A stretch of DNA of 64,000 nt. It comes from Parcubacteria group bacterium GW2011_GWA2_51_10 (GTDB lineage: Bacteria; Patescibacteriota; Minisyncoccia; Phycocordibacterales; UBA2100). Positions 1 through 64,000 of this stretch are shown here, one piece after another. A program made the position numbers and the translations under genes. Numbering within the stretch: the stretch's first letter is position 1; the number at the start of each line of letters is the position of its first letter. The DNA lies in NCBI GenBank assembly GCA_001004265.1, contig LCQS01000005.1:5371-69370 (forward strand), written 5' to 3'. Under the pieces are notes generated by a model. That model ran no database searches and was not told where the DNA came from. It worked only from the letters and a program-made list of their open reading frames with translations.

Positions 1-257
1 ACATAAAAAAAGATAAGCGCCCCTCGATTGATCAACTGGTGAATCCGCTCATCAAACATTTCAAGGACTTGCCGCTTGAAGACCAAGACGGTTCGCTAAA
101 TTATGCGATCACAAAGATACTAAAAGAGGTCTATCCGAAGAAATATTTTCATGTCAACCGCGCTCTCGGAATGCTGTCAGCCATCGCCCTCGAATATTAT
201 AGGAAAGTTGTCGGACCGTATGAGGATACAAAAATCGCAGAAAACGGAGACGTATAA
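1..257 (+). CDS. hypothetical protein, 3' end of a CDS entering from the left window edge
   Basis: The frame of ORF 39..257 stays open back to nt 3 (IKKDKRPSIDQL...), so the GTG at 39 is probably internal. No family recognised. Confidence 0.4.
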   Translation, partial: IKKDKRPSIDQLVNPLIKHFKDLPLEDQDGSLNYAITKILKEVYPKKYFHVNRALGMLSAIALEYYRKVVGPYEDTKIAENGDV

Positions 258-258
258 A

Positions 259-651
259 TTATTTCAATTTTTCCACGAGCTCCTTCGGTTTTTTTGCTAC
301 CCCTTGAAATAAAATAGCGCGGCCTGGGTCACTATCCTTATTTGAGAATGCGTAAATCGGTTTGTTCAATGCAGCCGCATAACCGATCTCGATGTTCGTG
401 CTGTTTCCTGCATATCCGTCCTTATTGAAAATAAAGACCACGTCAGCTTGCCGGATTTTATGAAAATGGTCATGGACCAATCCCGCAGCAACGACTCGTC
501 TATCTGACGCCGATAATGCTTCGAGATCTCCTCCGGAAGCTCTGTAAAAAGGAGGAATGAGCACTTCTGCGCCCAATTTCTCAAGTCCTTTTGCAAATGC
601 GCGAGCTTCTTTCGCGAATTTATTACTTGCGCAAATAACCACAGATTTCAT
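259..651 (-). CDS. nucleoside 2-deoxyribosyltransferase-like protein
   Basis: 130 aa: MKSVVICASNKF...DVVFIFNKDGYAGNSTNIEIGYAAALNKPIY. The small Rossmann-like layout and the Glu in xEIGYA match my recollection of the NDT-like family. Confidence 0.55.
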   Translation of the reverse strand: MKSVVICASNKFAKEARAFAKGLEKLGAEVLIPPFYRASGGDLEALSASDRRVVAAGLVHDHFHKIRQADVVFIFNKDGYAGNSTNIEIGYAAALNKPIYAFSNKDSDPGRAILFQGVAKKPKELVEKLK

Positions 652-666
652 GTAAGTATCCAGTTT

Positions 667-1722
667 CTAAATCTTTTCAATCATTTCCCACGGGCGGCCC
701 TCGACGCCAAAGTGGCCATAGGCGGCGGTTTCTCGGTAGATGGGCCGGCGCAGGTCGAGGCGTTCAATAATGGATAGCGGTCGAAAATCGAAATTTTTTG
801 TGACGATGTCAGTAAGATTTTTTCCATTGCCATCAAACGCTTCCACCATAACGGGCTCTGCGCGCCCTATGGCGTACGCCACGGACACAAGCACCTTTTT
901 TCCATAGCCATTAGCGACGAGATTTTTTGCAGCGAAGCGGCACATGTAGGCGGCGGAGCGGTCTACTTTCGTCGGGTCTTTTCCTGAAAAACAGCCGCCG
1001 CCGTGCGGTACGAGGCCTCCGTATGTATCCACCATTATTTTTCTGCCCGTAAGGCCCGCATCCGCGGTGAATCCTCCGAGCACAAATTTGCCTGTCGGGT
1101 TTACGAGTATTTCAATCTTTTCAATATCACCGAGGACGGGCTTAAAAAGATGTTCGATAAGTTTTTCTCGGATTTCTTCTTGCGATACTTCCTCGGCGTG
1201 CTGCGTCGAAGTCAGTGCCGTGATCACGCCTTTACTGTTCGACACGGTTACCTGCGTTTTGCCGTCTGGCTTCAGCCACGAGAGGGTGCCATCTTTGCGC
1301 AGCTTTTCAAGTCGGCGTGCGAGCGCATTCGAAAAAACGACGCCGAGGGGGAGCATCTCTTTCGTTTCATCGGTCGCGTAGCCATACATGATTCCCTGAT
1401 CTCCCGCGCCACCGGTGTCCACTCCCTGCGCGATATCGGGCGATTGCCGAGCGACTTTCACGAGGATGTCGAGATCGTTTTCATATCCGATAGACGTGTA
1501 TACATCGCGCGCGACGTGCTCATAATTTATCTCGGCTGCCGTTTTTACTTCGCCTCCGATCATCATCGAACCGTGGCTTCCCAAAACTTCTACAGCGACG
1601 CGGCTCGTCGGGTCCTGCGCGATGCACGCATCCAGAATCGCGTCTGAAATTTGATCACATACTTTGTCCGGGTGCCCGGCCGTGACGCTTTCGGTTGTGT
1701 ATCTCTCCAATAAATGGAACAT
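667..1722 (-). CDS. metK: S-adenosylmethionine synthetase
   Basis: Hallmark motifs are present: ESVTAGHPDKVCDQISDAILDA, GAGDQGIMYGYATDET, GGGCFSGKDPTKVDRSAAY. Confidence 0.95.
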   Translation of the reverse strand: MFHLLERYTTESVTAGHPDKVCDQISDAILDACIAQDPTSRVAVEVLGSHGSMMIGGEVKTAAEINYEHVARDVYTSIGYENDLDILVKVARQSPDIAQGVDTGGAGDQGIMYGYATDETKEMLPLGVVFSNALARRLEKLRKDGTLSWLKPDGKTQVTVSNSKGVITALTSTQHAEEVSQEEIREKLIEHLFKPVLGDIEKIEILVNPTGKFVLGGFTADAGLTGRKIMVDTYGGLVPHGGGCFSGKDPTKVDRSAAYMCRFAAKNLVANGYGKKVLVSVAYAIGRAEPVMVEAFDGNGKNLTDIVTKNFDFRPLSIIERLDLRRPIYRETAAYGHFGVEGRPWEMIEKI

Positions 1723-1791
1723 AGGGAATAGTTTTTAGTTATAAGTTTTTAGTTCTTAAATTATCCCGTAATATAGCTGATTTCGTTTCTC

Positions 1792-1819
1792 AAAACTGAA
1801 AACTGAAAACTAGAAACTG
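1792..1819. repeat. tandem heptamer repeat (AAAACTG x4, two units imperfect)
   Basis: aaaactg aaaactg aaaacta gaaactg, read directly. It lies in the metK / yvcK-like divergent intergenic region. Confidence 0.7.
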
Positions 1820-1887
1820 GTAAAGAAATTCTCCCTGAAGGGAGATTCTTTCGACAAGGTATCTTCCCTTACGGGCTGGAGGCACTT

Positions 1888-1937
1888 TACCCTGAGCTTG
1901 TCGAAGGGCCATTCGACTCACTTCGTTCGCTCATGGC
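1888..1937 (-). repeat. bipartite GC-rich hairpin element; second copy of the element nested in rnpB P3
   Basis: The minus strand reads gccatGAGCGAAcgaagtgaGTCGAatgGCCCTTCGACAAGCTCAGGGt. The 21-nt second half matches rnpB 25627-25647 (GCCCTTCGATAAACTCAGGGC) at 18/21 positions. Confidence 0.6.
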
Positions 1938-2100
1938 AAGTTGCTGTCGGCTTATGACGATCCAGTTCTCGTTCTTCAATTACTTTTGTAAAGAAGATCA
2001 CCGCGCTCTTGATACGATATTGGGTGTGTAGGAGTATGCTAGCAAGTTGTTTCTCTCTCTGCAATACTAGTGTGAATATCTTTATATGAATTGGATGAAT

Positions 2101-2165
2101 CCCGTTAGAAATAGCCCGCCCCAAAGGCCCTTCGGGCGCGCAAGCGCGGGCGCGATTTCTAACGG
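2101..2165 (+). repeat. CCCGTTAGAAA...TTTCTAACGG hairpin element (family B, copy 1)
   Basis: Arms are cccgttagaaat (2101-2112) and atttctaacgg (2155-2165). Inner pairs are gcccgc/gcgggc, and the apex is gccc-TTC-gggc. The element ends 1 nt before the ATG at 2167. Confidence 0.65.
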
Positions 2166-2166
2166 C

Positions 2167-3117
2167 ATGAAAAAAGTTGTGACAATCGGCGGAGGAACCG
2201 GGAGCTATACCATTCTGCGCGGCCTCAAAAAATTTCCGCTCGACATTACAGCCGTTGTCACAACATTTGACAGCGGTGGCTCTACCGGCGCTTTGCGCGA
2301 TGAGTTTGGGATTCTTCCTCCCGGCGATATTCGCCGCTGTCTCATCGCGCTTTCCGAAGGAAAAAAGCGACAAGTGCTTCGCGATCTTTTTAATTACCGC
2401 TTCGACCAAAAGGGGAGCCCCCTTCACGGGCATAGCTTCGGCAACCTCTTTCTGCTCGCGCTTTCTTCGATCTACGGAAGCGAAATCGAAGGGATTCGCA
2501 AGGCATCGCAGCTTCTGAATTTGAAGGGAAGGGTGCTGCCAGTTTCGCTCGATAACTCTCACGTTCACGCGACTCTGGAGGACGGCACCGAGATCGTCGG
2601 GGAGGCGAATATCGATGTACCAAAGCACAACGGCGATTTGAAAATCGCGAGCGTTACCCTCAAACCCGTTGCACACATTTTCGATGAAACGAAAGACGCG
2701 ATTCGGGAAGCTGACCTTATTGTTATAGGCCCCGGCGACATTTACACATCCATCATTCCAAACTTTCTTGTGGAAGGGATGAAAGAAGCCCTGCGCGAGA
2801 GTCGCGGCAAAACGGTTGTCATCTGCAATCTGATGACGAAGTGGGGAGAAACAAATGGATCGGTAGCATCAAGCATGATTGCCGAACTTCTCGTTTATAG
2901 CGGCCTCTCAAAGTTCGATTATGCGATTTGCAATACCAAAGAGATGGATGCCGGACTTGTTGCCGCATATGCAGATGAAAAAAAATATCCGGTGCACTGC
3001 GATGCGGCGCTCAAGGAGTATGCGCGCGAGATCATCACGGGCGATTTCTATTCAGAATTGGACATCGCGCGGCATGATTCCGAAAAAATTGGAAAAGCTG
3101 TTGCGGAGCTGGAATAG
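2167..3117 (+). CDS. YvcK/CofD-family protein (gluconeogenesis factor-like, UPF0052)
   Basis: MKKVVTIGGGTGSYTILRGLKKF...TTFDSGGSTGALRDEFGILPPGDIRRCLIALS. I chose the start at 2167 rather than 2086 because 2086-2166 is covered by the hairpin repeat. Confidence 0.85.
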   Translation: MKKVVTIGGGTGSYTILRGLKKFPLDITAVVTTFDSGGSTGALRDEFGILPPGDIRRCLIALSEGKKRQVLRDLFNYRFDQKGSPLHGHSFGNLFLLALSSIYGSEIEGIRKASQLLNLKGRVLPVSLDNSHVHATLEDGTEIVGEANIDVPKHNGDLKIASVTLKPVAHIFDETKDAIREADLIVIGPGDIYTSIIPNFLVEGMKEALRESRGKTVVICNLMTKWGETNGSVASSMIAELLVYSGLSKFDYAICNTKEMDAGLVAAYADEKKYPVHCDAALKEYAREIITGDFYSELDIARHDSEKIGKAVAELE

Positions 3118-3167
3118 AGGCTTCCTGCCTTCATGAGATTATCAAAAAATAGTGCTAGCATATCTCT

Positions 3168-3641
3168 ATGACAAAAATTGGATGGACAGTAATAATCGTT
3201 CTCGGCATCGTTATTGCTGTACTCTCATGGCTTCTCTTCAAGGCGCCCGCGCCCGTCTCTGCGCCGATGAATAATGGCAATGCAACAACGACGCCGCCTT
3301 CCGCGACCAAACCATTCGAATCGGAGAACGTAAGAATCGAGACGCCGAGGTCGGGAGCGCGAGTTGCTCAAACATTTACAGTAACCGGTGAAGCGCGCGG
3401 CTTGTGGTACTTCGAAGCGTCATTTCCGGTGCAAGTACGCGATGCGAACGACAACGTGCTCGCGACAGTGCCGGCGCAGGCAATAGGCGAGTGGATGACC
3501 ACGGAATTTGTGCCGTTTTCCACAACCATTACGATTAGTGGCGGATACAGCGGCCCGGCGACCCTTGTTCTTCTCAAGGACAATCCGTCCGGTTTGCCGG
3601 AGCATGACGATTCGGTATCAATCCCTATAATCATTGAATGA
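3168..3641 (+). CDS. membrane-anchored Gmad2-like immunoglobulin-fold protein
   Basis: An N-terminal TM helix is followed by VRIETPRSGARV..FTVTGEARGLWYFEASFPVQVRDANDNVL...FVPFSTTITI, the pattern recalled for the Gmad2 Ig-like domain. Confidence 0.6.
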   Translation: MTKIGWTVIIVLGIVIAVLSWLLFKAPAPVSAPMNNGNATTTPPSATKPFESENVRIETPRSGARVAQTFTVTGEARGLWYFEASFPVQVRDANDNVLATVPAQAIGEWMTTEFVPFSTTITISGGYSGPATLVLLKDNPSGLPEHDDSVSIPIIIE

Positions 3642-4360
3642 CCAAGGAAGAGCGTGCCCCATTGGAGAAAAGTCGCCGTAAGACGCCTCCCGTCACGGCC
3701 GCGGCGCGACGTTCTCTAACGGGGAGAGCGAGGGAGATTGTCGCGTACCTTAAAAAGGCGTATCCGAAACCGAAAAGCGAATTGAAATATCAGACGCCGT
3801 TCCAATTTCTTGTGGCTGTCATTTTATCTGCACAGTGCACTGACAAAGCGGTGAATCGTCTCACGGACACGCTTTTTGGGAAATACAAAACCGCTCTCGA
3901 TTTTGCGAGAGCCAAGTCGCGCGTTTTTGAGAAAGAAATTTCGGCGGTGCCTTTTTTCAGAAATAAATCTAAGAATATTATTGCGGCTGCGAAAAAGACG
4001 CTGGAGGAATTTGATGGGAGAGTGCCGAGAAATGCAGAGGATTTGCAGACACTTCCGGGAGTTGGATACAAGACGGCGCACGTAGTCGCGGGAGAGCTGT
4101 TCGATATATGGGAAGGAATCCCGACGGATACGCATGTGCGGCGTTTCGCTCTGCGCTTCGGTCTCACGAAACATAGTGACCTTGGTAAGATCTCTAAAGA
4201 TTTCGAAACGCTCGTGCCAAGGCGAGATTGGAAGTACGTCAATAATGGACTCGTGCTCTATGGCAGATACGTCTGTCCTGCGCGTTCGCATGACTGCACA
4301 AAGCATCCGCTTACAAAACTCTGGCCGGAGGCCGCGGCGAATTGGCCACGCGCAAAATAA
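3638..4360 (+). CDS. nth: endonuclease III (HhH-GPD DNA glycosylase), Fe-S ligands incomplete
   Basis: FQFLVAVILSAQCTDKAVN and LPGVGYKTAHVV (the HhH motif). The ATGA overlaps the upstream stop. The C-terminus VCPARSHDCTKHPLTKLW retains only 2 of the 4 cluster cysteines. Confidence 0.85.
   Translation: MTKEERAPLEKSRRKTPPVTAAARRSLTGRAREIVAYLKKAYPKPKSELKYQTPFQFLVAVILSAQCTDKAVNRLTDTLFGKYKTALDFARAKSRVFEKEISAVPFFRNKSKNIIAAAKKTLEEFDGRVPRNAEDLQTLPGVGYKTAHVVAGELFDIWEGIPTDTHVRRFALRFGLTKHSDLGKISKDFETLVPRRDWKYVNNGLVLYGRYVCPARSHDCTKHPLTKLWPEAAANWPRAK
3657..3724 (+). repeat. family B hairpin element (copy 3), inside the 5' end of nth
   Basis: ccccattggagaaaagtcgc (3657-3676) pairs with gcgacgttctctaacgggg (3706-3724). 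The termini resemble CCCGTTAGAAA/TTTCTAACGGG. Confidence 0.5.
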
Positions 4361-4361
4361 C

Positions 4362-5111
4362 ATGAGAATTATTATCAATGGACTTGCAACGGAGTACCTC
4401 GATGAGGGAAGGGGAAAAACGCTTCTGCTGCTACATGGTTGGCAGGATAATTTGCACACGTTCGACAAACTCGCCGCTAAACTTGCAGAAAAATATCGCG
4501 TCGTCAGGTTAGATTTGCCGGGATTTGGCGAGACTGAAACTCCGCGAAGAGCGTGGAATCTTGAAGACTACGCAGAATTCATCTCTGCGTTCTGTCGGAA
4601 ACTGGGCATACAGGTGTTCTGCATCATTGGGCACTCGCTCGGAGGCCGCATCTCGATCAAATCACTTTCAGGCTCGATTCTGAATACTGAAAAGCTGGTA
4701 CTCATCGCGTCGGCAGGCGTCGCGAAACGCAATCCAGTTCGCTCTGGAGCGCTTCTTGCTCTTGCGAGAATCGGAAACGCTGCTTTTTCTATTCCGCCCT
4801 TGCGTAACTTGAAAGGAAGCGTGCGCCGCTCATTTTATAAGGCGATTGGGAGCGATTACGAAGCGGCAGGGAAGCTGCGCGGGACGTTTCAAAATATCAT
4901 ACGAGAAGATCTGTCCGATGCCGCCAAAAAAATTGCTGCGCCCACCCTCTTGATATGGGGCCATCTAGACAGAGAAACGCCGCTTTTCGACGGTCAAAGA
5001 CTTTCAAATCTTATTCGCGGTTCAAGAATCGAAATCGTGGAGGGAGCGGGGCATTTCGTGCATCGGGAGCGTACGGGGCGAGTAGCTGATCTGATATTAC
5101 ATTTCCTATGA
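4362..5111 (+). CDS. alpha/beta-fold hydrolase
   Basis: MRIIINGLATEYLDEGRGKTLLLLHGW, a nucleophile elbow GHSLGG, and a C-terminal GAGHFVH. The ATG at 4362 follows the nth stop directly. Confidence 0.8.
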   Translation: MRIIINGLATEYLDEGRGKTLLLLHGWQDNLHTFDKLAAKLAEKYRVVRLDLPGFGETETPRRAWNLEDYAEFISAFCRKLGIQVFCIIGHSLGGRISIKSLSGSILNTEKLVLIASAGVAKRNPVRSGALLALARIGNAAFSIPPLRNLKGSVRRSFYKAIGSDYEAAGKLRGTFQNIIREDLSDAAKKIAAPTLLIWGHLDRETPLFDGQRLSNLIRGSRIEIVEGAGHFVHRERTGRVADLILHFL

Positions 5112-6532
5112 GCATTCAGAGTTTTTTGTCTCTCTATCGTCCGCGATACATACGCTCGCTCATCTACATGCTGCAGACAAGCGAGTACGATGTGGGCGAC
5201 TTTACGGCCTGGTATTTGCGGACGCGGGATTTCAGCAGTGTCGAGCGCAGAAGAAAAATTGCGTGGACGCCGAAGGCAACTCTTTTCGCTGTTGCGCTGT
5301 GGGCGCTTGTCGGCATCGTCGCTTATATTCTTCTTACGTTCCTGTTTCTCGGAGGGGCCTTCCTTGTACTTCTCGCTCCCATACTTCTTTTACTGCCCTT
5401 TGTGCTCGCTGTTGCTCTCGCGGGGTTCGCTATTCTTTTCGCCGGCGTCCAGTCGATAGTCGAGCAATTCTATATGCGTCGTGCCGCTCTACGACTTTCG
5501 CGGATGAAAGCGTTTAAGATCGCGATCGCCGGGAGCTTCGGAAAAACCACCATGCGCGAGATTCTTAAAGCTGTGCTTGCCGAAAGCAAGCGCGTGGCCG
5601 CGCCTCCCCACAGCTACAACACGCCACTCTCAATTTCTCGTTTCGTCGGCTCTCTCAAAGGCGATGAGGAGGTTCTAATTTTTGAGCTCGGCGAATATTA
5701 CCCGGGGGACGTGCGCAAGCTTTGCGAAATGATTAAGCCCGATCTTGGTATTGTTACAGGAGTGAACGAAGCGCATTTAGAGAAATTTGGTGACTTGGAG
5801 GAAACCGCCGAAACGATTTTCGAGCTTGCCGATTATTTGAATGACAAGCCGTTATACGTAAATGGCGAAAGCGAGATGGCGTGGAAGCATGCGCCGGAGC
5901 ATGCAATCATATATTCATGCGCAGGATCGGGTGATTGGAAAGCAGCACATACAAAGACCGATCTTAGCGGGCTTTCTTTTTCGTTTCAAAGAGAGGGCGA
6001 GGATATCGCTGTTCGGTCGAAGCTTCTCGGCGTTCACAATGTGGGTCCACTGTCCGCAGCGATTCACGTGGCAAAAAGATTGGGACTTCCGAATACGGCC
6101 ATCGAGGCGGGACTTTCTAAAACGAAGGCGTTCGAGCACAGAATGCAGGCGCGCGCGGAAGGCGGCATCGTGATCATAGATGACAGCTACAATGGAAATC
6201 CGGACGGTGCCCGCGCGGCCATAACATTTTTAGCTGGTCTCTCGGCAAAGCGACGCTTTTACATAACGCCCGGATTTGTTGAAATGGGTGCGAGAAGCGA
6301 AGTGGTCCATAGAGAGTTAGGACGCGAGCTTGCTCTATCCGGGATCGAACACATTGTACTTATTCAAAACAGCGTAACAGGACATATCGAGAGCGGTTTA
6401 GCGGGAGCGAATTACCACGGCAAAATTCTCCACTTTCCTGATATGCCGCAGGCGCTTTCAGCCCTAAAGCACGTGACGACTCCGGGTGATGTAGTGCTTA
6501 TTCAGAACGACTGGCCGGACCAGTATGCCTGA
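5108..6532 (+). CDS. Mur ligase family protein (MurF-like) with an N-terminal transmembrane region
   Basis: P-loop IAIAGSFGKTTMREIL, then DDSYNGNPDGARAAI (MurF-type DxSYNANP-like). Residues ~55-115 are two strongly hydrophobic helices where the usual N-terminal domain would be. Confidence 0.75.
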   Translation: MSIQSFLSLYRPRYIRSLIYMLQTSEYDVGDFTAWYLRTRDFSSVERRRKIAWTPKATLFAVALWALVGIVAYILLTFLFLGGAFLVLLAPILLLLPFVLAVALAGFAILFAGVQSIVEQFYMRRAALRLSRMKAFKIAIAGSFGKTTMREILKAVLAESKRVAAPPHSYNTPLSISRFVGSLKGDEEVLIFELGEYYPGDVRKLCEMIKPDLGIVTGVNEAHLEKFGDLEETAETIFELADYLNDKPLYVNGESEMAWKHAPEHAIIYSCAGSGDWKAAHTKTDLSGLSFSFQREGEDIAVRSKLLGVHNVGPLSAAIHVAKRLGLPNTAIEAGLSKTKAFEHRMQARAEGGIVIIDDSYNGNPDGARAAITFLAGLSAKRRFYITPGFVEMGARSEVVHRELGRELALSGIEHIVLIQNSVTGHIESGLAGANYHGKILHFPDMPQALSALKHVTTPGDVVLIQNDWPDQYA

Positions 6533-6549
6533 CGTGCTAGAATCTTGTC

Positions 6550-7377
6550 ATGAAGTTAGCGGCCGACATTCGAAATAGTTTTTATTCGCCGGAGACGTAC
6601 CAAAATCTTCGCTCAAGCGGATTCGGCAGAGCAGTGCGATTCAGTTTTATCGCATCCCTCATTTCCGCGATAGCGGCGCTCATTATGATGGTGATCACGT
6701 TCTATCCGTTCATGAACGCGACATTCATTGAGCAGCTTGTCGCTTTCTACCCGAGCGAGCTCGTCGTAACCATCAACAATGGAGTAGTGAGCACGAATGT
6801 GGAGGAGCCGTACACAATTTCTTTCCCGGATCGCGTAGAGGCGAATACAAATGATGGGCCAGGCAATTTCGTAGTAATCGACACTACAGAAGCGCTTACG
6901 CTTGAGGACGTGAAAGCGTACGATGCATGGATAGTTCTCGGCAAGAGCACGCTCTATGCCGCGGGTGCCAATGAATTACGAGCTATCGATCTCTCGGGAA
7001 ATAAAGAAGAGATCATCATATCCAAAAGCTTCGTTGAGGAGATTGCCCGCAAAGCAAAACCGTTCGTAACGGCGGGCATTGTTCTCCTGCCTCTTATTGC
7101 ATCTCTTTTCCTGCTCTTGTTCGGTATGATAGGGTATCTTATTCTGGGAATTTTTGGAGCTCTTGCCGCGATGCTCATCGCCCGAGTCGGGGATATGCGG
7201 CTTCACTATCGTGAGGGGTACGTCGTTTCTCTCTATGCGATCATCCCCGTCGCGGTTTTCGATGCGGCGACGGATTTTATAGAGAGTGGGAACTCTTTTT
7301 GGTTGGGATTAGCTGTTTTTCTCGTTGTTCTCGTTGCTAATCTGCACGCACGGAGAGATGCATCTACCGTCGCATAG
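6550..7377 (+). CDS. DUF1189 (YvdJ-like) polytopic membrane protein
   Basis: The N-terminus IRNSFYSPETYQNLRSSGFGRAVRFSFIASLISAI resembles the YvdJ/DUF1189 start as I recall it. Several TM helices follow. Confidence 0.55.
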   Translation: MKLAADIRNSFYSPETYQNLRSSGFGRAVRFSFIASLISAIAALIMMVITFYPFMNATFIEQLVAFYPSELVVTINNGVVSTNVEEPYTISFPDRVEANTNDGPGNFVVIDTTEALTLEDVKAYDAWIVLGKSTLYAAGANELRAIDLSGNKEEIIISKSFVEEIARKAKPFVTAGIVLLPLIASLFLLLFGMIGYLILGIFGALAAMLIARVGDMRLHYREGYVVSLYAIIPVAVFDAATDFIESGNSFWLGLAVFLVVLVANLHARRDASTVA

Positions 7378-7421
7378 ACCCCTAACTCGCATCGAGGGTA
7401 ACAAGTGTGCGCTTTGGTGTA

Positions 7422-7572
7422 CCCGGTCAGTACAATTTGGCATCGGTTTTTTGCCTCACAGTTCGAGATATGTTGTACCCTTTCGCGCTAATAATCTACT
7501 CTATTTTTGGAACCCGGAATAACGGGAACCGAGACAATGCCAAATTGTCCTACCGGGTGTATATTTTTGAGC
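7422..7572 (+). promoter_or_regulatory. possible structured leader/attenuator upstream of ddl
   Basis: Long-range pairing of tacccggtcagtacaatttggcat (7421-7444) with atgccaaattgtcctaccgggtg (7537-7559), followed by tatattttt and the ddl ATG. There is also an inner cccg-gaataa-cggg hairpin. Confidence 0.25.
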
Positions 7573-8730
7573 ATGAGAAACGTGGCAGTTATTTTTGGAG
7601 GGCGGAGCGCGGAGCATGATGTCTCCATCATTACGGCTCACATTCCGGTTATCGAAACGCTCCTTGCAGGCCGGAAATACGATGTCGTTCCGATATACAT
7701 CTCAAGAGCGGGTGTCTGGTATTCGGACTCGGCGATGAACAACCTCGAATATTTTAAAGAAGACTTTGAGCCGAAGCTGCGGAGATTAAAGCCCCTCCAA
7801 TTGTCATTTGAGAAGGGCCTCGAGATCATTGAGCCGGGTATATTCGGAAAAAAGAAGAAAATCGACATCGTATTTCCAACCATGCATGGTACGTATGGCG
7901 AAGATGGGAGTTTGCCGGGACTCTTGCGCATGGCGAACGTGCCATTTGTCGGATGCGATCTTTCCGCCTCGGCAGTTGCGATGGATAAGGCATTCACGAA
8001 GCAAATTCTTTCGGCTGAAGGGATCCTTGTCGTGCCGTTTGTTTGGTTCACCAAGAGTGAGTGGGAAGCAGATAATAAAAGGATATTAGAGCAAATTGCA
8101 CGCCTCAAATCGCCGCGATTCGTAAAACCTGTGCACCTCGGCTCCTCAATTGCGATTACGAAAGTGAAAAGTGAAGCTGAACTTGTGAATGCCATAGAAG
8201 TCGCGCTTCACTACGACGATAAGGCGCTCGTTGAGGAGAGCGTCGAGGACTTGATAGAAGTGACGTTGCCTATTATAGGAAACAATGAGCCTCGTGCGGC
8301 AGAAGTCGAGCATGCTCTCAATAAAACGGAAGTTTTTGATTTTAACGAAAAGTATCTCTCTGGAGGAAAGAAATCAGTCGGCGGAGTCAATAGGGCGTAC
8401 AGCGAGATCCCCGCGAACATTGGCGAGGAGGTGACATCCAAGGTGAAAGAGATGGGCAAGCAAGTATATCGAATTCTTGGCTGTACAGGCATTGCACGTG
8501 TAGATTTTCTGATTGACGGAAAAACGAAGAAGATTTTCGTAAATGAAGTGAATACGCTTCCCGGAAGTCTCTATCATCATAATTGGCGAAAAGCGGGCGT
8601 ATCGAACATGGAGCTCATCGAGGAATTGATTCGGCTCGCGGAAGAGAGGTTCGCCTCACAAAAAAATACGACTTTTACATTTAAGTCCGACATTCTGAAG
8701 AAAGTAGGAGGACCGAAGATCGGAGCATGA
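7573..8730 (+). CDS. ddl: D-alanine--D-alanine ligase
   Basis: MRNVAVIFGGRSAEHDVSIITA, HGTYGEDGSLPGLL and ARVDFLID...FVNEVNTLPG. Start moved from 7507 to the conserved MRNVAVIFGG. Confidence 0.9.
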   Translation: MRNVAVIFGGRSAEHDVSIITAHIPVIETLLAGRKYDVVPIYISRAGVWYSDSAMNNLEYFKEDFEPKLRRLKPLQLSFEKGLEIIEPGIFGKKKKIDIVFPTMHGTYGEDGSLPGLLRMANVPFVGCDLSASAVAMDKAFTKQILSAEGILVVPFVWFTKSEWEADNKRILEQIARLKSPRFVKPVHLGSSIAITKVKSEAELVNAIEVALHYDDKALVEESVEDLIEVTLPIIGNNEPRAAEVEHALNKTEVFDFNEKYLSGGKKSVGGVNRAYSEIPANIGEEVTSKVKEMGKQVYRILGCTGIARVDFLIDGKTKKIFVNEVNTLPGSLYHHNWRKAGVSNMELIEELIRLAEERFASQKNTTFTFKSDILKKVGGPKIGA

Positions 8731-8847
8731 CCCCGTTAGAAACCGCGGTCGCGAATACATGATCGAGTCTTAGCAAAACGGCCAACATAAAAAGCATGAC
8801 CAAAATATTAGCCAGCATCGTGCGAGCGCGACCTGTTTCTAACAGGG
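8731..8847 (+). repeat. family B hairpin element (copy 2), starting directly after the ddl stop
   Basis: ccccgttagaaaccgcggtcgcg (8731-8753) pairs with cgcgacctgtttctaacaggg (8827-8847). The first arm begins 1 nt after the TGA at 8728-8730. Confidence 0.6.
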
Positions 8848-9545
8848 TGACGAAAGCAGCAAAGCAAAGGGTGGCGGTATTTGATGTAGATGGAACGATT
8901 TTCCGCTCAAGTCTTTTGATACAGCTCGTCAATAAACTCATTGAAAAAGGTGCGATACCGAAAGACGCCGAGCTCGTGTATGATCGCGCTCACATTCGTT
9001 GGCTCGATCGCGAGGGCGATTATCAGGAATACATTGAAGCGGTTATCAAAGCATTTCGCGCACACCTCAAGGGACTGCATTACGGCGTTCTCGCGGATGC
9101 TGCGGAGGAATTAGTCGAGGAGCAGTGGAAGCGAACATATCGTTACGCTCGTGATTTGCTGAAGGATTTAAAATCGAAGGGATACTACCTTCTTGCCGTC
9201 TCGCATTCTCCCAAAACGGTTCTCGATAAATTCTGTCCGCGACTCGGATTCGACAAGGCGTATGGCATCGTCTACGAAATCGGCCCGCAGGAGTGCTTCA
9301 CGGGCGCCGTCGTAGAGGAGCATCTCATCTACAATAAGGCGAACATTCTGAAGCGCGCGATTGAAAAAGAGAATCTGACAATAAAAAATTCTGTAGGTGT
9401 CGGCGATACTGAATCGGACATTTCGTTTCTCGAAATGGTCGCGCAGCCCATCTGCTTCAATCCCAATTCAAAGCTCTACCGGTATGCTAAACGAATGGGC
9501 TGGAAGGTAGTAGTTGAAAGAAAGGACGTAGTTTATGAACTGTAA
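8796..9545 (+). CDS. HAD-IB family hydrolase (phosphoserine-phosphatase-like)
   Basis: VAVFDVDGTIFRSSL (motif I) and GVGDTESDISFLEMV (motif IV). The ATG at 8796 lies in the loop of the family B hairpin. An in-frame GTG at 8847, at the hairpin end, is an alternative start. Confidence 0.75.
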   Translation: MTKILASIVRARPVSNRVTKAAKQRVAVFDVDGTIFRSSLLIQLVNKLIEKGAIPKDAELVYDRAHIRWLDREGDYQEYIEAVIKAFRAHLKGLHYGVLADAAEELVEEQWKRTYRYARDLLKDLKSKGYYLLAVSHSPKTVLDKFCPRLGFDKAYGIVYEIGPQECFTGAVVEEHLIYNKANILKRAIEKENLTIKNSVGVGDTESDISFLEMVAQPICFNPNSKLYRYAKRMGWKVVVERKDVVYEL

Positions 9546-9574
9546 GCTAATCTATTTTTTGATATAGTTGCGTC

Positions 9575-9805
9575 ATGAAAAAATTGTACCGACTTCCACA
9601 TGAGGGTACTGTTGCCGGCGTGATCGCGGGGTTTGCAGACTATTTCGGCATTGATGTAACGATTCTGCGCGTACTATTTGTCCTCTTTGTGCTCGTAACC
9701 GGAATTTTTCCCGGTGTCATTGCTTACATTCTCGCAATATTCATTATGCCGGTGAAGCGGCCAATCACTCATGAGCAGAAAAGCGAAGACGAGTCGAATC
9801 AGTAG
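9575..9805 (+). CDS. PspC domain membrane protein
   Basis: LYRLPHEGTVAGVIAGFADYFGIDVTILRVLFVLFVL is a typical PspC domain followed by a TM helix. Confidence 0.75.
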   Translation: MKKLYRLPHEGTVAGVIAGFADYFGIDVTILRVLFVLFVLVTGIFPGVIAYILAIFIMPVKRPITHEQKSEDESNQ

Positions 9806-10601
9806 CAGGTCGATTGCGGGATTCCGAAGAGAGGTTTGGAATTTTTATGATGCGTCCGGACGGCATGATGTGTCGTGGCGTCGAACGAAAAATCCTTATT
9901 GCATTCTGGTTTCGGAAATGATGTTGCAGCAAACACAAGTTTCTCGTGTTCTCGAAAAACACGTGAAATTCCTCAAAGCTTTTCCTACGGTGCGCGTTCT
10001 CGCAGAAGCTTCGCTTGCGGATGTGCTGCGCGCTTGGAATGGTCTTGGCTACAACCGGAGAGGGAAGTATCTTCACGATGCAGCGAGAATCATTATGCGA
10101 GATTATGGAGGCGCAGTACCGGCTGCTTACAGTCAGCTTGTCGAACTGCCGGGCGTCGGCGCATACACGGCTTCTGCAGTTCGGGTATTCGCTTTTAACG
10201 AATCAGATATCCTCATCGAAACCAACATCCGTGCTGCGGTAATTCATGCGTTTTTCCCACAAGCAACAAACGTTCACGACCGTGAGCTATTGTGGCTTCT
10301 GGAAAAGTTGAACAAAGATCAGCGGCCAAGGGAATGGAATTGGGCGCTTATGGATTATGGCGCCTATATAAAAAGACTGTGTAGAAATCCAGCACGTCGC
10401 TCCGCTCACTATGCGCGGCAATCAAAATTTGAGGGCTCTTTGCGACAGGCTCGCGGCGCGATTCTTCGCGCTCTCACTTCAGGGCAAAATATTAACGGTT
10501 TACGAAACCGTTATATGGGTCGATTTGGTAAAGCGCTTGCGTCCCTTGAGCGCGATCAGATCATCGCGAGAAAAAACAAACACAGTTGGGTCATTTCTTG
10601 A
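9771..10601 (+). CDS. MutY-like adenine DNA glycosylase (HhH-GPD), lacking the NUDIX-like C-domain and Fe-S cysteines
   Basis: WRRTKNPYCILVSEMMLQQTQVSRV...WNGLGYNRRGKYLHDAA...LPGVGAYTASAV. It is 276 aa, and the cluster-loop region LCRNPARRSAHYARQSKF has a single Cys. Confidence 0.75.
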   Translation: MSRKAKTSRISSRSIAGFRREVWNFYDASGRHDVSWRRTKNPYCILVSEMMLQQTQVSRVLEKHVKFLKAFPTVRVLAEASLADVLRAWNGLGYNRRGKYLHDAARIIMRDYGGAVPAAYSQLVELPGVGAYTASAVRVFAFNESDILIETNIRAAVIHAFFPQATNVHDRELLWLLEKLNKDQRPREWNWALMDYGAYIKRLCRNPARRSAHYARQSKFEGSLRQARGAILRALTSGQNINGLRNRYMGRFGKALASLERDQIIARKNKHSWVIS

Positions 10602-10637
10602 AAGCACGAAGGAGCAAGTTGTTGCTCCGCTGAGGCA

Positions 10638-12575
10638 TTAAATTGCGACAATGACGGGAATGACAATCGGTCGCTTCATAGTGCGAGAGAGGAGGAAGCG
10701 AGAGACGGATTCGGCCAGGTCTTCGCGCGCGGCGTCCAGATCGGCTGTGCGCGGGCTGCGCATTGAGTTTTCGACACTCTTCCGAATGATGAGACGCGTC
10801 TGATCCATAAGATCTTTATTGTCTCGAAGATAGACGAACCCGCGGGAAATGATATCGGGCGATTTGTGGAGCTTCCCGGATCGTCGATCAATGGTGGCAA
10901 CTACGACGCAGAATCCCTCCTGCCCGAGCGCCTTACGATCCCGCATCAGCACGTCGGAGAGTTGCGAAACAGTGTGGCCCTCGACGACGCGCAGCTCCGA
11001 CGGCGCTTTTACGGAAAGCTTCTCGATTTTTTCTCCACCCTTGATGTCTATAATTGATGAGTTATCAGGGATGGCAATGTTTCCCGGCTTCACGCCCATT
11101 TCGACTGCGAGGTCGGCATGCACTCGGAGCATGTAATGGTAGCCGTGCACTGGTACAAAAAACTTCGGCTTAATTTGTCTATGAATCCACGCGGCTTCCT
11201 CGCGGTTGCCGTGGCCAGAGGCATGCACATCGCTCGCGTGGTAGGTGATGATATGCGCTCCTTGACGCGAGAGGTTATCCTTGAGCTTTTGCACCGCGCG
11301 CTCGTTCCCGGGGATGACGGAAGAAGAAAGTACGACGGTGTCGGTGGGCTGAAGGCGAATATACTTATGGCTTTTGTTCCCTATGCGCGCGAGCGAAGCG
11401 AATTCGTCACCTTGCGCACCGGTAGCGAGAATGATCATCTTCTCCGGCGGATAATGATCCAGATCTTCAACTGAAACAACGGTGTCATCCTTGTACTTGA
11501 TGAGGCCTATTTCGCGCGCGATTTCAATATTTGTTTTCATGCTGCGCCCGTCTATGACGACTTTCTTCCCGTAAGTTTCAGCAAAATGCACGACGCGAAT
11601 CAAGCGCTCGAGATGCGAAGCGAACATTGCTATCACGAGCCGGCCCTTTGCGTTTTTTATGATTTCATCAAGCGTCTTGTAGACGATTGACTCTGGGATG
11701 GAAAATCCGGGCTGCCACACATTCGTGCTGTCCATGAGAAGCACGAGAACTTTTCGCTTCTGAAAAATGCTGAACTCGCGCTTCTCCTCCTCGGCCGGCT
11801 CGCCATCCGTGTGATTGAGTTTGATATCCCCTGTGAATACCACGTCCCCCCATGGGGTCTCGATAATGATCCCCATCGAATCTGGAACCGTGTGTGTGAC
11901 GCCGAAGAAGCGAATAGTCGTGCTGCCGAGTTTTATGACTTCACTTTTTTCGACTTCACGGATTTGAACAGGCACCGTCTGGGCGAACTCTTCTTGGCGT
12001 TTCTGAATCATTTTGCCAGTGAGTCTGCGGGTGTAAATTATGGGGTTTCCGATGCGATCGATAACGTAGGGAATAGCGCCGATGTGATCAAGGTGGCCAT
12101 GCGAGATCAAGATGCCGCGAATCTTGTCACGCCGCTCTTCAAGGTAGCCCGTGTTTGGCAGAATATAGTCAATTCCCGGCGTTTCGTCTTCACTGAACTG
12201 GAAGCCGCAATCGAGAATGAAAATGTCGTTTCCGAATTCAACGGCGGTCATATTTCGACCAACTTCTTCGACGCCCCCTAAGGGAATAACACGCACGACA
12301 TCAGGTGCTGGTGGTGGCACAGGGATAGAGGCAGGCGCCCCTCGTTCGGGTGCATGATGCTCCACGCGCGCACGACCGCGGCGCGGAGGAAGCGATGCGC
12401 GAGATGAGCCGAAGCGCGGGCGAGAGGAAGAGCGACGAGCGGGGCCCCGGCGGCCGGCGCCGATTCTCTCCCGCCCTCTTTCGGAGTCACGGTGAGCGCC
12501 GCGCCCCCCGCGATCTCCACGGGCCGGATTTCCCGGATTGTTGCCGGGAGGCGTATCTGACGGGGTCATGTTCAT
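10638..12575 (-). CDS. rnj: ribonuclease J with an Arg/Gly/Pro-rich N-terminal extension
   Basis: Metallo-beta-lactamase HGHLDHIGAIPY, beta-CASP region, and SGHGNREE. The first ~95 aa are low complexity (GDRGGRGAHRDSERGRERIGAGRRGPARRSSSRPRFG...). Confidence 0.9.
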   Translation of the reverse strand: MNMTPSDTPPGNNPGNPARGDRGGRGAHRDSERGRERIGAGRRGPARRSSSRPRFGSSRASLPPRRGRARVEHHAPERGAPASIPVPPPAPDVVRVIPLGGVEEVGRNMTAVEFGNDIFILDCGFQFSEDETPGIDYILPNTGYLEERRDKIRGILISHGHLDHIGAIPYVIDRIGNPIIYTRRLTGKMIQKRQEEFAQTVPVQIREVEKSEVIKLGSTTIRFFGVTHTVPDSMGIIIETPWGDVVFTGDIKLNHTDGEPAEEEKREFSIFQKRKVLVLLMDSTNVWQPGFSIPESIVYKTLDEIIKNAKGRLVIAMFASHLERLIRVVHFAETYGKKVVIDGRSMKTNIEIAREIGLIKYKDDTVVSVEDLDHYPPEKMIILATGAQGDEFASLARIGNKSHKYIRLQPTDTVVLSSSVIPGNERAVQKLKDNLSRQGAHIITYHASDVHASGHGNREEAAWIHRQIKPKFFVPVHGYHYMLRVHADLAVEMGVKPGNIAIPDNSSIIDIKGGEKIEKLSVKAPSELRVVEGHTVSQLSDVLMRDRKALGQEGFCVVVATIDRRSGKLHKSPDIISRGFVYLRDNKDLMDQTRLIIRKSVENSMRSPRTADLDAAREDLAESVSRFLLSRTMKRPIVIPVIVAI

Positions 12576-12602
12576 ATACTCTATTTAGAATTTGTTAAAA
12601 TT

Positions 12603-14390
12603 TTACTTGTAAGCACCAGAAAAAAAACTCCACACACGTTCGGTATCGGTGTACCACTCCCGCACATTTAGAAATCGCTCCGATGGCAGCGTCAGAATAC
12701 CGAGTTCAACGCCTTGGAGTTTCTTTGGTACCACATAAATGAATTCCGGCGCGTAGAGGAATATCGCTGGCCGATCTTTTTTAATCGTTTCCGCAAACGA
12801 GGCATACAGTTTCTCGCGCTCCTTCCGGTCGGTAGTTGATCGCGCGGCAGCGAGTGTGTTGTCCGCCCGGCTGTTTGCATACATCGAGAGATTCAGTCCC
12901 GGGTCGTTACGCTGGCTCGAATGCCAAAATGCGAACAGATCCGGTGTCCGCCCGACGACTTCGCCAAAAAGGATGGCGTCGTAATTTCTCGGCCGTATCA
13001 CATTCGTGTTCAATTCTGATAACGGGTACACGTGTAGGCTGACTTCAATGCCGAGAGCACGCCAATAATCAATGAGAAGCTGGGCTGTTGCCGACAGCTC
13101 GGGCGCATCTCCCGTTGCGAGAACGAACGAGAGGGTTTCCTTTTTCTTTTGCCATATTCGCGCTTTCTCGTCGAATGTCCAGCCATTCTCGGAGAGAATA
13201 TCGCGCGCTCTTTGCGCAAATTCTCCCGCGGCGGCACTCCCTTCGTCTGCGTTTTCGCCGGATACCGGAGTCGGGCGTTCGTTATCAACAATACTCGGAG
13301 GAAGAGGGCCGTCGAGCATCGCTCCATAGCCGTGAAGGACGCTGTCGATCACTGCGCGCTTATCTATTGCCGCCTCAAGCGCGGCGCGTACCGCCGGATC
13401 TGCAAGAGTCGGTGCGTGGCCCTGATTAAAAAACACGCCAAAGACGCGCGGAAGCGGCACGCGCATGAGCGTGGAATTATGAAGATTGAGCAACTCAAGA
13501 GTCGACGGCGCAATACCCGCGATCGAATCAATTTCACCGGCATTGAATGCATTCACGAGCGCATCCTGATTCGCATAAAATCTGAAAGTTATTTTGCTTA
13601 TGAATGCGGATTCGGATCCACGCTGTGTCCTCGGCGCGAGCACGTAGCTCGTCACGGCGCCCGTACTGTCAGTTTGCCCCGTGAGTATGCGATAGGGACC
13701 GCTCCCTACGGGGTGCGTATTGAGCGTCGCAAAAGGAAATTCTTCCGCCGGGATAGAGCCCCACAGGTGTCTCGGAATAATCCCGAGCGAAGTGTTTTCG
13801 AGAAACGGCGCGTACGCACGCTGAAGTTTGAAAACGACTGTGTTCGTATTCTCGCTCGTGACGGAGACCCCTTCCCAATCGACGCGGCGCGGACTCTTTA
13901 ACGCCGGATTCTGCACAGATTGGATGGTAAACATGACATCCTCCGCCGTGAGAGGCCGCCCGTCATGAAAAGTCAGCCCCTCTTTCAGGGTGAACGTATA
14001 GACCGTGCCATCATCTGAAATTTCAAAACGATCTGCCATGTCTGGAACGATAGTGCCATCAGGGAGCGCGCGCGTAAGGCCCGCATATACAAGCTGCGCC
14101 AAATCTTCGTCGGCCTGCGATATCGCGAGCACCGGATTGATAAATCGCGGCGGACCGACGACGCCTTCGGAGATAGATCCAGCAGGGGAGGGAACGACGA
14201 CCGAAATACTCGCATTGAGCCCTATCACGAGTGAAAGGGCGCTCACGGCAAGCAAAGCTGTGAGTGTATATAAAAGGAGCCGTTCGCTCGGCCGGAACGT
14301 GCGCATGACTTCTTCAAGTGCAGCGAAGCGCCACGGGCGCCGTTCGCGTGTCATGTGTGATCTTAATTTTTCGGGTGAGTCGGAGTCCAT
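12603..14390 (-). CDS. ABC transporter substrate-binding protein, family 5 (peptide/nickel type), membrane-anchored
   Basis: 595 aa with an N-terminal TM anchor. Sequence resembles the Opp/Dpp fold (FINPVLA..DEDLAQLVYAGLTR, YTFTLKEGLTFHDGRPLTAEDV). No permease genes are adjacent. Confidence 0.8.
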   Translation of the reverse strand: MDSDSPEKLRSHMTRERRPWRFAALEEVMRTFRPSERLLLYTLTALLAVSALSLVIGLNASISVVVPSPAGSISEGVVGPPRFINPVLAISQADEDLAQLVYAGLTRALPDGTIVPDMADRFEISDDGTVYTFTLKEGLTFHDGRPLTAEDVMFTIQSVQNPALKSPRRVDWEGVSVTSENTNTVVFKLQRAYAPFLENTSLGIIPRHLWGSIPAEEFPFATLNTHPVGSGPYRILTGQTDSTGAVTSYVLAPRTQRGSESAFISKITFRFYANQDALVNAFNAGEIDSIAGIAPSTLELLNLHNSTLMRVPLPRVFGVFFNQGHAPTLADPAVRAALEAAIDKRAVIDSVLHGYGAMLDGPLPPSIVDNERPTPVSGENADEGSAAAGEFAQRARDILSENGWTFDEKARIWQKKKETLSFVLATGDAPELSATAQLLIDYWRALGIEVSLHVYPLSELNTNVIRPRNYDAILFGEVVGRTPDLFAFWHSSQRNDPGLNLSMYANSRADNTLAAARSTTDRKEREKLYASFAETIKKDRPAIFLYAPEFIYVVPKKLQGVELGILTLPSERFLNVREWYTDTERVWSFFSGAYK

Positions 14391-14546
14391 GTTCTATGAG
14401 AAATGATATGCAAAGTGGAGAAGCATCAAAATATTTTAAATAGCTCCGTATGCAAGGCGCGGAGAGGGGGTGCGTGAGGCGTATTGTAATACGACGAACG
14501 CGACACAGAGGTTCCGCAACGACGCAGACGGATTATTTAAAAAGTT

Positions 14547-14780
14547 TTAACTAATAAGTAGGTTAATGAGTGCACTAAGTGCAAAGAGGATTCCCAGAAC
14601 GATTGTAGCGAAAAAAAGCGTTTTTTCCAATCCGCGCCGTGTGTGAAACCCTGAACTAAAATTGTCAGCCCCGAAGGCGCCCCCCAAAGATGCCCCCGTG
14701 TGCTGCAGAAGTATCGCAAAGATTAAGAGCACTGAAAGCACTATCTGCACGTAGGGCAGTATTCCCTGGAGGAAAACCAT
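14547..14780 (-). CDS. secG: preprotein translocase subunit SecG
   Basis: 77 aa with two TM helices. The LLIFAILLQHTGASLGGAFG signature is typical of SecG. Confidence 0.8.
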   Translation of the reverse strand: MVFLQGILPYVQIVLSVLLIFAILLQHTGASLGGAFGADNFSSGFHTRRGLEKTLFFATIVLGILFALSALINLLIS

Positions 14781-14852
14781 TGATAAAGAGTATAGCAGGA
14801 GGGCTAATTGAAATCAAATAAACACTGTACCAGGCGTTATATAATTGTCAAG

Positions 14853-14880
14853 TTGCGTAAAAAATGGCTCAACGTATAAT
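14853..14880 (+). promoter_or_regulatory. candidate sigma70-type promoter for groES-groEL
   Basis: TTGCGT (14853-58), a 16-nt spacer, then TATAAT (14875-80), about 55 nt upstream of the groES ATG. No CIRCE inverted repeat seen. Confidence 0.35.
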
Positions 14881-14936
14881 CGCCAAGCTTTGCGGTTCTC
14901 CGGAGCACTTGTATTAAGAGACTAAGATTCTTCACC

Positions 14937-15272
14937 ATGAAAAAACAGGTGTCTAATATAAAAAACGCGAGGATTAATATTCAGCCGGTTGCTGACCGCG
15001 TTCTCGTAAAGCGCCTTGATGAGGAGGGAAAGAAATCGGCTGCTGGCATTATCATTCCTGACACCGCCCAGAAAGAAAAATCGAAAATCGGGCTTGTCAT
15101 CGCAGTAGGCCCGGGGAGATACGGTGACGAGGGCGATCTAATTCCCATGACGATAAAAGTCGGCTCGAAAGTCGTGTTTAATTCTGGCTGGGACAACGAG
15201 GTGAACGCCGGCAATGAAGATGAAGATCTGTTCCTTGTTAAAGAAAGCGATATCCTCGCCACCATTAAATAA
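14937..15272 (+). CDS. groES: co-chaperonin GroES
   Basis: [45 protein letters not shown]; located directly upstream of groEL. Confidence 0.9.
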   Translation: [111 protein letters not shown]

Positions 15273-15322
15273 GTAACGCTGTCTTAACTACTAGCTACTT
15301 TCTACTAACTACTAACTAGTTT

Positions 15323-16984
15323 ATGGCTAAGCAAGTAATTTTTGATCAAGAAGTTCGCAGCGCCCTCAAGCGCGGCGTCGATGTCGTCGCAGGGGCTGTC
15401 AAAGTGACGCTCGGGCCTCGCGGCCGCAATGTTGCACTCGATCGCTCATGGGGCGGCCCGACGATCACCAACGACGGCGTCACGATTGCAAAAGAAATCA
15501 CGCTTGCCGACAAGTTCGAGAACATGGGCGCGGGCATCGTGAAGGAAGTCGCGTCGAAAACGAATGACAAGGCAGGCGACGGAACGACGACCGCAGTGGT
15601 GCTTACGCAGGCGATAGTGCATGAAGGGCTAAAGCGAACCGCAATGGGCGCGAACGCGATGGTGGTGCGGCACGGAATCGAGGCGGCGGCAAAGGACGCA
15701 GTGGAAGCGCTCAAGAATATGGCACGACCGGTTTCTGGCAAGAACGATATTCGTCAGGTTGCGACGATTTCTGCAGAATCTGAAGAGCTTGGAAAAACGA
15801 TTGCTGACACTGTCGAGCGCGTCGGCAAGGACGGTGTCGTCACGGTGGAAGAATCGCAATCGCTCGGCATCGAATCCGATTTCGTAGACGGCATGGAATT
15901 CGATAAGGGATATGTCTCGGCATATATGGTAACGAATGCCGAGCGCATGGAGTCCGAAGCGAAAGATACGCCGATTTTGATTACAGACAAAAAAATCTCT
16001 ACAGTCAAGGAAATCTTGCCGCTTCTTGAAAAGCTCGCGCAGTCGGGCAAAAAGGATTTGGTGATTATTGCCGATGATGTGGACGGCGAGGCGCTCGCGA
16101 CGTTTGTTGTAAATAAAATCCGCGGCATTTTTTCCGTTCTCGCGGTAAAAGCTCCAGGCTATGGCGATCGCAAGAAAGAGATGCTGCAGGATATTGCAAT
16201 TACGGTCGGCGGACAGGTGATTTCCGAAGATCTCGGAATCAAGATGGAAAATGCAGAACTTTCTATGCTCGGCCGCGCCCAGCGTGTCGTTGCAACGAAA
16301 GACTCCACGGTCATTGTCGGAGGAAAAGGCAAAAAGGCGGATATCGGAGCGCGCGTCTCTCAATTGCGAAAGCAATTGGAAAGCACGGATTCGAAGTTCG
16401 ATAAGGAGAAAATCGAAGAGCGTATCGCGAAACTTACCGGCGGTGTGGCTGTCATTCGCGTTGGTGCGGCGACGGAGACGGAAATGAAATATCTCAAGGA
16501 CAAAATCGAAGATGCGGTAAATGCGACGAAGGCGGCGATAGCCGAGGGCATCGTTCCCGGCGGAGGAGCTGCTCTCGCGAAAGTCGCAGCGAAGCTCGAG
16601 AAAAAAGTAAACGCCAAAGCGCACGATGAATACACCATTGGATATCGCATTCTGCTTTCCGCGCTTTCGGCACCGCTTCTGCAGATCGTCAAGAATGCGG
16701 GGCGCGACGACGGCGCAGTTATATTGCAGGAAGTCGTGAAAAAGGGCGGGAATTTCGGATTTAACGCGGCAATAGAATCGGCCTCCGATGGGGAGAGCAA
16801 CGTCGTGGATATGTTTGAAGCGGGAATCATCGATCCGGTGAAGGTGACCCGAAGCTGCGTTGAGAACGCGGCGTCCGCCGCGGCGGTTTTGATTACGACC
16901 GAAGCGGCGGTTGCCGATGCTCCTGAAGAAAAGAAAGCCGCTATGCCCGGCGGCATGGGCGGAGGGATGGGGGACATGGAGTAG
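15323..16984 (+). CDS. groEL: chaperonin GroEL
   Basis: AKQVIFDQEVRSALKRGVD, GPRGRNV, GDGTTTAVVL, and a C-terminal GGMGGGMGDME tail. Confidence 0.97.
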   Translation: MAKQVIFDQEVRSALKRGVDVVAGAVKVTLGPRGRNVALDRSWGGPTITNDGVTIAKEITLADKFENMGAGIVKEVASKTNDKAGDGTTTAVVLTQAIVHEGLKRTAMGANAMVVRHGIEAAAKDAVEALKNMARPVSGKNDIRQVATISAESEELGKTIADTVERVGKDGVVTVEESQSLGIESDFVDGMEFDKGYVSAYMVTNAERMESEAKDTPILITDKKISTVKEILPLLEKLAQSGKKDLVIIADDVDGEALATFVVNKIRGIFSVLAVKAPGYGDRKKEMLQDIAITVGGQVISEDLGIKMENAELSMLGRAQRVVATKDSTVIVGGKGKKADIGARVSQLRKQLESTDSKFDKEKIEERIAKLTGGVAVIRVGAATETEMKYLKDKIEDAVNATKAAIAEGIVPGGGAALAKVAAKLEKKVNAKAHDEYTIGYRILLSALSAPLLQIVKNAGRDDGAVILQEVVKKGGNFGFNAAIESASDGESNVVDMFEAGIIDPVKVTRSCVENAASAAAVLITTEAAVADAPEEKKAAMPGGMGGGMGDME

Positions 16985-16991
16985 CGCTCGC

Positions 16992-17088
16992 GTCCCGGCA
17001 CCTTCTTGCCGTCGCTGTCTGCCTCTGCTGAGGCAGCGCTGCCTCTCGCGCCGTCGCGCTGCGAGACACGGCAAGAAGGTGCCGTGCC
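16992..17088 (+). repeat. three-way-junction structured repeat (family A, copy 1)
   Basis: P1 is ggcaccttcttgccgt / acggcaagaaggtgcc (16 bp, perfect). P2 is ctgcctc-TGCT-gaggcag. P3 is ctctc-gcgc-cgtc-gcgc-tgc-gagac. CGCTCGC direct repeats flank it (16985-91, 17089-95). Confidence 0.75.
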
Positions 17089-17155
17089 CGCTCGCTGATA
17101 TTGGGAGAAAAGGCAAGCGCTCGGGATGAGCGAGCGCTTTTCATGCGGGCTGTGG

Positions 17156-17407
17156 TCAGACGCGCCAGCGACTGTCCGGCGGAACTTCTGCGGCGGCATT
17201 GAAGAATGTTACGTATGCGTCCCTGGCAAGCTGTTCCGCGGCTCTTTTGCTGCCTGGAGCCGTAAACTCGCCGCTCACCCATACGTAGAGATCGCGGATC
17301 GCGTGGCCCTTTCCTAGAAAGGCTCGGCGCAGCTCGTCAATGGTATCTCCCTCTAAGTCGATAATTTCGATGTCGTGCGGCGGATCAAGCAAGGCTATTG
17401 AACGCAT
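17156..17407 (-). CDS. hypothetical protein (83 aa)
   Basis: A strong SD (AAGGAGG) lies 4 nt upstream of the ATG at 17407 (MRSIALLDPPHDIEIIDLEG...). No family recognised. The upstream extension to 17482 lacks an SD. Confidence 0.5.
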   Translation of the reverse strand: MRSIALLDPPHDIEIIDLEGDTIDELRRAFLGKGHAIRDLYVWVSGEFTAPGSKRAAEQLARDAYVTFFNAAAEVPPDSRWRV

Positions 17408-17482
17408 GTTGCCTCCTTTTTGGCAGCTGCGATTATAACCTGGACTTTTCGGTTGTGGCAAAGGTGTTATAATTTTGTGCAT

Positions 17483-18106
17483 ATGGAATCCGTTGTTATT
17501 GGCGTTCTCATTATTATCCTCATCGCGAGCGCGCTTTTTGATGTTATCAGCTGGTCGTTTAATGCGGTTGCAATACTTGCATTGGTGATTGCGTGGGCGA
17601 TCATCATGTACAACAGGCTCATTCGGCTCACGAATCGCTCCGAGGAGGCGTGGTCAGATATAGACGTGCAACTGAAGCGCCGCTACGATCTTATTCCGAA
17701 TCTCGTGAATACAGTGAAAGGCTATGTTACTCATGAACGGGGAACTCTCGATAGCGTCACAGAAGCGCGAACGCGCGCGATGAACGCGCAAACAGTCGAA
17801 CAGCATGCGCAAGCGGAAAATATGCTGACGGGCGCACTGAAGACTCTGTTTGCGGTTGCAGAGAATTATCCGAATCTGAAGGCGAATGAGAATTTCGTTG
17901 AGCTCCAGCGGGAACTTTCGGATACGGAAAATAAAATCCAGGCGGCACGTCGCTTCTACAACGGCGTTGTTCAGGAACTCCAAAACGCGCTCGAAATGTT
18001 CCCGTCGAATATCGTGGGAAATATGTTCGGCTTTAAGACGCGCGAATTCTTTCAATTGAGCGAGGCGGAAGGCGCAGCTCGCGAGCCGGTAAAGGTCAGT
18101 TTCTAA
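17483..18106 (+). CDS. LemA family protein
   Basis: An N-terminal TM helix, then MYNRLIRLTNRSEEAWSDIDVQLKRRYDLIPNLV...ENYPNLKANENF..LQ.EL..TENKI..AR..YN. Confidence 0.85.
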   Translation: MESVVIGVLIIILIASALFDVISWSFNAVAILALVIAWAIIMYNRLIRLTNRSEEAWSDIDVQLKRRYDLIPNLVNTVKGYVTHERGTLDSVTEARTRAMNAQTVEQHAQAENMLTGALKTLFAVAENYPNLKANENFVELQRELSDTENKIQAARRFYNGVVQELQNALEMFPSNIVGNMFGFKTREFFQLSEAEGAAREPVKVSF

Positions 18107-18168
18107 TATTACATATCGAACAGCTCGGTCCTTTCGACCGAGCCGTTTCGCGTTGGAGCACGATAATC

Positions 18169-18531
18169 TCAAAGCCACGCAGCCCAGACTGCAGCAGCGA
18201 ACAACGAATCGCTTGGATGGGGCATCATGACGCACCATACCTCGAAGGCGTGCGTCTTACCGTAGTAGTGTGGTGGCTCGTAGCGCCACGTACGTGAGAT
18301 CTCGACGAGCTGTCGCACCATCCCTTCCACGCTTAAAGGACTACGGATTGCTACGGCGTCAAAAGCATGCTCGGCGAGCAGGAGACGGCCCGAACGCGGT
18401 TCGCCCTCGATAGGCGCATAGTGGGTGAATCGTACGTCTTGATGCATGATTCTACCCAGTACAAATTTCAGGTATTCCGAATCCGCAACGATCGCAACTG
18501 GCTTTACGATTCGCAGGTCTGATCGTTTCAT
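18169..18531 (-). CDS. hypothetical protein (120 aa)
   Basis: An SD (AAGGAGA) lies 5 nt upstream of the ATG at 18531 (MKRSDLRIVKPVAIVADSEY...). It fills the LemA-HtpX gap on the opposite strand. No family recognised. Confidence 0.5.
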   Translation of the reverse strand: MKRSDLRIVKPVAIVADSEYLKFVLGRIMHQDVRFTHYAPIEGEPRSGRLLLAEHAFDAVAIRSPLSVEGMVRQLVEISRTWRYEPPHYYGKTHAFEVWCVMMPHPSDSLFAAAVWAAWL

Positions 18532-18634
18532 CGCACTCTCCTTGTGACTATCCTGCGTGAACAATAATGCAGCTATATTTAAAGTCAAAGATTCATTTAC
18601 AGATCGTTTTGCTAGCTATATGCTGCGTATTAAT

Positions 18635-19522
18635 ATGGCATCGCTATATACAGAACAAGGAAAGAATGTACGGCGGACATGGATGCTCATGACCATGTTT
18701 CTCGTTTTGATTATTGCGATCGGATACGCAGTTGCGTGGTATCTGCAGAACCCGAGCATTCTTTATATTGCTGTTGCGTTCAGTCTTTTTATGAACGTTG
18801 CGGCGTATTGGTTTTCGGACAAGATTGCGCTTGCCTCGACGGGAGCAAAAGAAGCCGACCCGAACGAATATCGCGAATTACATCGCATTCTTGAGAATCT
18901 CGCGATAACGGCCGGGCTCCCAAAACCGCGGGTCTATGTCATCAATGATCCTGCGCCGAATGCATTTGCTGCTGGCAGAAACAAAGAGCATGCGGTCGTT
19001 GCTGTTACGACCGGTCTTCTATCTCGCCTTGAGAGGGCGGAACTTGAGGGAGTGCTTGCGCACGAGCTCTCGCATATCGGAAATAAGGACATCCTCGTAA
19101 TGACCGTTGCAGTAGTTCTCGCCGGATTCATCGCGATAATTTCCGATATCTTTTTGCGCATGAGTTTTTTTGGAGGGAACAGAGAAAATCGGAACCCGCT
19201 TCTCGCGATTGCGGCCATTGTCGCAATAATTATCGCGCCGATTGCAGCACAGCTCATCCAGCTCGCGGTTTCTCGCCGCCGCGAATTTCTCGCGGATGCG
19301 ACGGGGGCGCTCCTAACGCGATATCCCGACGGTCTCGCATCCGCTTTGCAAAAGATAAGTTCGTACGAGGCACCTATGCGCCGAGCGAATCATGCGACAG
19401 CGCACCTTTTTATCTCGAATCCATTCGGTGCTCACGAAGCCGGGAAATTCATCGCAAAAATATTTTCTACTCACCCGCCAGTTGAAGAGCGAGTCACCGC
19501 ACTCGTTGGAATGCGTGTGTAA
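18635..19522 (+). CDS. htpX: zinc metalloprotease HtpX (M48 family)
   Basis: HELSHIGNKD (HExxH), four TM segments, and a C-terminal THPPVEERV. Start moved to MASLYTEQGKNVRRTW. Confidence 0.9.
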   Translation: MASLYTEQGKNVRRTWMLMTMFLVLIIAIGYAVAWYLQNPSILYIAVAFSLFMNVAAYWFSDKIALASTGAKEADPNEYRELHRILENLAITAGLPKPRVYVINDPAPNAFAAGRNKEHAVVAVTTGLLSRLERAELEGVLAHELSHIGNKDILVMTVAVVLAGFIAIISDIFLRMSFFGGNRENRNPLLAIAAIVAIIIAPIAAQLIQLAVSRRREFLADATGALLTRYPDGLASALQKISSYEAPMRRANHATAHLFISNPFGAHEAGKFIAKIFSTHPPVEERVTALVGMRV

Positions 19523-19537
19523 ATACGGTTTACCAGG

Positions 19538-19598
19538 ATGTGCCCAGCCGTAGTTTTGTCGAAATTTTGATAGCGCAAAACTACGTCCGGGTGTGCAT
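19538..19598 (+). repeat. hairpin repeat family C, copy 1
   Basis: aTGTGCCCAGCCGTAgttttg...caaaacTACGtCCgGGTGTGCAt. The conserved base is shared with 63087-63144, and the apical stem is different but still complementary. Confidence 0.5.
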
Positions 19599-19671
19599 AA
19601 CGTCATGGCGCCTTCCTGAAAACGGGGCTACGCTTTAGAGCGTCGATTAGCACACATTAAGAGTCTTAGCT

Positions 19672-20076
19672 ATGTCAAATGTATTGACACCGCGAGGATT
19701 CCTTCAGGTCGGAGGGATCGTCCTCGTATTAATCGCGATTCTTGGGTACGTCAATGTTATTGGTCCTACACCGGAGGCTTCCATCTTCGGTCCCGGCTGG
19801 TACTTCGATAATGCCGAGAATGTCGCGCATCTTGTTTTGGGAATCGTTGCGCTTCTTGCCGCGTTTTTTGTAGGAGCAGGAGTGCAGAAACCACTTGTAA
19901 TTATTGTCGGTGTCGTGGGAATCCTTGTGGGACTCTACAGTCTCTTCGGGGACACGATGCTCCTCGGAGCAGGTCTTCAGAATCCTGCTGACACGCTGCT
20001 ACACCTAGTTGTAGGCGCATGGGCGCTTTGGGCTGGGCTGAAAGGAGCTGCAGCATCTCCAATGGCATCGATGTAA
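19672..20076 (+). CDS. small polytopic membrane protein (DUF4383-like)
   Basis: Four hydrophobic segments. FDNAENVAHLVLGIVALL resembles the N..HN.VHL..G pattern recalled for DUF4383. Confidence 0.55.
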   Translation: MSNVLTPRGFLQVGGIVLVLIAILGYVNVIGPTPEASIFGPGWYFDNAENVAHLVLGIVALLAAFFVGAGVQKPLVIIVGVVGILVGLYSLFGDTMLLGAGLQNPADTLLHLVVGAWALWAGLKGAAASPMASM

Positions 20077-20096
20077 TCTTTTTTAGAAGAATTGCA

Positions 20097-20141
20097 GCAA
20101 ATCCCCGCACCGCCAGATGGCGGATGCGGGGATTTGCTTTT
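20097..20141 (+). terminator. intrinsic terminator
   Basis: gcaaatccccgca-ccgcc-agat-ggcgg-atgcggggatttgc followed by TTTT. Confidence 0.75.
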
Positions 20142-20232
20142 GCCAAGAATCCCATACAAATTAGTCGCCGATCTCGCTCTTTCTGCGGAAAGAGCGGGAG
20201 AGTCGGACAACTCGCATTTGCAAATTCCTGAC

Positions 20233-20320
20233 TGGCGGAGGCGGAGAGATTCGAACTCTCGATGCCTTACGGCATGCCGCCTTTCCAAGGCGGTGGAATA
20301 AACCACTATCCGACGCCTCC
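20233..20320 (-). tRNA. tRNA-Ser (anticodon GGA), CCA encoded
   Basis: The minus strand reads ggaggcg-tc-ggat-agtggtttat-tcca-c-cgcct-tGGAaa-ggcgg-catgccgtaaggcatc-gagag-ttcgaat-ctctc-cgcctcc-g-cca. It has the long variable arm typical of Ser. Confidence 0.9.
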
Positions 20321-20644
20321 AAACGTATCAAACGTACACGAGAGTCGCGATACTCGCGCAATAATACTCGGCCGCCATTTCTGCAGACGCATACACAGAG
20401 TTTCAAACGTTATGTGCCGCTCAAGCGATGGGACTTTACCGTCGCCCAGCAGTTTGTCTGTCAACGCGTCCATTTCGGCGATGATTTCTTCATCGGAAAT
20501 GCTCATATCTTCCATTGCTTTTGCGAGACGAAGCGGATGCATATCCACCTCCACGAAGTTGAGACTTGCTGCACTATAGCGCACTCGTTTTCTCGATGGA
20601 AGCACATCTTTGAACGAAACCTTCACCAAATTCTCAGTTCGCAT
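20306..20644 (-). CDS. hypothetical protein (doubtful)
   Basis: 112-aa ORF with no SD. Its 3' end overlaps the 5' 15 nt of tRNA-Ser. No family recognised. Confidence 0.3.
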   Translation of the reverse strand: MRTENLVKVSFKDVLPSRKRVRYSAASLNFVEVDMHPLRLAKAMEDMSISDEEIIAEMDALTDKLLGDGKVPSLERHITFETLCMRLQKWRPSIIARVSRLSCTFDTFGGVG

Positions 20645-20713
20645 GTATTACTTTAAAAATGGGTGCGGGTTCTTGCCCGCCCTCGACATTCGCACGTATT
20701 TATTAATTGTTAA

Positions 20714-21814
20714 TTGATTATATCTATCACTATGCAATCCATCCCTATATCTCATCGTTTATTCGCGTTTCTTATTGTCGTAGCAGTCATTCTGGGAACG
20801 GCGTCAATCGCGAATGCACTTCCTGTCTCCGGCAGAGATTTAGCGCAGAGCATTATCTGTAAAGTATTCAGCGATCTGCAGGCAAGAGGACTTTATAACA
20901 GAGGCCTAGCAGCCAGATGCAATATTATTCCACCTCCGACAACGGCAAAACTCGTTGTCGTCAAAAGTGTTCAGGGTAGTACGACTACTCCATCGGCATT
21001 TACCCTACAAGTTGTCAGCGGAAGTGCGACCACAACATTCAGCGGAAACGCTTCCGGAACCATACTAACATTTGCAGGGAATAGTGTGTTTACAGTATCG
21101 GAAAGTCCAGTAACGGACTTTTCTCCGAGCTTCTCTTCCGGGTGTTCCGGCACATTACTTCCGAATAGCACAACTACATGCACAGTGATCAATACCTTTA
21201 CGGGCACGACGACAGCGACGACGAGCACACTTAGAATCGTGAAGATTGTAGAGGGCGGAATAGCAACATCGTCTGATTTCCAGATCAGTCTTAAAAAAGA
21301 CAATGTTCACGTCACTGGTTCGCCGCAAGCGGGCTCAAGTATAGGAACAACTTATAGCAATCTTGCATCAAGCACATATGAAGTGAGCGAAACTGGTCCA
21401 GCAAATTACGATGCTGTCTTCAGCGGTGCGTGCAATGGAACGAGTACCATCATGCTCGCAGCGAGCACGAGTGTGACCTGCACGGTAACAAATACGTTTA
21501 ATCCGCCGCTCATGGCAGACCTTACGGTATTCAAGATTGTTCTTGGAACTACGACGGCTACATCGTCTGATTTCCAGATTCATGTGAAGAGTGCCACGAC
21601 TTCTCTTGATGTAGCTGGCTCACCACAGGCGGGAACTGCTGCCGGGACAACATACTCACTTCCATTTGGCACGTACGAAGTATCGGAAACAGGCGATCTG
21701 ACGCCAGATGAGACTTCCTTCAACGGAGATTGTAGTACAAATGGCGGTATAACGCTCACGAGCACGACCACGAAGGCGTGCACAGTTACCAATACGTTCA
21801 ATAACGCGCCGTAG
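20714..21814 (+). CDS. secreted/cell-surface protein with three tandem ~95-aa beta-sandwich repeats
   Basis: A signal/TM segment is followed by three repeats. Each starts L.V.K.V and ends C(T)V.NTF (TTCTVINTF, VTCTVTNTF, KACTVTNTF), with a conserved Cys pair. It resembles prealbumin/Cna-B-like surface domains. Confidence 0.65.
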   Translation: MIISITMQSIPISHRLFAFLIVVAVILGTASIANALPVSGRDLAQSIICKVFSDLQARGLYNRGLAARCNIIPPPTTAKLVVVKSVQGSTTTPSAFTLQVVSGSATTTFSGNASGTILTFAGNSVFTVSESPVTDFSPSFSSGCSGTLLPNSTTTCTVINTFTGTTTATTSTLRIVKIVEGGIATSSDFQISLKKDNVHVTGSPQAGSSIGTTYSNLASSTYEVSETGPANYDAVFSGACNGTSTIMLAASTSVTCTVTNTFNPPLMADLTVFKIVLGTTTATSSDFQIHVKSATTSLDVAGSPQAGTAAGTTYSLPFGTYEVSETGDLTPDETSFNGDCSTNGGITLTSTTTKACTVTNTFNNAP

Positions 21815-21910
21815 CTCCTGTTGCTCGCCTGTCAGGCGCGGGTAGGCCCTTCTTCACACAGCACGAGACCAAGTTGCCACGAAGCTGCTTCCTGACAGCA
21901 TGATAAACTT

Positions 21911-22321
21911 TTGTGGATGGCTGAATTAATAGTCATAAAAATAGTGGGGGCGGCGATTCTTTCAACGATACTCGGATTTGTGTGGTTCCATCCGCGCGCC
22001 TTCGGCGCGATCTGGATGCGTCACGCGAGAATCACGCCTGAAATGGCGGAACGAGGAAAGAGGCGCGTGCACCTGTACGCGCTCGCGGGTTTTATTGGGA
22101 ATGCGATTGCCGCCTACGTTTTGTTCTACCTCCTTGCGGCATTTCAAATTTCCCTTAGAGAAACGGCGATTACACTCGCACTCCTCGTATGGGTAGGATT
22201 TACGGCACCGTCTTTATTGGGAATGATGCTATGGGAACAAAAACCGCTCTCGTACTACTCTATAAATGCACTCTACTGGCTAGTTTCTCTCGTCATCATG
22301 GCGATGATCCTCGTTCTCTGA
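21911..22321 (+). CDS. DUF1761-like membrane protein
   Basis: 136 aa, 4 TM. FVWFHPRAFGAIWMR resembles the DUF1761 N-terminal motif as I recall it. Confidence 0.55.
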   Translation: MWMAELIVIKIVGAAILSTILGFVWFHPRAFGAIWMRHARITPEMAERGKRRVHLYALAGFIGNAIAAYVLFYLLAAFQISLRETAITLALLVWVGFTAPSLLGMMLWEQKPLSYYSINALYWLVSLVIMAMILVL

Positions 22322-22323
22322 TC

Positions 22324-22815
22324 ATGAGGCGCTTTTTATTGATCGCTCTCTTGATTATTGCTGCAGCCATCGGGCTCTATTGGTTCAACGCTCAACCCGG
22401 GGCGCTCGATAATCCGATTCCGTCGTCTTCCGATGCTGAGATGTCTCCGGAAATGGCATCGTCAACTGTTCGAATTGCAGGGAAAGAGATCAGAGTAACC
22501 ATAGTGGATACTCCGGACGAGCGAAGCAGGGGCTTGAGTGGGAGAAAAGAACTTGCTCCCGATGAGGGAATGCTGTTTGTATTCGAAACGGACGGAGTCT
22601 ACGGCTTCTGGATGAAAGACATGCTGTTTCCCATTGATATCGTATGGCTGTCGGGGGGATGGAAGGTAGTTGATATTCATACACATGTCATGCCTTCCAC
22701 GTATCCTGCGATTTTCAGACCGCGCGGGCCCATTCGGTACGTTATCGAGATGCCTGCAGGGTCTGCGACGGAGTCGGGCTTAAAAATAGGTGACATAGCG
22801 CGGCTAGAACGTTAG
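22324..22815 (+). CDS. DUF192 domain protein, membrane-anchored
   Basis: The MRRFLLIALLIIAAAIGLYWF anchor, then GLSGRKELAPDEGMLFVF...YGFWMKDMLFPIDIVWL, the classic DUF192 core. Confidence 0.75.
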   Translation: MRRFLLIALLIIAAAIGLYWFNAQPGALDNPIPSSSDAEMSPEMASSTVRIAGKEIRVTIVDTPDERSRGLSGRKELAPDEGMLFVFETDGVYGFWMKDMLFPIDIVWLSGGWKVVDIHTHVMPSTYPAIFRPRGPIRYVIEMPAGSATESGLKIGDIARLER

Positions 22816-22915
22816 GTTTTTTTGGCGCGTTAATTTCCTTTTAGCCCTCTTCATTTTTCGAGAGTTGTCCACAGTTTTTTTTGATAGAAGTCTCGTTTAT
22901 CGAGAGCTACAATGA

Positions 22916-25199
22916 ATGTCCTTTAGTAACTTATTTTTCATGCGCATGACGAATCAAACGGAAAGCGTTAAGAGAGGAAGAGGGCCTGCCCTCGCACGGG
23001 CGGGAGCGGTTGTCGTTTCAGCGACTGCCGCGTTCCGCGTGTATAAAAAATATTTACCGAACATCCAGAAGCGCGACGGTCGGATCGTCCCATTCGAGTT
23101 TGAAAAGATCGGGCACGCTATTCATAAGGCGATGGTCGCGACGAATGAGGGCTCGAGTGATGAGGCGGTGGTCGTCGCGCACAAAGTGGCTGGGGAGATG
23201 ATGCGCATTGCCAAGACGTATAAGAATTTTTTGCCGACTGTCGAGGGATGCCAGGACGAAGTAGAGCGCCAACTCATCCTTTCCGACTACGCGGCGGCCG
23301 CAAAGGCGTACATTCTCTATCGCGCGGATCGCGCGAAACTTCGCAAGGAGCAGGGCGATGTTCCCGAGCACGTCCGCGCGTTGGCGCAGGAGAGCAAAAA
23401 ATACTTCAAAAATAATCCGCTCGGAGAATTTGTGTACTTGCGTACATATGCGCGGTGGATCGAGAGCGAACAGCGCCGAGAGACGTGGGTGGAAACCGTT
23501 GATCGGTACATCGGCTTTATGAAAGAAAATCTCGGAAACAAATTGAAGCCGCGCGAGTATGCGGAATTGCGCGAGGCGATACTCAAGCAGGAAGTGATGC
23601 CGAGCATGCGCGCGATGCAGTTTTCGGGAGATGCGGCTCGCAAGTGCAACACGTGTTTTTACAATTGCTCATTTACCGCGCCAGTGAAGTTGGAAGATTT
23701 TGCGGAGATCATGTATCTCTCGATGCAGGGATGTGGCGTTGGATTTGCGGTTGAGAGCCAGAATGTGCAACAGTTGCCGCAGATTCAAAAGCAAACTGGC
23801 GAAAAATTGGCGACGCACGTTGTCGCAGATTCAAAAGAGGGATGGTGTGATGCCCTCACGCTGGGTCTCAAGGCGTGGTATTCGGGGAAAGATCTAGATT
23901 TCGATTTCTCTCTCATCCGCCCGGCAGGATCGCGCTTAAAGACGATGGGAGGGAAAGCTTCTGGTCCAGAGCCGCTTCGTTCTCTTTTGGGATTTGCACG
24001 GGATCGCATTTTGAAGCGGCAGGGAAGGCGGCTGCGCAATATTGATGCTCACGACGTCATCTGCAAAATCGGAGAGTGCGTTGTTGCCGGCGGCGTGCGC
24101 CGCACGGCAATGATATCGCTTTCGGATCTGGACGATGTTGAGTTGCGGGATGCCAAAAAAGGCCAGTTTTTCCTTACGGATCCGTTTCGCTCTGTCGCGA
24201 ATAACTCGGCAGTCTACGAGACGAAGCCGACGAATGCTGAGCTTATGGACGAATGGGTCGCCCTTATGAAAAGCGGCACGGGAGAGCGCGGCATTTTCAA
24301 CCGCGGCTCGCTGGAGAAAACGCTTCCGGAGCGCCGCCTCAAATTTTTCAAAAAGAAATTCGGAAAGAAGAAAGGAAATTTCATCGGGCAGGTGGGCACT
24401 AACCCGTGCGGCGAAATTTTGCTTCAATCTCATGAATTTTGCAATTTGTCGGAGGTAATTGCTCGCGCGGAGGACACGGAAAAAACGCTCCTGCGGAAAG
24501 CGAAACTTGCGACGCTCCTCGGTACATACCAATCCACGCTAACGAAATTCAATTACATCTCGAAGGAATGGCAGGAGAACTGCGAACAAGAACGTCTCCT
24601 CGGCGTCTCCATTACGGGTCAGTGGGACTCTCCCGCTGTGCGTGATGCGAAGGTGTTGCGGAGGATGAATTCACACGCGGCACTCGCAATACTACATCCG
24701 GCGCGTCCGCATTTCGGCGACGGACTCGCTTTATAGAATGGTGCGCGACCAAGGCATCCCGACTCTACCGGAGGTGGGGCAGAATGCGAACGAGGCAAAC
24801 ACATTCGTGCTCGAGTTTCCCGTTAAAGCTCCCCAAGGATCAATTTTCAAAAACGACCTCTCTGCGATCGAGCAGCTCGAATATTGGAAAACGGTAAAAC
24901 TGAATTTCACAGAGCACAATCCCTCCGCGACGATCTCTGTCGGGGAAGAGGAGTGGGTGGCAGTCGTTGCGTGGATCTCGGAAAACTGGGATATCATCGG
25001 CGGTCTCTCGTTCCTTCCTCGCGAAAGCCACGTGTATCGCCTCGCACCGTATGAAGCCATCGATAAAAAAACATACGAGGCTCTCATGAAAAGATTCCCA
25101 CAGATAGATTACTCGAAACTCGTGATCTACGAGCGCACGGATGAGACGGAGCAGGCGAAGGAGTTGGCGTGCGCGGGCGGGACGTGCGAGATAGTTTAG
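22916..25199 (+). pseudogene. nrdJ: class II (adenosylcobalamin-dependent) ribonucleotide reductase with an ATP-cone, interrupted near 24666
   Basis: ATP-cone NIQKRDGRIVPFEFEKI, active site TNPCGEILLQSHEFCNLSEV, and C-terminal redox pair ELACAGGTCEIV. The frame changes at ~24666: frame 0 opens after the TGA at 24666-68 and encodes IHTRHSQYYIRRVRISATDSLYRMVRDQGIP. Confidence 0.85.
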
Positions 25200-25203
25200 C
25201 GCC

Positions 25204-25302
25204 CGAGATATCATGCTCTTCGGGTCGCTGTCTGCGCGTGCTCGCGCAGCGCTCACTCTCGGGCCGCCGCCCTGCGAGAGACCCTCATAGCACGATACCT
25301 CT
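25204..25302 (+). repeat. three-way-junction structured repeat (family A, copy 2)
   Basis: Core ggGTCGCTGTCTGCGCGTGCTCGCGCAGCGCTCACTCTCGGGCCGCCGCCCTGCGAGAGACCc. The outer stem gagatatcatgctcttcgggtc / gaccctcatagcacgatacctc is imperfect. It starts ~5 nt after the nrdJ TAG. Confidence 0.7.
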
Positions 25303-25515
25303 CGCTTGCTGTTGTTTTAAGAATCAACATCCTGCTGCGTTTGCCTTGCTCGTCAAGCATATGCCGCAAAAGAGTTTCGCAAAAGAGAATGGTGGTTGGA
25401 AAAAAGAGAAAGCCCGGAGAAATTCCCGCAGCTTCATCTTTCCGACAGCCGAACGTATATCTTGTGTCATTTTCTCTCCTTCGAGAATGTTGTTCCGGGG
25501 CTAATATGCTACACA

Positions 25516-25544
25516 TTGACGGTAGTGTCAATGATTGGTAAGAT
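25516..25544 (+). promoter_or_regulatory. candidate promoter of rnpB
   Basis: TTGACG (25516-21), a 17-nt spacer, then TAAGAT (25539-44). The predicted P1 5' strand starts 7 nt downstream. Confidence 0.45.
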
Positions 25545-25550
25545 ACATGC

Positions 25551-25984
25551 CTGCGTTAGGCAGTCGCCGATATTGCCTGCCGCAGGCAGTTGCAATATCG
25601 AGCGTCCCGAGCGAAGTCGAGGGACTGCCCTTCGATAAACTCAGGGCTCTCGATTCTGCAGCCACCTGCGGCGGGCATAATCGGAGGAAAGTCCGGACAT
25701 AGCCAGCATTTAATGTTGGAGCATGGTAGTGGGTAATACCCATCCACAGTGATGCGAGAGGTGCGAGCAGTGACGCCGACTCCGAAAGGAGAAGGATTCC
25801 TTCGGGAATAATCGTATCGAGAGATACGGGTGAAACGGCAAAATCCTTACCGCTATGCAAGGTCGCGTCCAGCCGCAGTTTTATTCAATTGATAAAACTA
25901 CAGCTGGAAGAACCGCTTGAGGTGAATGGCAACATTCATCCCAGATAAATGGCTGCCCTCGACAGAATCCGGCTTATTGCGCAG
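25551..25984 (+). ncRNA. rnpB: RNase P RNA, bacterial type A, with a greatly expanded P3
   Basis: P1 ctgcg...cgcag; P2 aggcagtcgcc; CR-I GGAGGAAAGTCCGGAC (25683-98); CR-V-like ACAGAATCCGGCTTAT (25962-77). P3 is gcctgccgcagg (25575-86) / cctgcggcgggc (25665-76) and encloses ~78 nt. Confidence 0.9.
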
Positions 25985-25996
25985 TGCAGGCGAGCA

Positions 25997-26025
25997 AAGC
26001 AAACGAGCTTTGCTCGTTTGCTTTT
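25997..26025 (+). terminator. intrinsic terminator after rnpB
   Basis: aagcaaacgagc-ttt-gctcgtttgctt followed by TT. A second hairpin (aaagagatgc...gcgtctcttt + tct) lies ~60 nt downstream. Confidence 0.65.
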
Positions 26026-26200
26026 GAGCCAAACAAGCAAAACGAGCGAAGCGAGTACAACGCAGAAATGAAAAGAGATGCTCTAAAGGCGTCTCTTTTC
26101 TACATTATCTGGGCTAGTTTTTCCACATTGGCGATAATAGAATATGCTACACTGGCTGGGTTATCTGTAAACAACTCTTTTTAAGAGGCATGTTTGTATC

Positions 26201-28576
26201 ATGAATACAATTCTCGATGCGGTCTCGAAGTGGAGCATGGTCTTGGTGTTCGGCCTCCTGCCATTCTTTTTTATTCCAGTTCCGTGGTTTGCGGTTACTC
26301 AAAGCAAAGCTGTGCTCGTTGGGATTCTTTTGACGGTTGCTGGGCTCTCATGGCTCGCTTCGCGACTTTTGGAAGGCGCGCTTCGAGCGCCGGGCCCATT
26401 TGTCCTCGGCGCAGTAGCGCTTCTTCCTATCGCATATTTCGTTTCCGCAGTTCTTTCCGGGTTCTCGTCGGTATCGTTATTCGGCAGCGGCATAGATCCG
26501 GATACCTTTGCTGCAGTAAGTCTGAGCTTTGGCGGATTCGCGCTCGCTGCTCTTATTTTCTCCCAAAGCTTTGAACGTGTCAGAATAGGAGTGCGCGCTT
26601 TCTTTATCGGTGCACTTATTCTCGAAGTGATCCAGATCCTGCACCTTTCGTTTCCGGCGGCACTTTCATTTGGCGGCGCTATTGTCGGGCAGGCCGGGAA
26701 TGCATTTGGCAGCTGGCATGATCTTGCGATTCTTGCAGGCGTTCTTGCATTTCTTGGCGCCGCTTTTTCGGGGACGCAACTCGCGACAGGAAGATGGAAA
26801 TATCTTTTTCACGCAGTTATCGCCCTCTCAATAATACTTCTCGTTATCACTAATTTTCGCGATGTCTGGATAGCATTTGCCGTTCTTTCATTTCTATATT
26901 TTCTGCATCTTTTGTACGGGCGAAAGTCTCGTGTTTTTGAAGATACACTGCTATCTTCGCCCAGCATCGCCGGCGTGGGGACAGAGGGCATTGCGCGAGA
27001 AACGCTGAGGAAGGCAGCCAACTGGAAGTGGGCAGTCCTTGGCGTAGTTTCGATACTTTTGGCATTCTATGGCACAAATGTCGTAAACCTGCTCCCCGCG
27101 CAGATGCAGGTGGCAACCATAGAGGTGCGTCCATCTTGGCGAGGGACGTACATCGTCGGTCAGCAATCGCTCACAAATCCAAGAATGCTTTTCTTTGGTT
27201 CGGGCCCGAATACGTTTACGAACGAATGGAGACTCTACAAGCCGGCAGAAATTAACGCAACGCAGTTCTGGAATGCGGAATTCAGTTCCGGCATCGGCTC
27301 GGTTCCGACGTCTCTCATTACTGTCGGCGTCGTGGGTTTCTTGGCGTGGATAGAGGTGCTCGTTGCCCTGCTATGGGTCGCATATGCGGCACTTCGCAGG
27401 GGCAGAGATGAGAATGGATACGCGGGCGTTGTCGCGCCAATAGCGCTCTCAACTATTTTTCTCTTTGCATTTTCCGTTTTGTATGTCCCGGGTGCCGGTT
27501 TGAGTATGCTGTCGTTTCTGCTCTTTGGCCTTTTGCTCGCGCTCGCAGCTCTCATCGGCGCCGTTCCTCTTCGTACTTTCAGTTTGCGGCCCGATATGTC
27601 CGGTACTTCTGTGCGCGAGATGATTCTTCGCCCTGGCGCGGCAATGGCGGCGACAGGAGTGCTAGCGACGCTGATTTTTGTCGCTGCCATCGGATACGCA
27701 TCATACGGAAGTGCGCGAGCGCTTACGTCTGACGCATACCTCAACCGCGGCATTCTCGCGTATAACAGCTCAAGTGATATCACGCTGTCGTCCGAACTTG
27801 TCGGGAAGGCCATACGCATCTCCCCTGATAACGATCGCGCGCAGCGCGCGGCAGTGCAGCTCGGCCTTCTGCAGCTCCAACAACTCATATCGACCGCCAA
27901 TCCGGACGATGAGGCGGCGCGCGCACAGCTCCAAAGCACGCTTGAGCAGACAATCCAGCACGGTCTCAATGCAGTTTCCATCAATAGCGGCAGTTATCAG
28001 AACTGGCTCGAGCTCGCCTCGCTCTATAGAGAACTTGCGGGTGCGAACGTGCAAGGTGCCTACGAGAATGCTCGAGCGGCATATGATCGCGCGCGTGAGG
28101 GGAACCCCAAGAATCCTCTTCCCTTGCTACAGCTCGCGCAATTGGAAATTCTGCAGAATAGGCCTACCGATGCGCTGCAGTTCCTCGCTGCGGCACTACA
28201 GCTGAAGCCCGATTTCGCTCCGGCGTATTATTACTCTTCACAAATTTTCGCGGTGCAAAATGACTTCGCGAGCGCCATGCAGGCCGCGGCGAATGCGGTG
28301 AAGTATGCAGAGAACGATCCTCTCGGGTGGTATAACCTCGGCAGCATCGCCTATGCGAGCGGGGATTATGCGAATGCCGAGGTTGCACTTCAACAAGCGC
28401 TCGTTCGCCAGCCGCAGTATGCCAACGCGCTCTACATGCTCGGCCTTACGTTCTATCGAGAGGGGAAGACCGACGCGGCGTTGCAGGTATTTATCGAGCT
28501 TGATAGATTGAATCCGAATCAGCCGCTCGTGCAGGAAATACTTCAGAATATTCGAGCCGGTAGGCCGATTTCATAG
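26201..28576 (+). CDS. large polytopic membrane protein with C-terminal TPR repeats (O-antigen-ligase/Wzy-like architecture)
   Basis: About 12 hydrophobic segments in residues 1-480, then TPR-like repeats (AYENARAAYDRAREGNP, PAYYYSSQIFAVQNDFASAMQAA, GWYNLGSIAYASGDYANAEVALQQAL, ALYMLGLTFYREGKTDAAL). Confidence 0.6.
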   Translation: MNTILDAVSKWSMVLVFGLLPFFFIPVPWFAVTQSKAVLVGILLTVAGLSWLASRLLEGALRAPGPFVLGAVALLPIAYFVSAVLSGFSSVSLFGSGIDPDTFAAVSLSFGGFALAALIFSQSFERVRIGVRAFFIGALILEVIQILHLSFPAALSFGGAIVGQAGNAFGSWHDLAILAGVLAFLGAAFSGTQLATGRWKYLFHAVIALSIILLVITNFRDVWIAFAVLSFLYFLHLLYGRKSRVFEDTLLSSPSIAGVGTEGIARETLRKAANWKWAVLGVVSILLAFYGTNVVNLLPAQMQVATIEVRPSWRGTYIVGQQSLTNPRMLFFGSGPNTFTNEWRLYKPAEINATQFWNAEFSSGIGSVPTSLITVGVVGFLAWIEVLVALLWVAYAALRRGRDENGYAGVVAPIALSTIFLFAFSVLYVPGAGLSMLSFLLFGLLLALAALIGAVPLRTFSLRPDMSGTSVREMILRPGAAMAATGVLATLIFVAAIGYASYGSARALTSDAYLNRGILAYNSSSDITLSSELVGKAIRISPDNDRAQRAAVQLGLLQLQQLISTANPDDEAARAQLQSTLEQTIQHGLNAVSINSGSYQNWLELASLYRELAGANVQGAYENARAAYDRAREGNPKNPLPLLQLAQLEILQNRPTDALQFLAAALQLKPDFAPAYYYSSQIFAVQNDFASAMQAAANAVKYAENDPLGWYNLGSIAYASGDYANAEVALQQALVRQPQYANALYMLGLTFYREGKTDAALQVFIELDRLNPNQPLVQEILQNIRAGRPIS

Positions 28577-28655
28577 ACCACGCCCTGTTTTTTGTGGTTT
28601 CCCCCAGGCGCTTCGTTAAAAGTGCAGACCCAGGCGTGTGGCACAATGAGGTCAA

Positions 28656-30359
28656 ATGCCTAAACTAAGCGCGGGATTCCGGTTTCTCTCCTCGGAAGTG
28701 CGGGGTCTCCAAGCCGCAGTCTACGTGCTCGCGCTCTTTGCGCTTTTCTCCTCGCTCTTGGCGCTCGTACGCGACCGGCTTTTGGCGAGTTTTTTCGGCG
28801 CCGGAGTCGATCTCGATGTGTATTATGCTGCATTTCGAATACCGGATTTGATTTTCGTCACCCTCGGCGCACTCGTTTCCGTTTATATTCTTATCCCCGA
28901 ACTTGCGAATCGAGACCAAGAAAATCAGAAGAACTACATCGATACAGTTTTTATTGGGTTTTCCATTTTCGCGATCGTCATCAGTTCGATTGCGGCCGCT
29001 CTTGCGCCGACGCTCTTGAGGGCGCTCTTTCCGGAATTCGTCGAAGCAGGTCTATTGCCCGAACTTGTGGGGCTGACGCGGATCATGCTCTTGCAGCCAA
29101 TTCTTCTAGGCCTCTCGAATATATTTGCGGCGATAACACAGACGCGTCACCGCTATGCGCTCTACGCCGCATCGCCTCTCGCTTACAATCTTGGCATCAT
29201 CATCGGCATTGTCGTGCTGTACCCAGTAATAGGGCTTCCGGGGCTTGCGTGGGGGGTTGTTTTAGGGGCGCTTCTCCACGCGGGGATTCAAATTCCGGCC
29301 ATCATGAGAGATGGATTTTTTAAATCTATACCGCACTTTTCTCAGCCGGCTGCACTGTGGAGAACTGTTACCATTTCTGTCCCGCGCGCTCTCGCGCTAT
29401 CGATGAATCAGATTACGTTCATTGGTCTTACAGCACTTGCGGGAACACTCGCAACAGGTTCGATCGCTGTCATGACGCTGGCCAATAATCTTCACAGCGT
29501 GCCACTCTCGATCATCGGAGCATCATATTCGGTAGCGGCGTTTCCGACGCTTGCACTCGCATTTTCAAACGGGAGAACTTCTGAATTCGTCGAGCATATT
29601 GCAACAGCGGCGCGCCATATTCTTTTCTGGTCGCTTCCGGCGACGGCACTCATCATTGTGTTGCGCGCGCACATCGTGCGCGTCGTTCTGGGAAGTGGTG
29701 CGTTCGATTGGACGGACACGCGACTCACGGCGGCTGCCTTCGCGCTTCTCTCGATATCGCTCGTATTTCAGGCGCTGATACTGCTCCTCGTTCGCGGATA
29801 CTACGCAGCGGGACGCACGTTCGTGCCGCTTCTCCTTTCCAGCGGAATTGCCGCTCTCACAATCGGAACGGGTTTCTCGCTCATACGGTTGTTCGAGAGT
29901 CCCTCGGTTCTTCTTTTTGCAGAGTCGCTCTTTCGGGTCGAAGATATAGCGGGAACAGACGTATTAGCTCTTGCCATCTCATACTCTGCCGCCACGTGCA
30001 TCGGGACGATTCTGCTCGTTCTTCATTTCAATCACCGCTTCAAGGGTTTTTTGAATGGGATCAAGCGCACCATGGCGGAAGCTCTCGTAGCCGCATTTTC
30101 GGCCGGGCTTGGCGCGTACGCCGTTTTATGGTCACTCGGACCGCTTGCAATAACCCCGACACTTCTTTCTGTTTTTGTGCGCGGTTTTGCAGCCGGGGTG
30201 TTCGGCATTATAGTTGCCTCTCTTGTTTATTCGCTGCTTAAAAACCGTGAATACAGGGAAACTGCAGGGGCGGTGCGGAGCCGTCTGTGGCGCGAGCCGG
30301 TCGAAGAGAAAAAAGCTGTTTCGATTGTCGCCTCGAGTGAGGAGACACCGCAGCTATAG
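28656..30359 (+). CDS. murJ: lipid II flippase MurJ (MviN family)
   Basis: LLALVRDRLLASFFGAGVDLDVYYAAFRIPDLIF, followed by ~14 TM segments. Confidence 0.9.
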   Translation: MPKLSAGFRFLSSEVRGLQAAVYVLALFALFSSLLALVRDRLLASFFGAGVDLDVYYAAFRIPDLIFVTLGALVSVYILIPELANRDQENQKNYIDTVFIGFSIFAIVISSIAAALAPTLLRALFPEFVEAGLLPELVGLTRIMLLQPILLGLSNIFAAITQTRHRYALYAASPLAYNLGIIIGIVVLYPVIGLPGLAWGVVLGALLHAGIQIPAIMRDGFFKSIPHFSQPAALWRTVTISVPRALALSMNQITFIGLTALAGTLATGSIAVMTLANNLHSVPLSIIGASYSVAAFPTLALAFSNGRTSEFVEHIATAARHILFWSLPATALIIVLRAHIVRVVLGSGAFDWTDTRLTAAAFALLSISLVFQALILLLVRGYYAAGRTFVPLLLSSGIAALTIGTGFSLIRLFESPSVLLFAESLFRVEDIAGTDVLALAISYSAATCIGTILLVLHFNHRFKGFLNGIKRTMAEALVAAFSAGLGAYAVLWSLGPLAITPTLLSVFVRGFAAGVFGIIVASLVYSLLKNREYRETAGAVRSRLWREPVEEKKAVSIVASSEETPQL

Positions 30360-30407
30360 AACTAGTTAGTAGTAAGTTGAAGGTAGTAAGTAGATAGTAG
30401 TGAATAC

Positions 30408-32690
30408 ATGTCATCTAACATTCGAAACTTCAGCATTATTTCTCACATTGATCATGGTAAGAGCACGTTGGCGGATCGGATGCTCGAGCTCACGGCCACA
30501 ATCGCTCCGCGTGAGATGCATGAGCAAGTACTTGATCGGATGGAACTGGAGCGTGAACGCGGCATTACGATCAAAATGGCACCTGTGCGGATGCTGTGGC
30601 ATCCGCACCGCAGACTTACGCAGAATGAGACGCAGAAGGACGCAGAATGGATACAAGGAGACGATTTCTTATATAAAGATCTCACTTACAAAATACGCGG
30701 CATTTTTTTTGATGTACGAAAGAAATTAGGGCTGGGACATAAAGAACAGATCTATCACAATGCGCTTGAAATAGAATTCAAGAAAAATGGATTGGTTTTT
30801 GAAAGCAAAAAAAATATACCAATTCTTTACGACGGCAATAATATCGGACTATATCAGCCGGATTTTGTTGTTGAAGGCAAGGTGCTGATAGAACTTAAGG
30901 CGTTGCCAGAAATTAGCCGGCCGCAAACTGAGCAGTTATGGTCATATTTGAAAGGTTGTGAGTATAAGGTCGCTCTTTTAGTAAATTACGGCTCAAAAGA
31001 TTTGGAAATCAAGCGAATAGTCTATGATAAATCCCGCCCGAGTTCTTCTGCGTTGTCTGCGTTGTCTGCGTTAAGTCTGCGTGAGTCTGCGGGCGTGTCG
31101 AATCAGGTTGAAGAATATGTTCTAAACCTGATCGACACGCCAGGACATGTCGATTTTGCTTATGAAGTTTCCCGTGCGCTTTCTGCGGTGGAAGGCGTCG
31201 TGCTTTTAGTCGATTCGACGCAAGGAGTAGAAGCGCAGACTCTTTCCGTTCTTTCTGTCGCAAAGAATCTCGGACTTGAGATCATACCTGTTGTATCGAA
31301 AATAGACGCACCGAATGCGCGCGTCTCTGATATCGTAAGCGAGGTGGCGCTTCTTCTAAACTGTCCGGAATCGAGCATTCTGCGCGCATCGGGAAAAACA
31401 GGCGAAGGCGTAGCACACATCCTAAATACGATCGTGGAAAAAATACCGCCACCGAAATCGACAGGCGCAGGCGTTCAAGCACTGATTTTTGACTTCGGCT
31501 ACTCCGATCATCGCGGCGTCATTGTCTACGCGCGCGTCTTCGGCGGCAAAATCGCAAAAGGCGATTCGCTTCGCTTTTGCGCTGCACAGACAGATTTTCA
31601 AGCTCTCGAAGTTGGATGGCTTACGCCGCGCGAAACTCCATCGGAGGTTTTACATGAGGGCGAAATCGGATACATAGTCACCGGTATAAAAAAGGCAGGC
31701 ATTGCTTCTGTCGGCGATACGCTCACCTCGGTGCGCAATCCCTCTCACGCTCTTCCGGGCTATTCTCCGCCGGCGCCCGTCATTTGGGCAAGTGTGTATC
31801 CGGAGAGTCAGGATGATCTCGTCCTTTTGCGTCAGTCGCTCGAGCGGTTGCGTCTTTCAGATTCGTCTCTTTCTTATGAAGAAGAATCATCCGGAATAAT
31901 GGGCAAGGGTTTCCGTTGCGGATTTCTCGGCATGCTTCACCTGGAAATAATCATTGAACGCTTGCGTCGAGAATTTGCACTCAATCTCGTCGTTACGATG
32001 CCGACGACCGTATATCGAATCACACACACAAATGGGAAGGTGGAGGATATCTATTCGCCCGCACATTTCCCCGACGAGGGAACCGCAAAAAGGGTTGAGG
32101 AGCTCTGGAGCAAAGTGTCTGTAATTGCTCCGCCCGAATATTACGGAGCCATTTCGCAACTTCTCTATGATCATGAAGCGGAAATAGGAGAGACAGCCAC
32201 GCTGCCCGATGGAAAAATGCAGGTGTATGCCGACATGCCGCTCCGGGAGCTGATGCGCGGCTTTTTTGACAAGCTCAAGAGCGTTTCGTCAGGATTCGCA
32301 TCTCTCTCATATGAGCTTCTAGGATTTCGTGATGCGGATGTCGTTCGGCTTGATGTGCTCGTTGCCGATGAAATTGTTCCGGCGTTCGCCCGCATCGTAA
32401 GTCGGCGGCGAGTTCAGCATGAGTCAGAAGCAATTGTAAAAAAGCTTGAGGAATTATTGCCCCGCCAACTTTTCGTTTTAAAAATTCAAGCAAAAGCAAT
32501 GGGGCGTATTATTGCCGCGCGTCGCGTGTCGGCGCTCCGCAAGGACGTTACGGGATACCTCTATGGAGGCGACATCACGCGTAAGATGAAGCTTCTCGAG
32601 AAACAAAAACGCGGCAAGAAGAAAATGCTGGCACGCGGGAAGGTGGATATTCCACACGATGTTTTTCTTAGAGTTATTCGGGATAGTTAG
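30408..32690 (+). CDS. lepA: translation elongation factor 4 (LepA) carrying a ~160-aa in-frame insertion in the G domain
   Basis: IRNFSIISHIDHGKSTLADR, ERERGITIK, [insert], LNLIDTPGHVDFAYEVSR, FRCGFLGMLHLEIIIERL, and C-terminal YGGDITRKMKLLEKQKRGKKKM. It is 760 aa, against roughly 600 for typical LepA (recalled). Confidence 0.95.
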   Translation: MSSNIRNFSIISHIDHGKSTLADRMLELTATIAPREMHEQVLDRMELERERGITIKMAPVRMLWHPHRRLTQNETQKDAEWIQGDDFLYKDLTYKIRGIFFDVRKKLGLGHKEQIYHNALEIEFKKNGLVFESKKNIPILYDGNNIGLYQPDFVVEGKVLIELKALPEISRPQTEQLWSYLKGCEYKVALLVNYGSKDLEIKRIVYDKSRPSSSALSALSALSLRESAGVSNQVEEYVLNLIDTPGHVDFAYEVSRALSAVEGVVLLVDSTQGVEAQTLSVLSVAKNLGLEIIPVVSKIDAPNARVSDIVSEVALLLNCPESSILRASGKTGEGVAHILNTIVEKIPPPKSTGAGVQALIFDFGYSDHRGVIVYARVFGGKIAKGDSLRFCAAQTDFQALEVGWLTPRETPSEVLHEGEIGYIVTGIKKAGIASVGDTLTSVRNPSHALPGYSPPAPVIWASVYPESQDDLVLLRQSLERLRLSDSSLSYEEESSGIMGKGFRCGFLGMLHLEIIIERLRREFALNLVVTMPTTVYRITHTNGKVEDIYSPAHFPDEGTAKRVEELWSKVSVIAPPEYYGAISQLLYDHEAEIGETATLPDGKMQVYADMPLRELMRGFFDKLKSVSSGFASLSYELLGFRDADVVRLDVLVADEIVPAFARIVSRRRVQHESEAIVKKLEELLPRQLFVLKIQAKAMGRIIAARRVSALRKDVTGYLYGGDITRKMKLLEKQKRGKKKMLARGKVDIPHDVFLRVIRDS
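30608..31092 (+). mobile_element. AT-rich cassette encoding a GxxExxY-type PD-(D/E)XK nuclease fold, flanked by inverted ACGCAGA-heptamer arrays, in-frame within lepA
   Basis: 5' arm ccgcagacttacgcagaatgagacgcagaaggacgcagaa; 3' arm ttctgcgttgtctgcgttgtctgcgttaagtctgcgtgagtctgcgg. Core motifs are GHKEQIY, PDFVVEGKVLIELK and LVNYG. Hand count gives 28-37% GC inside versus 57% in flanking lepA. Confidence 0.6.
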
Positions 32691-32848
32691 TTATTCTCGG
32701 GCCAAATCCTAAAAGTACGCCCCACAATATAATATGCGTAATCTAGTGGTCATTTGAGGTTAAACTCCCGGAGGTCAGGAATGTCGCTAGTACATTGTGG
32801 ATAACCAAATGCGTCACGCTACGCGGATGTACTATTAAATAATATCGC

Positions 32849-34867
32849 ATGTCGAGAATTAACCTTTCAATTATTGGAACCGTGCTCGCGCTGGCACTCG
32901 TCGCTACATTGGTCTACTCAACTGCGCAAACGAACCGACTCAACGTAGATTCACAATTGCAACTCGGTGCGGTAGGCACCGCGACCGAATCAGTTCTCTG
33001 GCTCGAAGAAAAGTCCGAATTTCTAAGCGGTGAGACATTCTCGGTGGCCTGGAATAATCCCGGGGCAACGTACCCTCTTGATTGGGTTGGCATCACAACC
33101 GTCGGGGGAGCGTTTGGAAGCGCGGGAACCGGACAAGGAACTTCGTGGTTCTACACGGGCGGATACAAGAGTGCCAGCAAACCTCTCGTAGCGCCAAGCA
33201 TGCCTGGCGATTACGAAGTAGTGTACTACCTGGACAATTCGACCGATCGAATACTTGTACGCATACCGCTGCGCGTGATTTCGCAAACGAGTGTCCCGAC
33301 AGTGGCCCCGGCAGCTCCCGCTCCCGCTCCCGCTCCCGCTCCCGCTCCTGTCGCTGTCGTGCCAGCTGCTTCAACACAAACAACAACGTATGTTCCCGCT
33401 TCGATTCCAACTCCAGCTTCAACTCAAACATCGACCGGCGGCAGCATCGCTCCCAGCGCAAACGACCCGGCGGCCGCTTCTTTCCTGCAGCTTGGGACGG
33501 GCGCGTTATCACGAACATTCCTCGACAAGGGCCGCGACACACTAAGCGTTAAGGACTGCGGAGCGCGCGGCAATAGCGTTGCGAACGATACGGCAGCGCT
33601 GCGGGCCTGCGCGTCACTTGCACGTGCGAGCAATCAGCGAGAGCTCACATGTCCGCGTGGCACGTACATAATCTCCGCGCCCATCAATGTTTCGGGTATA
33701 TCGCTTATTGGCGAAGGGGCTGTTGGATGCACAATTCAGGCGGCCTCAAACTTTGCGGGCGATGCGCTGCTGCTGCTTGACGGTTCTACGGAGGGCGGCG
33801 CAGCGAATTCTCGCTACAGCAATTTCCGACTGCACGGTAACCGCAGGGTCGTCGGCTCTGCGATTGCCGGAATGCAGCTGAAGGGAAACGTTCTATACAA
33901 CTCGTTCGATACTATCCGCATCAACGAAGTCAAGGGCCCGGGTGTGCTCATCCGTGGCGACGGTTCAAGGACCTTCCGGCCTAGTCTTAACACGTTCATC
34001 AATGTCAATGTGAGCAGCGGTGACTCGCATGGGTGGGAAATCCGCGCCGGATTGAGCAATACCTTCATCGGCATCGGCGCGGAGGCTCTCGGCGGTCGCG
34101 GCATCAACGTAACGAGTGCTGATGAAACCGTGGGACGGCTCTCTTTCATCGCGCCCTGGATTGAGGGCGTCGGCATTGGACAAACCGGCTTCTACCTCAA
34201 CGCTTTCGGCGTGCAAGTCATTAATGCGCTGGTGCAGGACTACGGCTCGAGCCCGGCGACAACCGGACATGGTTTTGAGGTTCTCGGCGGGCTTAATGTA
34301 ATCGAGGCACCCGATGTTTCCGGACGCGCTACGTCTGCGCCAGGCAGTCGCAAAATAAAAATTAGTGGTGGCACGCGTCATCAACTGGGCTCGCTCAGCG
34401 CCGCGTTTACGACAAGAGATGTCGAGGATCCGCAAGGCGACACGCTCATAACAAACGCGTGGAACATCGAACTCGCCTCCAAAGAACACGTCTTCCTCTC
34501 GAATGCCTCCGCTGCCATCGCGGGCGGAACGATCCGCTATATTCAGCTAGGAACCGGCTTTGTTTCCGCAACCTATTCCGACGTGCGACAGCGAATCACA
34601 GCTCCCATCACCTTGCTCGGCTTCCGTTTGGAGGCTACACAATTGCCGGGTGGTACCGGAAGTTACGTCGTTCAGGCAATGGTCGATGGCGCAGCCGTCG
34701 GGCCGAAGTTGGTGCTTAATAATGCGAACAAGGGGACAACGAATGACTTAACCAACGAGCTGAACATTCCTGCAGGCTCGTTCTTAAGTTGGCGCGTGAT
34801 CAGCACGCCGGGGGCGGCGACGATACAGCAAGGCGGCTTGCATCTCTCGTACGGTATCCGCAAGTGA
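32849..34867 (+). CDS. membrane-anchored surface protein with a (PA)n linker and a pectate-lyase-superfamily (tailspike-like beta-helix) domain
   Basis: N-terminal TM, then PAAPAPAPAPAPAPVAV and a T/S-rich linker. LSVKDCGARGNSVANDTAALRACASLA matches the N-terminal motif of pectate_lyase_3 / GH28-like beta-helices (recalled). Confidence 0.6.
   Translation: MSRINLSIIGTVLALALVATLVYSTAQTNRLNVDSQLQLGAVGTATESVLWLEEKSEFLSGETFSVAWNNPGATYPLDWVGITTVGGAFGSAGTGQGTSWFYTGGYKSASKPLVAPSMPGDYEVVYYLDNSTDRILVRIPLRVISQTSVPTVAPAAPAPAPAPAPAPVAVVPAASTQTTTYVPASIPTPASTQTSTGGSIAPSANDPAAASFLQLGTGALSRTFLDKGRDTLSVKDCGARGNSVANDTAALRACASLARASNQRELTCPRGTYIISAPINVSGISLIGEGAVGCTIQAASNFAGDALLLLDGSTEGGAANSRYSNFRLHGNRRVVGSAIAGMQLKGNVLYNSFDTIRINEVKGPGVLIRGDGSRTFRPSLNTFINVNVSSGDSHGWEIRAGLSNTFIGIGAEALGGRGINVTSADETVGRLSFIAPWIEGVGIGQTGFYLNAFGVQVINALVQDYGSSPATTGHGFEVLGGLNVIEAPDVSGRATSAPGSRKIKISGGTRHQLGSLSAAFTTRDVEDPQGDTLITNAWNIELASKEHVFLSNASAAIAGGTIRYIQLGTGFVSATYSDVRQRITAPITLLGFRLEATQLPGGTGSYVVQAMVDGAAVGPKLVLNNANKGTTNDLTNELNIPAGSFLSWRVISTPGAATIQQGGLHLSYGIRK
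33314..33349. repeat. hexanucleotide tandem repeat (GCTCCC x5 + GCTCCT) encoding (AP)n
   Basis: Read directly: gctccc gctccc gctccc gctccc gctccc gctcct. Confidence 0.85.
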
Positions 34868-34907
34868 ATGTGCGTGCCATGCTGATCGGTGTGGCGATAA
34901 CGCATCG

Positions 34908-34930
34908 GCCGACTCTTTGAGTCGGCTTTT
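34908..34930. terminator. bidirectional intrinsic terminator
   Basis: gccgactc-ttt-gagtcggc followed by TTTT on the plus strand. It lies between convergent genes. Confidence 0.7.
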
Positions 34931-35062
34931 CTAATATCCTGTTGCGAGATTTACGACTCCCGGGGCAAAGAAAATAATCATGCTGATGATGACAAGAATC
35001 GCAATGATGCCCCACAGAACCTTTACAACTTTTTTCGTGCGCCGATGGTAGAGAAAGCTCAT
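34931..35062 (-). CDS. possible small membrane protein (43 aa)
   Basis: The minus strand encodes MSFLYHRRTKKVVKVLWGIIAILVIISMIIFFAPGVVNLATGY*. It has one TM helix and is preceded by the AACTAAAAACTA motif. It is below the ORF-track cutoff, so this is my own translation. Confidence 0.3.
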   Translation of the reverse strand: MSFLYHRRTKKVVKVLWGIIAILVIISMIIFFAPGVVNLATGY

Positions 35063-35123
35063 AGGACGGTTTATAGTTTTTAGTTAAAAATGCGGAATAG
35101 AATGGATGTTAACATTATAAACG

Positions 35124-35513
35124 ATGAAAACGTTTGGGCAACGCTTGGGAGGGCGGCGCGATCCACTGCGTCTTCTCGGACGCCGGCTTTTTCTCCTACT
35201 CTTGCTTGTTCTTGTTGTGCTCGTGGGCACGAGCGTATGGAGCGTGTATTGGAAAGAGCGCGGGTCGAAGATGCTCCGAACGGAAGCAGAGGCGCAGCTT
35301 TCTGACCTGACGGCTCGGCGCGCGAAATTGGAGAAAGATCTCGCCACCTTGAAAACGGACCGCGGTATGGAAGAAATCCTTCGTGAACAGTATCAGCTCG
35401 CGCGGAGCGGGGAGCGGCTCATCATCATTGTCGATCCGCCGAAACCGAAGCCGAACGAGCAAGAACCCTCGGCCATTATGGAATGGTTCGGCAAAATATT
35501 CTCGTGGTGGTAA
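35124..35513 (+). CDS. septum formation initiator family protein (FtsB/DivIC-like)
   Basis: A single TM helix (LLLLLVLVVLVGTSVWSV), a coiled coil (AEAQLSDLTARRAKLEKDLATLKTD), then EEILREQYQLARSGERLIIIV. Confidence 0.7.
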   Translation: MKTFGQRLGGRRDPLRLLGRRLFLLLLLVLVVLVGTSVWSVYWKERGSKMLRTEAEAQLSDLTARRAKLEKDLATLKTDRGMEEILREQYQLARSGERLIIIVDPPKPKPNEQEPSAIMEWFGKIFSWW

Positions 35514-35521
35514 ATCGCTCG

Positions 35522-35620
35522 CAGGCACGTATTTTTTTGCGGTCGCTGTCTGCGCATGCTTGCGCAGCGCTCACTCTCGGCCCGTCGGCCTGCGAGAGAC
35601 CGCAAAAAAATACGTGCCTG
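35522..35620 (+). repeat. three-way-junction structured repeat (family A, copy 3)
   Basis: P1 is caggcacgtatttttttgcggtc / gaccgcaaaaaaatacgtgcctg (23 bp, perfect). P2 is ctgcgca-TGCT-tgcgcag. P3 is ctctc-ggcc-cgtc-ggcc-tgc-gagag. TCGCTC direct repeats flank it (35515-20, 35622-27). Confidence 0.8.
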
Positions 35621-35693
35621 TTCGCTCAGAGTAGATTTTTTTGATAGATTTTTATGCGAAGCAGGCGGGTTCGTCCGCCAAAGCTTCAACACA

Positions 35694-35770
35694 GGCGGGT
35701 ATAGTTTAGTGGCAGAACGATTGCCCCATAGGAAATTGCTCCGCAATTCCAACGGGGTAAACTTCCTAAA
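35694..35770 (+). other. tRNA-like fragment (acceptor 5' strand and D-arm only), not a complete tRNA
   Basis: gcgggta-TAGTTTAGTGGCAGAAC shares an identical 17-nt D-arm with the adjacent tRNA-Gly. However, I could find no T-arm and no complementary acceptor 3' strand. Confidence 0.3.
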
Positions 35771-35773
35771 TGC

Positions 35774-35844
35774 GCGAGATTAGTTTAGTGGCAGAACAGA
35801 TGCTTCCCAAGCATCGGACGCGAGTTCGATTCTCGCATCTCGCA
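35774..35844 (+). tRNA. tRNA-Gly (anticodon CCC)
   Basis: gcgagat-ta-gttt-agtggca-gaac-a-gatgc-ttCCCaa-gcatc-ggac-gcgag-ttcgatt-ctcgc-atctcgc-a. Confidence 0.9.
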
Positions 35845-35932
35845 TAGGTTTGAGCTTAATAAGTCTTTCACGTTATGCTTAGCATAATGAAAATTCGCAG
35901 AAGTGCGTTTAGCAGCGAATAGCAAGAAATTT

Positions 35933-36121
35933 ATGGCACGAAAATATTCAAAAAGCGCAGCAAAAGACGTCGAGAAAGAGATGCGTTAATACAAACGCGG
36001 CAGAGCGCATAGCGGCCGCAGCGGCAGGCTTGTAAAAAGCCGGGAACAAGCTATTGCAATCGGACTATCAAAGGCCCGTAAGAAGGGAAAGCGTGTTCCT
36101 CGAAAGCCGGCAGGACGCTGA
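35933..36121 (+). pseudogene. small basic protein (DUF6496-like) with an in-frame TAA at 35987-35989
   Basis: MARKYSKSAAKDVEKEMR*YKRGRAHSGRSGRLVKSREQAIAIGLSKARKKGKRVPRKPAGR. It aligns over its full length to the ...EKxMHEFKxGxLxSGSGxKVxSRKQAIAIxLSEAR family as I recall it. Confidence 0.5.
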
Positions 36122-36131
36122 AGTTAGTTGA

Positions 36132-36458
36132 TCAAAGGTACTTTTTTCCGTAGGCGCGCATTTCTTTGATAATGCCGCGCAGGCCGTGCCCTTTCGTAGT
36201 AAGTGTGTATTCGACATGAGCGCTTTTCCCCGGCGTTGTCTTATGCAACAAATGTTCGCGCTCAAGCACTTTCAATTTGTTAGTAAGGGTGCGTGTGCTG
36301 ATGCCGACAAGCGATTCTTCGAGCTCGCTAAATCGGCGCGGGGATTCCAATAAGTCGCGCAGTATGAGGAGCGAGCAGGAATCTCCCAAAAGATTTGCAA
36401 CCCGCGCGATAGGGCATGAACGGCACAATATGTCACGTTGTTCCTTCGTTCGGAGCAT
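36132..36458 (-). CDS. HxlR family transcriptional regulator
   Basis: CPIARVANLLGDSCSLLILRDLLESPRRFSELEESLVGISTRTLTNKLKVLEREHLL. Confidence 0.85.
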   Translation of the reverse strand: MLRTKEQRDILCRSCPIARVANLLGDSCSLLILRDLLESPRRFSELEESLVGISTRTLTNKLKVLEREHLLHKTTPGKSAHVEYTLTTKGHGLRGIIKEMRAYGKKYL

Positions 36459-36533
36459 TATCCACAGAATAGCATCTTCGTAGACGCTTTACAAAGTAAA
36501 GCGCGGGCTATATACTTTCAGCATTATTTCTAA

Positions 36534-37142
36534 ATGCACCAGCATGATATGGATACGACAGAGCGATTACGAGTCAAATTAATTCTTGGCAGCACTCGAC
36601 CGAGCCGCTTCAGCGAGAAAGCGGGGGCGTGGATCAAAGAGCAAGCCGCAAAGCGGCCCGAATTCGACATAGAGCTTCTCGACCTGCGCGAATATCAGCT
36701 CCCATTTTACGATGAATCAGTGTCACCGAGCACGATAAAGGACGGCAATTATGCAAAAGATGAAGTTAAACGGTGGTCCGAAAAGATACGTGAAGCAGAT
36801 GCTTACATCATCGTAGCGCCAGAGTACAACCATGGCATTCCGGCAGTTCTTAAGAATGCGCTCGACTATGTGTATTATGAATGGAATAGGAAACCGGTCG
36901 CATTCATTGCCTACGGAAGTGTTGCTGGCGCTCGTTCTGTCGAGCAGCTAAGGGAAGTTGCGGTAGAACTTCAAATGGCACCCGTAAGACAGGCAGTCCA
37001 TATTCCAAATCCTTGGGAATTATTGGAGGAAAACGGTAGCCTGAAAAAAGGTGCCCTAGATCCATATCAGAAGAGCGCGGCGATAATGCTCGATAATCTT
37101 CTGTGGTGGGGAAGAGCACTAAAAGCTGCCCGCGCGGCGTGA
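36534..37142 (+). CDS. NAD(P)H-dependent FMN reductase family protein
   Basis: VKLILGSTRPSRFSEKAGAWI and ADAYIIVAPEYNHGIPAVLKNALDY. It is divergent from the HxlR regulator. Confidence 0.8.
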   Translation: MHQHDMDTTERLRVKLILGSTRPSRFSEKAGAWIKEQAAKRPEFDIELLDLREYQLPFYDESVSPSTIKDGNYAKDEVKRWSEKIREADAYIIVAPEYNHGIPAVLKNALDYVYYEWNRKPVAFIAYGSVAGARSVEQLREVAVELQMAPVRQAVHIPNPWELLEENGSLKKGALDPYQKSAAIMLDNLLWWGRALKAARAA

Positions 37143-37190
37143 GAGTTTTCGAAGTGTGATATACTACCCACTTAAAAAAATAAAAAACAT

Positions 37191-37433
37191 ATGCAAACAC
37201 AATCGCAGGTCACCATTTATACGACACCGACATGCCACTTTTGCCACGCGGCGAAAGAATTTTTTAACGAGAACCACATTTCCTTTACAGAATTCGATGT
37301 CGCAAAGGATTTAGCCAAGCGCCAAGAAATGGTACAAAAAAGCGGACAAATGGGAGTGCCGGTGATTCTGGCCAGCGGCGAGATAATCGTCGGTTTTGAC
37401 GAAGAGCGTTTGCGGGAGGTCCTCAAAGTTTAA
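37191..37433 (+). CDS. glutaredoxin-like protein (NrdH/YruB type)
   Basis: VTIYTTPTCHFCHAAKEFF (CxxC) ... GVPVILASGEIIVGFDEERLREVL. Confidence 0.8.
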   Translation: MQTQSQVTIYTTPTCHFCHAAKEFFNENHISFTEFDVAKDLAKRQEMVQKSGQMGVPVILASGEIIVGFDEERLREVLKV

Positions 37434-37478
37434 TTCTGCGAAGGTGCATATGTTACATTGGGAGGGGCGCCGTCGGCG

Positions 37479-37550
37479 CCCCGCGTAGTTCAATGGATAG
37501 AACAGCGGCGTCCTAAGCTGTCGATCTCGGTTCGATTCCGGGCGCGGGGA
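37479..37550 (+). tRNA. tRNA-Arg (anticodon CCU)
   Basis: ccccgcg-ta-gttc-aatggat-agaac-a-gcggc-gtCCTaa-gctgt-cgat-ctcgg-ttcgatt-ccggg-cgcgggg-a. The 5' end overlaps a ggggcgcc-gtc-ggcgcccc hairpin. Confidence 0.88.
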
Positions 37551-37637
37551 TAGAGATTTGAGATTTATTTTCGATGTTATACAGTACTGCCGGGTTGTCC
37601 GGATACGTAGGGATTCTTCTCTACAGAAAGGATTCGC

Positions 37638-37961
37638 ATGAAAACGTTTCTTGAAGTTGCCGAGCAGGTCGCTGCCGCACTTCTGCACGATTGCACGGAC
37701 GTATCGATTCTGCGCGGTGTCGAGATGAACGACGTCGAGTCACTGCGTATTCATTTCGGCATCACGCGCAACCGGTGGAACCGTAGTCAGAAGTTCGTAG
37801 TGCTGAGGGCGTGGATAGGGCCAGATACACACGTCCATATGTCGTTCACGGGCTCGGAGGTGCCACATGCAAGCACGGTTGTGCCGTTCGCAGGGCAACA
37901 GCGCCCGCTCGGGGAATTCAGGAAGTTCGTCGGGCTGGCTTTGGATGCCTCCCGCGGATAA
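37638..37961 (+). CDS. hypothetical protein (107 aa)
   Basis: An ORF with a weak SD (aaagga). It is followed by the hairpin aaatccgatcgcc-tctgcg-ggcgatcggattt (37973-38004). No family recognised. Confidence 0.4.
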   Translation: MKTFLEVAEQVAAALLHDCTDVSILRGVEMNDVESLRIHFGITRNRWNRSQKFVVLRAWIGPDTHVHMSFTGSEVPHASTVVPFAGQQRPLGEFRKFVGLALDASRG

Positions 37962-38019
37962 GTTCCGCACTAAATCCGATCGCCTCTGCGGGCGATCGGA
38001 TTTCCTACATGATAAACTG

Positions 38020-38337
38020 ATGGTTATGGAACCGAATCACGATGACCTCTTGAGGGAGACATATCGGCTCTCGCGCGAGAATAATAAAATGCTCCATGCA
38101 ATGCGCAGAAGTGCATTCATAGGCGGCATCTTTAAATTCATATTCTATATTCTGATTCTGGTTGTGGCTCCGCTCTGGCTCTTCAACACCTATCTTGCGC
38201 CTATGTTGGAACAGTTAAATGAAACTATGTCGCAAGTTCGCGGTGCCGGCTCGCAGGCGCAGTCACAGTTTGATAGTTTCCAACAAGCATGGCAGCAATT
38301 CCAATCGCAGTTTTCATCTCAGAAGCCTGGTGAATAA
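38020..38337 (+). CDS. hypothetical membrane protein (105 aa)
   Basis: One TM helix (FIGGIFKFIFYILILVVAPLWLF) and a Q-rich tail. The portion upstream of 38020 overlaps the preceding ORF and hairpin. Confidence 0.45.
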   Translation: MVMEPNHDDLLRETYRLSRENNKMLHAMRRSAFIGGIFKFIFYILILVVAPLWLFNTYLAPMLEQLNETMSQVRGAGSQAQSQFDSFQQAWQQFQSQFSSQKPGE

Positions 38338-38367
38338 ATGCTGCGCCTGTGATAAAGTATTCCAGCT

Positions 38368-38441
38368 GCCCAGATAGCTCAGGTAGTTAGAGCATTCCCC
38401 TGAAGAGGGAAGGGTGGTCAGTGCAAGTCTGACTCTGGGCA
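38368..38441 (+). tRNA. tRNA-Phe (anticodon GAA) with an atypical T-loop
   Basis: gcccaga-ta-gctc-aggtagtta-gagc-a-ttccc-ctGAAga-gggaa-gggtg-gtcag-tgcaagt-ctgac-tctgggc-a. The T-loop is UGCAAGU, with G where U55 is expected. Confidence 0.85.
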
Positions 38442-38477
38442 CTTCGATTCATCACACTCACTCAGTGCAGGCACAAA

Positions 38478-39053
38478 TCAAAATCCTAGAGTATATGTGA
38501 GTGCGCTGCCGCGTTCCTGGAGCCACTTCGACGTATCCAATTTTATTTCCCGCAGCTTTCCGAGGTCTCGGTATTTCACGTTTCCGTGTGTGAGTGCATG
38601 ATCGAAGATTTTCTTCGTGAGCTCGACGTCGCGTTTACAGTATTCTTTCACCTTATCGATCTCGCCGGCTTTCCACCACTCAAGCGATTGAGCGCCGTCG
38701 CCGCTCTTACGCTCTCCCAGCGTTCCCTCTGCCACGGCATCGAGCCGCAAACGCCGGCCTAGAACTGTGTATATTTCCCTCATGAGGTCGACGCTTTTGA
38801 TGCGTGATAGGTCGCCCGGATAGTATTTGTTGAGGAGCGGAATGTCGAAATGATCCGAATTGTATCCGACAAGCACGTCTGTTCCTTCAAGTATTTTCCA
38901 TAATCTCGGCAACTCATTTTCGAGAAAGCACTCATATGTATCGTTCTGCGAATCATGGACAGCGACGAGCGCAATCGAAAGATCCGCGGGGTCGTATGAG
39001 CCCACATCAGACATCCAATTTGATGTCTCGATGTCAAAAGTAACAATACGCAT
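38478..39053 (-). CDS. RNase H-like / DEDD-type 3'-5' exonuclease domain protein
   Basis: MRIVTFDIETSNW (Exo I DxE), VGYNSDHFDIPLL (Exo II), and YCKRDVELT (Exo III-like). Confidence 0.7.
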   Translation of the reverse strand: MRIVTFDIETSNWMSDVGSYDPADLSIALVAVHDSQNDTYECFLENELPRLWKILEGTDVLVGYNSDHFDIPLLNKYYPGDLSRIKSVDLMREIYTVLGRRLRLDAVAEGTLGERKSGDGAQSLEWWKAGEIDKVKEYCKRDVELTKKIFDHALTHGNVKYRDLGKLREIKLDTSKWLQERGSALTYTLGF

Positions 39054-39074
39054 AGTTAGTAGAAAGTCGGGAAA

Positions 39075-40340
39075 TTAGCCCAAACTGCTGAATAGATGCT
39101 CGGCAATGCGATCTGCGGGAAGCGTGATTTCTGCGCCGCTCGAGAGATTTTTAATAGTGTAGCGTCCCGATTCGCGCTCTTGCGCGCCAACCGTAATGAC
39201 GAATGGAATCTTCATTTTGTCAGCCTGGCGTATCTGATCTCCGACGCGCTTTTCAGAGAGATTAACCGCAACGGCGACGTCTTCTCGCCGCAATTCCTGC
39301 GCGAGGCGCATCGCGTGCGGCAGGGCGGCCCTCTCGACGATGCAGAGCATCAGCTCGGTGGCGGGGGAGTATTCCGGAAGCAGATTGTGCGTCTCAAGAA
39401 AGTCGCGAGCAGTCACATCGCCCATGCCGAAGCCAACTGCCGGAATTGACTCGCCTCCGAACGCAGCAAGAAGATTATCGTAGCGACCGCCGCCAAAAAG
39501 AGCACGACGGTTACTTTCGTCTGTGTCATAAACCTCAAATACCATGCCCGTGTAGTAATCGAAACCGCGCGTGATATTCGTGTCGACAATCATGTTCCGC
39601 ACGCCCATGTGTTCGAGCTGTGTCCGGAGCTCCTCAAGGTACGCGGTGCTCGTGGTGCGTTCAAGCATCAGAAGCAGAGCCGACACCTTCGAGTCGTCGT
39701 GGAGTGCGGCCGAAAGGGCATCCTTGAAATCTTTGTTTTTTCCTCGGCTGTCGAGAATTCGAGTAACAGGTGCGCGAGTACCATTTTCGACACCGATTTC
39801 ATCGTAAATCGCATCAAGTATGCGGCGATCCGATACTCGAATCTCGAAATTTCTCTCGTCCGCTCCCATGGAGCGCAAAATGCCATGTGCTATCGCAATT
39901 ATTTCCGCATCCGCCTCGACGCCGGCGGCTCCAATTAGATCTGCATTCAGCTGCCAATGCTCACGCAGGCGGCCTTTCTGGGGCCGCTCATACCGGAATA
40001 CGTTGGGAATCGAATACCAGCGCGCGGGAAGCGGTATCTCTCGCGAGCGCAGGGCGATCATGCGCGCTAATGTCGGCGTCATTTCAGGGCGGAGTGCCAC
40101 TTCGCGCCCGCCTCTGTCAGTGAACGTGTACATTTGTTCATTGACGATTTCTTCCGATGTTTTTTCCCTGTAGATTTCAGCATGTTCGAGAATTGAAGCC
40201 CCGTATTCTTCATAGCCAAAAAGTTCGCATATGCGCTCCATGTGCTCGAAAAGATAGCGCAGCACGAATTGGTCTTCAGGATAAAAGTCGCGGACTCCCT
40301 TATAACTGTCAACAGAGATTTTGTCTCGCTGCTTTGCCAT
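39075..40340 (-). CDS. hisS: histidine--tRNA ligase
   Basis: GVRDFYPED, REVALRPEMTPTLARM, RWYSIPNVFRYERPQKGRLREHWQLN and GGGRYDNL. Start moved to MAKQRDKISVDSYKG. Confidence 0.93.
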   Translation of the reverse strand: MAKQRDKISVDSYKGVRDFYPEDQFVLRYLFEHMERICELFGYEEYGASILEHAEIYREKTSEEIVNEQMYTFTDRGGREVALRPEMTPTLARMIALRSREIPLPARWYSIPNVFRYERPQKGRLREHWQLNADLIGAAGVEADAEIIAIAHGILRSMGADERNFEIRVSDRRILDAIYDEIGVENGTRAPVTRILDSRGKNKDFKDALSAALHDDSKVSALLLMLERTTSTAYLEELRTQLEHMGVRNMIVDTNITRGFDYYTGMVFEVYDTDESNRRALFGGGRYDNLLAAFGGESIPAVGFGMGDVTARDFLETHNLLPEYSPATELMLCIVERAALPHAMRLAQELRREDVAVAVNLSEKRVGDQIRQADKMKIPFVITVGAQERESGRYTIKNLSSGAEITLPADRIAEHLFSSLG

Positions 40341-40427
40341 CCTCGATATTATAGAGCGTAAAGCGCATAGCGACCAGTTCCATGTTCTTGAACTATGTTC
40401 GTTATTGCTATAGCATATCCATTCGAT

Positions 40428-40895
40428 ATGCGTAGGCACTTTTTCCAGGCTCGTTTTGCAATCCAAAAATCGAGGCCCGGCCTTGGGCACGGTCTTTTTG
40501 CAACAGCGAACCTCAGTAAAGGCGATTTTGTTCTTGAATACACGGGAAAGAAAATCCCGACGAAGCTTGCGGATGAGATAACATCACGGTATCTCTTTGA
40601 AATAGACAGAAAATGGACCGTGGACGGGTCTGTGCAGTCAAACCTCGCACGCTATATTAATCACTCGTGTGAGCCTAACTGTGAATGCGTGCTTGAAGGC
40701 GGGCGAATTCTTATCTATGCATCGCGCGACATTGAAAAAGGCGAGGAACTTTCTTTTGATTACGGAGAGGAATATTTTGATGAATACATTAAGCCAATGG
40801 GATGCAAATGCCACAAGTGCAGGTTACAGGGAACAGGTCACGGGTTGCAGAGTAGAGGCACGGTGTATTCTGATCAACTGTCACCTGAAACCTGA
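40428..40895 (+). CDS. SET domain protein (putative protein lysine methyltransferase)
   Basis: GHGLFATANLSKGDFVLEYTGKKI, ARYINHSCEPNC, GEELSFDYG, and a post-SET-like CKCHKC. An alternative ATG is at 40395. Confidence 0.8.
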   Translation: MRRHFFQARFAIQKSRPGLGHGLFATANLSKGDFVLEYTGKKIPTKLADEITSRYLFEIDRKWTVDGSVQSNLARYINHSCEPNCECVLEGGRILIYASRDIEKGEELSFDYGEEYFDEYIKPMGCKCHKCRLQGTGHGLQSRGTVYSDQLSPET

Positions 40896-40910
40896 AGCCG
40901 GTAGCCTTTG

Positions 40911-41426
40911 CTAGGCACTGCCGATGAGAAGGCCGGAAACAAATACCAACGCTCCGCCGATCACGACTTGCAAAATGGATGTCCAGAACCTCATTCTAAA
41001 ATAGTGATATCGAATGTAAGCGATTGCGATTAACTCAAGTCCGACGACGAGGTATGCGACATAGAGCGCGAGCGTGAGGTTCGTGATAAGAAACGGAAGT
41101 GTATGCAGTATTCCGCCGATGAACGTCGTGACGCCGACGATCGCGCCACGCATTACAGGGTGGCCGCGTCCGGTGTGTTCGCCCGTGTCGGAGAGAGCTT
41201 CGGAGAACGCCATGCTGATGCCGGCGCCGACCGCCGCAGATGCGCCGATGAGGAATGCTACGCGGCTGTTCTGCGTCGCGAATGCGGCCGCGAATATGGG
41301 CGCCAGCGTCGAAATGGAGCCGTCCATGAGGCCAATAAGAGCCGGCTGCACGACTTTCAACAAGAAAGGAATATTGAGGGGTTCGTCTCTGCGCATACCA
41401 AACATGTGAATAGTATTACTCGACAC
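40911..41426 (-). CDS. VIT1/CCC1-family iron/manganese transporter (short form)
   Basis: LIGLMDGSISTLAPIFAAAF, GAGISMAFSEALSD, and three C-terminal TM helices. Confidence 0.75.
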   Translation of the reverse strand: MSSNTIHMFGMRRDEPLNIPFLLKVVQPALIGLMDGSISTLAPIFAAAFATQNSRVAFLIGASAAVGAGISMAFSEALSDTGEHTGRGHPVMRGAIVGVTTFIGGILHTLPFLITNLTLALYVAYLVVGLELIAIAYIRYHYFRMRFWTSILQVVIGGALVFVSGLLIGSA

Positions 41427-41456
41427 AGAGGCGGAGGCAAATTACAATGCATCGAC

Positions 41457-41831
41457 ATGAGCGGAACAAAAATCTTTTGGCTCGGACTTGCAATTTTAGT
41501 GGTCGCTGGCGTTGTTTTAAGTTTCTTTGTGAAGCAGACGCCGGGGAGACTTGATACGTTCGCACAGTGCATCAAAGATTCCGGTACCACCTATTATGGA
41601 GCATTCTGGTGTCCGAATTGCCAGGCTCAGAATAAAATGTTCGGAAAATCAAAGCCACTCCTTCCGTATGTGGAATGTTCGACGCCAGATGGAAGAGACC
41701 AGCTTCAGGTATGCAAGGATAAAAGTATTACGAATTACCCGACGTGGGAATTTCCCGATGGATCTCGCTTGATCGGCGTGCAGCAATTGCAGGTGCTGGG
41801 AGAGAAAACCAGCTGCGCATTGCCGCAGTAG
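41457..41831 (+). CDS. membrane-anchored thioredoxin-like oxidoreductase (VKOR-associated Trx-domain type)
   Basis: A TM anchor, then TYYGAFWCPNCQAQNKMFGKS...YVECSTPDG...CKDKSITNYPTWEF. It resembles the Trx-like domain fused to bacterial VKOR (recalled). Confidence 0.65.
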   Translation: MSGTKIFWLGLAILVVAGVVLSFFVKQTPGRLDTFAQCIKDSGTTYYGAFWCPNCQAQNKMFGKSKPLLPYVECSTPDGRDQLQVCKDKSITNYPTWEFPDGSRLIGVQQLQVLGEKTSCALPQ

Positions 41832-41832
41832 T

Positions 41833-42366
41833 ATGCTTGCGCTTGCGAACGCGAATGCCGCGGTCGGCCTCGGCACGCTATTCCTTGAAATAGCCACAGT
41901 CATTCTTATCGTCGCGTATTTTACGCGATCGCGGTATCAGATCTCCCGTCTAATTGCAGGCTTCTTTTCACAGCGAGGGTTGCTTATAGCTTTCTTATTT
42001 GCAACTGTCGGATCGATTCTGACGCTTTATTATTCTGAAGTGCTCGGCATTGAGCCATGCTCTCTCTGCTGGTGGCAGCGGATTTTCCTCTACCCGCAGG
42101 TCGTCATGCTTGCAATCGCACTTTGGTTGAAAGATACTCGAATCGTCATTTACTCGATCGCACTCTCCATTATCGGAGCAGGTTTCGGACTCTATCAACA
42201 TGCGCTCCAAATGTTGGGGGAAGGGTCTCTCCCATGCCCTGCGACGACCGTCAGCTGTGCGCAGCGCTTCCTTTTCGAATTCAACCACATTACGTTTCCA
42301 TTTGCGGCGTTTGTGTTATTTACATTTCTCATCATCACCATGCTTTTTGTTCGTCAGCGTGTTTGA
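41833..42366 (+). CDS. disulfide bond formation protein (DsbB/BdbC family)
   Basis: 4 TM; EPCSLCWWQRIFLYP (CxxC in loop 1) and a second Cys pair, LPCPATTVSC. Confidence 0.8.
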   Translation: MLALANANAAVGLGTLFLEIATVILIVAYFTRSRYQISRLIAGFFSQRGLLIAFLFATVGSILTLYYSEVLGIEPCSLCWWQRIFLYPQVVMLAIALWLKDTRIVIYSIALSIIGAGFGLYQHALQMLGEGSLPCPATTVSCAQRFLFEFNHITFPFAAFVLFTFLIITMLFVRQRV

Positions 42367-42421
42367 CAGCAGAAATGCCTGCAGTTAGTGTACGACTTGG
42401 CCACAATATGGAGGGAGCATC

Positions 42422-42799
42422 GTGCGTACCAAACCCAAGAAGCGTGTATTCGATTTTTCCGGATTGATTGCAACCCGGATCGTGGGGGATCCAATGAGCG
42501 GAGAGAGCACCAATCTTGAGCCGAAGCGCGGCGCAAGATTGTTGCCCATCTATCGCCGAATGCTCATGGATATGAGCCTAGCGGTTGGCGATGCAGTTTG
42601 CTGCAAGGATCGTGGCAAACTAATTCGCGCATCGGTCGAAGAGATCGATGAAGAGAAAGTTTCGGCGCTCATGCGCTTGCGCGGAGAATCAGTTCTTCTC
42701 GCTCGCGAAAGGTTGTTGAGACGCATTTTCCAGCGCGGCAGTAAAGAATTTATTGCAAGCCCAACCCCATACGAAGCTGGGAAAAAGACCAGAATATAA
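42422..42799 (+). CDS. hypothetical protein
   Basis: GTG start with a strong SD (GGAGGGAG) 5 nt upstream. No family recognised. Confidence 0.4.
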   Translation: MRTKPKKRVFDFSGLIATRIVGDPMSGESTNLEPKRGARLLPIYRRMLMDMSLAVGDAVCCKDRGKLIRASVEEIDEEKVSALMRLRGESVLLARERLLRRIFQRGSKEFIASPTPYEAGKKTRI

Positions 42800-43010
42800 G
42801 AGGGGGCTAGAGGATTTAATCCAGCAGGGCATAACAAAAGGCAGAAAGGCGGCTGTGTATAACAATGTTCGGGTAGATATACAGGGGTTTAGTCCTAAAA
42901 GGGGCGGAACCGCAATTATACGATACCAGGACGCATATGCATGTTTCGCCGTTCCGATTGGCGCGCTCGAGCCGCCTCCCACGCTCGAAACCGAAGACGA
43001 CGCACCGTGA
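42753..43010 (+). CDS. hypothetical ORF overlapping the previous one (possibly its frameshifted continuation)
   Basis: TTG start and no SD. It overlaps 42422..42799 by 47 nt in the +1 frame across a GGGAAAAAG run, and it ends inside the terminator loop. Confidence 0.25.
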   Translation: MQAQPHTKLGKRPEYKRGLEDLIQQGITKGRKAAVYNNVRVDIQGFSPKRGGTAIIRYQDAYACFAVPIGALEPPPTLETEDDAP

Positions 43011-43027
43011 GTGCGCCGTTTTTTTAT
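42997..43027 (+). terminator. intrinsic terminator
   Basis: acgacgcac-cgtga-gtgcgccgt followed by TTTTTTTATT. Confidence 0.65.
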
Positions 43028-43102
43028 TCATGATTTTTTTCAAGTGAGGAAACCTGCCGGAGTTTTTTTATGTGCTAAACGCTATAAGCTTTACGCTATA
43101 CG

Positions 43103-44746
43103 CTAGCGGTCTATCATATATTTTCTGATGTCCTCAATCGTGCCGCCGACTTTTTTGCCGGGATTGAAAATATTTTTCGGGTCGAAAATCTTTTTTACTT
43201 CAGCAAACAGTTTACAGACTTCTTCGCCATACATGATCGGCAGATAGGGAGTTCGAATGATTCCGTCGTTGTGCTCCCCGGTAATCGATCCGCGATATTT
43301 GCCGACGAGTGTGTACACTTTCTCTTGGAGTTCTATAATCATCTGCCGATTTTCCAGCTTTGCCATATCGAGAAGGGGAATAATGTGGAAGTTCGCATCT
43401 CCCGCGTGTCCGGCGATCGTGTAAAGAAGATGATGTCGATTCAAAATCGCATTCAACTCCGGCAGAAAGCGTGGGTAGTCGCTCGAATGCACGACGATGT
43501 CGTCAATAAACGGCGCGGCATAGAGGCCGTGGAGATTTTTCCGCAAAAGATTAAAACTGCCGCGCCGTACCGCCCAGTATTTTTCGGCATGCGCTTCGCT
43601 CGTTGCGAGCTTTGTCCGCACCGCGAGGCCGTGGAGCGAGTCGCGCGCCTCGCGCGCTTTATCGCGCGCCTCCGCGGCGGACTCTTCAGCGAATTCCGCC
43701 ATGAGAATAAGCTTTGGCACGCCGCCGGAGAATACCGCCCAGATTTCAGGGATGAAGGCGAACGCGAGCGCAAGCATTTTCAGTATGCCGAATGTGCTTA
43801 CAAGCTGCGGCATGAATCGCACCGCGAGCTTGAACGTGTGATCATCGTAGCTCTCGAACGATTCGGGCCCGTGGGCGAGGATGCGGCTCACGATCTCCGG
43901 CATAATCTCCAAATCAGAAAGAAAAATCACGAGCATCGCTCTGTGCGACTTTCTGCGAACGAGACCTATGCGGGCAGACGTAATAAGGGCGAGCGTCCCC
44001 TGCGAACCCGTGATGAGTTCAGTGAGATCGAACGTTTCGCTCTTTCTGTCGTACACGTCCCAGAGTGCGTACCCGGCAGAATTCTTCGTTACGGACGGGC
44101 GCGCCTTCTCTATTAACGCTGCATTCTTCGAAAGGAGCGTGGCTATGTTGCGGTAGATCTCTCCTTCAAAAGAATTCTCTGTTTTTTTGGCTTCCAACTG
44201 TCGCTTCGAGAGGCGGCGTACCGCAGCGAGCGATCCGTCCGAAAGCACAACCTCGAGCTCGTGCACATACTTATCGGTCTTTCCGTAGCGCAGCGTCAGC
44301 TCTCCTCCGGCATTATTTGCGATCATGCCGCCGAGGGTAGCAAGCTGCTTTGACGCGGGGTAGGAAGGAAATACGAGGCCCTGTGCGAGTGTCACTTTCT
44401 CGATATCCCTATAGAACGCGCCCGCTTCAGCGATGATTGTTTCGCCGTCCATGCCATTAATTCTGTTCATGTACCGAGAGAAATCGAGCACGATAGAATC
44501 AGTGAGGGGTCCGCCGGACATGTCGGAGCCGCCGCCGCGAGCGGCAATAGAAATTATTTTGCCCGCCGCTTTCTGTCCATTCACGTAGCGGACGAGCGCG
44601 ACAACGTCCTCTTCACTTTTTGGAAATACAACGAGCGCGGGTGCGCGCTCGAATATGCTTTTGTCGCGGCTGTATTCTTTGAGCGTTTTCGCGTCATCAA
44701 GAACGTCACCTTTAATCAAAGGAGAGATATCAGCGCGATGCAACAT
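43103..44746 (-). CDS. FAD-binding oxidoreductase (GlcD / D-lactate dehydrogenase-like, PCMH-type)
   Basis: VVFPKSEEDVVALVRYV, ARGGGSDMSGGPL, and a C-terminal GSITGEHNDGIIR...KKIFDPKNIFNPGK. Confidence 0.85.
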   Translation of the reverse strand: MLHRADISPLIKGDVLDDAKTLKEYSRDKSIFERAPALVVFPKSEEDVVALVRYVNGQKAAGKIISIAARGGGSDMSGGPLTDSIVLDFSRYMNRINGMDGETIIAEAGAFYRDIEKVTLAQGLVFPSYPASKQLATLGGMIANNAGGELTLRYGKTDKYVHELEVVLSDGSLAAVRRLSKRQLEAKKTENSFEGEIYRNIATLLSKNAALIEKARPSVTKNSAGYALWDVYDRKSETFDLTELITGSQGTLALITSARIGLVRRKSHRAMLVIFLSDLEIMPEIVSRILAHGPESFESYDDHTFKLAVRFMPQLVSTFGILKMLALAFAFIPEIWAVFSGGVPKLILMAEFAEESAAEARDKAREARDSLHGLAVRTKLATSEAHAEKYWAVRRGSFNLLRKNLHGLYAAPFIDDIVVHSSDYPRFLPELNAILNRHHLLYTIAGHAGDANFHIIPLLDMAKLENRQMIIELQEKVYTLVGKYRGSITGEHNDGIIRTPYLPIMYGEEVCKLFAEVKKIFDPKNIFNPGKKVGGTIEDIRKYMIDR

Positions 44747-44772
44747 TCAATAATTATAACGCCTGGAAATGC

Positions 44773-45543
44773 TTATTTATTCGGTTGCGCGCAGACAGAG
44801 AGAATTTCGTCAATTACTTTCTCTGTCTCATGGGGACCGGACACCTCGATTGTTTGTACGCCGGTTTTTATTACAGAATAATCGTTGCCGCCAGGATAAA
44901 ACGCATCGCCGACAAAAATCAAATCTTTTGGCTGTGCTTTCAAATGCTCCGCCAACCAGCGCACGCCATATGCCTTGTCTACCCCCTTATGTGTAATTTC
45001 GATGGATGCTCTCCCTCCGAACGCAATACCGAATTGAGGAAGGCGCTTTTCAAGGAATCGCTTGATTGGTTGGCGTTTTTTACGATCCGGATCCCACTCG
45101 GCCTTCTTTTTAGGTGGCGCATCGAGACCGATGAGTGCGCAGATAATCTGACTCTCATTATCGAGAAACTGTGACCCATAAATCTGCTCATTCTCCACTA
45201 TGCGCGTCTCACGAATGCCATCTTGAAGAGCCTTGAGAACCTTTTCCTTTTCCGCTTGGGAAAAAAGCAAGTTATAGTGGCACTTCCATACTCCGTTTTC
45301 TTGCACATAACATGCGCCAGCAGCACTCGGCAGAAGATAAAACCGCTTGAGGTCTGTTTCTTTAGGAAGCACTGGCAAAATACTTTGTTGAACCCTCTCC
45401 AGGCTTGCTGACGACATGACTGCAACCGGAATCGTTGCAAGAAGTGTTGAAAGGCGCATCGCCACTTCAGAGGTCGGTGATTCCCAGGGAAACGCAAGCG
45501 TTCCGTCGAGGTCAAAAATGACTGCACGGGGGCACTTCGTCAT
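44773..45543 (-). CDS. HAD-IIB family hydrolase
   Basis: AVIFDLDGTLA (motif I) and FVGDAFYPGGNDYSV (motif IV). It is a paralogue of 60604..61332. The start at 45543 overlaps the DedA stop. Confidence 0.75.
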   Translation of the reverse strand: MTKCPRAVIFDLDGTLAFPWESPTSEVAMRLSTLLATIPVAVMSSASLERVQQSILPVLPKETDLKRFYLLPSAAGACYVQENGVWKCHYNLLFSQAEKEKVLKALQDGIRETRIVENEQIYGSQFLDNESQIICALIGLDAPPKKKAEWDPDRKKRQPIKRFLEKRLPQFGIAFGGRASIEITHKGVDKAYGVRWLAEHLKAQPKDLIFVGDAFYPGGNDYSVIKTGVQTIEVSGPHETEKVIDEILSVCAQPNK

Positions 45544-46157
45544 AGTTCCACGGTTTTCTTCTTCACGGATTTTCTGAATTCCGACGCGAGCGGTATGAGG
45601 GAGGCAATCACGATAAGAGCCACAATGAGTGTCACGTAGTCCTCTAAGAACGGTATTCTCTCTCCCAAAAAAAATCCGGAGAACGTAATGCCGCCACCCC
45701 ACAGAATCCCGCCCGTTACATTGTAGGTCAGAAATTGTCGGTAGCGCATGCCTGCTATTCCCGCAAGTATCGGCGCGAACGTGCGGATAATGGGGATGAA
45801 GCGCGCAAGGACGATGGTGCGCACGCCGTGCCGTTCATAAAATTGGCGCGTTCGTTCGAGGTATTCCTTTTTAAAAAATCGCGAGTCTTCGCGTCGGAAT
45901 AAGGCAGGCCCCACTTTTGCTCCGAACCAGTAGCCGGTGCTGTCTCCGAGGATTGCAGCAAGGGTGATCAAGGGCAGCAATATCCACACATTAAATAGTC
46001 CGTGGGATGAGAGGAGCCCTGCGGTGAAAAGCATGCTAGATCCCGGAAGAAAAAACATGAAAAAGATTCCCGTCTCGGCAAACACAACGGCAAAGAGGCC
46101 CGGGTAGCCAAAGAGCTGTACAAGCTCTTTCAGATCGAGATTCAGCAAGAAATCCAT
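45540..46157 (-). CDS. DedA family membrane protein
   Basis: FGYPGLFAVVFAETGIFFMFFLPGSSMLFTAG and RFIPIIRTFAPILAGIAGMRYRQF. Confidence 0.85.
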   Translation of the reverse strand: MDFLLNLDLKELVQLFGYPGLFAVVFAETGIFFMFFLPGSSMLFTAGLLSSHGLFNVWILLPLITLAAILGDSTGYWFGAKVGPALFRREDSRFFKKEYLERTRQFYERHGVRTIVLARFIPIIRTFAPILAGIAGMRYRQFLTYNVTGGILWGGGITFSGFFLGERIPFLEDYVTLIVALIVIASLIPLASEFRKSVKKKTVEL

Positions 46158-46158
46158 C

Positions 46159-47427
46159 TTAGACGTGGGAATCAGGAATCGGGAACTTTACGCACAGTTG
46201 GCGAATTTCCTCGCGGATCGATTTCTGCACACTCGTGTCGTCCTTCTTCTCGAGCGAATCAACCATGAGCTCGGCAACGCGCGCGCACTCTGTCTCCGTA
46301 AATTTGCGTGTGGTGACAGCGGGCGTCCCGAAGCGAATACCAGAAGGATCCATCGGGCCGCGGCTGTCGTCCGCAATCGAGTTTTTATTGAGCGTGATGC
46401 CCGCCTGATCGAGCAAAGTTTCCGCATCTTTGCCGGTAACGCCGAGAGAGCCGAACACGTCAGCGAGGATGAGGTGATTATCGGTTCCACCTGTAAGGAG
46501 GCGCACGCCGCGCTTCTTGAAAACTTCAGCCATCGCTTTGGCGTTTTTTAGTACTTGCGCCGCATACTTCTGAAATGCGGGCGTCTGCGCTTCTTTGAAT
46601 GCGACTGCTTTCGCGGCGATGTTGTTCATGTGTGGGCCACCCTGGAGGCCGGGGAAGACCATTTTGTCCATCTTCTTTCCGATCTCGTCGCTTTCGCGCG
46701 TGAGGATCATGCCGCCTCTCGGGCCGCGGAGCGTCTTGTGCGTCGTTGTGGTCATCACGTCGAATCCAAAATCAAACGGGTTTTTCACGGCTTTCCCGGC
46801 AATGAGGCCCGCGATGTGCGCGACGTCCATCACGGAGTATGCGCCCACTTCGCGCGCGATCTTAACGAATTTTGCGTAATCCAATTCGCGCGGATAGGCA
46901 GAGAATCCCGCGAGCACAATTTTTGGCTTTGCCTCGAGCGCAACCTTGCGCATTTCATCGTAGTCTATTTCACCCGTATCCGGATTTTTCATCTTATATC
47001 TTACGAATTTGAAAATCTTCGTGAGATACGTGACAGGGTGCCCATGCGTGAGATGCCCTCCGTGAGAGAGGTCCATGCCGAGTATGGTATCGCCCGGCTC
47101 GAGGAGCGCGAAATACATCGCGATGTTCGCGTTGGCTCCGCCGAGCGGCTGGACATTCGCGTATTTTGCTCCGAAAAGCTGCTTGGCGCGCTCTATCGCG
47201 AGTGTCTCCACCATGTCGGTGAATTGCTGGCCGCCATAGTAGCGCTTGCCGGGGTATCCTTCTGAATATTTGTTCGTAAGGATGGAGCTGTTTGCTTCGC
47301 GCACAGCCTTGGAGACGTAATTCTCCGAAGGAATCAGCTCAATGCCTTCTGCTTCGCGCTTTTCCTCGCCCTCGAGAGCTTCGAAAACTTCAGGGTCCTG
47401 CTTTTCTATGAATGGATAATCACTCAT
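46159..47427 (-). CDS. glyA: serine hydroxymethyltransferase
   Basis: IELIPSENYVS, YSEGYPGKRYYGG, and VMTTTTHKTLRGPRGG (the PLP lysine). Confidence 0.97.
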   Translation of the reverse strand: MSDYPFIEKQDPEVFEALEGEEKREAEGIELIPSENYVSKAVREANSSILTNKYSEGYPGKRYYGGQQFTDMVETLAIERAKQLFGAKYANVQPLGGANANIAMYFALLEPGDTILGMDLSHGGHLTHGHPVTYLTKIFKFVRYKMKNPDTGEIDYDEMRKVALEAKPKIVLAGFSAYPRELDYAKFVKIAREVGAYSVMDVAHIAGLIAGKAVKNPFDFGFDVMTTTTHKTLRGPRGGMILTRESDEIGKKMDKMVFPGLQGGPHMNNIAAKAVAFKEAQTPAFQKYAAQVLKNAKAMAEVFKKRGVRLLTGGTDNHLILADVFGSLGVTGKDAETLLDQAGITLNKNSIADDSRGPMDPSGIRFGTPAVTTRKFTETECARVAELMVDSLEKKDDTSVQKSIREEIRQLCVKFPIPDSHV

Positions 47428-48389
47428 ACTTTTGCGTGCAGTTTTTTATTATAACCCCCCGCGATGGTCAGCTCGGCTTTAATCGAAGGATGAGGATCAT
47501 ATCCCACGAGTTCCACATATTCCGGTCTGAATTCCTCGAGCGAATCAAAATCGTGCGTGAATCGCAGTGTCGGAAATGCTCGCGGTTCTCGCGCAAGCTG
47601 CTCTCGTATCTGCTCGCCGTGATTTTCATACATATGATAATCGCCGAACGTATGGATAAATTCTCCCGGCTCGCGTTTTAGAATCTTCGCGATGATGATA
47701 GCGAGGAGCGCGTAACTTGCGATGTTGAAAGGAACACCGAGGAACATGTCCGCGCTCCTCTGGTAGAGCTGGAGTGAGACGCGGTCGCGTTTAATGTTGA
47801 TTTGATACATATTGTGGCAAATGGGGAAGCGAGCGCCCTCGCCCGGGCGCGCCATGCTGTAGAGGTATTCAGGATTCCATGACGTGACGAGTGTATTGTG
47901 CGCGTCCGGGTCCTTTGAGAGTTCTTCGATTACCCAGCCGAGCTGGTCCACGGAGCGGCCGTCATTGGCCGGCCAGCGCCGCCAGCTCTCGCCGTAGATA
48001 TGGGGCAATTCCCCGTTCTTTTTCGCAAATTCGGCGTCGCTCTTAATTTTGCCGATGAATTCGTCCTTGGAGAGTGCCTCGGTGCCTTCGCGCGCCATTT
48101 TTTCCACATATATTTTGTATGGATAGTCGTCCCAGATATGCACGTCGTTGTCGACAAGATATTTGATATTGCTCTGTCCCGAGAGGAACCAATAGAGCTC
48201 ATGGAGAACGCCCTTCCAGTAGACTTTTTTGGTGGTGAGGAGCGGAAAACTCTCCGAGAGATCGAAGCGGATTTGCGCGCCGAATGCGCTGTAGGTTTTA
48301 ACGCCGGTCCCGCTATCCACTTGCTCTTCGCCGCGCTCGAGAATTTCGCGGAGGAGTTCGAGATACTGCTGTTCCGGGTGCTTCTCCAT
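47424..48389 (-). CDS. thyA: thymidylate synthase (ThyA)
   Basis: MEKHPEQQYLELLREILERG, HIWDDY, and RFPICHNMYQINI...LQLYQRSADMFLGVPFNIASYALL. Confidence 0.95.
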   Translation of the reverse strand: MEKHPEQQYLELLREILERGEEQVDSGTGVKTYSAFGAQIRFDLSESFPLLTTKKVYWKGVLHELYWFLSGQSNIKYLVDNDVHIWDDYPYKIYVEKMAREGTEALSKDEFIGKIKSDAEFAKKNGELPHIYGESWRRWPANDGRSVDQLGWVIEELSKDPDAHNTLVTSWNPEYLYSMARPGEGARFPICHNMYQINIKRDRVSLQLYQRSADMFLGVPFNIASYALLAIIIAKILKREPGEFIHTFGDYHMYENHGEQIREQLAREPRAFPTLRFTHDFDSLEEFRPEYVELVGYDPHPSIKAELTIAGGYNKKLHAKV

Positions 48390-48393
48390 AACT

Positions 48394-48969
48394 CTATGTT
48401 CGCGCGAGCTTTTTCTTCGCACTCTTGCTGATCTTCTCCGCGGCGTTGTGCTTCCAATTGTCTTTTGCAAATCGGCCGACCTGCGTATAAGCCTGCGCGG
48501 GCGGGGAAGAGAGCATTGAGAATGTGATTTGCGCGATCGCCATTCCCGGGCGAAGAATAATCGGCACGTTATTTTGATTGGTGATCTCGAACGTTATATG
48601 CAGGAAGTGCCCGGGATTTATAATGCCCGAAGTGTTGTGGATCATGAGCCCTACGCGTGCGAGAGAAGATTTGCCGCCGATCTGGATTAAAAAATCATTT
48701 GAGCCGAAATATTCTTTGGAAGTTCCGAGCACCGATATTCCAGGGTGCAGGATGAATTCCGCACCGTCCCTGATTTGTGATTCACGAATTTTGGCGAAGA
48801 TTTTTTTCTCCGGGTCAATGATTGGTGTGGCGCTCTCGTCATTGAGGATGAATTTATTGCCGAGGTGAATGTCGTAGCTCACGGGCTGCAAATTAGCTTC
48901 ATCATACGGTTTCAGCGTAATCCGACCGGTCCGGACTTCCTTTTTGATATCAACATCCGAGAGAAACAT
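48394..48969 (-). CDS. dcd: dCTP deaminase family protein
   Basis: LQPVSYDIHLGNKF, GGKSSLARVGLMIHNTSGIINPGH and ITFEITNQNNVPIILRPGMAIAQITF. Confidence 0.9.
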   Translation of the reverse strand: MFLSDVDIKKEVRTGRITLKPYDEANLQPVSYDIHLGNKFILNDESATPIIDPEKKIFAKIRESQIRDGAEFILHPGISVLGTSKEYFGSNDFLIQIGGKSSLARVGLMIHNTSGIINPGHFLHITFEITNQNNVPIILRPGMAIAQITFSMLSSPPAQAYTQVGRFAKDNWKHNAAEKISKSAKKKLART

Positions 48970-49189
48970 GCCAGTTTTCTTAGCGAGCAAAGCGAGCTGT
49001 AGAAAACTGAGCACCCAGCTCTACTTTTGCCTCTGATAAATCCCCGGAACGCGTGGCCGAATAGGCCGACCCTTGTCGGGCGAAGCGTTCCGAAGTTCGC
49101 ATGCGCACTGTACTCTGCATGTCCACATAGTATCGCATACCCATGCAAAAGTAGGGCTGGGTATATCTATTTCACAAGACCAATGACCT

Positions 49190-49864
49190 TTATTCCACCA
49201 CGAAAATCTTATCTGTCCCGTAGTACTGTTTCCAGTTGGCGTTGTAAAACGCGAACATGCGCAGAAGCCGGTCCTGCGGGAGCTCCTCTACGCCAAGTTG
49301 GCCCATGAGCGCTCTGATTTCCTCGCGGGCGGTATCGACTTTAGCCGGATCGTCTACCATACGCTCGAATTCCGCAACCCAGCCATAGCCGGCGTTTCTG
49401 TCCAGAGTCACATTCGTGCCGAGGCAGACATACTCCTCCCGTTCGCGTGACCATTTTGCCTGGTACGAGAATCCGGCGGAGATGATCAGCCTATCGAGTT
49501 CTAAAAGCGCGAGCGGGACTTTTTCTTCGAACTCCATGCGCGAAATGCCGTTCGCACTTGTAGTGTCGTCCACGGATACTTTCAGCACGAGGAGAACCGT
49601 TCCACCCTTTTCGCGGGAGCGAACGGAACATTCACTCGCCCTTGTAGCGAGATCTTTCAATTTTGCGATGTGCTCTGGAGGGAGATGAGAGCTCACGGCA
49701 GCTACGAGCCTTCCTAGCTCGCCGCCAACAAAATAATGATTGAGTTGTTTATTTCGTGACTCGAGCTTACAGCTTGGATCGGCCTCTAGCATGGCCTTTC
49801 TTATTTCATCCGCCCGTTCCTCACTCCCAAGAAGCGATTTAATCTCGATTTCGTATGTTTGCAT
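49190..49864 (-). CDS. CYTH domain protein (triphosphate tunnel metalloenzyme)
   Basis: N-terminal YEIEIKSLL (the ExExK signature). Length and alternating charged beta-strand pattern are consistent with CYTH. Confidence 0.65.
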   Translation of the reverse strand: MQTYEIEIKSLLGSEERADEIRKAMLEADPSCKLESRNKQLNHYFVGGELGRLVAAVSSHLPPEHIAKLKDLATRASECSVRSREKGGTVLLVLKVSVDDTTSANGISRMEFEEKVPLALLELDRLIISAGFSYQAKWSREREEYVCLGTNVTLDRNAGYGWVAEFERMVDDPAKVDTAREEIRALMGQLGVEELPQDRLLRMFAFYNANWKQYYGTDKIFVVE

Positions 49865-49896
49865 GCTGGCATGATAGCAAATGCTATTCTAGTTGC

Positions 49897-50400
49897 ATGA
49901 TGAAGCCTAAAGTATGCGCTGTCGTGGCTATCGGGAAAAATCGAGAGCTCGGGAAAGGCGGCAAGCTCTTGTGGCACATTCCGGATGACCTGCAGCGTTT
50001 CAAGAAGTTGACGATGGGGCACCCGATAATTATGGGACGCAAGACATTCGAGTCGATTGTTGGATACCTCGGAACGCCATTGCCCGGAAGGACGAATATC
50101 GTAGTCACGCGAGATCCGAATTGGAAATACGAGGGCATTATTGCGACAGATTCACTGAAGAAGGCGATCGAAAAAGCAAAAGCTCTCGACTCTACAGAAA
50201 TCCATATCGGGGGGGGAGCGGAGATCTATCGGCAGGCGCTTCCCTTTATAGACAAGCTCTACCTCACGATAATTGATGATGCAAAAGAGGCAGACACTTT
50301 TTTCCCGGAGTACGAAAAGGAATTTACGAAAAAGACTTTTGAAGAAATGCGTGAATGGAACGGACTTACGTATCGCTGGGTGGATTTGGAGCGCGTATGA
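49897..50400 (+). CDS. folA: dihydrofolate reductase
   Basis: VCAVVAIGKNRELGKGGKLLWHIPDDLQRFKKLTMGHPIIMGRKTFESI and IHIGGGAEIY. Confidence 0.9.
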   Translation: MMKPKVCAVVAIGKNRELGKGGKLLWHIPDDLQRFKKLTMGHPIIMGRKTFESIVGYLGTPLPGRTNIVVTRDPNWKYEGIIATDSLKKAIEKAKALDSTEIHIGGGAEIYRQALPFIDKLYLTIIDDAKEADTFFPEYEKEFTKKTFEEMREWNGLTYRWVDLERV

Positions 50401-50458
50401 TCGCTTGACGAGGTCTTAATCTTGCGATATTGCAATAACTGGTATAAGGAGGCAGCAG

Positions 50459-50704
50459 ATGAAAAAGTTCCGGATGTATGTGGCGACATGCATCGTCGCC
50501 GGAGGCGCATGGAACGCAGCGATCGTCTTGACGATCAAAAGCGGCAGTCCCGGTTTGTATATGCTGGCCGCCGCATGTATATGTCTCGCTGCAATCTCAC
50601 TTGTACTGGCAGATCGCGCGGTACATAAATACCGTCGAGCAGAACAAGAGGCCTATGCGCGATTTCGTGCGAAAATTCATCGGCGCCGTCTATCTACACA
50701 TTGA
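50459..50704 (+). CDS. hypothetical small membrane protein
   Basis: Two TM helices and a basic tail. It is followed by a gcccggc-ttgc-gccgggc hairpin (50717-50734). Confidence 0.4.
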   Translation: MKKFRMYVATCIVAGGAWNAAIVLTIKSGSPGLYMLAAACICLAAISLVLADRAVHKYRRAEQEAYARFRAKIHRRRLSTH

Positions 50705-50774
50705 CTTTCGCTGAAAGCCCGGCTTGCGCCGGGCCTTCCTCTACTCTTTTTGGTATTCTGTACCGTAACTAGGT

Positions 50775-53765
50775 ATGCATCGTATTGCCGTAGCTTCAAA
50801 AGTTGATGATTCGCGGGCAAAGCATTTTCTTCTCACGCTTCGAGAAAGGTTTCCAAATATCGAACTCACCGGGGTCTCGACGACGCAGTGCTACACGATC
50901 GACGCTGGAATCAATGAGTATGAGGTCGCGCAAGCAGCGGAGCGCCTCGCCAATCTGCTTACGGAGGTGTATTCGACGGGCGGCATTCTTGAGCCGGAGC
51001 TTTTCGCATATGCAGTTGAAATAGGTTTTTTGCCCGGCGTTACCGACAATGTCGGAAAAACAGCGCGAGAAACGATACAAGATGTTCTCGGCCGCACATT
51101 AAAAAACGCTGAGGTCGTCTATTCTTCAAGATGGATATTTCTTGATGGAGACCTATCGCCCCGCGATGCCGAGAAAATCGCCGGGGAACTGCATAACCCA
51201 TTGATAGAGCGCGTGAGGATCACTTCGGCGCAAGAAATCAGGGATGGCGTTTCGATAATCGCGCCGAAAGTGAAGCTGCATGGCGATCCAAAGGCGCACG
51301 CAGTGAATTTGAGCGTGAGTGACGAGGAGCTTGAAAAAATTGGCAAACTCGGGATTCCGATGCGCTCTATTGATACCGAAGAGGAGAGACCCGAGAGGCA
51401 GGGCCCGCTCGCGCTTTCCCTTCCTGCGATGAAAGCCATCCGTGATTATTTCAAGAAAGAAGGAAGAAATCCGACGGATGTAGAGCTGGAAGCGCTCGCA
51501 CAGACTTGGTCCGAGCACTGCAAGCACACAATTTTTGCTGATCCATTGGATGAGGTGAAAGAGGGAATTTACAAGCGCTACATAAAAGGAGCGACGGAAA
51601 AAATACGGAAGGCCAAGGGCAGAAAGGACTTCTGCGTTTCGGTTTTCAACGATAACTCTGGTGCAATAGCGTTTGACAAGGATTATCTCATCACGCACAA
51701 GGTGGAAACGCACAATTCACCGTCGGCGCTCGATCCTTTCGGCGGGGCGGTGACCGCAATCGTCGGTGTTAATCGAGATTGTTTAGGGTTCGGTCTCGGG
51801 GCGAAGCCGATTGCAAATACATACGGCTTCTGCGTCGGCGATCCAAAAACCGAGGTCGATCTTTTCAGGGATAAAGAACTGACCCAACCGCTCCTTTCCT
51901 CCCGCCGAATACTGGAGGGTGTTGTGGCGGGTGTAAACGCGGGAGGGAATCAAAGCGGCATCCCAACGCCACTTGGTTTTGTTGCAGTCGACCCGTCGTA
52001 TCGCGGGAAGCCATTAGTCTATGGAGGCACCGTCGGATTGATCCCTCGTAAGCGCGGCAGGAGGAAACTGTATGAAAAAAAGGCAAAGCACGGCGATTAC
52101 ATTGTCATGATCGGCGGCCGCGTCGGACTCGATGGGATTCACGGAGCCACATTTTCTTCGGAGTCACTTTCAAAAGGATCTCCTGCAACGTCAGTCCAAA
52201 TTGGAGATCCGATCACGCAGAAAAAACTTTCAGATGCGCTCATTCGCGAAGCGAGGGACGCCGGTCTCTATAATTCAATAACAGACAATGGCGCCGGCGG
52301 CCTTTCCGGGTCGGTGGGGGAAATGGCAAAAGAGAGTGGCGGATGTCTCGTCGATTTAGATTTGGTGCCAGTCAAATATCCCGGGCTCGCGCCCTGGCAG
52401 ATTTGGATATCCGAATCGCAGGAGCGCATGACACTCGCAGTGCCCAAACGCAACTGGTTGAAACTCAAGAAAATATTCGACAGGCACGACGTGGAGGCGA
52501 CGCGAATCGGCGTCTTCACAAAAGGCGGCCGCTGTGTCGTTCGCTTCAGAAAGAAAAAAGTCGTGGATGTCTCGATGCGTTTTTTGCACGATGGTCGGCC
52601 GATGGAAGTGCAGACTTCTGCGCCGCCATTCCGAGCGGCGAAGCTGTCGCCTGCAATCCCGCACGAAGATCTCTCGCGGGTGCTCCTCGCGATGCTTGAT
52701 CGTCCAAATATCGGAGGCATATCTTTTATATCGGATCAGTATGATTCTGAAGTGCAAGGAAATTCCGTCACAAAACCCTTGCAGGGGCGAGGCAGAGTAA
52801 ATGCAGATGCGGTCGTTCTACAGCCCCTCCCGCACTCGTCAAAAGGAATCGTTCTTGCACACGGGTTCACGTCCTGGTACTCCAGCGCCGATACGCACAA
52901 AATGGCAGCCGCAGCAATTGACACTGCGATTCGGAATGCAATTTGCGCGGGCGCGAAGAGGGACTACCTAGCTCTCCTTGATAACTTTTGCTGGTCATCC
53001 TCTGACACACCCGAGAGGCTGTATGAACTGAAAGCAGCCGCGCGCGCGTGCTACGAAATGGCGACTTTTTATGGTACCCCATTTATTTCGGGAAAGGACA
53101 GCATGTTCAATGACTTTCGCGGGTTCAATTCGGGAGGAGAAAAAGTACACATAGCGGCGCTTCCGAGCTTGCTCATATCGGCTATAGGAGTTATCGAAGA
53201 CGTTGCTAAGTCAGTAACTATCGATTTCAAGTGCGAAGGCGATGCAATCTATCTCGTCGGGCTCACTCACAGCGAACTCGGCGCTTCTGAATTTGATGCA
53301 ATGCATGAAGAAGAGGGCGGCGAGGAGGTACTGAGGCCAGCAGGTTCGAATGTACCGACGGTAAATATGAAGAACAATGCTCTCGCGTACGATGCGGTCG
53401 CGAAAGCTACAGAGCGCAATCTGGTTTCATCTGCCATCGGAGTTTCTCGTGGTGGAATAGGCATCGCACTTGCGAAATCAGCTATCGCAGGAGGGCTCGG
53501 AGCACAGGTCAATCTCCAAATGGTGCTCGGCAGCGCGCAGGGGAATGACGCAAATATACTGTTTTCCGAAAGTCAGGGGCGGATGCTCCTTTCGGTGCGG
53601 CCTGACGCGGAAATCGAATTCAAAAAAATCATGCGCGGCGCGCTGTATATGCGTCTCGGTGAAATACGGGGAAAGGAACTCACTATAAAGCTTCCGAAGC
53701 AAGCCATCGATTTGCCCATGACTGAATTAACAGCCGCATATCGCTCGTATTTCAAGGATTGGTAG
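50775..53765 (+). CDS. purL: phosphoribosylformylglycinamidine synthase, synthetase subunit with a long N-terminal domain
   Basis: ELEALAQTWSEHCKHTIF, VETHNSPSALDPFGGA, SITDNGAGGLS and ISGKDSMFN. It is 996 aa, with ~230 aa preceding the canonical PurL core. Confidence 0.9.
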   Translation: MHRIAVASKVDDSRAKHFLLTLRERFPNIELTGVSTTQCYTIDAGINEYEVAQAAERLANLLTEVYSTGGILEPELFAYAVEIGFLPGVTDNVGKTARETIQDVLGRTLKNAEVVYSSRWIFLDGDLSPRDAEKIAGELHNPLIERVRITSAQEIRDGVSIIAPKVKLHGDPKAHAVNLSVSDEELEKIGKLGIPMRSIDTEEERPERQGPLALSLPAMKAIRDYFKKEGRNPTDVELEALAQTWSEHCKHTIFADPLDEVKEGIYKRYIKGATEKIRKAKGRKDFCVSVFNDNSGAIAFDKDYLITHKVETHNSPSALDPFGGAVTAIVGVNRDCLGFGLGAKPIANTYGFCVGDPKTEVDLFRDKELTQPLLSSRRILEGVVAGVNAGGNQSGIPTPLGFVAVDPSYRGKPLVYGGTVGLIPRKRGRRKLYEKKAKHGDYIVMIGGRVGLDGIHGATFSSESLSKGSPATSVQIGDPITQKKLSDALIREARDAGLYNSITDNGAGGLSGSVGEMAKESGGCLVDLDLVPVKYPGLAPWQIWISESQERMTLAVPKRNWLKLKKIFDRHDVEATRIGVFTKGGRCVVRFRKKKVVDVSMRFLHDGRPMEVQTSAPPFRAAKLSPAIPHEDLSRVLLAMLDRPNIGGISFISDQYDSEVQGNSVTKPLQGRGRVNADAVVLQPLPHSSKGIVLAHGFTSWYSSADTHKMAAAAIDTAIRNAICAGAKRDYLALLDNFCWSSSDTPERLYELKAAARACYEMATFYGTPFISGKDSMFNDFRGFNSGGEKVHIAALPSLLISAIGVIEDVAKSVTIDFKCEGDAIYLVGLTHSELGASEFDAMHEEEGGEEVLRPAGSNVPTVNMKNNALAYDAVAKATERNLVSSAIGVSRGGIGIALAKSAIAGGLGAQVNLQMVLGSAQGNDANILFSESQGRMLLSVRPDAEIEFKKIMRGALYMRLGEIRGKELTIKLPKQAIDLPMTELTAAYRSYFKDW

Positions 53766-53780
53766 GAATTTATGTCTTCA

Positions 53781-53852
53781 CTAAAAACTAAAAACTTAAA
53801 ATCCCGACGCTTCGGTCGGGACCCCGACTTTGCGTCGGGGCTAAAAACTAAG
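53781..53852 (+). repeat. intercistronic element: twin CCCGAC/GTCGGG hairpins bracketed by CTAAAAACTA motifs
   Basis: ctaaaaactaaaaacttaaaa, then tcccgac-gcttcg-gtcggga (53802-21), then ccccgac-tttgc-gtcgggg (53822-40), then ctaaaaactaag. The purQ ATG at 53856 follows. Confidence 0.65.
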
Positions 53853-53855
53853 CCA

Positions 53856-54493
53856 ATGGCTTTGATCTTTTCAGGATACGGACTCAATACGGAGGACGAG
53901 ACAAAGACGGCCTTCGAAATGGCCGGCGGGCATGCGGAGATAGTCCACATCAATGATCTTCTCTCGCGGCCTGCAATATTAAAAAGCGCGCAGATCGTCG
54001 TATTTCCCGGTGGATTTTCATACGGCGATGACACGGGCTCGGGAAAAGCATATGGCAACCGCATCAAGGAGCACCTCGGAGAGGCACTGCAAAAATTTCT
54101 ATCTCGCGGCACCTTGCTCGCAGGAATTTGCAATGGTTTCCAGATAATCACGAATGCCGGCATTCTCCCGGGCGCACTCCTGCCGAATGATAATGCGCGA
54201 TATACATGCCGGTGGGTGGATTTGATAGTAAAGAACGAGAGCCCGTGGCTCTCGGGGATCTCGAAGATCTCGCTGCCGATCGCGCATGGAGAAGGCAAGT
54301 ACTATGCGCCGGAAGCAACGCTCACCAAGCTAGAGGAGGAAGAGAAAATTGGACTCGTGTATGAACGCGGGGCACGCAGTTGCCGCATTGGACGTATTTG
54401 CGCGAGCGATATATGCGAAGTGGAAGACCGCTTCCAAAGGAAGGTCCGGGTCTCCAAATTTTTAAAAATGCAGTCAGGTATTTTAGCGAATGA
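53856..54493 (+). pseudogene. purQ: FGAM synthase glutaminase subunit, interrupted near 54365
   Basis: MALIFSGYGLNTEDE, FPGGFSYGDD, GICNGFQ (nucleophile Cys) and PIAHGEGKY. After ...KIGLVYERG the sense switches to frame 2, which opens after the TGA at 54362-64: TQLPHWTYL...GPGLQIFKNAVRYFSE*. No MPHPE motif is present. Confidence 0.8.
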
Positions 54494-54579
54494 AAAGTGG
54501 AATACATTAGGAAGGGCAAAGATTAGTACCCCACGGCGCAGTGCCGCGGGGTACCTGGGCGTCTGACGCCAACGCGTCA

Positions 54580-54738
54580 TCAGGAAAGGCCGATGATGGG
54601 CGCCGCCGCTAATAGCCCGAGAAAGAGCAAGCCCCACCACACAGTCGGAGTCCGCTTTCCTTGAACCGCGGCCCCGAGAAGCCTGAATCCCGCACCGAGT
54701 GCTCCCACGAGGAGCATTAAGCTTATCACTAACTTCAT
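54580..54738 (-). CDS. possible small membrane protein (52 aa)
   Basis: The minus strand has AAGGAGGcgtcATG followed by MKLVISLMLLVGALGAGFRLLGAAVQGKRTPTVWWGLLFLGLLAAAPIIGLS*. This is my own translation. It has a strong SD and two TM helices. Confidence 0.45.
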   Translation of the reverse strand: MKLVISLMLLVGALGAGFRLLGAAVQGKRTPTVWWGLLFLGLLAAAPIIGLS

Positions 54739-54857
54739 GACGCCTCCTTTTGACCGGCCACGAAATTACCGGATTAAGCTTAAGGTACCGTACTAATCAG
54801 TAACTTGAAAGTTGTCGACGTTTAAAAAGTAAGCTGATTAATGCTAAAATCGAAACT

Positions 54858-55427
54858 ATGAAATCACGTGTCGGTACATCCGGATATGTTGACCGCAGTA
54901 CCTCCTCGCCTGCGCTCGTCGGAATCATCATGGGTTCGGATTCGGATCTGCCGGTCATGCAGGAAGCCGCAAAAATACTCGATGAATTTGGAGTTGGATA
55001 CGAAATTCATGTGATGTCGGCGCATCGCACGCCGGAGCAAGTAATAGAATATGTAAAAAAGAGCGAAGCATCGGGGTGCAAGGTTTTCATCTGTAGCGCC
55101 GGAATGTCTGCGCACCTTGCGGGCGTTGTAGCTGCTCACACCGCCCTCCCCGTCATTGGTGTTCCAATGGGCAAGAGTGCGGCAGGTGTTGACGCCTTGT
55201 TCTCGACAGTGCAGATGCCGCCGGGAATTCCTGTCGCGACTGTCGCGATAAACGGGGCAAAGAATGCAGGCATCCTTGCCGCGCAGATCATTGCGACGGG
55301 AGATTCTGACATTCTTGAGAAAGTGAGAATGTTTAAAGAAAGGATGGCGGACGATATTGAGGCAAAAGATGCGGAACTTCAGGAAAAAGGATTTAGAAAG
55401 TATCTCGAGGAGCAGGGTCTCGTATAA
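54858..55427 (+). CDS. purE: PurE (AIR carboxylase / N5-CAIR mutase family)
   Basis: LVGIIMGSDSDLPVMQEAAKILDEFGV, SAHRTPE, and AGMSAHLAGVVAAHTALPVIGVP. Confidence 0.9.
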   Translation: MKSRVGTSGYVDRSTSSPALVGIIMGSDSDLPVMQEAAKILDEFGVGYEIHVMSAHRTPEQVIEYVKKSEASGCKVFICSAGMSAHLAGVVAAHTALPVIGVPMGKSAAGVDALFSTVQMPPGIPVATVAINGAKNAGILAAQIIATGDSDILEKVRMFKERMADDIEAKDAELQEKGFRKYLEEQGLV

Positions 55428-55429
55428 AC

Positions 55430-56563
55430 ATGAGTGAGAAAAACGCGTATTCTCAGTCGGGCGTCGACGTTGAAATTGAGGCGCGCGTTTCTCGCATAAT
55501 GTATGAGGCTTCGACGAAAACCTTCAAAAATCGAGAAGGATTAATCGGGTCGGTCGTTACGCCGTTCGACGATTTCTCCGGATTACGCATGGTCTCTGTT
55601 GAAAAACTGCCGGCTGGCAGTTTCATGTCTGTCGGTTTCGACACCGCTGGAACGAAAGTGGAGATCGCGCAGCGTGTCGGCATCCACAATACGATCGCTT
55701 TCGATGTTCTCGCGATGGTTTGTGACGACGCTGTCATGCGCGGTGGGGAGCCGGTACTCGTTGGCACGACATTAGAGACAAGCGGCTTTGGGAATGATGA
55801 ACGCTATTTGCCAATTGCTCGCGAATTGGCGGAAGGCTATGTCGCTGCGGCTAATGCTGCAAATGTTGCTGTTATCAACGGCGAAATAGTACAGATGGGT
55901 TCGATGGTCTCGGGATACGGCCCGTTCGCATACCATTGGGGCGCCGCGTGCGTGTGGTTCGGGAGAAAAGATCGACTCTTAACGGGCGGAGAAATGCAGG
56001 AAGGCGACAGCATCATTGCTTTAAAGGAGGATGGGTTCCGTTGCAACGGCTGGTCACTCGTACGAAAAATATTCCGGGAAGTTTACGGGGAGCAGTGGCA
56101 CAAAACGGCGTTCGAGGGATCGACGCTGGGCTTGCTTGCCCTCACTCCGTCCCTCATTTATTCAAAATTCATTGTTGAACTTCATGGCGGATTCAAAACC
56201 GAGGGCATTTCAAAATTACGGGGTGTGGCGCATATTACCGGCGGCGGATTGCCGGAGAAAATGTCGCGTCTATTGCGGTCATCGCGTCTGGGAGCGCGCC
56301 TAAACAATTTGTACGACCCTGCGCCGATCGTCTCTCACTGCCAAAAAATTGGAAATGTAAGTGATGAAGATGCGTACAGAGCCTGGAACATGGGACAGGG
56401 AATGATGCTTGTAACGAATGAACCAGAGAAAGTTTTGTTGACAGCGGAACAGCGAGGCATTCGAGCGCAGGTGGCAGGTGAAATTATTAAGGAGCCGAAA
56501 CTTGTCATAACGAGTAGAGGCATTGAATCTCCGGGAAAAGAGCTCGTTTCTGATATACGATAG
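55430..56563 (+). CDS. purM: phosphoribosylformylglycinamidine cyclo-ligase (AIR synthetase)
   Basis: YSQSGVDVEIEARV, GFDTAGTKVEIA, DDAVMRGGEP and AHITGGGLPEK. Confidence 0.88.
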   Translation: MSEKNAYSQSGVDVEIEARVSRIMYEASTKTFKNREGLIGSVVTPFDDFSGLRMVSVEKLPAGSFMSVGFDTAGTKVEIAQRVGIHNTIAFDVLAMVCDDAVMRGGEPVLVGTTLETSGFGNDERYLPIARELAEGYVAAANAANVAVINGEIVQMGSMVSGYGPFAYHWGAACVWFGRKDRLLTGGEMQEGDSIIALKEDGFRCNGWSLVRKIFREVYGEQWHKTAFEGSTLGLLALTPSLIYSKFIVELHGGFKTEGISKLRGVAHITGGGLPEKMSRLLRSSRLGARLNNLYDPAPIVSHCQKIGNVSDEDAYRAWNMGQGMMLVTNEPEKVLLTAEQRGIRAQVAGEIIKEPKLVITSRGIESPGKELVSDIR

Positions 56564-56566
56564 TGT

Positions 56567-57502
56567 ATGCAATACGTACTCAAGGGAACTGACTTTGATT
56601 TTCTCGGGACAAAGAAAATTGGCAAGGTGCGTGACGTGTATGAGCAACCGGATCGGATCATATTGATTACGACGGACCGGCATTCATCGTTCGATCGCAT
56701 CATTGCGCACATTCCGTGGAAGGGGCAAGTGTTGAACCAGGTGAGCGCATGGTGGTTCGACAAAACGAAAGACATCGTGCCGAACCACTTTCTTTCGATG
56801 CCCGATCCTAATGTGACAGTTGGAAAGAAATTTAAGCTGGTCCCCGTGGAAGCGGTCGTGCGTGGATATCTCACGGGAGTCACGGACACTGCTATTTGGA
56901 CTCGGTACGAAAAAGGCGAGCGCAATTTCGGCGGTGTCACTTTTCCCGATGGCATGAAGAAAAATCAAAAACTGCCGAATCCAGTCTTTGACCCGACGAC
57001 AAAAGAAGAAAAGCATGACCGGGTGCTGACGTCGCAGGAAATGATTGCGGGGGGATTTATAGCGCAAAAACTTTTCGATAAAATGCGCGAAGTCGCGCTA
57101 AAACTTTTTACGCGCGGTCAGGAAATTGCGGCGGGGCGAGGGCTTATTCTTGTTGACACGAAGTATGAATTCGGAACAGATGAACATGGAGAGTTGGTAC
57201 TCATTGATGAAATCCATACACCAGATTCATCACGCTGGTGGATAAAAGACTCTTACAAAGAGCGGTTTGCGAAAGGCGAGGAGCCGGAATACTTCGACAA
57301 GGAATTTTTGCGCCTCTGGTTCAAAGAGAACTGCGATCCGTACAAAGATGAGAAATTGCCGGATGCGCCGAAAGAGCTTGTCGAGGAGCTCTCGCGCAGG
57401 TACATTCAGATGTATGAGCAAATCACCGGAGAGAAATTTATGAGGGGAGAAACGCCGATGCTGCCGCGCATAGAGAAAAATCTACAATCGTATGCAATTT
57501 GA
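56567..57502 (+). CDS. purC: SAICAR synthetase (long form)
   Basis: GKVRDVYEQPDRIILITTDRHSSFDRI, VRGYLTG, LVDTKYEFG and IDEIHTPDSSRWW. Confidence 0.9.
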   Translation: MQYVLKGTDFDFLGTKKIGKVRDVYEQPDRIILITTDRHSSFDRIIAHIPWKGQVLNQVSAWWFDKTKDIVPNHFLSMPDPNVTVGKKFKLVPVEAVVRGYLTGVTDTAIWTRYEKGERNFGGVTFPDGMKKNQKLPNPVFDPTTKEEKHDRVLTSQEMIAGGFIAQKLFDKMREVALKLFTRGQEIAAGRGLILVDTKYEFGTDEHGELVLIDEIHTPDSSRWWIKDSYKERFAKGEEPEYFDKEFLRLWFKENCDPYKDEKLPDAPKELVEELSRRYIQMYEQITGEKFMRGETPMLPRIEKNLQSYAI

Positions 57503-58883
57503 ACCGCTTACCGCGATCAGTTCTGTAGACGGCCGCTATCGTACAGTCACCGAACCGCTTGCGGAATACTTCAGCGAATACGCGCTCATCCGAGCGCGTA
57601 TAAAAGTGGAATTTGAGTACCTGATCGCACTGTCGGAGGCCGGTCTTGTTCGGCAATTTACTGATGAAGAGAAAAAGTGGCTGCGCAATGAAGCAAGCTT
57701 CACGGTAGAGCATGCGCAGATGGTCAAGAATATCGAGAAGGAAGGTCTGGATGGCATTCCTGCAACAAACCACGACGTGAAAGCGGTTGAATATTTCATA
57801 AAGAAACAGCTTGCCGCCACGTCATTAACGGATGTCGCAGAATGGGTTCACTTTGCGCTCACATCGGAAGATAGCGACAATGTGGCGCATGCGCTCCTTT
57901 TGCGTGGCGCAATCGAGGAGGCGCTCTCTCCGGTCTCTTGTGAAATAGGTCAGGCACTCGATGCTCTCATTTTAGAGCATGCGGAAACACCGATGCTCGC
58001 ACGCACGCACGGGCAGCCCGCTTCGCCCACGACATTTGGCAAGGAAATGCGGATTTTTGTTGAGCGATTTCGCAGACAAGCGGGTCAAATCGCAGATCGT
58101 GCGGTTCTTGTGAAGTTTTCGGGAGCAACGGGAAACTTCAATGCCCATATGGTGGCGGCACCAGAAGTCGATTGGAGAAGTTTCAGCCGGGCATTTATAG
58201 AGCGATTTAATAAAAAGGAAGGCATCCGCTTAGAATTGAATGGATACACAAATCAAATTGAGCCCCATGATACCTATGCGGAGATGTTCGATAACATGCG
58301 GCGCCTCAATACGGTGCTCATTGCTCTTTCGCAGGACATCTGGCGCTATATAAGCGATGGGTGGATAACGCAAAGGCAAAAAGAAGGGGAGGTGGGATCT
58401 TCGACGATGCCGCACAAAGTGAATCCAATTGATTTTGAAAACGCCGAGGGCAATCTCGGCGTAGCGAATGCGCTCTTTAATCACTACTCAAATAAGTTGC
58501 CGATATCGCGTCTCCAGCGCGATCTTTCAGATTCAACCGTAAAAAGAACATTTGGAGTGGCATTCGCTCACACGCTCATCGGTTTCAAAAGCATTTTGCG
58601 GGGTCTTGAAAAAATCAGCGTCAACAAAGATGCCATGCTTCTGGCACTGCAGAGGCATCCCGAAGTGCTCGCAGAAGCAATTCAAACCGTACTCCGCAAG
58701 GAAGGAGTAGAAGTGCCCTATGAAAAATTGAAAGCGCTCACTCGCGGAAGGGAAGTGACGCTTCAGGATTTTGCCGCTTTTATAGAAGGGCTTCAAATCA
58801 GCGACGAAGTGAAAACAAGATTGAAATCGTTAAGGCCGGAGAACTATCTTGGTCTCGCGGCTGAAATAGCCCGCGCAAAGTAG
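57492..58883 (+). CDS. purB: adenylosuccinate lyase
   Basis: LTAISSVDGRYR, ALTSEDSDN, and SSTMPHKVNPIDFEN (the signature loop). Confidence 0.93.
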   Translation: MQFEPLTAISSVDGRYRTVTEPLAEYFSEYALIRARIKVEFEYLIALSEAGLVRQFTDEEKKWLRNEASFTVEHAQMVKNIEKEGLDGIPATNHDVKAVEYFIKKQLAATSLTDVAEWVHFALTSEDSDNVAHALLLRGAIEEALSPVSCEIGQALDALILEHAETPMLARTHGQPASPTTFGKEMRIFVERFRRQAGQIADRAVLVKFSGATGNFNAHMVAAPEVDWRSFSRAFIERFNKKEGIRLELNGYTNQIEPHDTYAEMFDNMRRLNTVLIALSQDIWRYISDGWITQRQKEGEVGSSTMPHKVNPIDFENAEGNLGVANALFNHYSNKLPISRLQRDLSDSTVKRTFGVAFAHTLIGFKSILRGLEKISVNKDAMLLALQRHPEVLAEAIQTVLRKEGVEVPYEKLKALTRGREVTLQDFAAFIEGLQISDEVKTRLKSLRPENYLGLAAEIARAK

Positions 58884-59051
58884 TTTCTTCCTTCATCTTC
58901 ATTTCAGAAGCGCCTCATAGAGTGAGGGCATGAATCAGTTTTTGCGTAGTCGGGAATTTGCCTACTTGGCGGCCGCGATTTCCGCCGGCTTTGGAGTACT
59001 CAGCCTGGTCTCGCTTCCTTTATAGTATAGCGCTCGGGAATGATCAGCGCG

Positions 59052-59834
59052 TTAATGTCGAAGACCGAGGCCTTTGCGGATGAGGTACCAATTGATAGCG
59101 ATAAGGAAGGCAATGAGCGCAAGCAGAATTGCCGCCGCGAGGAAAGGAGAAACATCTGAAGTTCCCAAGAATCCGTAGCGAAATCCGTTAATGAGGTAGA
59201 AAAGGGGATTCGCATACGTAATAGCCTGCCACCACGCGGGGAGCGCATGTACGGAGTAGAAGATTCCCCCAAGGTATACAAGCGGCGTCAAGACGAACGT
59301 CGGAACGAGATTAATGCCGTCAATGGTTTTTGCGTAGATACCATTCACGAGTCCGGCGAGGGCGAAGACAAATGCGGTGAGAATCGCAAACGCCAAAATT
59401 ACTGCGACGTTGGTAATTGTAAGCGTAAGATTCGTGAAAAAAACTGAAATGAGAAGAACGCTCGCTCCGACAAGAACGCCTCGCATTACGCCTCCTGCAA
59501 TGAATCCGCCGATCATAACCCACGGCGGAGTGGGGGAGACGAGGATCTCGTCAATGGAGCGTGCGAAAAATTTCGATTGGAAGAACGTGAATGAGCTATT
59601 CGCGTACGCATTCGTCACGATTGCGAGCATCACGAGGCCGGGGACGACAAATACGATGTAAGGAAATCCCTGCATATCGCCAATGCGCGAACCGAGAACG
59701 GTTCCGAACACCAGAAAGTACAGCACCGATGTAATCACGCTCGGGAGGAAAGTCTGCACCCATATCCGGAACATCCGGACGATGTCCTTCCGGATCATGG
59801 TATAGAACGAAATCCAAAGTTGTTCGGGGCGCAT
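59052..59834 (-). CDS. ABC-2 type transporter permease
   Basis: 260 aa, 6 TM. Its start lies 2 nt downstream of the ATPase gene stop. Confidence 0.8.
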   Translation of the reverse strand: MRPEQLWISFYTMIRKDIVRMFRIWVQTFLPSVITSVLYFLVFGTVLGSRIGDMQGFPYIVFVVPGLVMLAIVTNAYANSSFTFFQSKFFARSIDEILVSPTPPWVMIGGFIAGGVMRGVLVGASVLLISVFFTNLTLTITNVAVILAFAILTAFVFALAGLVNGIYAKTIDGINLVPTFVLTPLVYLGGIFYSVHALPAWWQAITYANPLFYLINGFRYGFLGTSDVSPFLAAAILLALIAFLIAINWYLIRKGLGLRH

Positions 59835-59836
59835 AA

Positions 59837-60598
59837 TTACTTTTCCTTAGTGAGCTGTAAAAACACTTCCTCGAGTTTGCTGCCCTGATATTTGCCTTTC
59901 ACTTGTTCTTTCTCGTCATGCATCGCCAACACATCCTCCATCGCGCCTGATGCAACTATTTCGCCTTTATTGATGATGGCAACATGCTTGCAGAGTTGCT
60001 CCGCCTCCTCGAGATAGTGCGTCGTAAGAAGAAGCGTGACGCCTTTTCCATTCAGCGTGCGCAGATAATCCCACATGCTGCGGCGCAATTCTACATCTAC
60101 CCCTGCTGTCGGCTCATCGAGAATGAGAAAGCGCGGTTCGTGAATCAATGCGCGCGCGATCATGAGGCGGCGCTTCATCCCCCCTGAAAGATCCCATGCG
60201 GTCTGGTTCATTTTTTCGGCAAGGCCTAGATCGGTGAGTATTTTTTTAGCCCGCGGAAGCGCGACGGAACGGGGAATCCCGTAGTAGCCGCCTTGATTGA
60301 CGACGATGTCGAGAGGCTTCTCGAATGGATTGAAATTTAATTCTTGTCCGACGAGTCCGATATACGTCTTTGCCTTTTCGTGATTTTTGTCAATATCGTG
60401 TCCGAATACTTCAACTGTTCCGCTCGTCTTATTAACCAGTCCCGTAACGATGCCGATTATAGTCGTCTTCCCAGCCCCATTCGGTCCGAGGAGCGCAAAA
60501 AAATCACCTTCCGGAATATCGAGTGATACGCCTTTGAGGGCGGTCGTCCCGCTTTTATATGTTTTTTTGAGGTCCTTGACGGAGAGCGCGCTTGTCAT
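59837..60598 (-). CDS. ABC transporter ATP-binding protein
   Basis: Walker A GPNGAGKTT, signature LSGGMKRRL, and Walker B FLILDEPTAGVD. Confidence 0.9.
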   Translation of the reverse strand: MTSALSVKDLKKTYKSGTTALKGVSLDIPEGDFFALLGPNGAGKTTIIGIVTGLVNKTSGTVEVFGHDIDKNHEKAKTYIGLVGQELNFNPFEKPLDIVVNQGGYYGIPRSVALPRAKKILTDLGLAEKMNQTAWDLSGGMKRRLMIARALIHEPRFLILDEPTAGVDVELRRSMWDYLRTLNGKGVTLLLTTHYLEEAEQLCKHVAIINKGEIVASGAMEDVLAMHDEKEQVKGKYQGSKLEEVFLQLTKEK

Positions 60599-60603
60599 TC
60601 CAG

Positions 60604-61332
60604 CTAGCGTAACAGATTTTCATTAATATATCTAAAAGTATCATCGTCATCTTTGATAGCATGAGTCGGAATCACGCCAATGACGCGTTCGTCGTTGCCG
60701 CCCGGGAAAAGCGCATCGCCAATATAGATGCAATCTTGTTTCTGCCACCCCATTAAATTTAGAAAACGCTTGATGTTGTAGCCCTTGTGCTTGCCCTCAA
60801 GAATAAAATCGATGCTCGTTGTGCCCGCCGGAATTGCCTCAATGCCCACGGTGCGCAGCCGATCAAGTTCCGCCGAATGCCGTTTTAGAAGTCCAAAGCG
60901 TTTTGAAAAATCAGGATCGTATGCGTATTTCTTTCCTAAATCAGCATTGAAACCGATGGTGCTGTAGTTGATTTGACTGCCGCGATTTTCGAATAAATCA
61001 TTTTCATCATCGACCTCCAATTGCAGGTCCTTCTTAAATACCTCTACAACGTCGCGGACAGCATCTTCCTGCGCCTTGCTAATTTGCTCATTCCAAAGAA
61101 CCTTTCCTTCCTTATCTTGCGCGTAGTTTCCTTGCTGGCTTAGCTTGTAATACAGCTTCGGAGAAATAGTTGGAATTTGTTTTGCTATGCGCTCCGTTTG
61201 TTGGCCCGTGACAACAATGACGTCGCGCTCGCGGCACAGTTTTTCAAACAGCGGAACATACTCCGCTTTCATCGGTGCGCGGCTCGGAGTCAGTGTCTTG
61301 TCGAGATCGAAGAAAACGTGCTTCGGCATCAA
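60604..61332 (-). CDS. HAD-IIB family hydrolase
   Basis: HVFFDLDKTLT (motif I) and YIGDALFPGGNDERV (motif IV). It is a paralogue of 44773..45543. Confidence 0.75.
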   Translation of the reverse strand: MMPKHVFFDLDKTLTPSRAPMKAEYVPLFEKLCRERDVIVVTGQQTERIAKQIPTISPKLYYKLSQQGNYAQDKEGKVLWNEQISKAQEDAVRDVVEVFKKDLQLEVDDENDLFENRGSQINYSTIGFNADLGKKYAYDPDFSKRFGLLKRHSAELDRLRTVGIEAIPAGTTSIDFILEGKHKGYNIKRFLNLMGWQKQDCIYIGDALFPGGNDERVIGVIPTHAIKDDDDTFRYINENLLR

Positions 61333-61338
61333 GGTTAG

Positions 61339-61545
61339 TTAGTGCACAGTTTCATCCGGACCTGTTGGATCTTCATCGGGTGCCTTGTCGAGATGTGCGA
61401 TATCAGACACAGATTCATCTTCGTCGGCGGCTGCACCGAGTATTTCGCGCGCTTGCTCCTCATTGATCTCCTCCTTTTTTGTCTGCGACATACTGTCGGG
61501 CATTCGCGGACGAAGCGGATTCTGGAATTTGTCGAGGTTTTCCAT
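61339..61545 (-). CDS. hypothetical small acidic protein (68 aa)
   Basis: MENLDKFQNPLRPRMPDSMSQTKKEEINEEQAREILGAAADEDESVSDIAHLDKAPDEDPTGPDETVH. The longer 131-aa version overlaps the upstream gene. Confidence 0.4.
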   Translation of the reverse strand: MENLDKFQNPLRPRMPDSMSQTKKEEINEEQAREILGAAADEDESVSDIAHLDKAPDEDPTGPDETVH

Positions 61546-61607
61546 ATGTGCATTGTTAATTCGTAATACGATCAGTGTAGCGCCCCAATGATTATGCGCA
61601 ATACTTT

Positions 61608-62186
61608 TCAAACATTTCTTTCCCAATAATTTGCAGACGTCACGACGTAGTCGGCAACACGGCGCTCGGCTGCGGCAGCGAATTGCATTACAATTTCCCG
61701 CCGCTCCTCTTCTCTTGAGCCAGCTTCGAGCCATTTCACGAGAATGTCGATTTGCTCTGGACGAGAAAGCGTAAGGCGGCGGCCCTTGGCGGCGGCGCGC
61801 AGGAGCGTTGGGCCGCCGATGTCCGTCTTTTCAATTATTTCATCGGGCGACTCTTTTTTCTGAACAGCTTCTTCGAGCGGGTACAGAGTTACATACACAA
61901 GATCGATTCGGGGGATACCGAGTTTTTCCAATTCCTCAAAGTCTTCCTCTGTTGAGGCAAGAAGCCCCGCATATAATTCGCGCGAAAGCGTCACGACGCG
62001 ATGACCCAATATCGGTGAGCCCACGATTTCTCCCACGTCGCGACACTCGATCATTTTTTCCTTGAGATACACGCTCGTGCCGGCGGAGGCGAGTAGATTC
62101 CATTTATGATCGGCAAGCAATCGCGCGAGCCGTAAGAGCGGTTCGTCTTTTTTGTACGAAGAGAGAAGAGCAGTGTGTGTTCTCAT
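61608..62186 (-). CDS. stand-alone MGS-like domain related to the IMP cyclohydrolase half of PurH (divergent)
   Basis: It aligns to the PurH N-domain as recalled: ALLSSYKK / LLASAGTS / IDLVYVTLYPL / KTDIGGPTLLRAAAKG. However, the KTLHPKVHGG region reads VTLSRELYAG. No AICAR transformylase domain is present. Confidence 0.6.
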   Translation of the reverse strand: MRTHTALLSSYKKDEPLLRLARLLADHKWNLLASAGTSVYLKEKMIECRDVGEIVGSPILGHRVVTLSRELYAGLLASTEEDFEELEKLGIPRIDLVYVTLYPLEEAVQKKESPDEIIEKTDIGGPTLLRAAAKGRRLTLSRPEQIDILVKWLEAGSREEERREIVMQFAAAAERRVADYVVTSANYWERNV

Positions 62187-62189
62187 TCT

Positions 62190-63059
62190 CTATCTAATAC
62201 TTTGAATAAAATCCCGAAACTCATCTCCAATGTCGGGGTGTTTGAGGCCGAAATCAACGACTGCTTTCAAGTAGTCGAGCTTGTTGCCGGTATCGTAGTA
62301 TTTCCCGTTTTTGATCTCAACGGCATAGACGTCTTGTTCCGCGGCGAGAGTCGAAAGAGCATCTGCGAGCCACAGCTCGCCGCCTCGCCCGAGCGGTGTT
62401 TCAGCGAGTATCTCAAAGAGTCGTGGCGTCATGATGTATGCGCCATGCGTCGCAAGATCAGAGGGCGCTTCGCCATCCCTTGGTTTCTCCACGATGCGTT
62501 TAATTTTATATACGCCGGACTCAACGGGAGAAACGTCGGCAATTCCATACTTACTCGTCGATTCGGGCGGAACTCGCACCGCTGAAATATTCGGGACGCC
62601 ATGTTTTTCCCATGCGTCCATCATTTGCCGCAGACGTGGCGGTTTTGCGTGAATGAACTCGTCGCCCCACAGGATGGCAAAGGGCTCGTTGCCGATAACA
62701 CTTCGTGCGTTCAATATCGGCGTGCCGTTTCCGTACGGGCCTTTCTGCCTAATGTAAACAAAATTCGCCAACTCGGCGATTTTTTTCACCTCTTCCGCTT
62801 TTTCTGTTTTGCCCGCTTCGATGAGACGTTGCGCAAGCTCGTATGGATAGTCAAAATGATCCTCGATGCTCCGCTTGTTCCAACCGGTAACGATAATTAT
62901 TTCTTCAATTCCGGATTGAACTGCTTCTTCCACTACGTACTGGATGATCGGCTTATCAACGATGGGGAGCATTTCTTTGGGCATTGCCTTCGTTGCCGGC
63001 AGAAATCTTGTACCAAATCCTGCCGCAGGGATAATTGCCTTTCGGATCCTCTGTGTCAT
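62190..63059 (-). CDS. galU: UTP--glucose-1-phosphate uridylyltransferase
   Basis: RKAIIPAAGFGTRFLPATKAMPKEMLPIVDKPIIQYVVEEA and GPYGNGTP. Confidence 0.9.
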   Translation of the reverse strand: MTQRIRKAIIPAAGFGTRFLPATKAMPKEMLPIVDKPIIQYVVEEAVQSGIEEIIIVTGWNKRSIEDHFDYPYELAQRLIEAGKTEKAEEVKKIAELANFVYIRQKGPYGNGTPILNARSVIGNEPFAILWGDEFIHAKPPRLRQMMDAWEKHGVPNISAVRVPPESTSKYGIADVSPVESGVYKIKRIVEKPRDGEAPSDLATHGAYIMTPRLFEILAETPLGRGGELWLADALSTLAAEQDVYAVEIKNGKYYDTGNKLDYLKAVVDFGLKHPDIGDEFRDFIQSIR

Positions 63060-63086
63060 TGCAGGAATACTAGCAAGATTGGGGGA

Positions 63087-63144
63087 CTGTGCCCAGCCGT
63101 AATGTGCCAACTTTTGATTGGCACATTACGGCTAGGTGTGCACA
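63087..63144 (+). repeat. hairpin repeat family C, copy 2 (perfect 16-bp apical inverted repeat)
   Basis: cTGTGCCCAGCCGTAatgtgccaa-cttttga-ttggcacatTACGgCTaGGTGTGCAca. It lies between the divergent galU and DUF378 genes. Confidence 0.55.
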
Positions 63145-63230
63145 ATCAATTTGCCCTCCTGCGAGAGAGGCGCATACTTTAGGTGGCATTACAAATGGTC
63201 GAAATTAATAGACTAATTTTTAAAATCACT

Positions 63231-63452
63231 ATGAAAGGATTACACATGGTTACGTTCACGCTCCTCGTTATTGGAGGCTTGAACTGGGGTCTCTCGGCTC
63301 TTGGTTGGAACGTTGTTGAGATGCTGTTGGGTAACTGGCCGGCCGTTGTATCGATCGTATACATCTTGGTCGGTCTCTCCGCCATCTATGAGGTTGTTAC
63401 GCACAAGAGCAATTGCCGCATGTGCGGCTCTTCTGCGGCCTCGACGATGTAA
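63231..63452 (+). CDS. DUF378 family membrane protein
   Basis: LLVIGGLNWGLSALGWNVVEMLLG....VVSIVYILVGLSAIY matches the DUF378 pattern as I recall it. Confidence 0.7.
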   Translation: MKGLHMVTFTLLVIGGLNWGLSALGWNVVEMLLGNWPAVVSIVYILVGLSAIYEVVTHKSNCRMCGSSAASTM

Positions 63453-63481
63453 TACTTGCTAGGCAGAAGCCAAAACAAAAG

Positions 63482-63504
63482 ACTCCGCATGTGCGGAGTT
63501 TTTT
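63482..63504 (+). terminator. intrinsic terminator
   Basis: actccgca-tg-tgcggagt followed by TTTTTG. Confidence 0.75.
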
Positions 63505-63567
63505 GTAAACGACAAAAAAGAAAGCCGCCCGAGAGCGCCGAGAATATCTCGGGGGCTCTTCGGGCGG

Positions 63568-63936
63568 CTATGCCTCACGCGCTGTCTCCCGACATAGCGT
63601 GGCCCGCATCGCGAGCGAGCACATTTCGTCTTCGGCAGCATGTAGCGCCTCGCGCGGCACCGAAACGATCTCGCCGAACTGTCCGTCCACAAGCTGCGCA
63701 GCAGAGATCGTGAGGTTGGGCATGACAATCTTCCCGTCCTCGAACTTCGCTCGCCTGGTGTCTGCGATGTGTTCGCCGAGACGATCGCGATAAACGATAT
63801 TCGCTTTCAGTTCGAAGACCGTGCCGTTGAAAATCGCGAATGCGACGTCCTCGGTTTCTGCGAACGACGACCCATCGGAGAAATGCTTCGTTACGAATTC
63901 ATCACCCGGTTTGGCGATGGTTTTCGGGACTTTCAT
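63568..63936 (-). CDS. hypothetical protein (122 aa)
   Basis: A strong SD (GGGAGGGAG) lies 4 nt upstream of the ATG at 63936. A hairpin agccgcccgagagc...gctcttcgggcggct lies downstream. No family recognised. Confidence 0.5.
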   Translation of the reverse strand: MKVPKTIAKPGDEFVTKHFSDGSSFAETEDVAFAIFNGTVFELKANIVYRDRLGEHIADTRRAKFEDGKIVMPNLTISAAQLVDGQFGEIVSVPREALHAAEDEMCSLAMRATLCRETAREA

Positions 63937-64000
63937 TACTCCCTCCCACGTTGAAGAAAAGATCGGAAACGACGAAGGCCCCTTGTGGGGGCCTTCGGTT

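What the first reader, a model, noticed from the sequence alone, without database searches (positions are those of the whole stretch)
2101..2165. Family B: CCCGTTAGAAA...TTTCTAACGGG hairpins at cistron junctions, readable in-frame as N-terminal extensions
- **Seen, copies:** Three hairpins share the same termini. 2101-2165 ends 1 nt before the yvcK-like ATG. 8731-8847 starts 1 nt after the ddl stop and ends at an in-frame GTG of the HAD gene. 3657-3724 starts 16 nt after the Gmad2-like stop and lies inside the 5' end of nth.
- **Seen, frames:** In all three cases the element is free of stops in the downstream gene's frame. ORF callers therefore extend the proteins with odd peptides (...AGAISNG-MKK; ...RARPVSNR-VTK; ...AARRSLTG-RAR).
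- **Seen, interiors:** The interiors differ in sequence and length, but each again forms a hairpin. Copy 1 has a gccc-TTC-gggc apex.
- **Inference:** This is either an intercistronic processing, stability or translation-coupling element, or a palindromic selfish repeat that tolerates or exploits in-frame insertion, as Rickettsia RPEs do.
- **Practical consequence:** Start-codon calls for these three genes depend on which explanation is right.
Basis: partly seen in the sequence, partly recalled or inferred. Interest (0 to 1): 0.55.

Follow-up and report, generated by a model that had tools for sequence, protein, structure and literature searches.

The report
Tiny mobile hairpins inserted at gene starts
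The three hairpins are copies of a very small mobile palindromic DNA element, apparently undescribed, that is widespread in uncultured groundwater bacteria, lands on start and stop codons, and is often read through as extra protein sequence.

Summary
The three hairpins are real and share termini far beyond chance. The window comes from a Parcubacteria (CPR) MAG.

They belong to a large family. I collected 151 distinct copies of 27-203 nt.

- **Conserved part.** Only a sharply bounded 13-bp stem is conserved: YCCCGTTAGAANN...NNTTCTAACGGGR. Three variable positions co-vary, and pairing stops at position 13. Interiors are mostly unrelated.
- **Target-site duplication.** A 4-bp direct repeat (T-N-N-A) flanks 88 of 151 copies; permutations give 15.
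- **Empty sites.** A syntenic relative lacks the element at all three window sites.
- **Other mobility signs.** Copies are nested, and one subfamily sits at the same yvcK site in either orientation.
- **Translatability.** Lengths favour multiples of 3, and many copies are open in the frames PVR...SNG or PLE...LTG. Some lie inside conserved enzymes.

This is a MITE-like selfish element that behaves like Rickettsia RPEs. It is not a conserved processing signal.

In the window, copy 1 splits the yvcK ATG and regenerates it. Copy 3 splits the ddl/HAD ATGA overlap and creates a GTG. Copy 2 is an in-frame insertion in nth.

No transposase was found, and no published description turned up.

The parts
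2100..2167 (.). Copy 1: 66-nt core (2101-2166) plus the terminal T2100/A2167 pair. Arms are 2101-2112 and 2155-2166.
   Evidence: The interior is 91% identical to L057 11205-11270 and 86% identical, in inverted orientation, to L011 9935-10000.
2096..2099 (+). Left copy of the 4-bp target-site duplication TGAA. Together with A2095 it forms the ancestral yvcK start ATG (2095-2097).
   Evidence: Read. L011, L009 and L012 place the native ATG here relative to a -10-like box.
2168..2171 (+). Right copy of TGAA. The element's terminal A2167 plus T2168-G2169 regenerates an ATG in front of MKKVVTIGGG.
   Evidence: YvcK orthologues are 314-320 aa and start MKKVV.
3657..3724 (.). Copy 2: a decayed copy (arms 3658-3669 and 3712-3723) inside the nth coding region, read as APLEKSRRKTPPVTAAARRSLTG.
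   Evidence: Relatives show the N-terminus M..EERK.RA[KR].IVAYLKK without this segment. There is no in-frame start codon between the element and the conserved residues.
8731..8847 (.). Copy 3: 115-nt core (8732-8846) plus the terminal C8731/G8847 pair. Arms are 8732-8743 and 8835-8846.
8727..8731 (+). Former ddl-stop/HAD-start overlap ATGA(C). The ddl TGA is at 8728-8730. The orphaned HAD ATG at 8727 now opens an 11-codon ORF that ends at TGA 8760-8762. This is the left copy of the TSD TGAC, with a 1-nt ambiguity in the C run.
   Evidence: The empty site in L004 has the intact ATGA overlap. HAD relatives start 4-7 residues before VAVFDVDGT.
8847..8851 (+). GTG start (8847-8849) created by the element's terminal G plus the TG of the right TSD copy TGAC (8848-8851).
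   Evidence: The same GTG-creating junction is seen in L012, L003 and many metagenome copies.
8796..8798 (+). In-frame ATG inside copy 3. ORF callers use it as the HAD start (249-aa call).
35725..35756 (.). Doubtful fourth copy: a degenerate 32-nt hairpin CCCATAGGAAATT..CAATTCCAACGGG followed by GTAAAC.
   Evidence: At this stringency shuffles give about 1 hit, so this may be chance.

Best explanation
**What it is.** The three hairpins are insertions of a miniature, non-autonomous, palindromic mobile element. It is MITE-like in anatomy and RPE-like in behaviour.

**Anatomy.**
- The only conserved part is a 13-bp terminal stem: Y-CCCGTTAGAA-NN ... NN-TTCTAACGGG-R.
- The loop is variable, 3 to about 180 nt.

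**Insertion.**
- The element integrates at T-N-N-A sites and duplicates 4 bp. Common duplications are TAAA, TGAA and TCAA.
- Such sites are rich in stop codons (TAA, TGA) and in (A/G)TGA start contexts.
- Selection removes insertions that break genes.
- Surviving copies therefore pile up at cistron junctions, or lie in frame inside genes.

**Why genes survive.**
- The element's last base (A or G) plus the duplicated TG rebuilds an ATG or GTG on its 3' side.
- Two of its three reading frames are open through both arms: PVR..SNG and PLE..LTG.
- Lengths that are multiples of 3 keep genes in frame.

**In this window.**
- Copy 1 split the yvcK ATG. It left two in-frame ATGs 72 nt apart.
- Copy 3 split the ddl/HAD ATGA overlap. 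HAD was left with a new GTG or an internal ATG.
- Copy 2 is a 23-24-codon in-frame insertion near the nth N-terminus.

**Shown versus inferred.**
- Shown: family membership, duplications, empty sites, frame statistics.
- Inferred: cut-and-paste or copy-in by an unidentified transposase, and which start codons are actually used.
For: **Family size and spread**
- Paired arms occur in distant Parcubacteria genomes: Kaiserbacteria, Sungiibacteriota, Yanofskybacteria.
- They occur in 9 IMG/VR stretches.
- In total 151 distinct copies were collected.

**Target-site duplication**
- An exact 4-mer repeat flanks 88 of 151 copies. The permutation mean is 15.4 and the maximum 27.
- The two variable central positions are identical in 76% and 74% of copies, against about 30% in the control.

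**Stem**
- Watson-Crick pairing is 145/151 at the outer pair, 141/151 at position 11 and 128/151 at position 12.
- It falls to 31/151 at position 13.

**Empty sites and independent insertions**
- The syntenic relative L004 lacks the element at all three sites.
- Most yvcK relatives lack it.
- Independent insertions hit the yvcK ATG in L009, L011, P0072, P0115, P0085 and P0032. A solo-arm remnant is left in L003/P0013.

**Mobility**
- Nested copies carry their own duplications: L058 GTTTTAC, L060 ACTCGT.
- The copy 1 subfamily is 91% identical in a genome whose YvcK is only 49% identical. It is inverted in L011 at the same site.

**Translatability**
- Length mod 3 is 84/35/32 per copy and 61/27/26 per cluster, p = 3e-5.
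- Open frames are in excess: 64/80 against a null of 51.8.
- 18 copies lie inside long ORFs.
- A formate-dehydrogenase alpha-subunit-like protein, whose nearest named relative is a Thermodesulfobacteriota MAG, carries two VNPVRN..SNGV modules. Close orthologues have one, both or neither.
Against: - No autonomous copy or transposase with these ends was found. I checked 2.2 Mb of fetched loci and the window's larger ORFs (at least 230 aa).
- Interiors are mostly unrelated: 114-121 clusters among about 151 copies. This is unusual for a MITE family.
- Covariation in the stem, and elements as short as 27 nt, fit poorly with a transposase that binds two separate double-stranded ends.
- Copy 2 has no TNNA duplication. 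It is flanked instead by an 8-bp repeat, AGAGCG(T/A)G, 76 nt apart. This is unexplained.
- Only 3 (perhaps 4) copies lie in the 64-kb window, and all sure ones are within 7 kb. Genome-wide copy number in this organism is unknown.
- In L066 the arms flank a complete tRNA-Ser gene without a duplication.
Confidence: 0.8

Rival explanations
1. The hairpins are functional RNA elements kept by selection at cistron junctions. They would act as processing or stability stems (RNase III type) or as translation-coupling devices.
For: - The hairpins are stable.
- They sit next to start codons.
- The stem co-varies at three positions.
- One copy encloses a tRNA like a processing stem.
- One minimal copy looks like an intrinsic terminator (L036).
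Against: - Orthologous junctions are empty in L004 and in most relatives.
- Variable 4-bp direct repeats flank the copies.
- Copies lie inside coding regions in frame.
- The interior is inverted at the same site in L011.
- Copies are nested.
- No Rfam family matches in the window except tRNAs.
Confidence: 0.06
2. The element is mobile, but as a folded single-stranded hairpin. The enzyme would be structure-specific: a HUH/Y1 type as for REP-RAYT or IS200/IS605, or a tyrosine recombinase as for attC. It would not be a DDE transposase acting on two double-stranded ends.
For: - The stem is sharply 13 bp, with compensatory changes and an enforced mismatch at position 13.
- Elements of 27-31 nt are too short to synapse as duplex DNA.
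- Interiors are irrelevant.
Against: - The known hairpin-dependent systems do not make variable target-site duplications. This rests on my knowledge of IS200/IS605, REP and attC.
- No GTAG/GGAG guide tetranucleotide is present. The order of GTT and AAC in the arms is the reverse of attC.
- No Y1 transposase or integrase gene was seen in the window.
Confidence: 0.12
3. The copies in this window have been domesticated. After insertion they now serve the host, for example by supplying the working start codon, tuning translation of yvcK, nth and HAD through the hairpin, or adding a useful N-terminal peptide.
For: - Copy 3 supplies the only start codons left for HAD, GTG 8847 or ATG 8796.
- Copy 2 must be translated for Nth to keep its conserved N-terminal helix.
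- Two other samples carry identical copies.
Against: - Nothing distinguishes this from neutral tolerance.
- Peptides differ completely between copies.
- Orthologues work without them.
- Decay is visible in copy 2 and in the L003 remnant.
Confidence: 0.1
4. The similarity is chance or ordinary coding sequence, and there is no repeat family.
For: Only three copies lie in 64 kb, and copy 2 is degenerate.
Against: - 0 of 100 shuffles reach the observed count.
- More than 150 further copies exist elsewhere.
- Orthologues lack the peptides.
Confidence: 0.01

Closest known systems
Rickettsia palindromic elements (RPEs)
   Same: Both are palindromic selfish repeats found inside protein-coding genes, in frame and compatible with the host ORF. 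In both, presence or absence differs between orthologues (review PMC10969869; here).
   Different: - RPEs are about 100-150 bp families with a conserved encoded peptide and are confined to Rickettsia.
- Here only a 13-bp stem is conserved, the interior is free, and sizes go down to 27 nt.
- Here a clear 4-bp duplication is present.
- Hosts here are CPR Parcubacteria and at least one contig whose nearest named relative is a Thermodesulfobacteriota MAG.
- No sequence relationship to RPEs was tested.
Bacterial MITEs in general (e.g. Correia, ERIC, RUP, Chunjie)
   Same: Both are small, have terminal inverted repeats and flanking target-site duplications, lack a transposase gene, are dispersed, and can insert in operons without destroying them.
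   Different: - Typical MITE families are conserved along their whole length and have a recognisable parent IS.
- Here the interior is unrelated between most copies.
- Here the inverted repeat is exactly 12-13 bp, with co-varying positions.
- No parent IS was found.
piggyBac / IS1380 superfamily ends
   Same: Both make a 4-bp duplication of a T..A tetranucleotide: piggyBac uses TTAA, with variants TAAA and TCAA. In both the inverted repeats start with CCC. IS1380 is the prokaryotic relative (PMC10813416). From memory, the piggyBac end CCCTAGAAAG resembles CCCGTTAGAAA.
   Different: - TTAA itself is rare here (2 of 88); TAAA, TGAA and TCAA dominate.
- No IS1380 or piggyBac-type transposase was found next to such ends.
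- This resemblance is a lead, not a test.
REP / REPIN elements mobilised by RAYT
   Same: Both are short hairpins with a protein-sized stem, abundant, often at gene ends. Minimal copies here (27-31 nt) look REP-like.
   Different: - REPs carry a 5' GTAG/GGAG, make no target duplication, and are extragenic.
- None of these features holds here.

Membership tests
MITE (miniature inverted-repeat transposable element) | Short element with no transposase gene | tested here: met
   Copies are 27-203 nt. The window copies are 66, 66 and 115 nt.
MITE (miniature inverted-repeat transposable element) | Terminal inverted repeats | tested here: met
   The repeat is 12 nt plus one outer pair. 101 of 151 copies have a perfect arm of exactly 12 nt.
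MITE (miniature inverted-repeat transposable element) | Target-site duplication flanking each copy | tested here: met
   For the family, 88 of 151 copies have an exact 4-mer repeat, against 15.4 expected. Copy 1 has TGAA. Copy 3 has TGAC with a 1-nt ambiguity. Copy 2 has none in the family register.
MITE (miniature inverted-repeat transposable element) | Many dispersed copies within one genome | tested here: inconclusive
   There are 3-4 copies in this 64-kb window. Other contigs carry 2-4 copies within a few kb: L063, L092, L156, L163. No whole genome could be scanned.
MITE (miniature inverted-repeat transposable element) | Cognate autonomous IS with the same ends | tested here: inconclusive
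   None was found in 2.2 Mb of loci, nor among the window ORFs of at least 230 aa that were annotated. Those loci were not chosen to contain one.
Rickettsia palindromic elements | Palindromic repeat inserted in frame in protein-coding genes | tested here: met
   Copies 1 and 2 are in frame. 18 copies lie inside long ORFs. FDH-like orthologues carry 0, 1 or 2 modules.
Rickettsia palindromic elements | Membership of RPE-1 to RPE-10 sequence families with a conserved peptide, in Rickettsia | not tested
   No RPE sequences were compared. The hosts are unrelated and the interior here is not conserved. I treat the element as an analogue, not a member.
REP/REPIN-RAYT | Conserved GTAG/GGAG 5' of an imperfect palindrome; extragenic; no target duplication | tested here: not met
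   Arms start YCCCG. Flanks are T-N-N-A direct repeats, and intragenic copies are common.
Integron attC site | RYYYAAC at the 5' end and GTTRRRY at the 3' end, at the 3' end of mobile cassettes beside an integrase | tested here: not met
   Here GTTAGAA is 5' and TTCTAAC is 3', the reverse order. The flanking genes are syntenic housekeeping genes.
Intercistronic RNA processing hairpin (RNase III type) | Position conserved in orthologous operons, with an orientation-specific sequence | tested here: not met
   Junctions are empty in L004 and in most relatives. The interior is inverted in L011.
Intercistronic RNA processing hairpin (RNase III type) | Cleavage of the transcript at the stem in vivo | not testable with these tools
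   This needs RNA end-mapping from metatranscriptomes or heterologous expression.
piggyBac / IS1380-derived element | 4-bp T..A duplication and inverted repeats starting with CCC | tested here: met
   The duplication is TNNA and the ends are (C/T)CCCG. The piggyBac features come from PMC10813416. TTAA itself is only 2 of 88.
piggyBac / IS1380-derived element | DDE transposase of that superfamily bounded by the same ends | not testable with these tools
   No collection scan allows 1-2 kb gaps, and none was seen in the held loci.

The most novel reading that the evidence does not exclude
This is an undescribed superfamily of ultra-compact hairpin transposons found in both CPR bacteria and a contig related to Thermodesulfobacteriota.
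- Its only conserved feature is a 13-bp co-varying stem closed by a mismatch.
- It would be moved by a still unknown enzyme that recognises the folded stem rather than two separate ends, yet makes a 4-bp duplication.
- It would be a major, overlooked source of N-terminal extensions, new start codons and internal peptide loops in streamlined CPR genomes and other groundwater bacteria.
Probability: 0.3. Interest if true: 0.75.

Novelty: new variant of a known kind. Interest (0 to 1): 0.58.

Why it matters
**Annotation**
- Hundreds of gene starts and protein lengths in CPR genomes and other uncultured bacteria are probably mis-called because of these elements. Examples are the 343-aa YvcK, 240-aa Nth and 249-aa HAD here.
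- Peptides of the form xPVR...SNGx or PLE...LTG are a simple flag for them.

**Biology**
- Even very small, streamlined genomes tolerate a mobile element. It survives by landing on start and stop codons and by being translatable.
- This parallels Rickettsia RPEs, in unrelated hosts.

**Mechanism**
- The sharply bounded, co-varying 13-bp stem, the free interior and the 4-bp duplication do not fit neatly into any described prokaryotic transposition system.
- The mobilising enzyme is therefore worth finding.

Tried and rejected
- **Integron attC.** GTTAGAA and TTCTAAC resemble the core sites, but their order is reversed and the flanking genes are syntenic housekeeping genes.
- **DNA uptake sequence.** The arm resembles the Neisseria GCCGTCTGAA from memory. 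However, the motif occurs only as paired arms, at about 1 per 10 kb, and with duplications.
- **Anti-Shine-Dalgarno or 16S-tail pairing.** I considered pairing of the UUAGAAA arm. It has no support.
- **TTG 3634 as ancestral nth start.** I first read copy 2 as a 76-nt frame-shifting insertion with an 8-bp duplication. N-termini of relatives (M..EER..RAR.IVAYL) fit ATG 3638 with an in-frame insertion better. The 8-bp repeat remains unexplained.
- **6-bp or 2-bp duplication models.** The outer positions belong to the element, because they co-vary as a pair. Non-consensus T and A positions are co-duplicated more often than expected. I therefore keep 4 bp.
- **Search for an autonomous copy.** I looked for arm pairs 250-5000 nt apart, solo arms, and a recurrent neighbouring protein family. 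I found only pairs of separate small copies and ABC transporters.
- **Rfam at gathering thresholds.** Only tRNAs matched.
- **Literature.** Searches for both 10-mers and for MITE/CPR terms found no description. The Chunjie paper was not held.

Full report
**Observation**

The window is from Parcubacteria group bacterium GW2011_GWA2_51_10: P0001 is 100% identical to the YvcK-like protein. All three hairpins are present.

- Copy 1 has arms CCCGTTAGAAAT (2101-2112) and ATTTCTAACGGC (2155-2166). It abuts the ATG at 2167.
- Copy 2 has a decayed left arm CCCATTGGAGAA (3658-3669) and an intact right arm TTCTCTAACGGG (3712-3723). It lies inside the 5' end of nth.
- Copy 3 has arms at 8732-8743 and 8835-8846. 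It sits between the ddl TGA (8728-8730) and a GTG at 8847.

The 11-mer with at most one mismatch occurs 6 times, against 1.1 expected, and no shuffle reaches 6. All three copies fold as hairpins, but the interior of copy 2 is not better than shuffles.

One stated detail is wrong. Copy 3 has a TGA at 8760-8762 in the HAD frame, so only its 3' part is open. Public gene calls do carry the extensions, at 343, 240 and 249 aa.

**Empty and filled sites in relatives**

L004 is a syntenic relative with 72% YvcK identity. It has the same gene order (yvcK, Gmad2, nth, hydrolase, Mur ligase, ddl, HAD) and no element at any of the three sites.
- yvcK has a plain ATG.
- nth starts as MQADRARRIVTYL.
- ddl and HAD share an intact ATGA overlap.

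L003 is a closer relative (79%).
- In front of yvcK it has only a solo right arm: ATGAAAA-CTTCTAACGGG-ATGAAAAAAG.
- At the nth start it has a different full copy.

Most of 30 YvcK loci have nothing upstream of the ATG. They share a -10-like TATAGAGT/TATACAGT box 10-16 nt before it. By position, this identifies ATG 2095, not 2167, as the ancestral start in the window.

**The family**

A YvcK-anchored scan of species-representative genomes gave 1.3 Mb of mostly Parcubacteria sequence. Paired arms occur there in Kaiserbacteria, Sungiibacteriota, Yanofskybacteria and unnamed MAGs.
- L011 has the copy 1 subfamily at exactly the same yvcK site, but with the interior inverted.
- L057, whose YvcK is only 49% identical, has a copy 91% identical to copy 1, with compensatory changes in the stem.
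- L058 and L060 contain nested copies with their own flanking repeats.

An exact-arm pattern found 9 stretches in IMG/VR. Together these give 151 distinct copies of 27-203 nt.

**Anatomy**

- *Outer pair.* The base just outside CCCG/CGGG co-varies: C..G in 109 copies, T..A in 29, A..T in 5. It therefore belongs to the element.
- *Duplication.* The next four bases are a direct repeat with consensus T-N-N-A.
  - They match exactly in 88 of 151 copies. The permutation mean is 15.4 and the maximum 27.
  - The commonest repeats are TAAA/TTTA, TGAA/TTCA and TCAA/TTGA.
- *Stem.* Inside the arms, positions 11 and 12 vary but stay complementary, at 141 and 128 of 151.
  - At position 13 pairing falls to 31 of 151, below the 45.8 expected.
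  - The stem is thus sharply 13 bp.
- *Interiors.* These fall into 114-121 clusters, so they are mostly unrelated.
- *Polarity.* In the largest subfamily (93 nt, 15 copies) the polarity of the duplication is the same in all 15.

**Relation to coding sequence**

The arms have a stop in one frame (TAG/TAA). They read PVR..SNG or PLE..LTG in the other two.
- Lengths favour multiples of three: 84/35/32 per copy and 61/27/26 per cluster, p = 3e-5.
- Elements whose length is a multiple of three are open more often than versions with shuffled interiors, 64/80 against 51.8.
- Eighteen copies lie inside long ORFs, 32 open into a downstream gene and 19 extend an upstream gene.

Other YvcK orthologues carry the same kind of extension.
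- P0072 begins MNPVRNSPPQRPKGRASAGAISNG. This is the copy 1 subfamily, at a different site.
- P0115 and P0085 carry related extensions.
- P0032 has two right-arm remnants.
- P0013 has a solo right arm.

A formate-dehydrogenase alpha-subunit-like protein on L185 gives a case outside the CPR.
- It carries two VNPVRN..SNGV modules where solved homologues have about 59 fewer residues.
- Its closest named relative is a Thermodesulfobacteriota MAG.
- Orthologues at 76-83% identity have both modules, one or none.

The family therefore extends beyond the CPR.

**What happened in the window**

- *Copy 1.* The target was A|TGAA|AAAAG at the yvcK start, and 72 nt were added.
  - The left TGAA (2096-2099) keeps the old ATG at 2095.
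  - The element's terminal A2167 plus TG rebuilds an ATG.
  - Both starts are in frame, and the element is stop-free.
- *Copy 3.* The target was the ATGA(C) overlap between ddl and HAD.
  - ddl keeps its TGA.
  - The old HAD ATG at 8727 now opens an 11-codon ORF.
  - HAD is left with GTG 8847, made from the element's terminal G plus TG, or with the internal ATG 8796.
- *Copy 2.* Relatives show the nth N-terminus M..EERK.RA[KR].IVAYLKK. The window reads MTKEER-[APLE...SLTG]-RAREIVAYL.
  - ATG 3638 is therefore most likely ancestral, and the element is an in-frame insertion that must be translated.
  - Its duplication is not recognisable. An 8-bp repeat 76 nt apart is unexplained.

**Mechanism**

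*Shown:*
- variable flanking duplications;
- empty sites in a syntenic relative;
- nested copies;
- both orientations at one site;
- near-identical copies in distant hosts.

These are the marks of transposition, not of a conserved signal.

*Inferred:*
- The target preference T-N-N-A, often in the context R-TNNA-Y, coincides with TAA and TGA stops and with (A/G)TGA starts.
- With purifying selection, this explains the position at cistron junctions.
- The terminal A or G explains start-codon regeneration.

*Unknown:* the enzyme.
- The CCC-starting ends and the 4-bp T..A duplication recall piggyBac/IS1380 (PMC10813416).
- No transposase was found.
- The co-varying, sharply bounded stem and the 27-nt copies suggest that the folded form may matter.

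**Known relatives and novelty**

Functionally the closest analogue is the Rickettsia palindromic element (PMC10969869). Structurally the element is a MITE-like family with atypical features. The REP/RAYT, attC and RNase III-site models each fail a defining feature. Full-text searches for either 10-mer, and for MITE plus CPR terms, found no description. I rate it a new variant of a known kind, of moderate interest.

Noticed in passing
Variable outer inverted repeats of up to 26 nt flank it. One copy follows the GroEL stop directly, and one lies about 150 nt before a tRNA-Gly.
   Followed up: partly
window 30408-32690 (+): The LepA/EF4 gene carries a complete PD-(D/E)XK nuclease domain (PDDEXK_3, E = 1e-30) at residues 90-204, inside the GTPase domain. 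This looks like a nuclease insertion in an essential translation factor.
   Followed up: no
window 35694-35756: A sequence resembling the 5' half of the neighbouring tRNA-Gly (GCGGGTATAGTTTAGTGGCAGAAC...) is followed by a degenerate 32-nt hairpin of the Family B type. The real tRNA-Gly lies at 35774-35844. ARAGORN does not call the upstream sequence.
   Followed up: partly
L066 1611-1722: The same 13-bp arms directly flank a complete tRNA-Ser(CGA) gene and extend its acceptor stem. No 4-bp duplication is present. This does not fit the simple insertion model.
   Followed up: partly
L036 13518-13558: A minimal version of the stem (AAAAACCGTTAGAAC-AAA-CTTCTAACGGTTTTTC) has A/T instead of C/G outside and is followed by a T run. 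It looks like an intrinsic terminator.
   Followed up: no
window 22916-24736 (+): The ribonucleotide reductase-like ORF shows only the ATP-cone, a short RNR_Alpha stretch and an insertion domain. No gene with exactly this product is on record. The gene may be split or interrupted.
   Followed up: no
L087 3783-3873 (also L085, L086, L090, L091): In a set of near-identical IMG/VR contigs, a 91-nt copy contains a Shine-Dalgarno-like GGGAGG and an ATG. An ORF starts from that ATG and runs out through the right arm, so the element supplies the start of a small membrane-like protein.
   Followed up: no
93-nt subfamily, 15 loci (e.g. L104, L114, L144, L160, L173): When oriented by their interior, all 15 copies have the duplication in the same polarity (TTNA). 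Either the two ends are not equivalent for the machinery, or selection fixes orientation relative to transcription.
   Followed up: partly

Follow-up and report, generated by a model that had tools for sequence, protein, structure and literature searches.

A Near-Invariant Three-Way Junction on a Nearly Free Stem: Family A, a Previously Undescribed Element of Parcubacteria-Type CPR Bacteria

Three Copies in the Window and Their Anatomy

The window, the whole 64-kb stretch of DNA analysed here, carries three copies of a palindromic element termed Family A, each on the minus strand and each shortly after the stop codon of a + strand gene. Copy 1 (16987–17093) abuts the stop codon of groEL (15323–16984, + strand), whose product is 100% identical to GroEL of Parcubacteria group bacterium GW2011_GWA2_51_10, which places the window in a Kaiserbacteria-like CPR genome. 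Just upstream of it on the strand of the element lies an intrinsic terminator, a hairpin followed by a U-run (17105–17139, minus strand), which serves a convergent 84-codon gene (approximately 17156–17407, minus strand) with a promoter-like site at 17461–17432. Copy 2 (25200–25306) and copy 3 (35518–35624) follow the 3′ ORF of nrdJ and an ftsB-like gene, respectively. The outer stem, P1, begins 11 nt after the groEL stop codon (TAG, 16982–84), 4 nt after that of nrdJ (TAG, 25197–99) and 8 nt after that of the ftsB-like gene (TAA, 35511–13), in line with the original prediction of three copies parked just behind stop codons.

A scan of the 64 kb with R1, a covariance model built on 107 Family A members, gives exactly three strong matches (E-values of 1e-25 to 1e-30), and all remaining matches score at most 31 bits. 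On the minus strand copies 1, 2, and 3 score 101.1, 94.2, and 112.2 bits, whereas on the + strand copies 1 and 2 score only 20.8 and 10.7 bits. The sequences GTCGCTGTCTGC and GCAGCGCTNNCTCTCG each occur exactly three times in the window without mismatch.

The copies align over a 59-nt core, and their flanks are unrelated yet self-complementary; on either strand the minimum-free-energy fold is a long stem capped by a three-way junction. In copy 1 the core (17011–17069) is enclosed by P1 arms at 16996–17010 and 17070–17084, and the stem is extended by the core pairs G17011–C17069 and T17012–A17068, which makes a perfect 17-nt inverted repeat (16996–17012 versus 17068–17084); the two hairpins above it are P2 (approximately 17017–17039) and P3 (approximately 17041–17067). 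Copy 2 has its core at 25224–25282 and its P1 arms at 25204–25223 and 25283–25302. This P1 is imperfect, with two A·C mismatches on the + strand that become G·U on the minus strand, and a 4 × 4 internal loop adjoins the core. The core of copy 3 (35542–35600) lies between P1 arms at 35522–35541 and 35601–35620, within a 26-nt inverted repeat (35522–35547 versus 35595–35620) that is 96% complementary. Fold energies favor the minus strand in copy 1 (−74.5 versus −65.4 kcal/mol on the + strand) and in copy 2 (−58.4 versus −47.1 kcal/mol).

Short related motifs flank the copies. On the + strand CGCTCGCT (17089–17096) reads AGCGAGCG on the strand of the element, immediately 5′ of copy 1; in + strand letters the equivalents are TCTCGCT near 25299–25305 for copy 2 and TTCGCTC at 35621–35627 for copy 3. 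On the other side CGCTCGC (16985–16991), directly after the groEL stop codon, reads GCGAGCG 3′ of copy 1; the equivalent is TCGCTCG (35515–35521) at copy 3 and a degenerate CGCCCG (25200–25205) at copy 2. The flank motif is not over-represented in the window, and a general genomic word resembling an uptake sequence was rejected on this ground.

Family Size, Covariation and the Strand That Folds

Family A comprises at least 190 copies, about 118 of them with distinct stems. Searching a bacterial and archaeal set with one genome per species for an exact pattern of 21 specified bases from the 5′ half of the core yielded 69 loci, of which 68 are labeled CPR (Kaiserbacteria, Paceibacterota, Nomurabacteria, Parcubacteria, Minisyncoccia, Patescibacteria, and “uncultured Saccharibacteria”). 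The exception, a match labeled Acidobacteriota (L049), is a chance match inside a coding region and was rejected as a member; some of the “Saccharibacteria” labels are doubtful, as one locus so labeled (L048) has a clear orthologue in a Parcubacteria contig (L057). In metagenomes more than 117 loci, mostly from groundwater, are among the listed matches to a second pattern, taken from the 3′ half of the core. Viral contigs gave no match, and a phage origin was rejected for that reason. Applied to 519 kb of genome loci, R1 added 11 more diverged copies. Family members score 80–116 bits with R1, and the copy density suggests roughly one per 20–50 kb.

In Rfam the whole window yields only four tRNAs at gathering thresholds; around copies 1 and 3, with E-values up to 10 admitted, there is only noise of at most 21 bits, far under the thresholds, and the hammerhead, twister, twister-sister, pistol, hatchet, and HDV ribozyme models do not reach theirs. 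No Rfam family being matched, the impression that no familiar ribozyme core is present was borne out. A search of the literature on structured RNAs, repeats, and termination in CPR bacteria found no description of Family A, which is a previously undescribed element of CPR bacteria of the Parcubacteria type, almost confined to them and to groundwater metagenomes.

A typical copy is about 100–115 nt long. Every copy has an inverted repeat of 19–30 bp whose sequence differs from copy to copy, with a main mode at 19–21 bp, a second mode at 26–27 bp, and lengths sometimes up to 30 bp. The stem is nearly free in sequence, with only a weak consensus (GGGCATATGC..TTTTTGSS), and carries at its apex the almost invariant 59-nt three-way junction. 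Diverged members conserve most stubbornly UCGCAG/CGAG at the P3 internal loop, AGCGCU...AGAYAGCGAC at P2, and the ANCA loop, and they covary in the upper P2 helix as well. One locus (L024) has an 82-nt insertion within P3, and in two others (L027, L029) the tip of P3 is extended. The stem arms have no other match in their own locus (at most two mismatches per 16 nt), and a role of the stem as a guide was rejected for this reason.

The pairings persist across the family. In a nearly gap-free alignment of 64 sequences, 89.8% of cells are paired, as against 64.9% when shuffled and 28–47% with the partner slid, and both sides have changed in 31 of 40 pairs, figures that are not probabilities because the sequences are related. 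The double-changed pairs include 21 of the 22 stem pairs, three distal pairs each of P2 and P3, and one junction-closing pair, which is G–C in 43 sequences and C–G in 20. The compensatory changes proposed for P2 and P3 from the three window copies thus hold across the family, and covariation in all three helices upholds the claim of selection on a fold.

The same constraint is visible between orthologous copies. In 31 orthologous pairs, defined by the same upstream gene, core identity is 78–98%, and the outer stem arms are no more alike than chance would have it where the host proteins are less than about 85% identical. Orthologues of copy 3 follow FtsB-like genes at five loci (L069, L178, L165, L053, L033); the FtsB-like hosts are just 36–54% identical, and the element is still present. 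An orthologue of copy 2 follows nrdJ at L056, where the stem differs. Family A is better conserved than the neighboring proteins, and its GC-rich core is retained in AT-rich genomes. These comparisons show that the retained copies are inherited vertically under a strong constraint on the fold of one strand. Stems are never shared between non-orthologous copies, and those within one genome (the window, L051, and the MFLP01 and CAYIJQ loci) are unrelated; in neither comparison is there a sign of recent copying of the whole element. Most copies are intact and few are decayed, and orthologues are conserved far beyond neutral expectation, a pattern expected of a host function more than of selfish DNA.

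Selection acts on the fold of the window minus strand (hereafter the fold strand), which is antisense to groEL, nrdJ, and the ftsB-like gene. This follows from the asymmetry of mismatches and from the greater stability of that strand. Isolated mismatches, meaning those flanked by Watson–Crick pairs, are G·U in 70 cases and A·C in 11 on the fold strand of 118 unique copies (p ~1e-11), so that the same mismatches on the window + strand are A·C in 70 cases and G·U in 11; the remaining mismatches are mostly purine·purine on the fold strand and pyrimidine·pyrimidine on the other. The observation that the A·C mismatches of copy 2 would be U·G on the minus-strand transcript therefore generalizes to the family. 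One C·A of the + strand is likewise G·U on the fold strand, where purines (A28′, A30′, A74′, A52′, G25′) occupy the bulges and the junction. The fold strand is the more stable one in 101 of 107 copies, by a mean of 7 kcal/mol with RNA parameters and 3.3 kcal/mol with DNA parameters, and the asymmetry is present in every gene context. A mutational bias behind it was rejected as improbable: given the positive GC skew of the window + strand, the biases to be expected from replication and transcription would probably run the other way.

Insertion Sites and Gene Context

Copies also lie within coding sequences. In-frame copies are found in DnaE (L065, L074), TsaD (L114, L129), Def (L055, L146), MetK (L185), a class I tRNA synthetase (L132), and an RluA-type pseudouridine synthase (L171), such cases being detectable only where the frame is open. 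The fold strand is always sense in them and is read in one frame as the peptide G[VL]SQADGPR[GV]SAA..ADSDP; carB has a copy at its 5′ end (L029, L038), read in another frame. Pfam searches verify the host enzymes, with 33–42 extra residues or a split domain at the insert site. The in-ORF copies score 93–112 bits, on a par with intergenic ones, and orthologous in-gene copies show compensatory stem changes as well.

MetK homologues fall into two length classes, of about 354 and about 388–395 residues. Five of them (P0124, P0128, P0134, P0135, P0143) show a clean gap when aligned with the insert-bearing P0121, to which they are up to 92% identical. At the DNA level the insert of the L185 metK gene is 111 nt, and the empty gene at L193 already holds the AGCGAAGCGAA that directly precedes this insert on the fold strand; L193 is the one mapped empty site for Family A. 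At the metK junctions no target-site duplication is visible, the 5′ motif being present once in the empty site. In other genes the same metK site holds a hairpin element that is only distantly related and scores 19 bits with R1, and one of these genes is 97.1% identical to an empty gene, with about 15 nt differing at the junction; at L194 a Family A copy (92 bits) is followed by a remnant of an arm of that other element. The junctions in carB and tsaD gave a hint that the stem arms are copied from target DNA; this is not general, as the 111-nt MetK insert includes both arms and only its last ~5 bp pair with the host AGCGAA.

Gene ends provide a second comparison. Four other Kaiserbacteria-like groEL loci are without a Family A copy: one is empty (L188), one holds a 3′ remnant (L187), one has the same flanks and stem with other contents (L189), and one has a plain terminator hairpin (L190). 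Orthologous positions without the element thus occur at groEL and metK; neither a clean target-site duplication nor a precise excision footprint was found in the loci compared. The flanks CGCTCGC and TCGCTC, earlier likened to target-site duplications, are real and belong to the family, since CTCG direct repeats stand at both stem bases in 45 of 98 unique copies (0–2 of 98 control windows); they are probably not a simple duplication, as AGCGAA pre-exists once in metK. The element ends carry this 4–6 nt motif alone, in about half of the copies. On the fold strand each of the three window copies, like the insert at the mapped metK site, is preceded on its 5′ side by AGCGA(A/G), and because AGCGAAGCGAA is already present in the uninserted gene, the 5′ flank motif of the window copies can be identified, by sequence comparison, as host target sequence.

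Taken together, comparison of occupied and empty genes shows, at the level of sequence, that Family A reached its sites by insertion. The sites comprise intergenic DNA flush with stop or start codons, the dnaA–rpmH spacer, at least six conserved enzymes in-frame, and the 5′ end of carB; targeting to the neighborhood of stop codons, as envisaged from the window, is not general.

Gene contexts, assigned by ORF heuristics, are varied. Among 100 unique copies, 29 are convergent, 20 co-directional antisense, 11 co-directional sense, and 10 divergent. The upstream genes are ordinary housekeeping genes (rpoC, gyrA, rpoD, rnc, rpmE, rplB, glmS, ndk, and others), and a widely conserved copy lies between the divergent dnaA and rpmH genes, upstream of both promoters and beside DnaA boxes. 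The 3′ side of the fold strand is pressed against a gene boundary, usually a convergent gene's stop codon; one clade has a start codon there, 12–13 nt beyond the stem and lacking a Shine–Dalgarno sequence, with rpsH and an ABC permease gene as examples. The 5′ side has a spacing of at least 20–50 nt, often with the intrinsic terminator of the neighbor or the promoter of the next gene. An intrinsic terminator stands just upstream on the fold strand in 18 of 101 copies (about 10 of 101 controls), and the G-poor, T-rich 5′ flank is in part the U-run of such terminators. Upstream −10-like hexamers on the fold strand show no positional clustering, and a promoter of the element's own was rejected in view of their variable distance.

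Two simple rules of orientation were rejected as well. All three copies in the window point the same way, and GC skew is positive on its + strand, yet copy pairs a few kb apart are co-oriented in five loci and opposed in six, which speaks against orientation locked to replication. For orientation locked to transcription, the informative co-directional pairs (20 antisense versus 11 sense) are not significant.

A + strand hairpin that ends or stabilizes the mRNA of the upstream gene was among the original candidates. It would account for the position of same-strand ORFs, which stop 20–40 nt before the core in 28 of 67 copies (5 of 58 in the mirror arrangement), for the rarity of a canonical + strand terminator further downstream (only 9 of 101 copies), and for the promoter of the next gene that often follows directly. 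The + strand fold, however, is the disfavored one, with A·C and pyrimidine mismatches and lower stability in 101 of 107 copies, and no U-tract follows the stem. In the window copies a T-run after P1 is absent on both strands and a terminator scan does not call them, so they were rejected as intrinsic terminators; canonical terminators of the window lie elsewhere, among them those at 34907–34927 and 17139–17105. A stabilizer needs no invariant 59-nt apex, four groEL orthologues do without the element, and it lies in the opposite orientation inside operons (L023 before rpsH; L051 between ABC transporter genes), between the divergent dnaA and rpmH promoters, and inside ORFs. A dedicated role of this kind is improbable.

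A fold-strand RNA that cleaves itself, is an RNase target, or terminates transcription with a factor, insulating a gene from antisense or read-through transcription, is a still poorer candidate. The compact three-way junction with its near-invariant junction and bulge nucleotides, a constant stem length of about two helical turns, and a position between the terminator of a convergent gene and the stop codon of the next gene would all suit it. But intact sense copies lie in essential mRNAs (dnaE, metK, def, tsaD, and that of the aminoacyl-tRNA synthetase) and right before start codons in operons, and cleavage or termination within such mRNAs would be harmful, which makes a cutting or terminating role, including the ribozyme or processing RNA first considered, very improbable. 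Conservation is moreover largely at paired positions, and no Rfam ribozyme model matches even at E-values up to 10.

Placement right after stop codons, a selected fold on the strand complementary to the upstream ORF, and bulged bases on that strand also recall integron attC sites or another site-specific recombination site, which fold from the bottom strand behind cassette ORFs. The anatomy largely refutes this reading, which is given almost no weight here: the inverse core sites (RYYYAAC/GTTRRRY) are absent, as the original prediction had judged, the flanks are direct and not inverted repeats, and it is the apex and not the base of the stem that is conserved. The neighbors are housekeeping genes, not cassettes, and copies also lie inside ORFs.

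The main rival is a domesticated host RNA, in which the fold-strand transcript is bound by a conserved CPR protein as a multi-copy RNP platform and acts on transcripts or neighboring genes without cutting. Purifying selection copy by copy, with compensatory evolution across deep divergence, speaks for it, as do the RNA-like features of the fold strand (G·U tolerance, purine·purine mismatches, bulged A residues, and unpaired junction purines) and the persistence of the GC-rich core in AT-rich genomes. It would also suit the conserved positions upstream of dnaA by the DnaA boxes, after ftsB, and after nrdJ, and the several operons in which a start codon lies 12–13 nt past the stem without a Shine–Dalgarno sequence. 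Several points speak against it. A promoter at a fixed distance is absent; with 20 antisense to 11 sense co-directional pairs, read-through or divergent transcription would be the sole source of RNA for many copies; just upstream on the fold strand there is often an intrinsic terminator, as at copy 1; and such a module inside DnaE, MetK, or Def is functionally hard to explain. We regard this alternative as unlikely, although it is the one that deserves most attention.

Interpretation and Comparison with Known Systems

The reading tentatively preferred, at a probability of roughly 0.45, takes Family A for a palindromic insertion element that is not autonomous, belongs to Parcubacteria-type CPR bacteria, and can be compared in kind with Rickettsia palindromic elements (RPE) and with REP/REPIN repeats. 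Insert-free MetK at 92% identity and the AGCGAA flank that pre-exists at its site point to an insertion element of this kind, and of the candidates first listed it is the REP/MITE-type element that the evidence favors. Conservation of the apex, stems that are all different, the scarcity of decayed copies, and the constraint on one strand even within ORFs suggest that a conserved protein acting in trans reads the folded single strand as its ligand; the combination of a free stem with an invariant branched apex and one-strand selection predicts a specific binding protein or enzyme. Recognition would take place at the apex with its bulged purines, and the protein would act at the CGAG-type motifs of the stem base. 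The most economical partner would be an enzyme that mobilizes or maintains Family A, as RAYT does for REPINs and TnpA for derivatives of IS200/IS605. The window copies would then be tolerated insertions, each with a stop codon on one side and an AGCGAG-type site on the other; they would necessarily be transcribed, in antisense form, in the 3′ ends of groEL, nrdJ, and the ftsB-like gene, and any effects on mRNA would be secondary.

Conservation of an apex instead of the termini is unlike every transposon family known to us. A bolder version, to which only a slim chance is assigned, would make the 59-nt junction the handle of an undescribed CPR-specific machinery, acting either on a single-strand mobile element recognized by its apex or on an insert that is removed at the RNA level. 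In the latter case the insert of about 100 nt, spliceable or excised by a protein, would be removed or neutralized, and this would explain why intact sense copies are tolerated in the mRNAs of dnaE, metK, def, tsaD, and the tRNA synthetase.

CPR bacteria (Patescibacteria) have genomes of about 1 Mb in which spare DNA is scarce, and very few non-coding elements have been described from them. Present across lineages of the Kaiserbacteria, Nomurabacteria, and Paceibacteria type, Family A offers a new handle on their genome biology, and the insert-bearing and insert-free alleles of MetK are a clean, testable pair. The covariance model can be used to mask the elements in gene calling, to flag inserts of 33–38 residues in CPR proteins, and as a lineage marker in metagenomes.

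Read as an insertion element, Family A can be set beside several known systems. IS200/IS605 elements transpose as single strands by “peel and paste” and carry subterminal hairpins at their left and right ends, which are identical between copies. Family A would share with them a strand-specific folded DNA, insertion by a short host sequence without obvious duplication (AGCGAA in metK, the one site mapped), and a similar CGAG motif at the far end of the element that gives rise to apparent direct repeats. In contrast, it consists of a single long hairpin that bears a three-way junction and has a unique stem in each copy, neighboring copies are not co-oriented and show no replication-direction bias, and neither a Y1 transposase nor TnpB nor any other mobilizing enzyme was seen with it in loci of 8–15 kb or in the 64-kb window. 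The strand-defined insertion beside AGCGAG may recall IS200/IS605 chemistry, though the architecture differs, and the analogy is only a lead.

Correia, ERIC, and BOX elements are likewise small non-coding repeats near gene ends, some of them inside genes, and when co-transcribed they form long RNA hairpins that can alter the fate of the mRNA. They have conserved terminal inverted repeats and target-site duplications; in Family A the inverted repeats differ between copies, and what they share of a MITE-type terminal repeat is the weak stem consensus given above. We know of no MITE of this type with an invariant three-way-junction apex or with covariation on one strand over deep phylogeny.

REP and REPIN sequences come closer. 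They are extragenic hairpins in tens to hundreds of copies with long vertical inheritance, presumed to be read as single-stranded hairpins by one trans-acting enzyme, and REPINs show compensatory changes in their variable paired region (PMC3116915), as Family A does in its own. The plan of conservation, however, is reversed: REPINs conserve two ends, REP 16–25-mers, around a free middle, whereas Family A conserves its central 59 nt and has no conserved REP ends arranged as an inverted doublet. REPIN copies hardly differ within a genome, whereas the stems of Family A all do; REPINs have been described from extragenic DNA, whereas ORFs too can hold Family A; and a RAYT gene accompanies REPINs, whereas none was linked to Family A in the 8–15 kb loci and the 64-kb window.

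The closest likeness is to the RPE of Rickettsia (Ogata et al., 2000), which are reviewed in PMC10969869 as palindromic repeats that lie in-frame in many genes. Both are palindromic repeats of about 100–150 bp without a transposase of their own in a host-dependent lineage with a reduced genome, and both occur in intergenic DNA as well as in-frame in unrelated housekeeping genes, always with the same conserved peptide; for Family A this holds in six enzyme families. The sequences are probably unrelated, homology not being expected, and host phylum and GC content differ. Family A is further set apart by its branched, near-invariant apex on a nearly free stem, and by orthologues that are constrained with strand asymmetry across genera and families, not within one genus. 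It thereby provides a second, independent case, besides Rickettsia, of palindromic DNA within essential proteins of a symbiont with a reduced genome.

Variants of Family A and a related element in metK

Some copies of Family A carry additions in the P3 hairpin. In the copy of locus L024 (about 5400-5560), P3 is interrupted by an 82-nt insertion, and in the copies of both L027 (966-1087) and L029 (3026-3146) the tip of P3 is longer by 16 nt (GTCTGGGGTCGGCAGAC). The insertion site of Family A in metK is also taken, in-frame, by a distantly related hairpin element (encoded peptide, ERTLGRSDGDGQRKFSTENFRGES), which scores 19-53 bits with the Family A covariance model R1 and has a GAAAATTTTC-ANCA-GAAAATTTTC hairpin where Family A has its core hairpin P2. 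This element is present at L192 735-838, in the metK gene encoding the homolog P0125, as well as in P0123, P0127, L029 (1682-1785), and L018 (2717-2808), and metK genes that are 97.1% identical differ in its presence or absence.

Hairpins with a stem, flanks, or possible target motif in common with Family A

A long hairpin at 48975-49165 of the window, located between dcd on one side and a CYTH-like gene on the other, has arms at 49013-49030 and 49145-49162 (114 nt apart) and shares the inner stem motif CTTTTGC/GCAAAAG with Family A. Its interior is unrelated to Family A, and a tandem AGCGAGC AA AGCGAGC lies ahead of it on the plus strand. This hairpin may be a sister element of Family A with the same target motif. 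At L189, a hairpin located after groEL (about 4655-4800) has the flanks (GACGCTCG ... CTCGCTGGAGG) and the 19-20 bp stem of Family A, enclosing about 75 nt of AT-rich sequence that does not resemble the Family A core; a second fragment, consisting of the 3′ arm and flank, lies downstream. Flanks and stem together resemble a common 'chassis' with exchangeable contents.

Other small repeats and an upstream motif

A second family of hairpin repeats, with arms (A/C)CCCGTTAGAAA...TTTCTAACGG(G/C) and interiors that differ among hairpins, occurs at 2099-2168 and 8730-8848 of the window and near the Family A copy of L066. Both window copies are located at gene starts and have ATG on either side (ATGAATCCCGTTAGAAATAGC...GATTTCTAACGGCATGAAAAAAG), and the arm sequence is found in another CPR genome. 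Two similar short hairpins at 19543-19591 and 63092-63136, with arms resembling CCCAGCCGTA...TACGGCTGGG, possibly constitute a third small repeat family. The conserved, clade-specific motif TATGACGCGAAGCGACC lies 20-35 nt upstream of Family A on the fold strand in L012, L023, L036, and L051 (both copies), in genomes that carry Family A in sense directly ahead of start codons (rpsH, ABC permease), and may be a promoter or other small motif.

The nrdJ region and extended -10 boxes

In the window, nrdJ (22916-25199) appears as two adjoining ORFs, 22916-24736 in one frame and 24738-25199 in another, and its ortholog in L056 is a single ORF of 810 codons. Recoding, a frameshift, or an error in sequencing could account for the two ORFs. 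The approximately 900 nt downstream of Family A copy 2 (25303-26200) contain no ORF of more than 110 codons and no Rfam match. This stretch could be decayed DNA or an RNA gene that lacks annotation; on its minus strand, a strong promoter-like site (25531-25503) is directed at copy 2. Extended -10 boxes (TGNTATAAT/TATAGT) are located 6-8 nt upstream of ATG at 17460-17485 of the window, directly ahead of lemA in L187, L188, and L189, and ahead of rpmH in L026 (4150-4178), which suggests that these organisms transcribe many genes into leaderless mRNAs.
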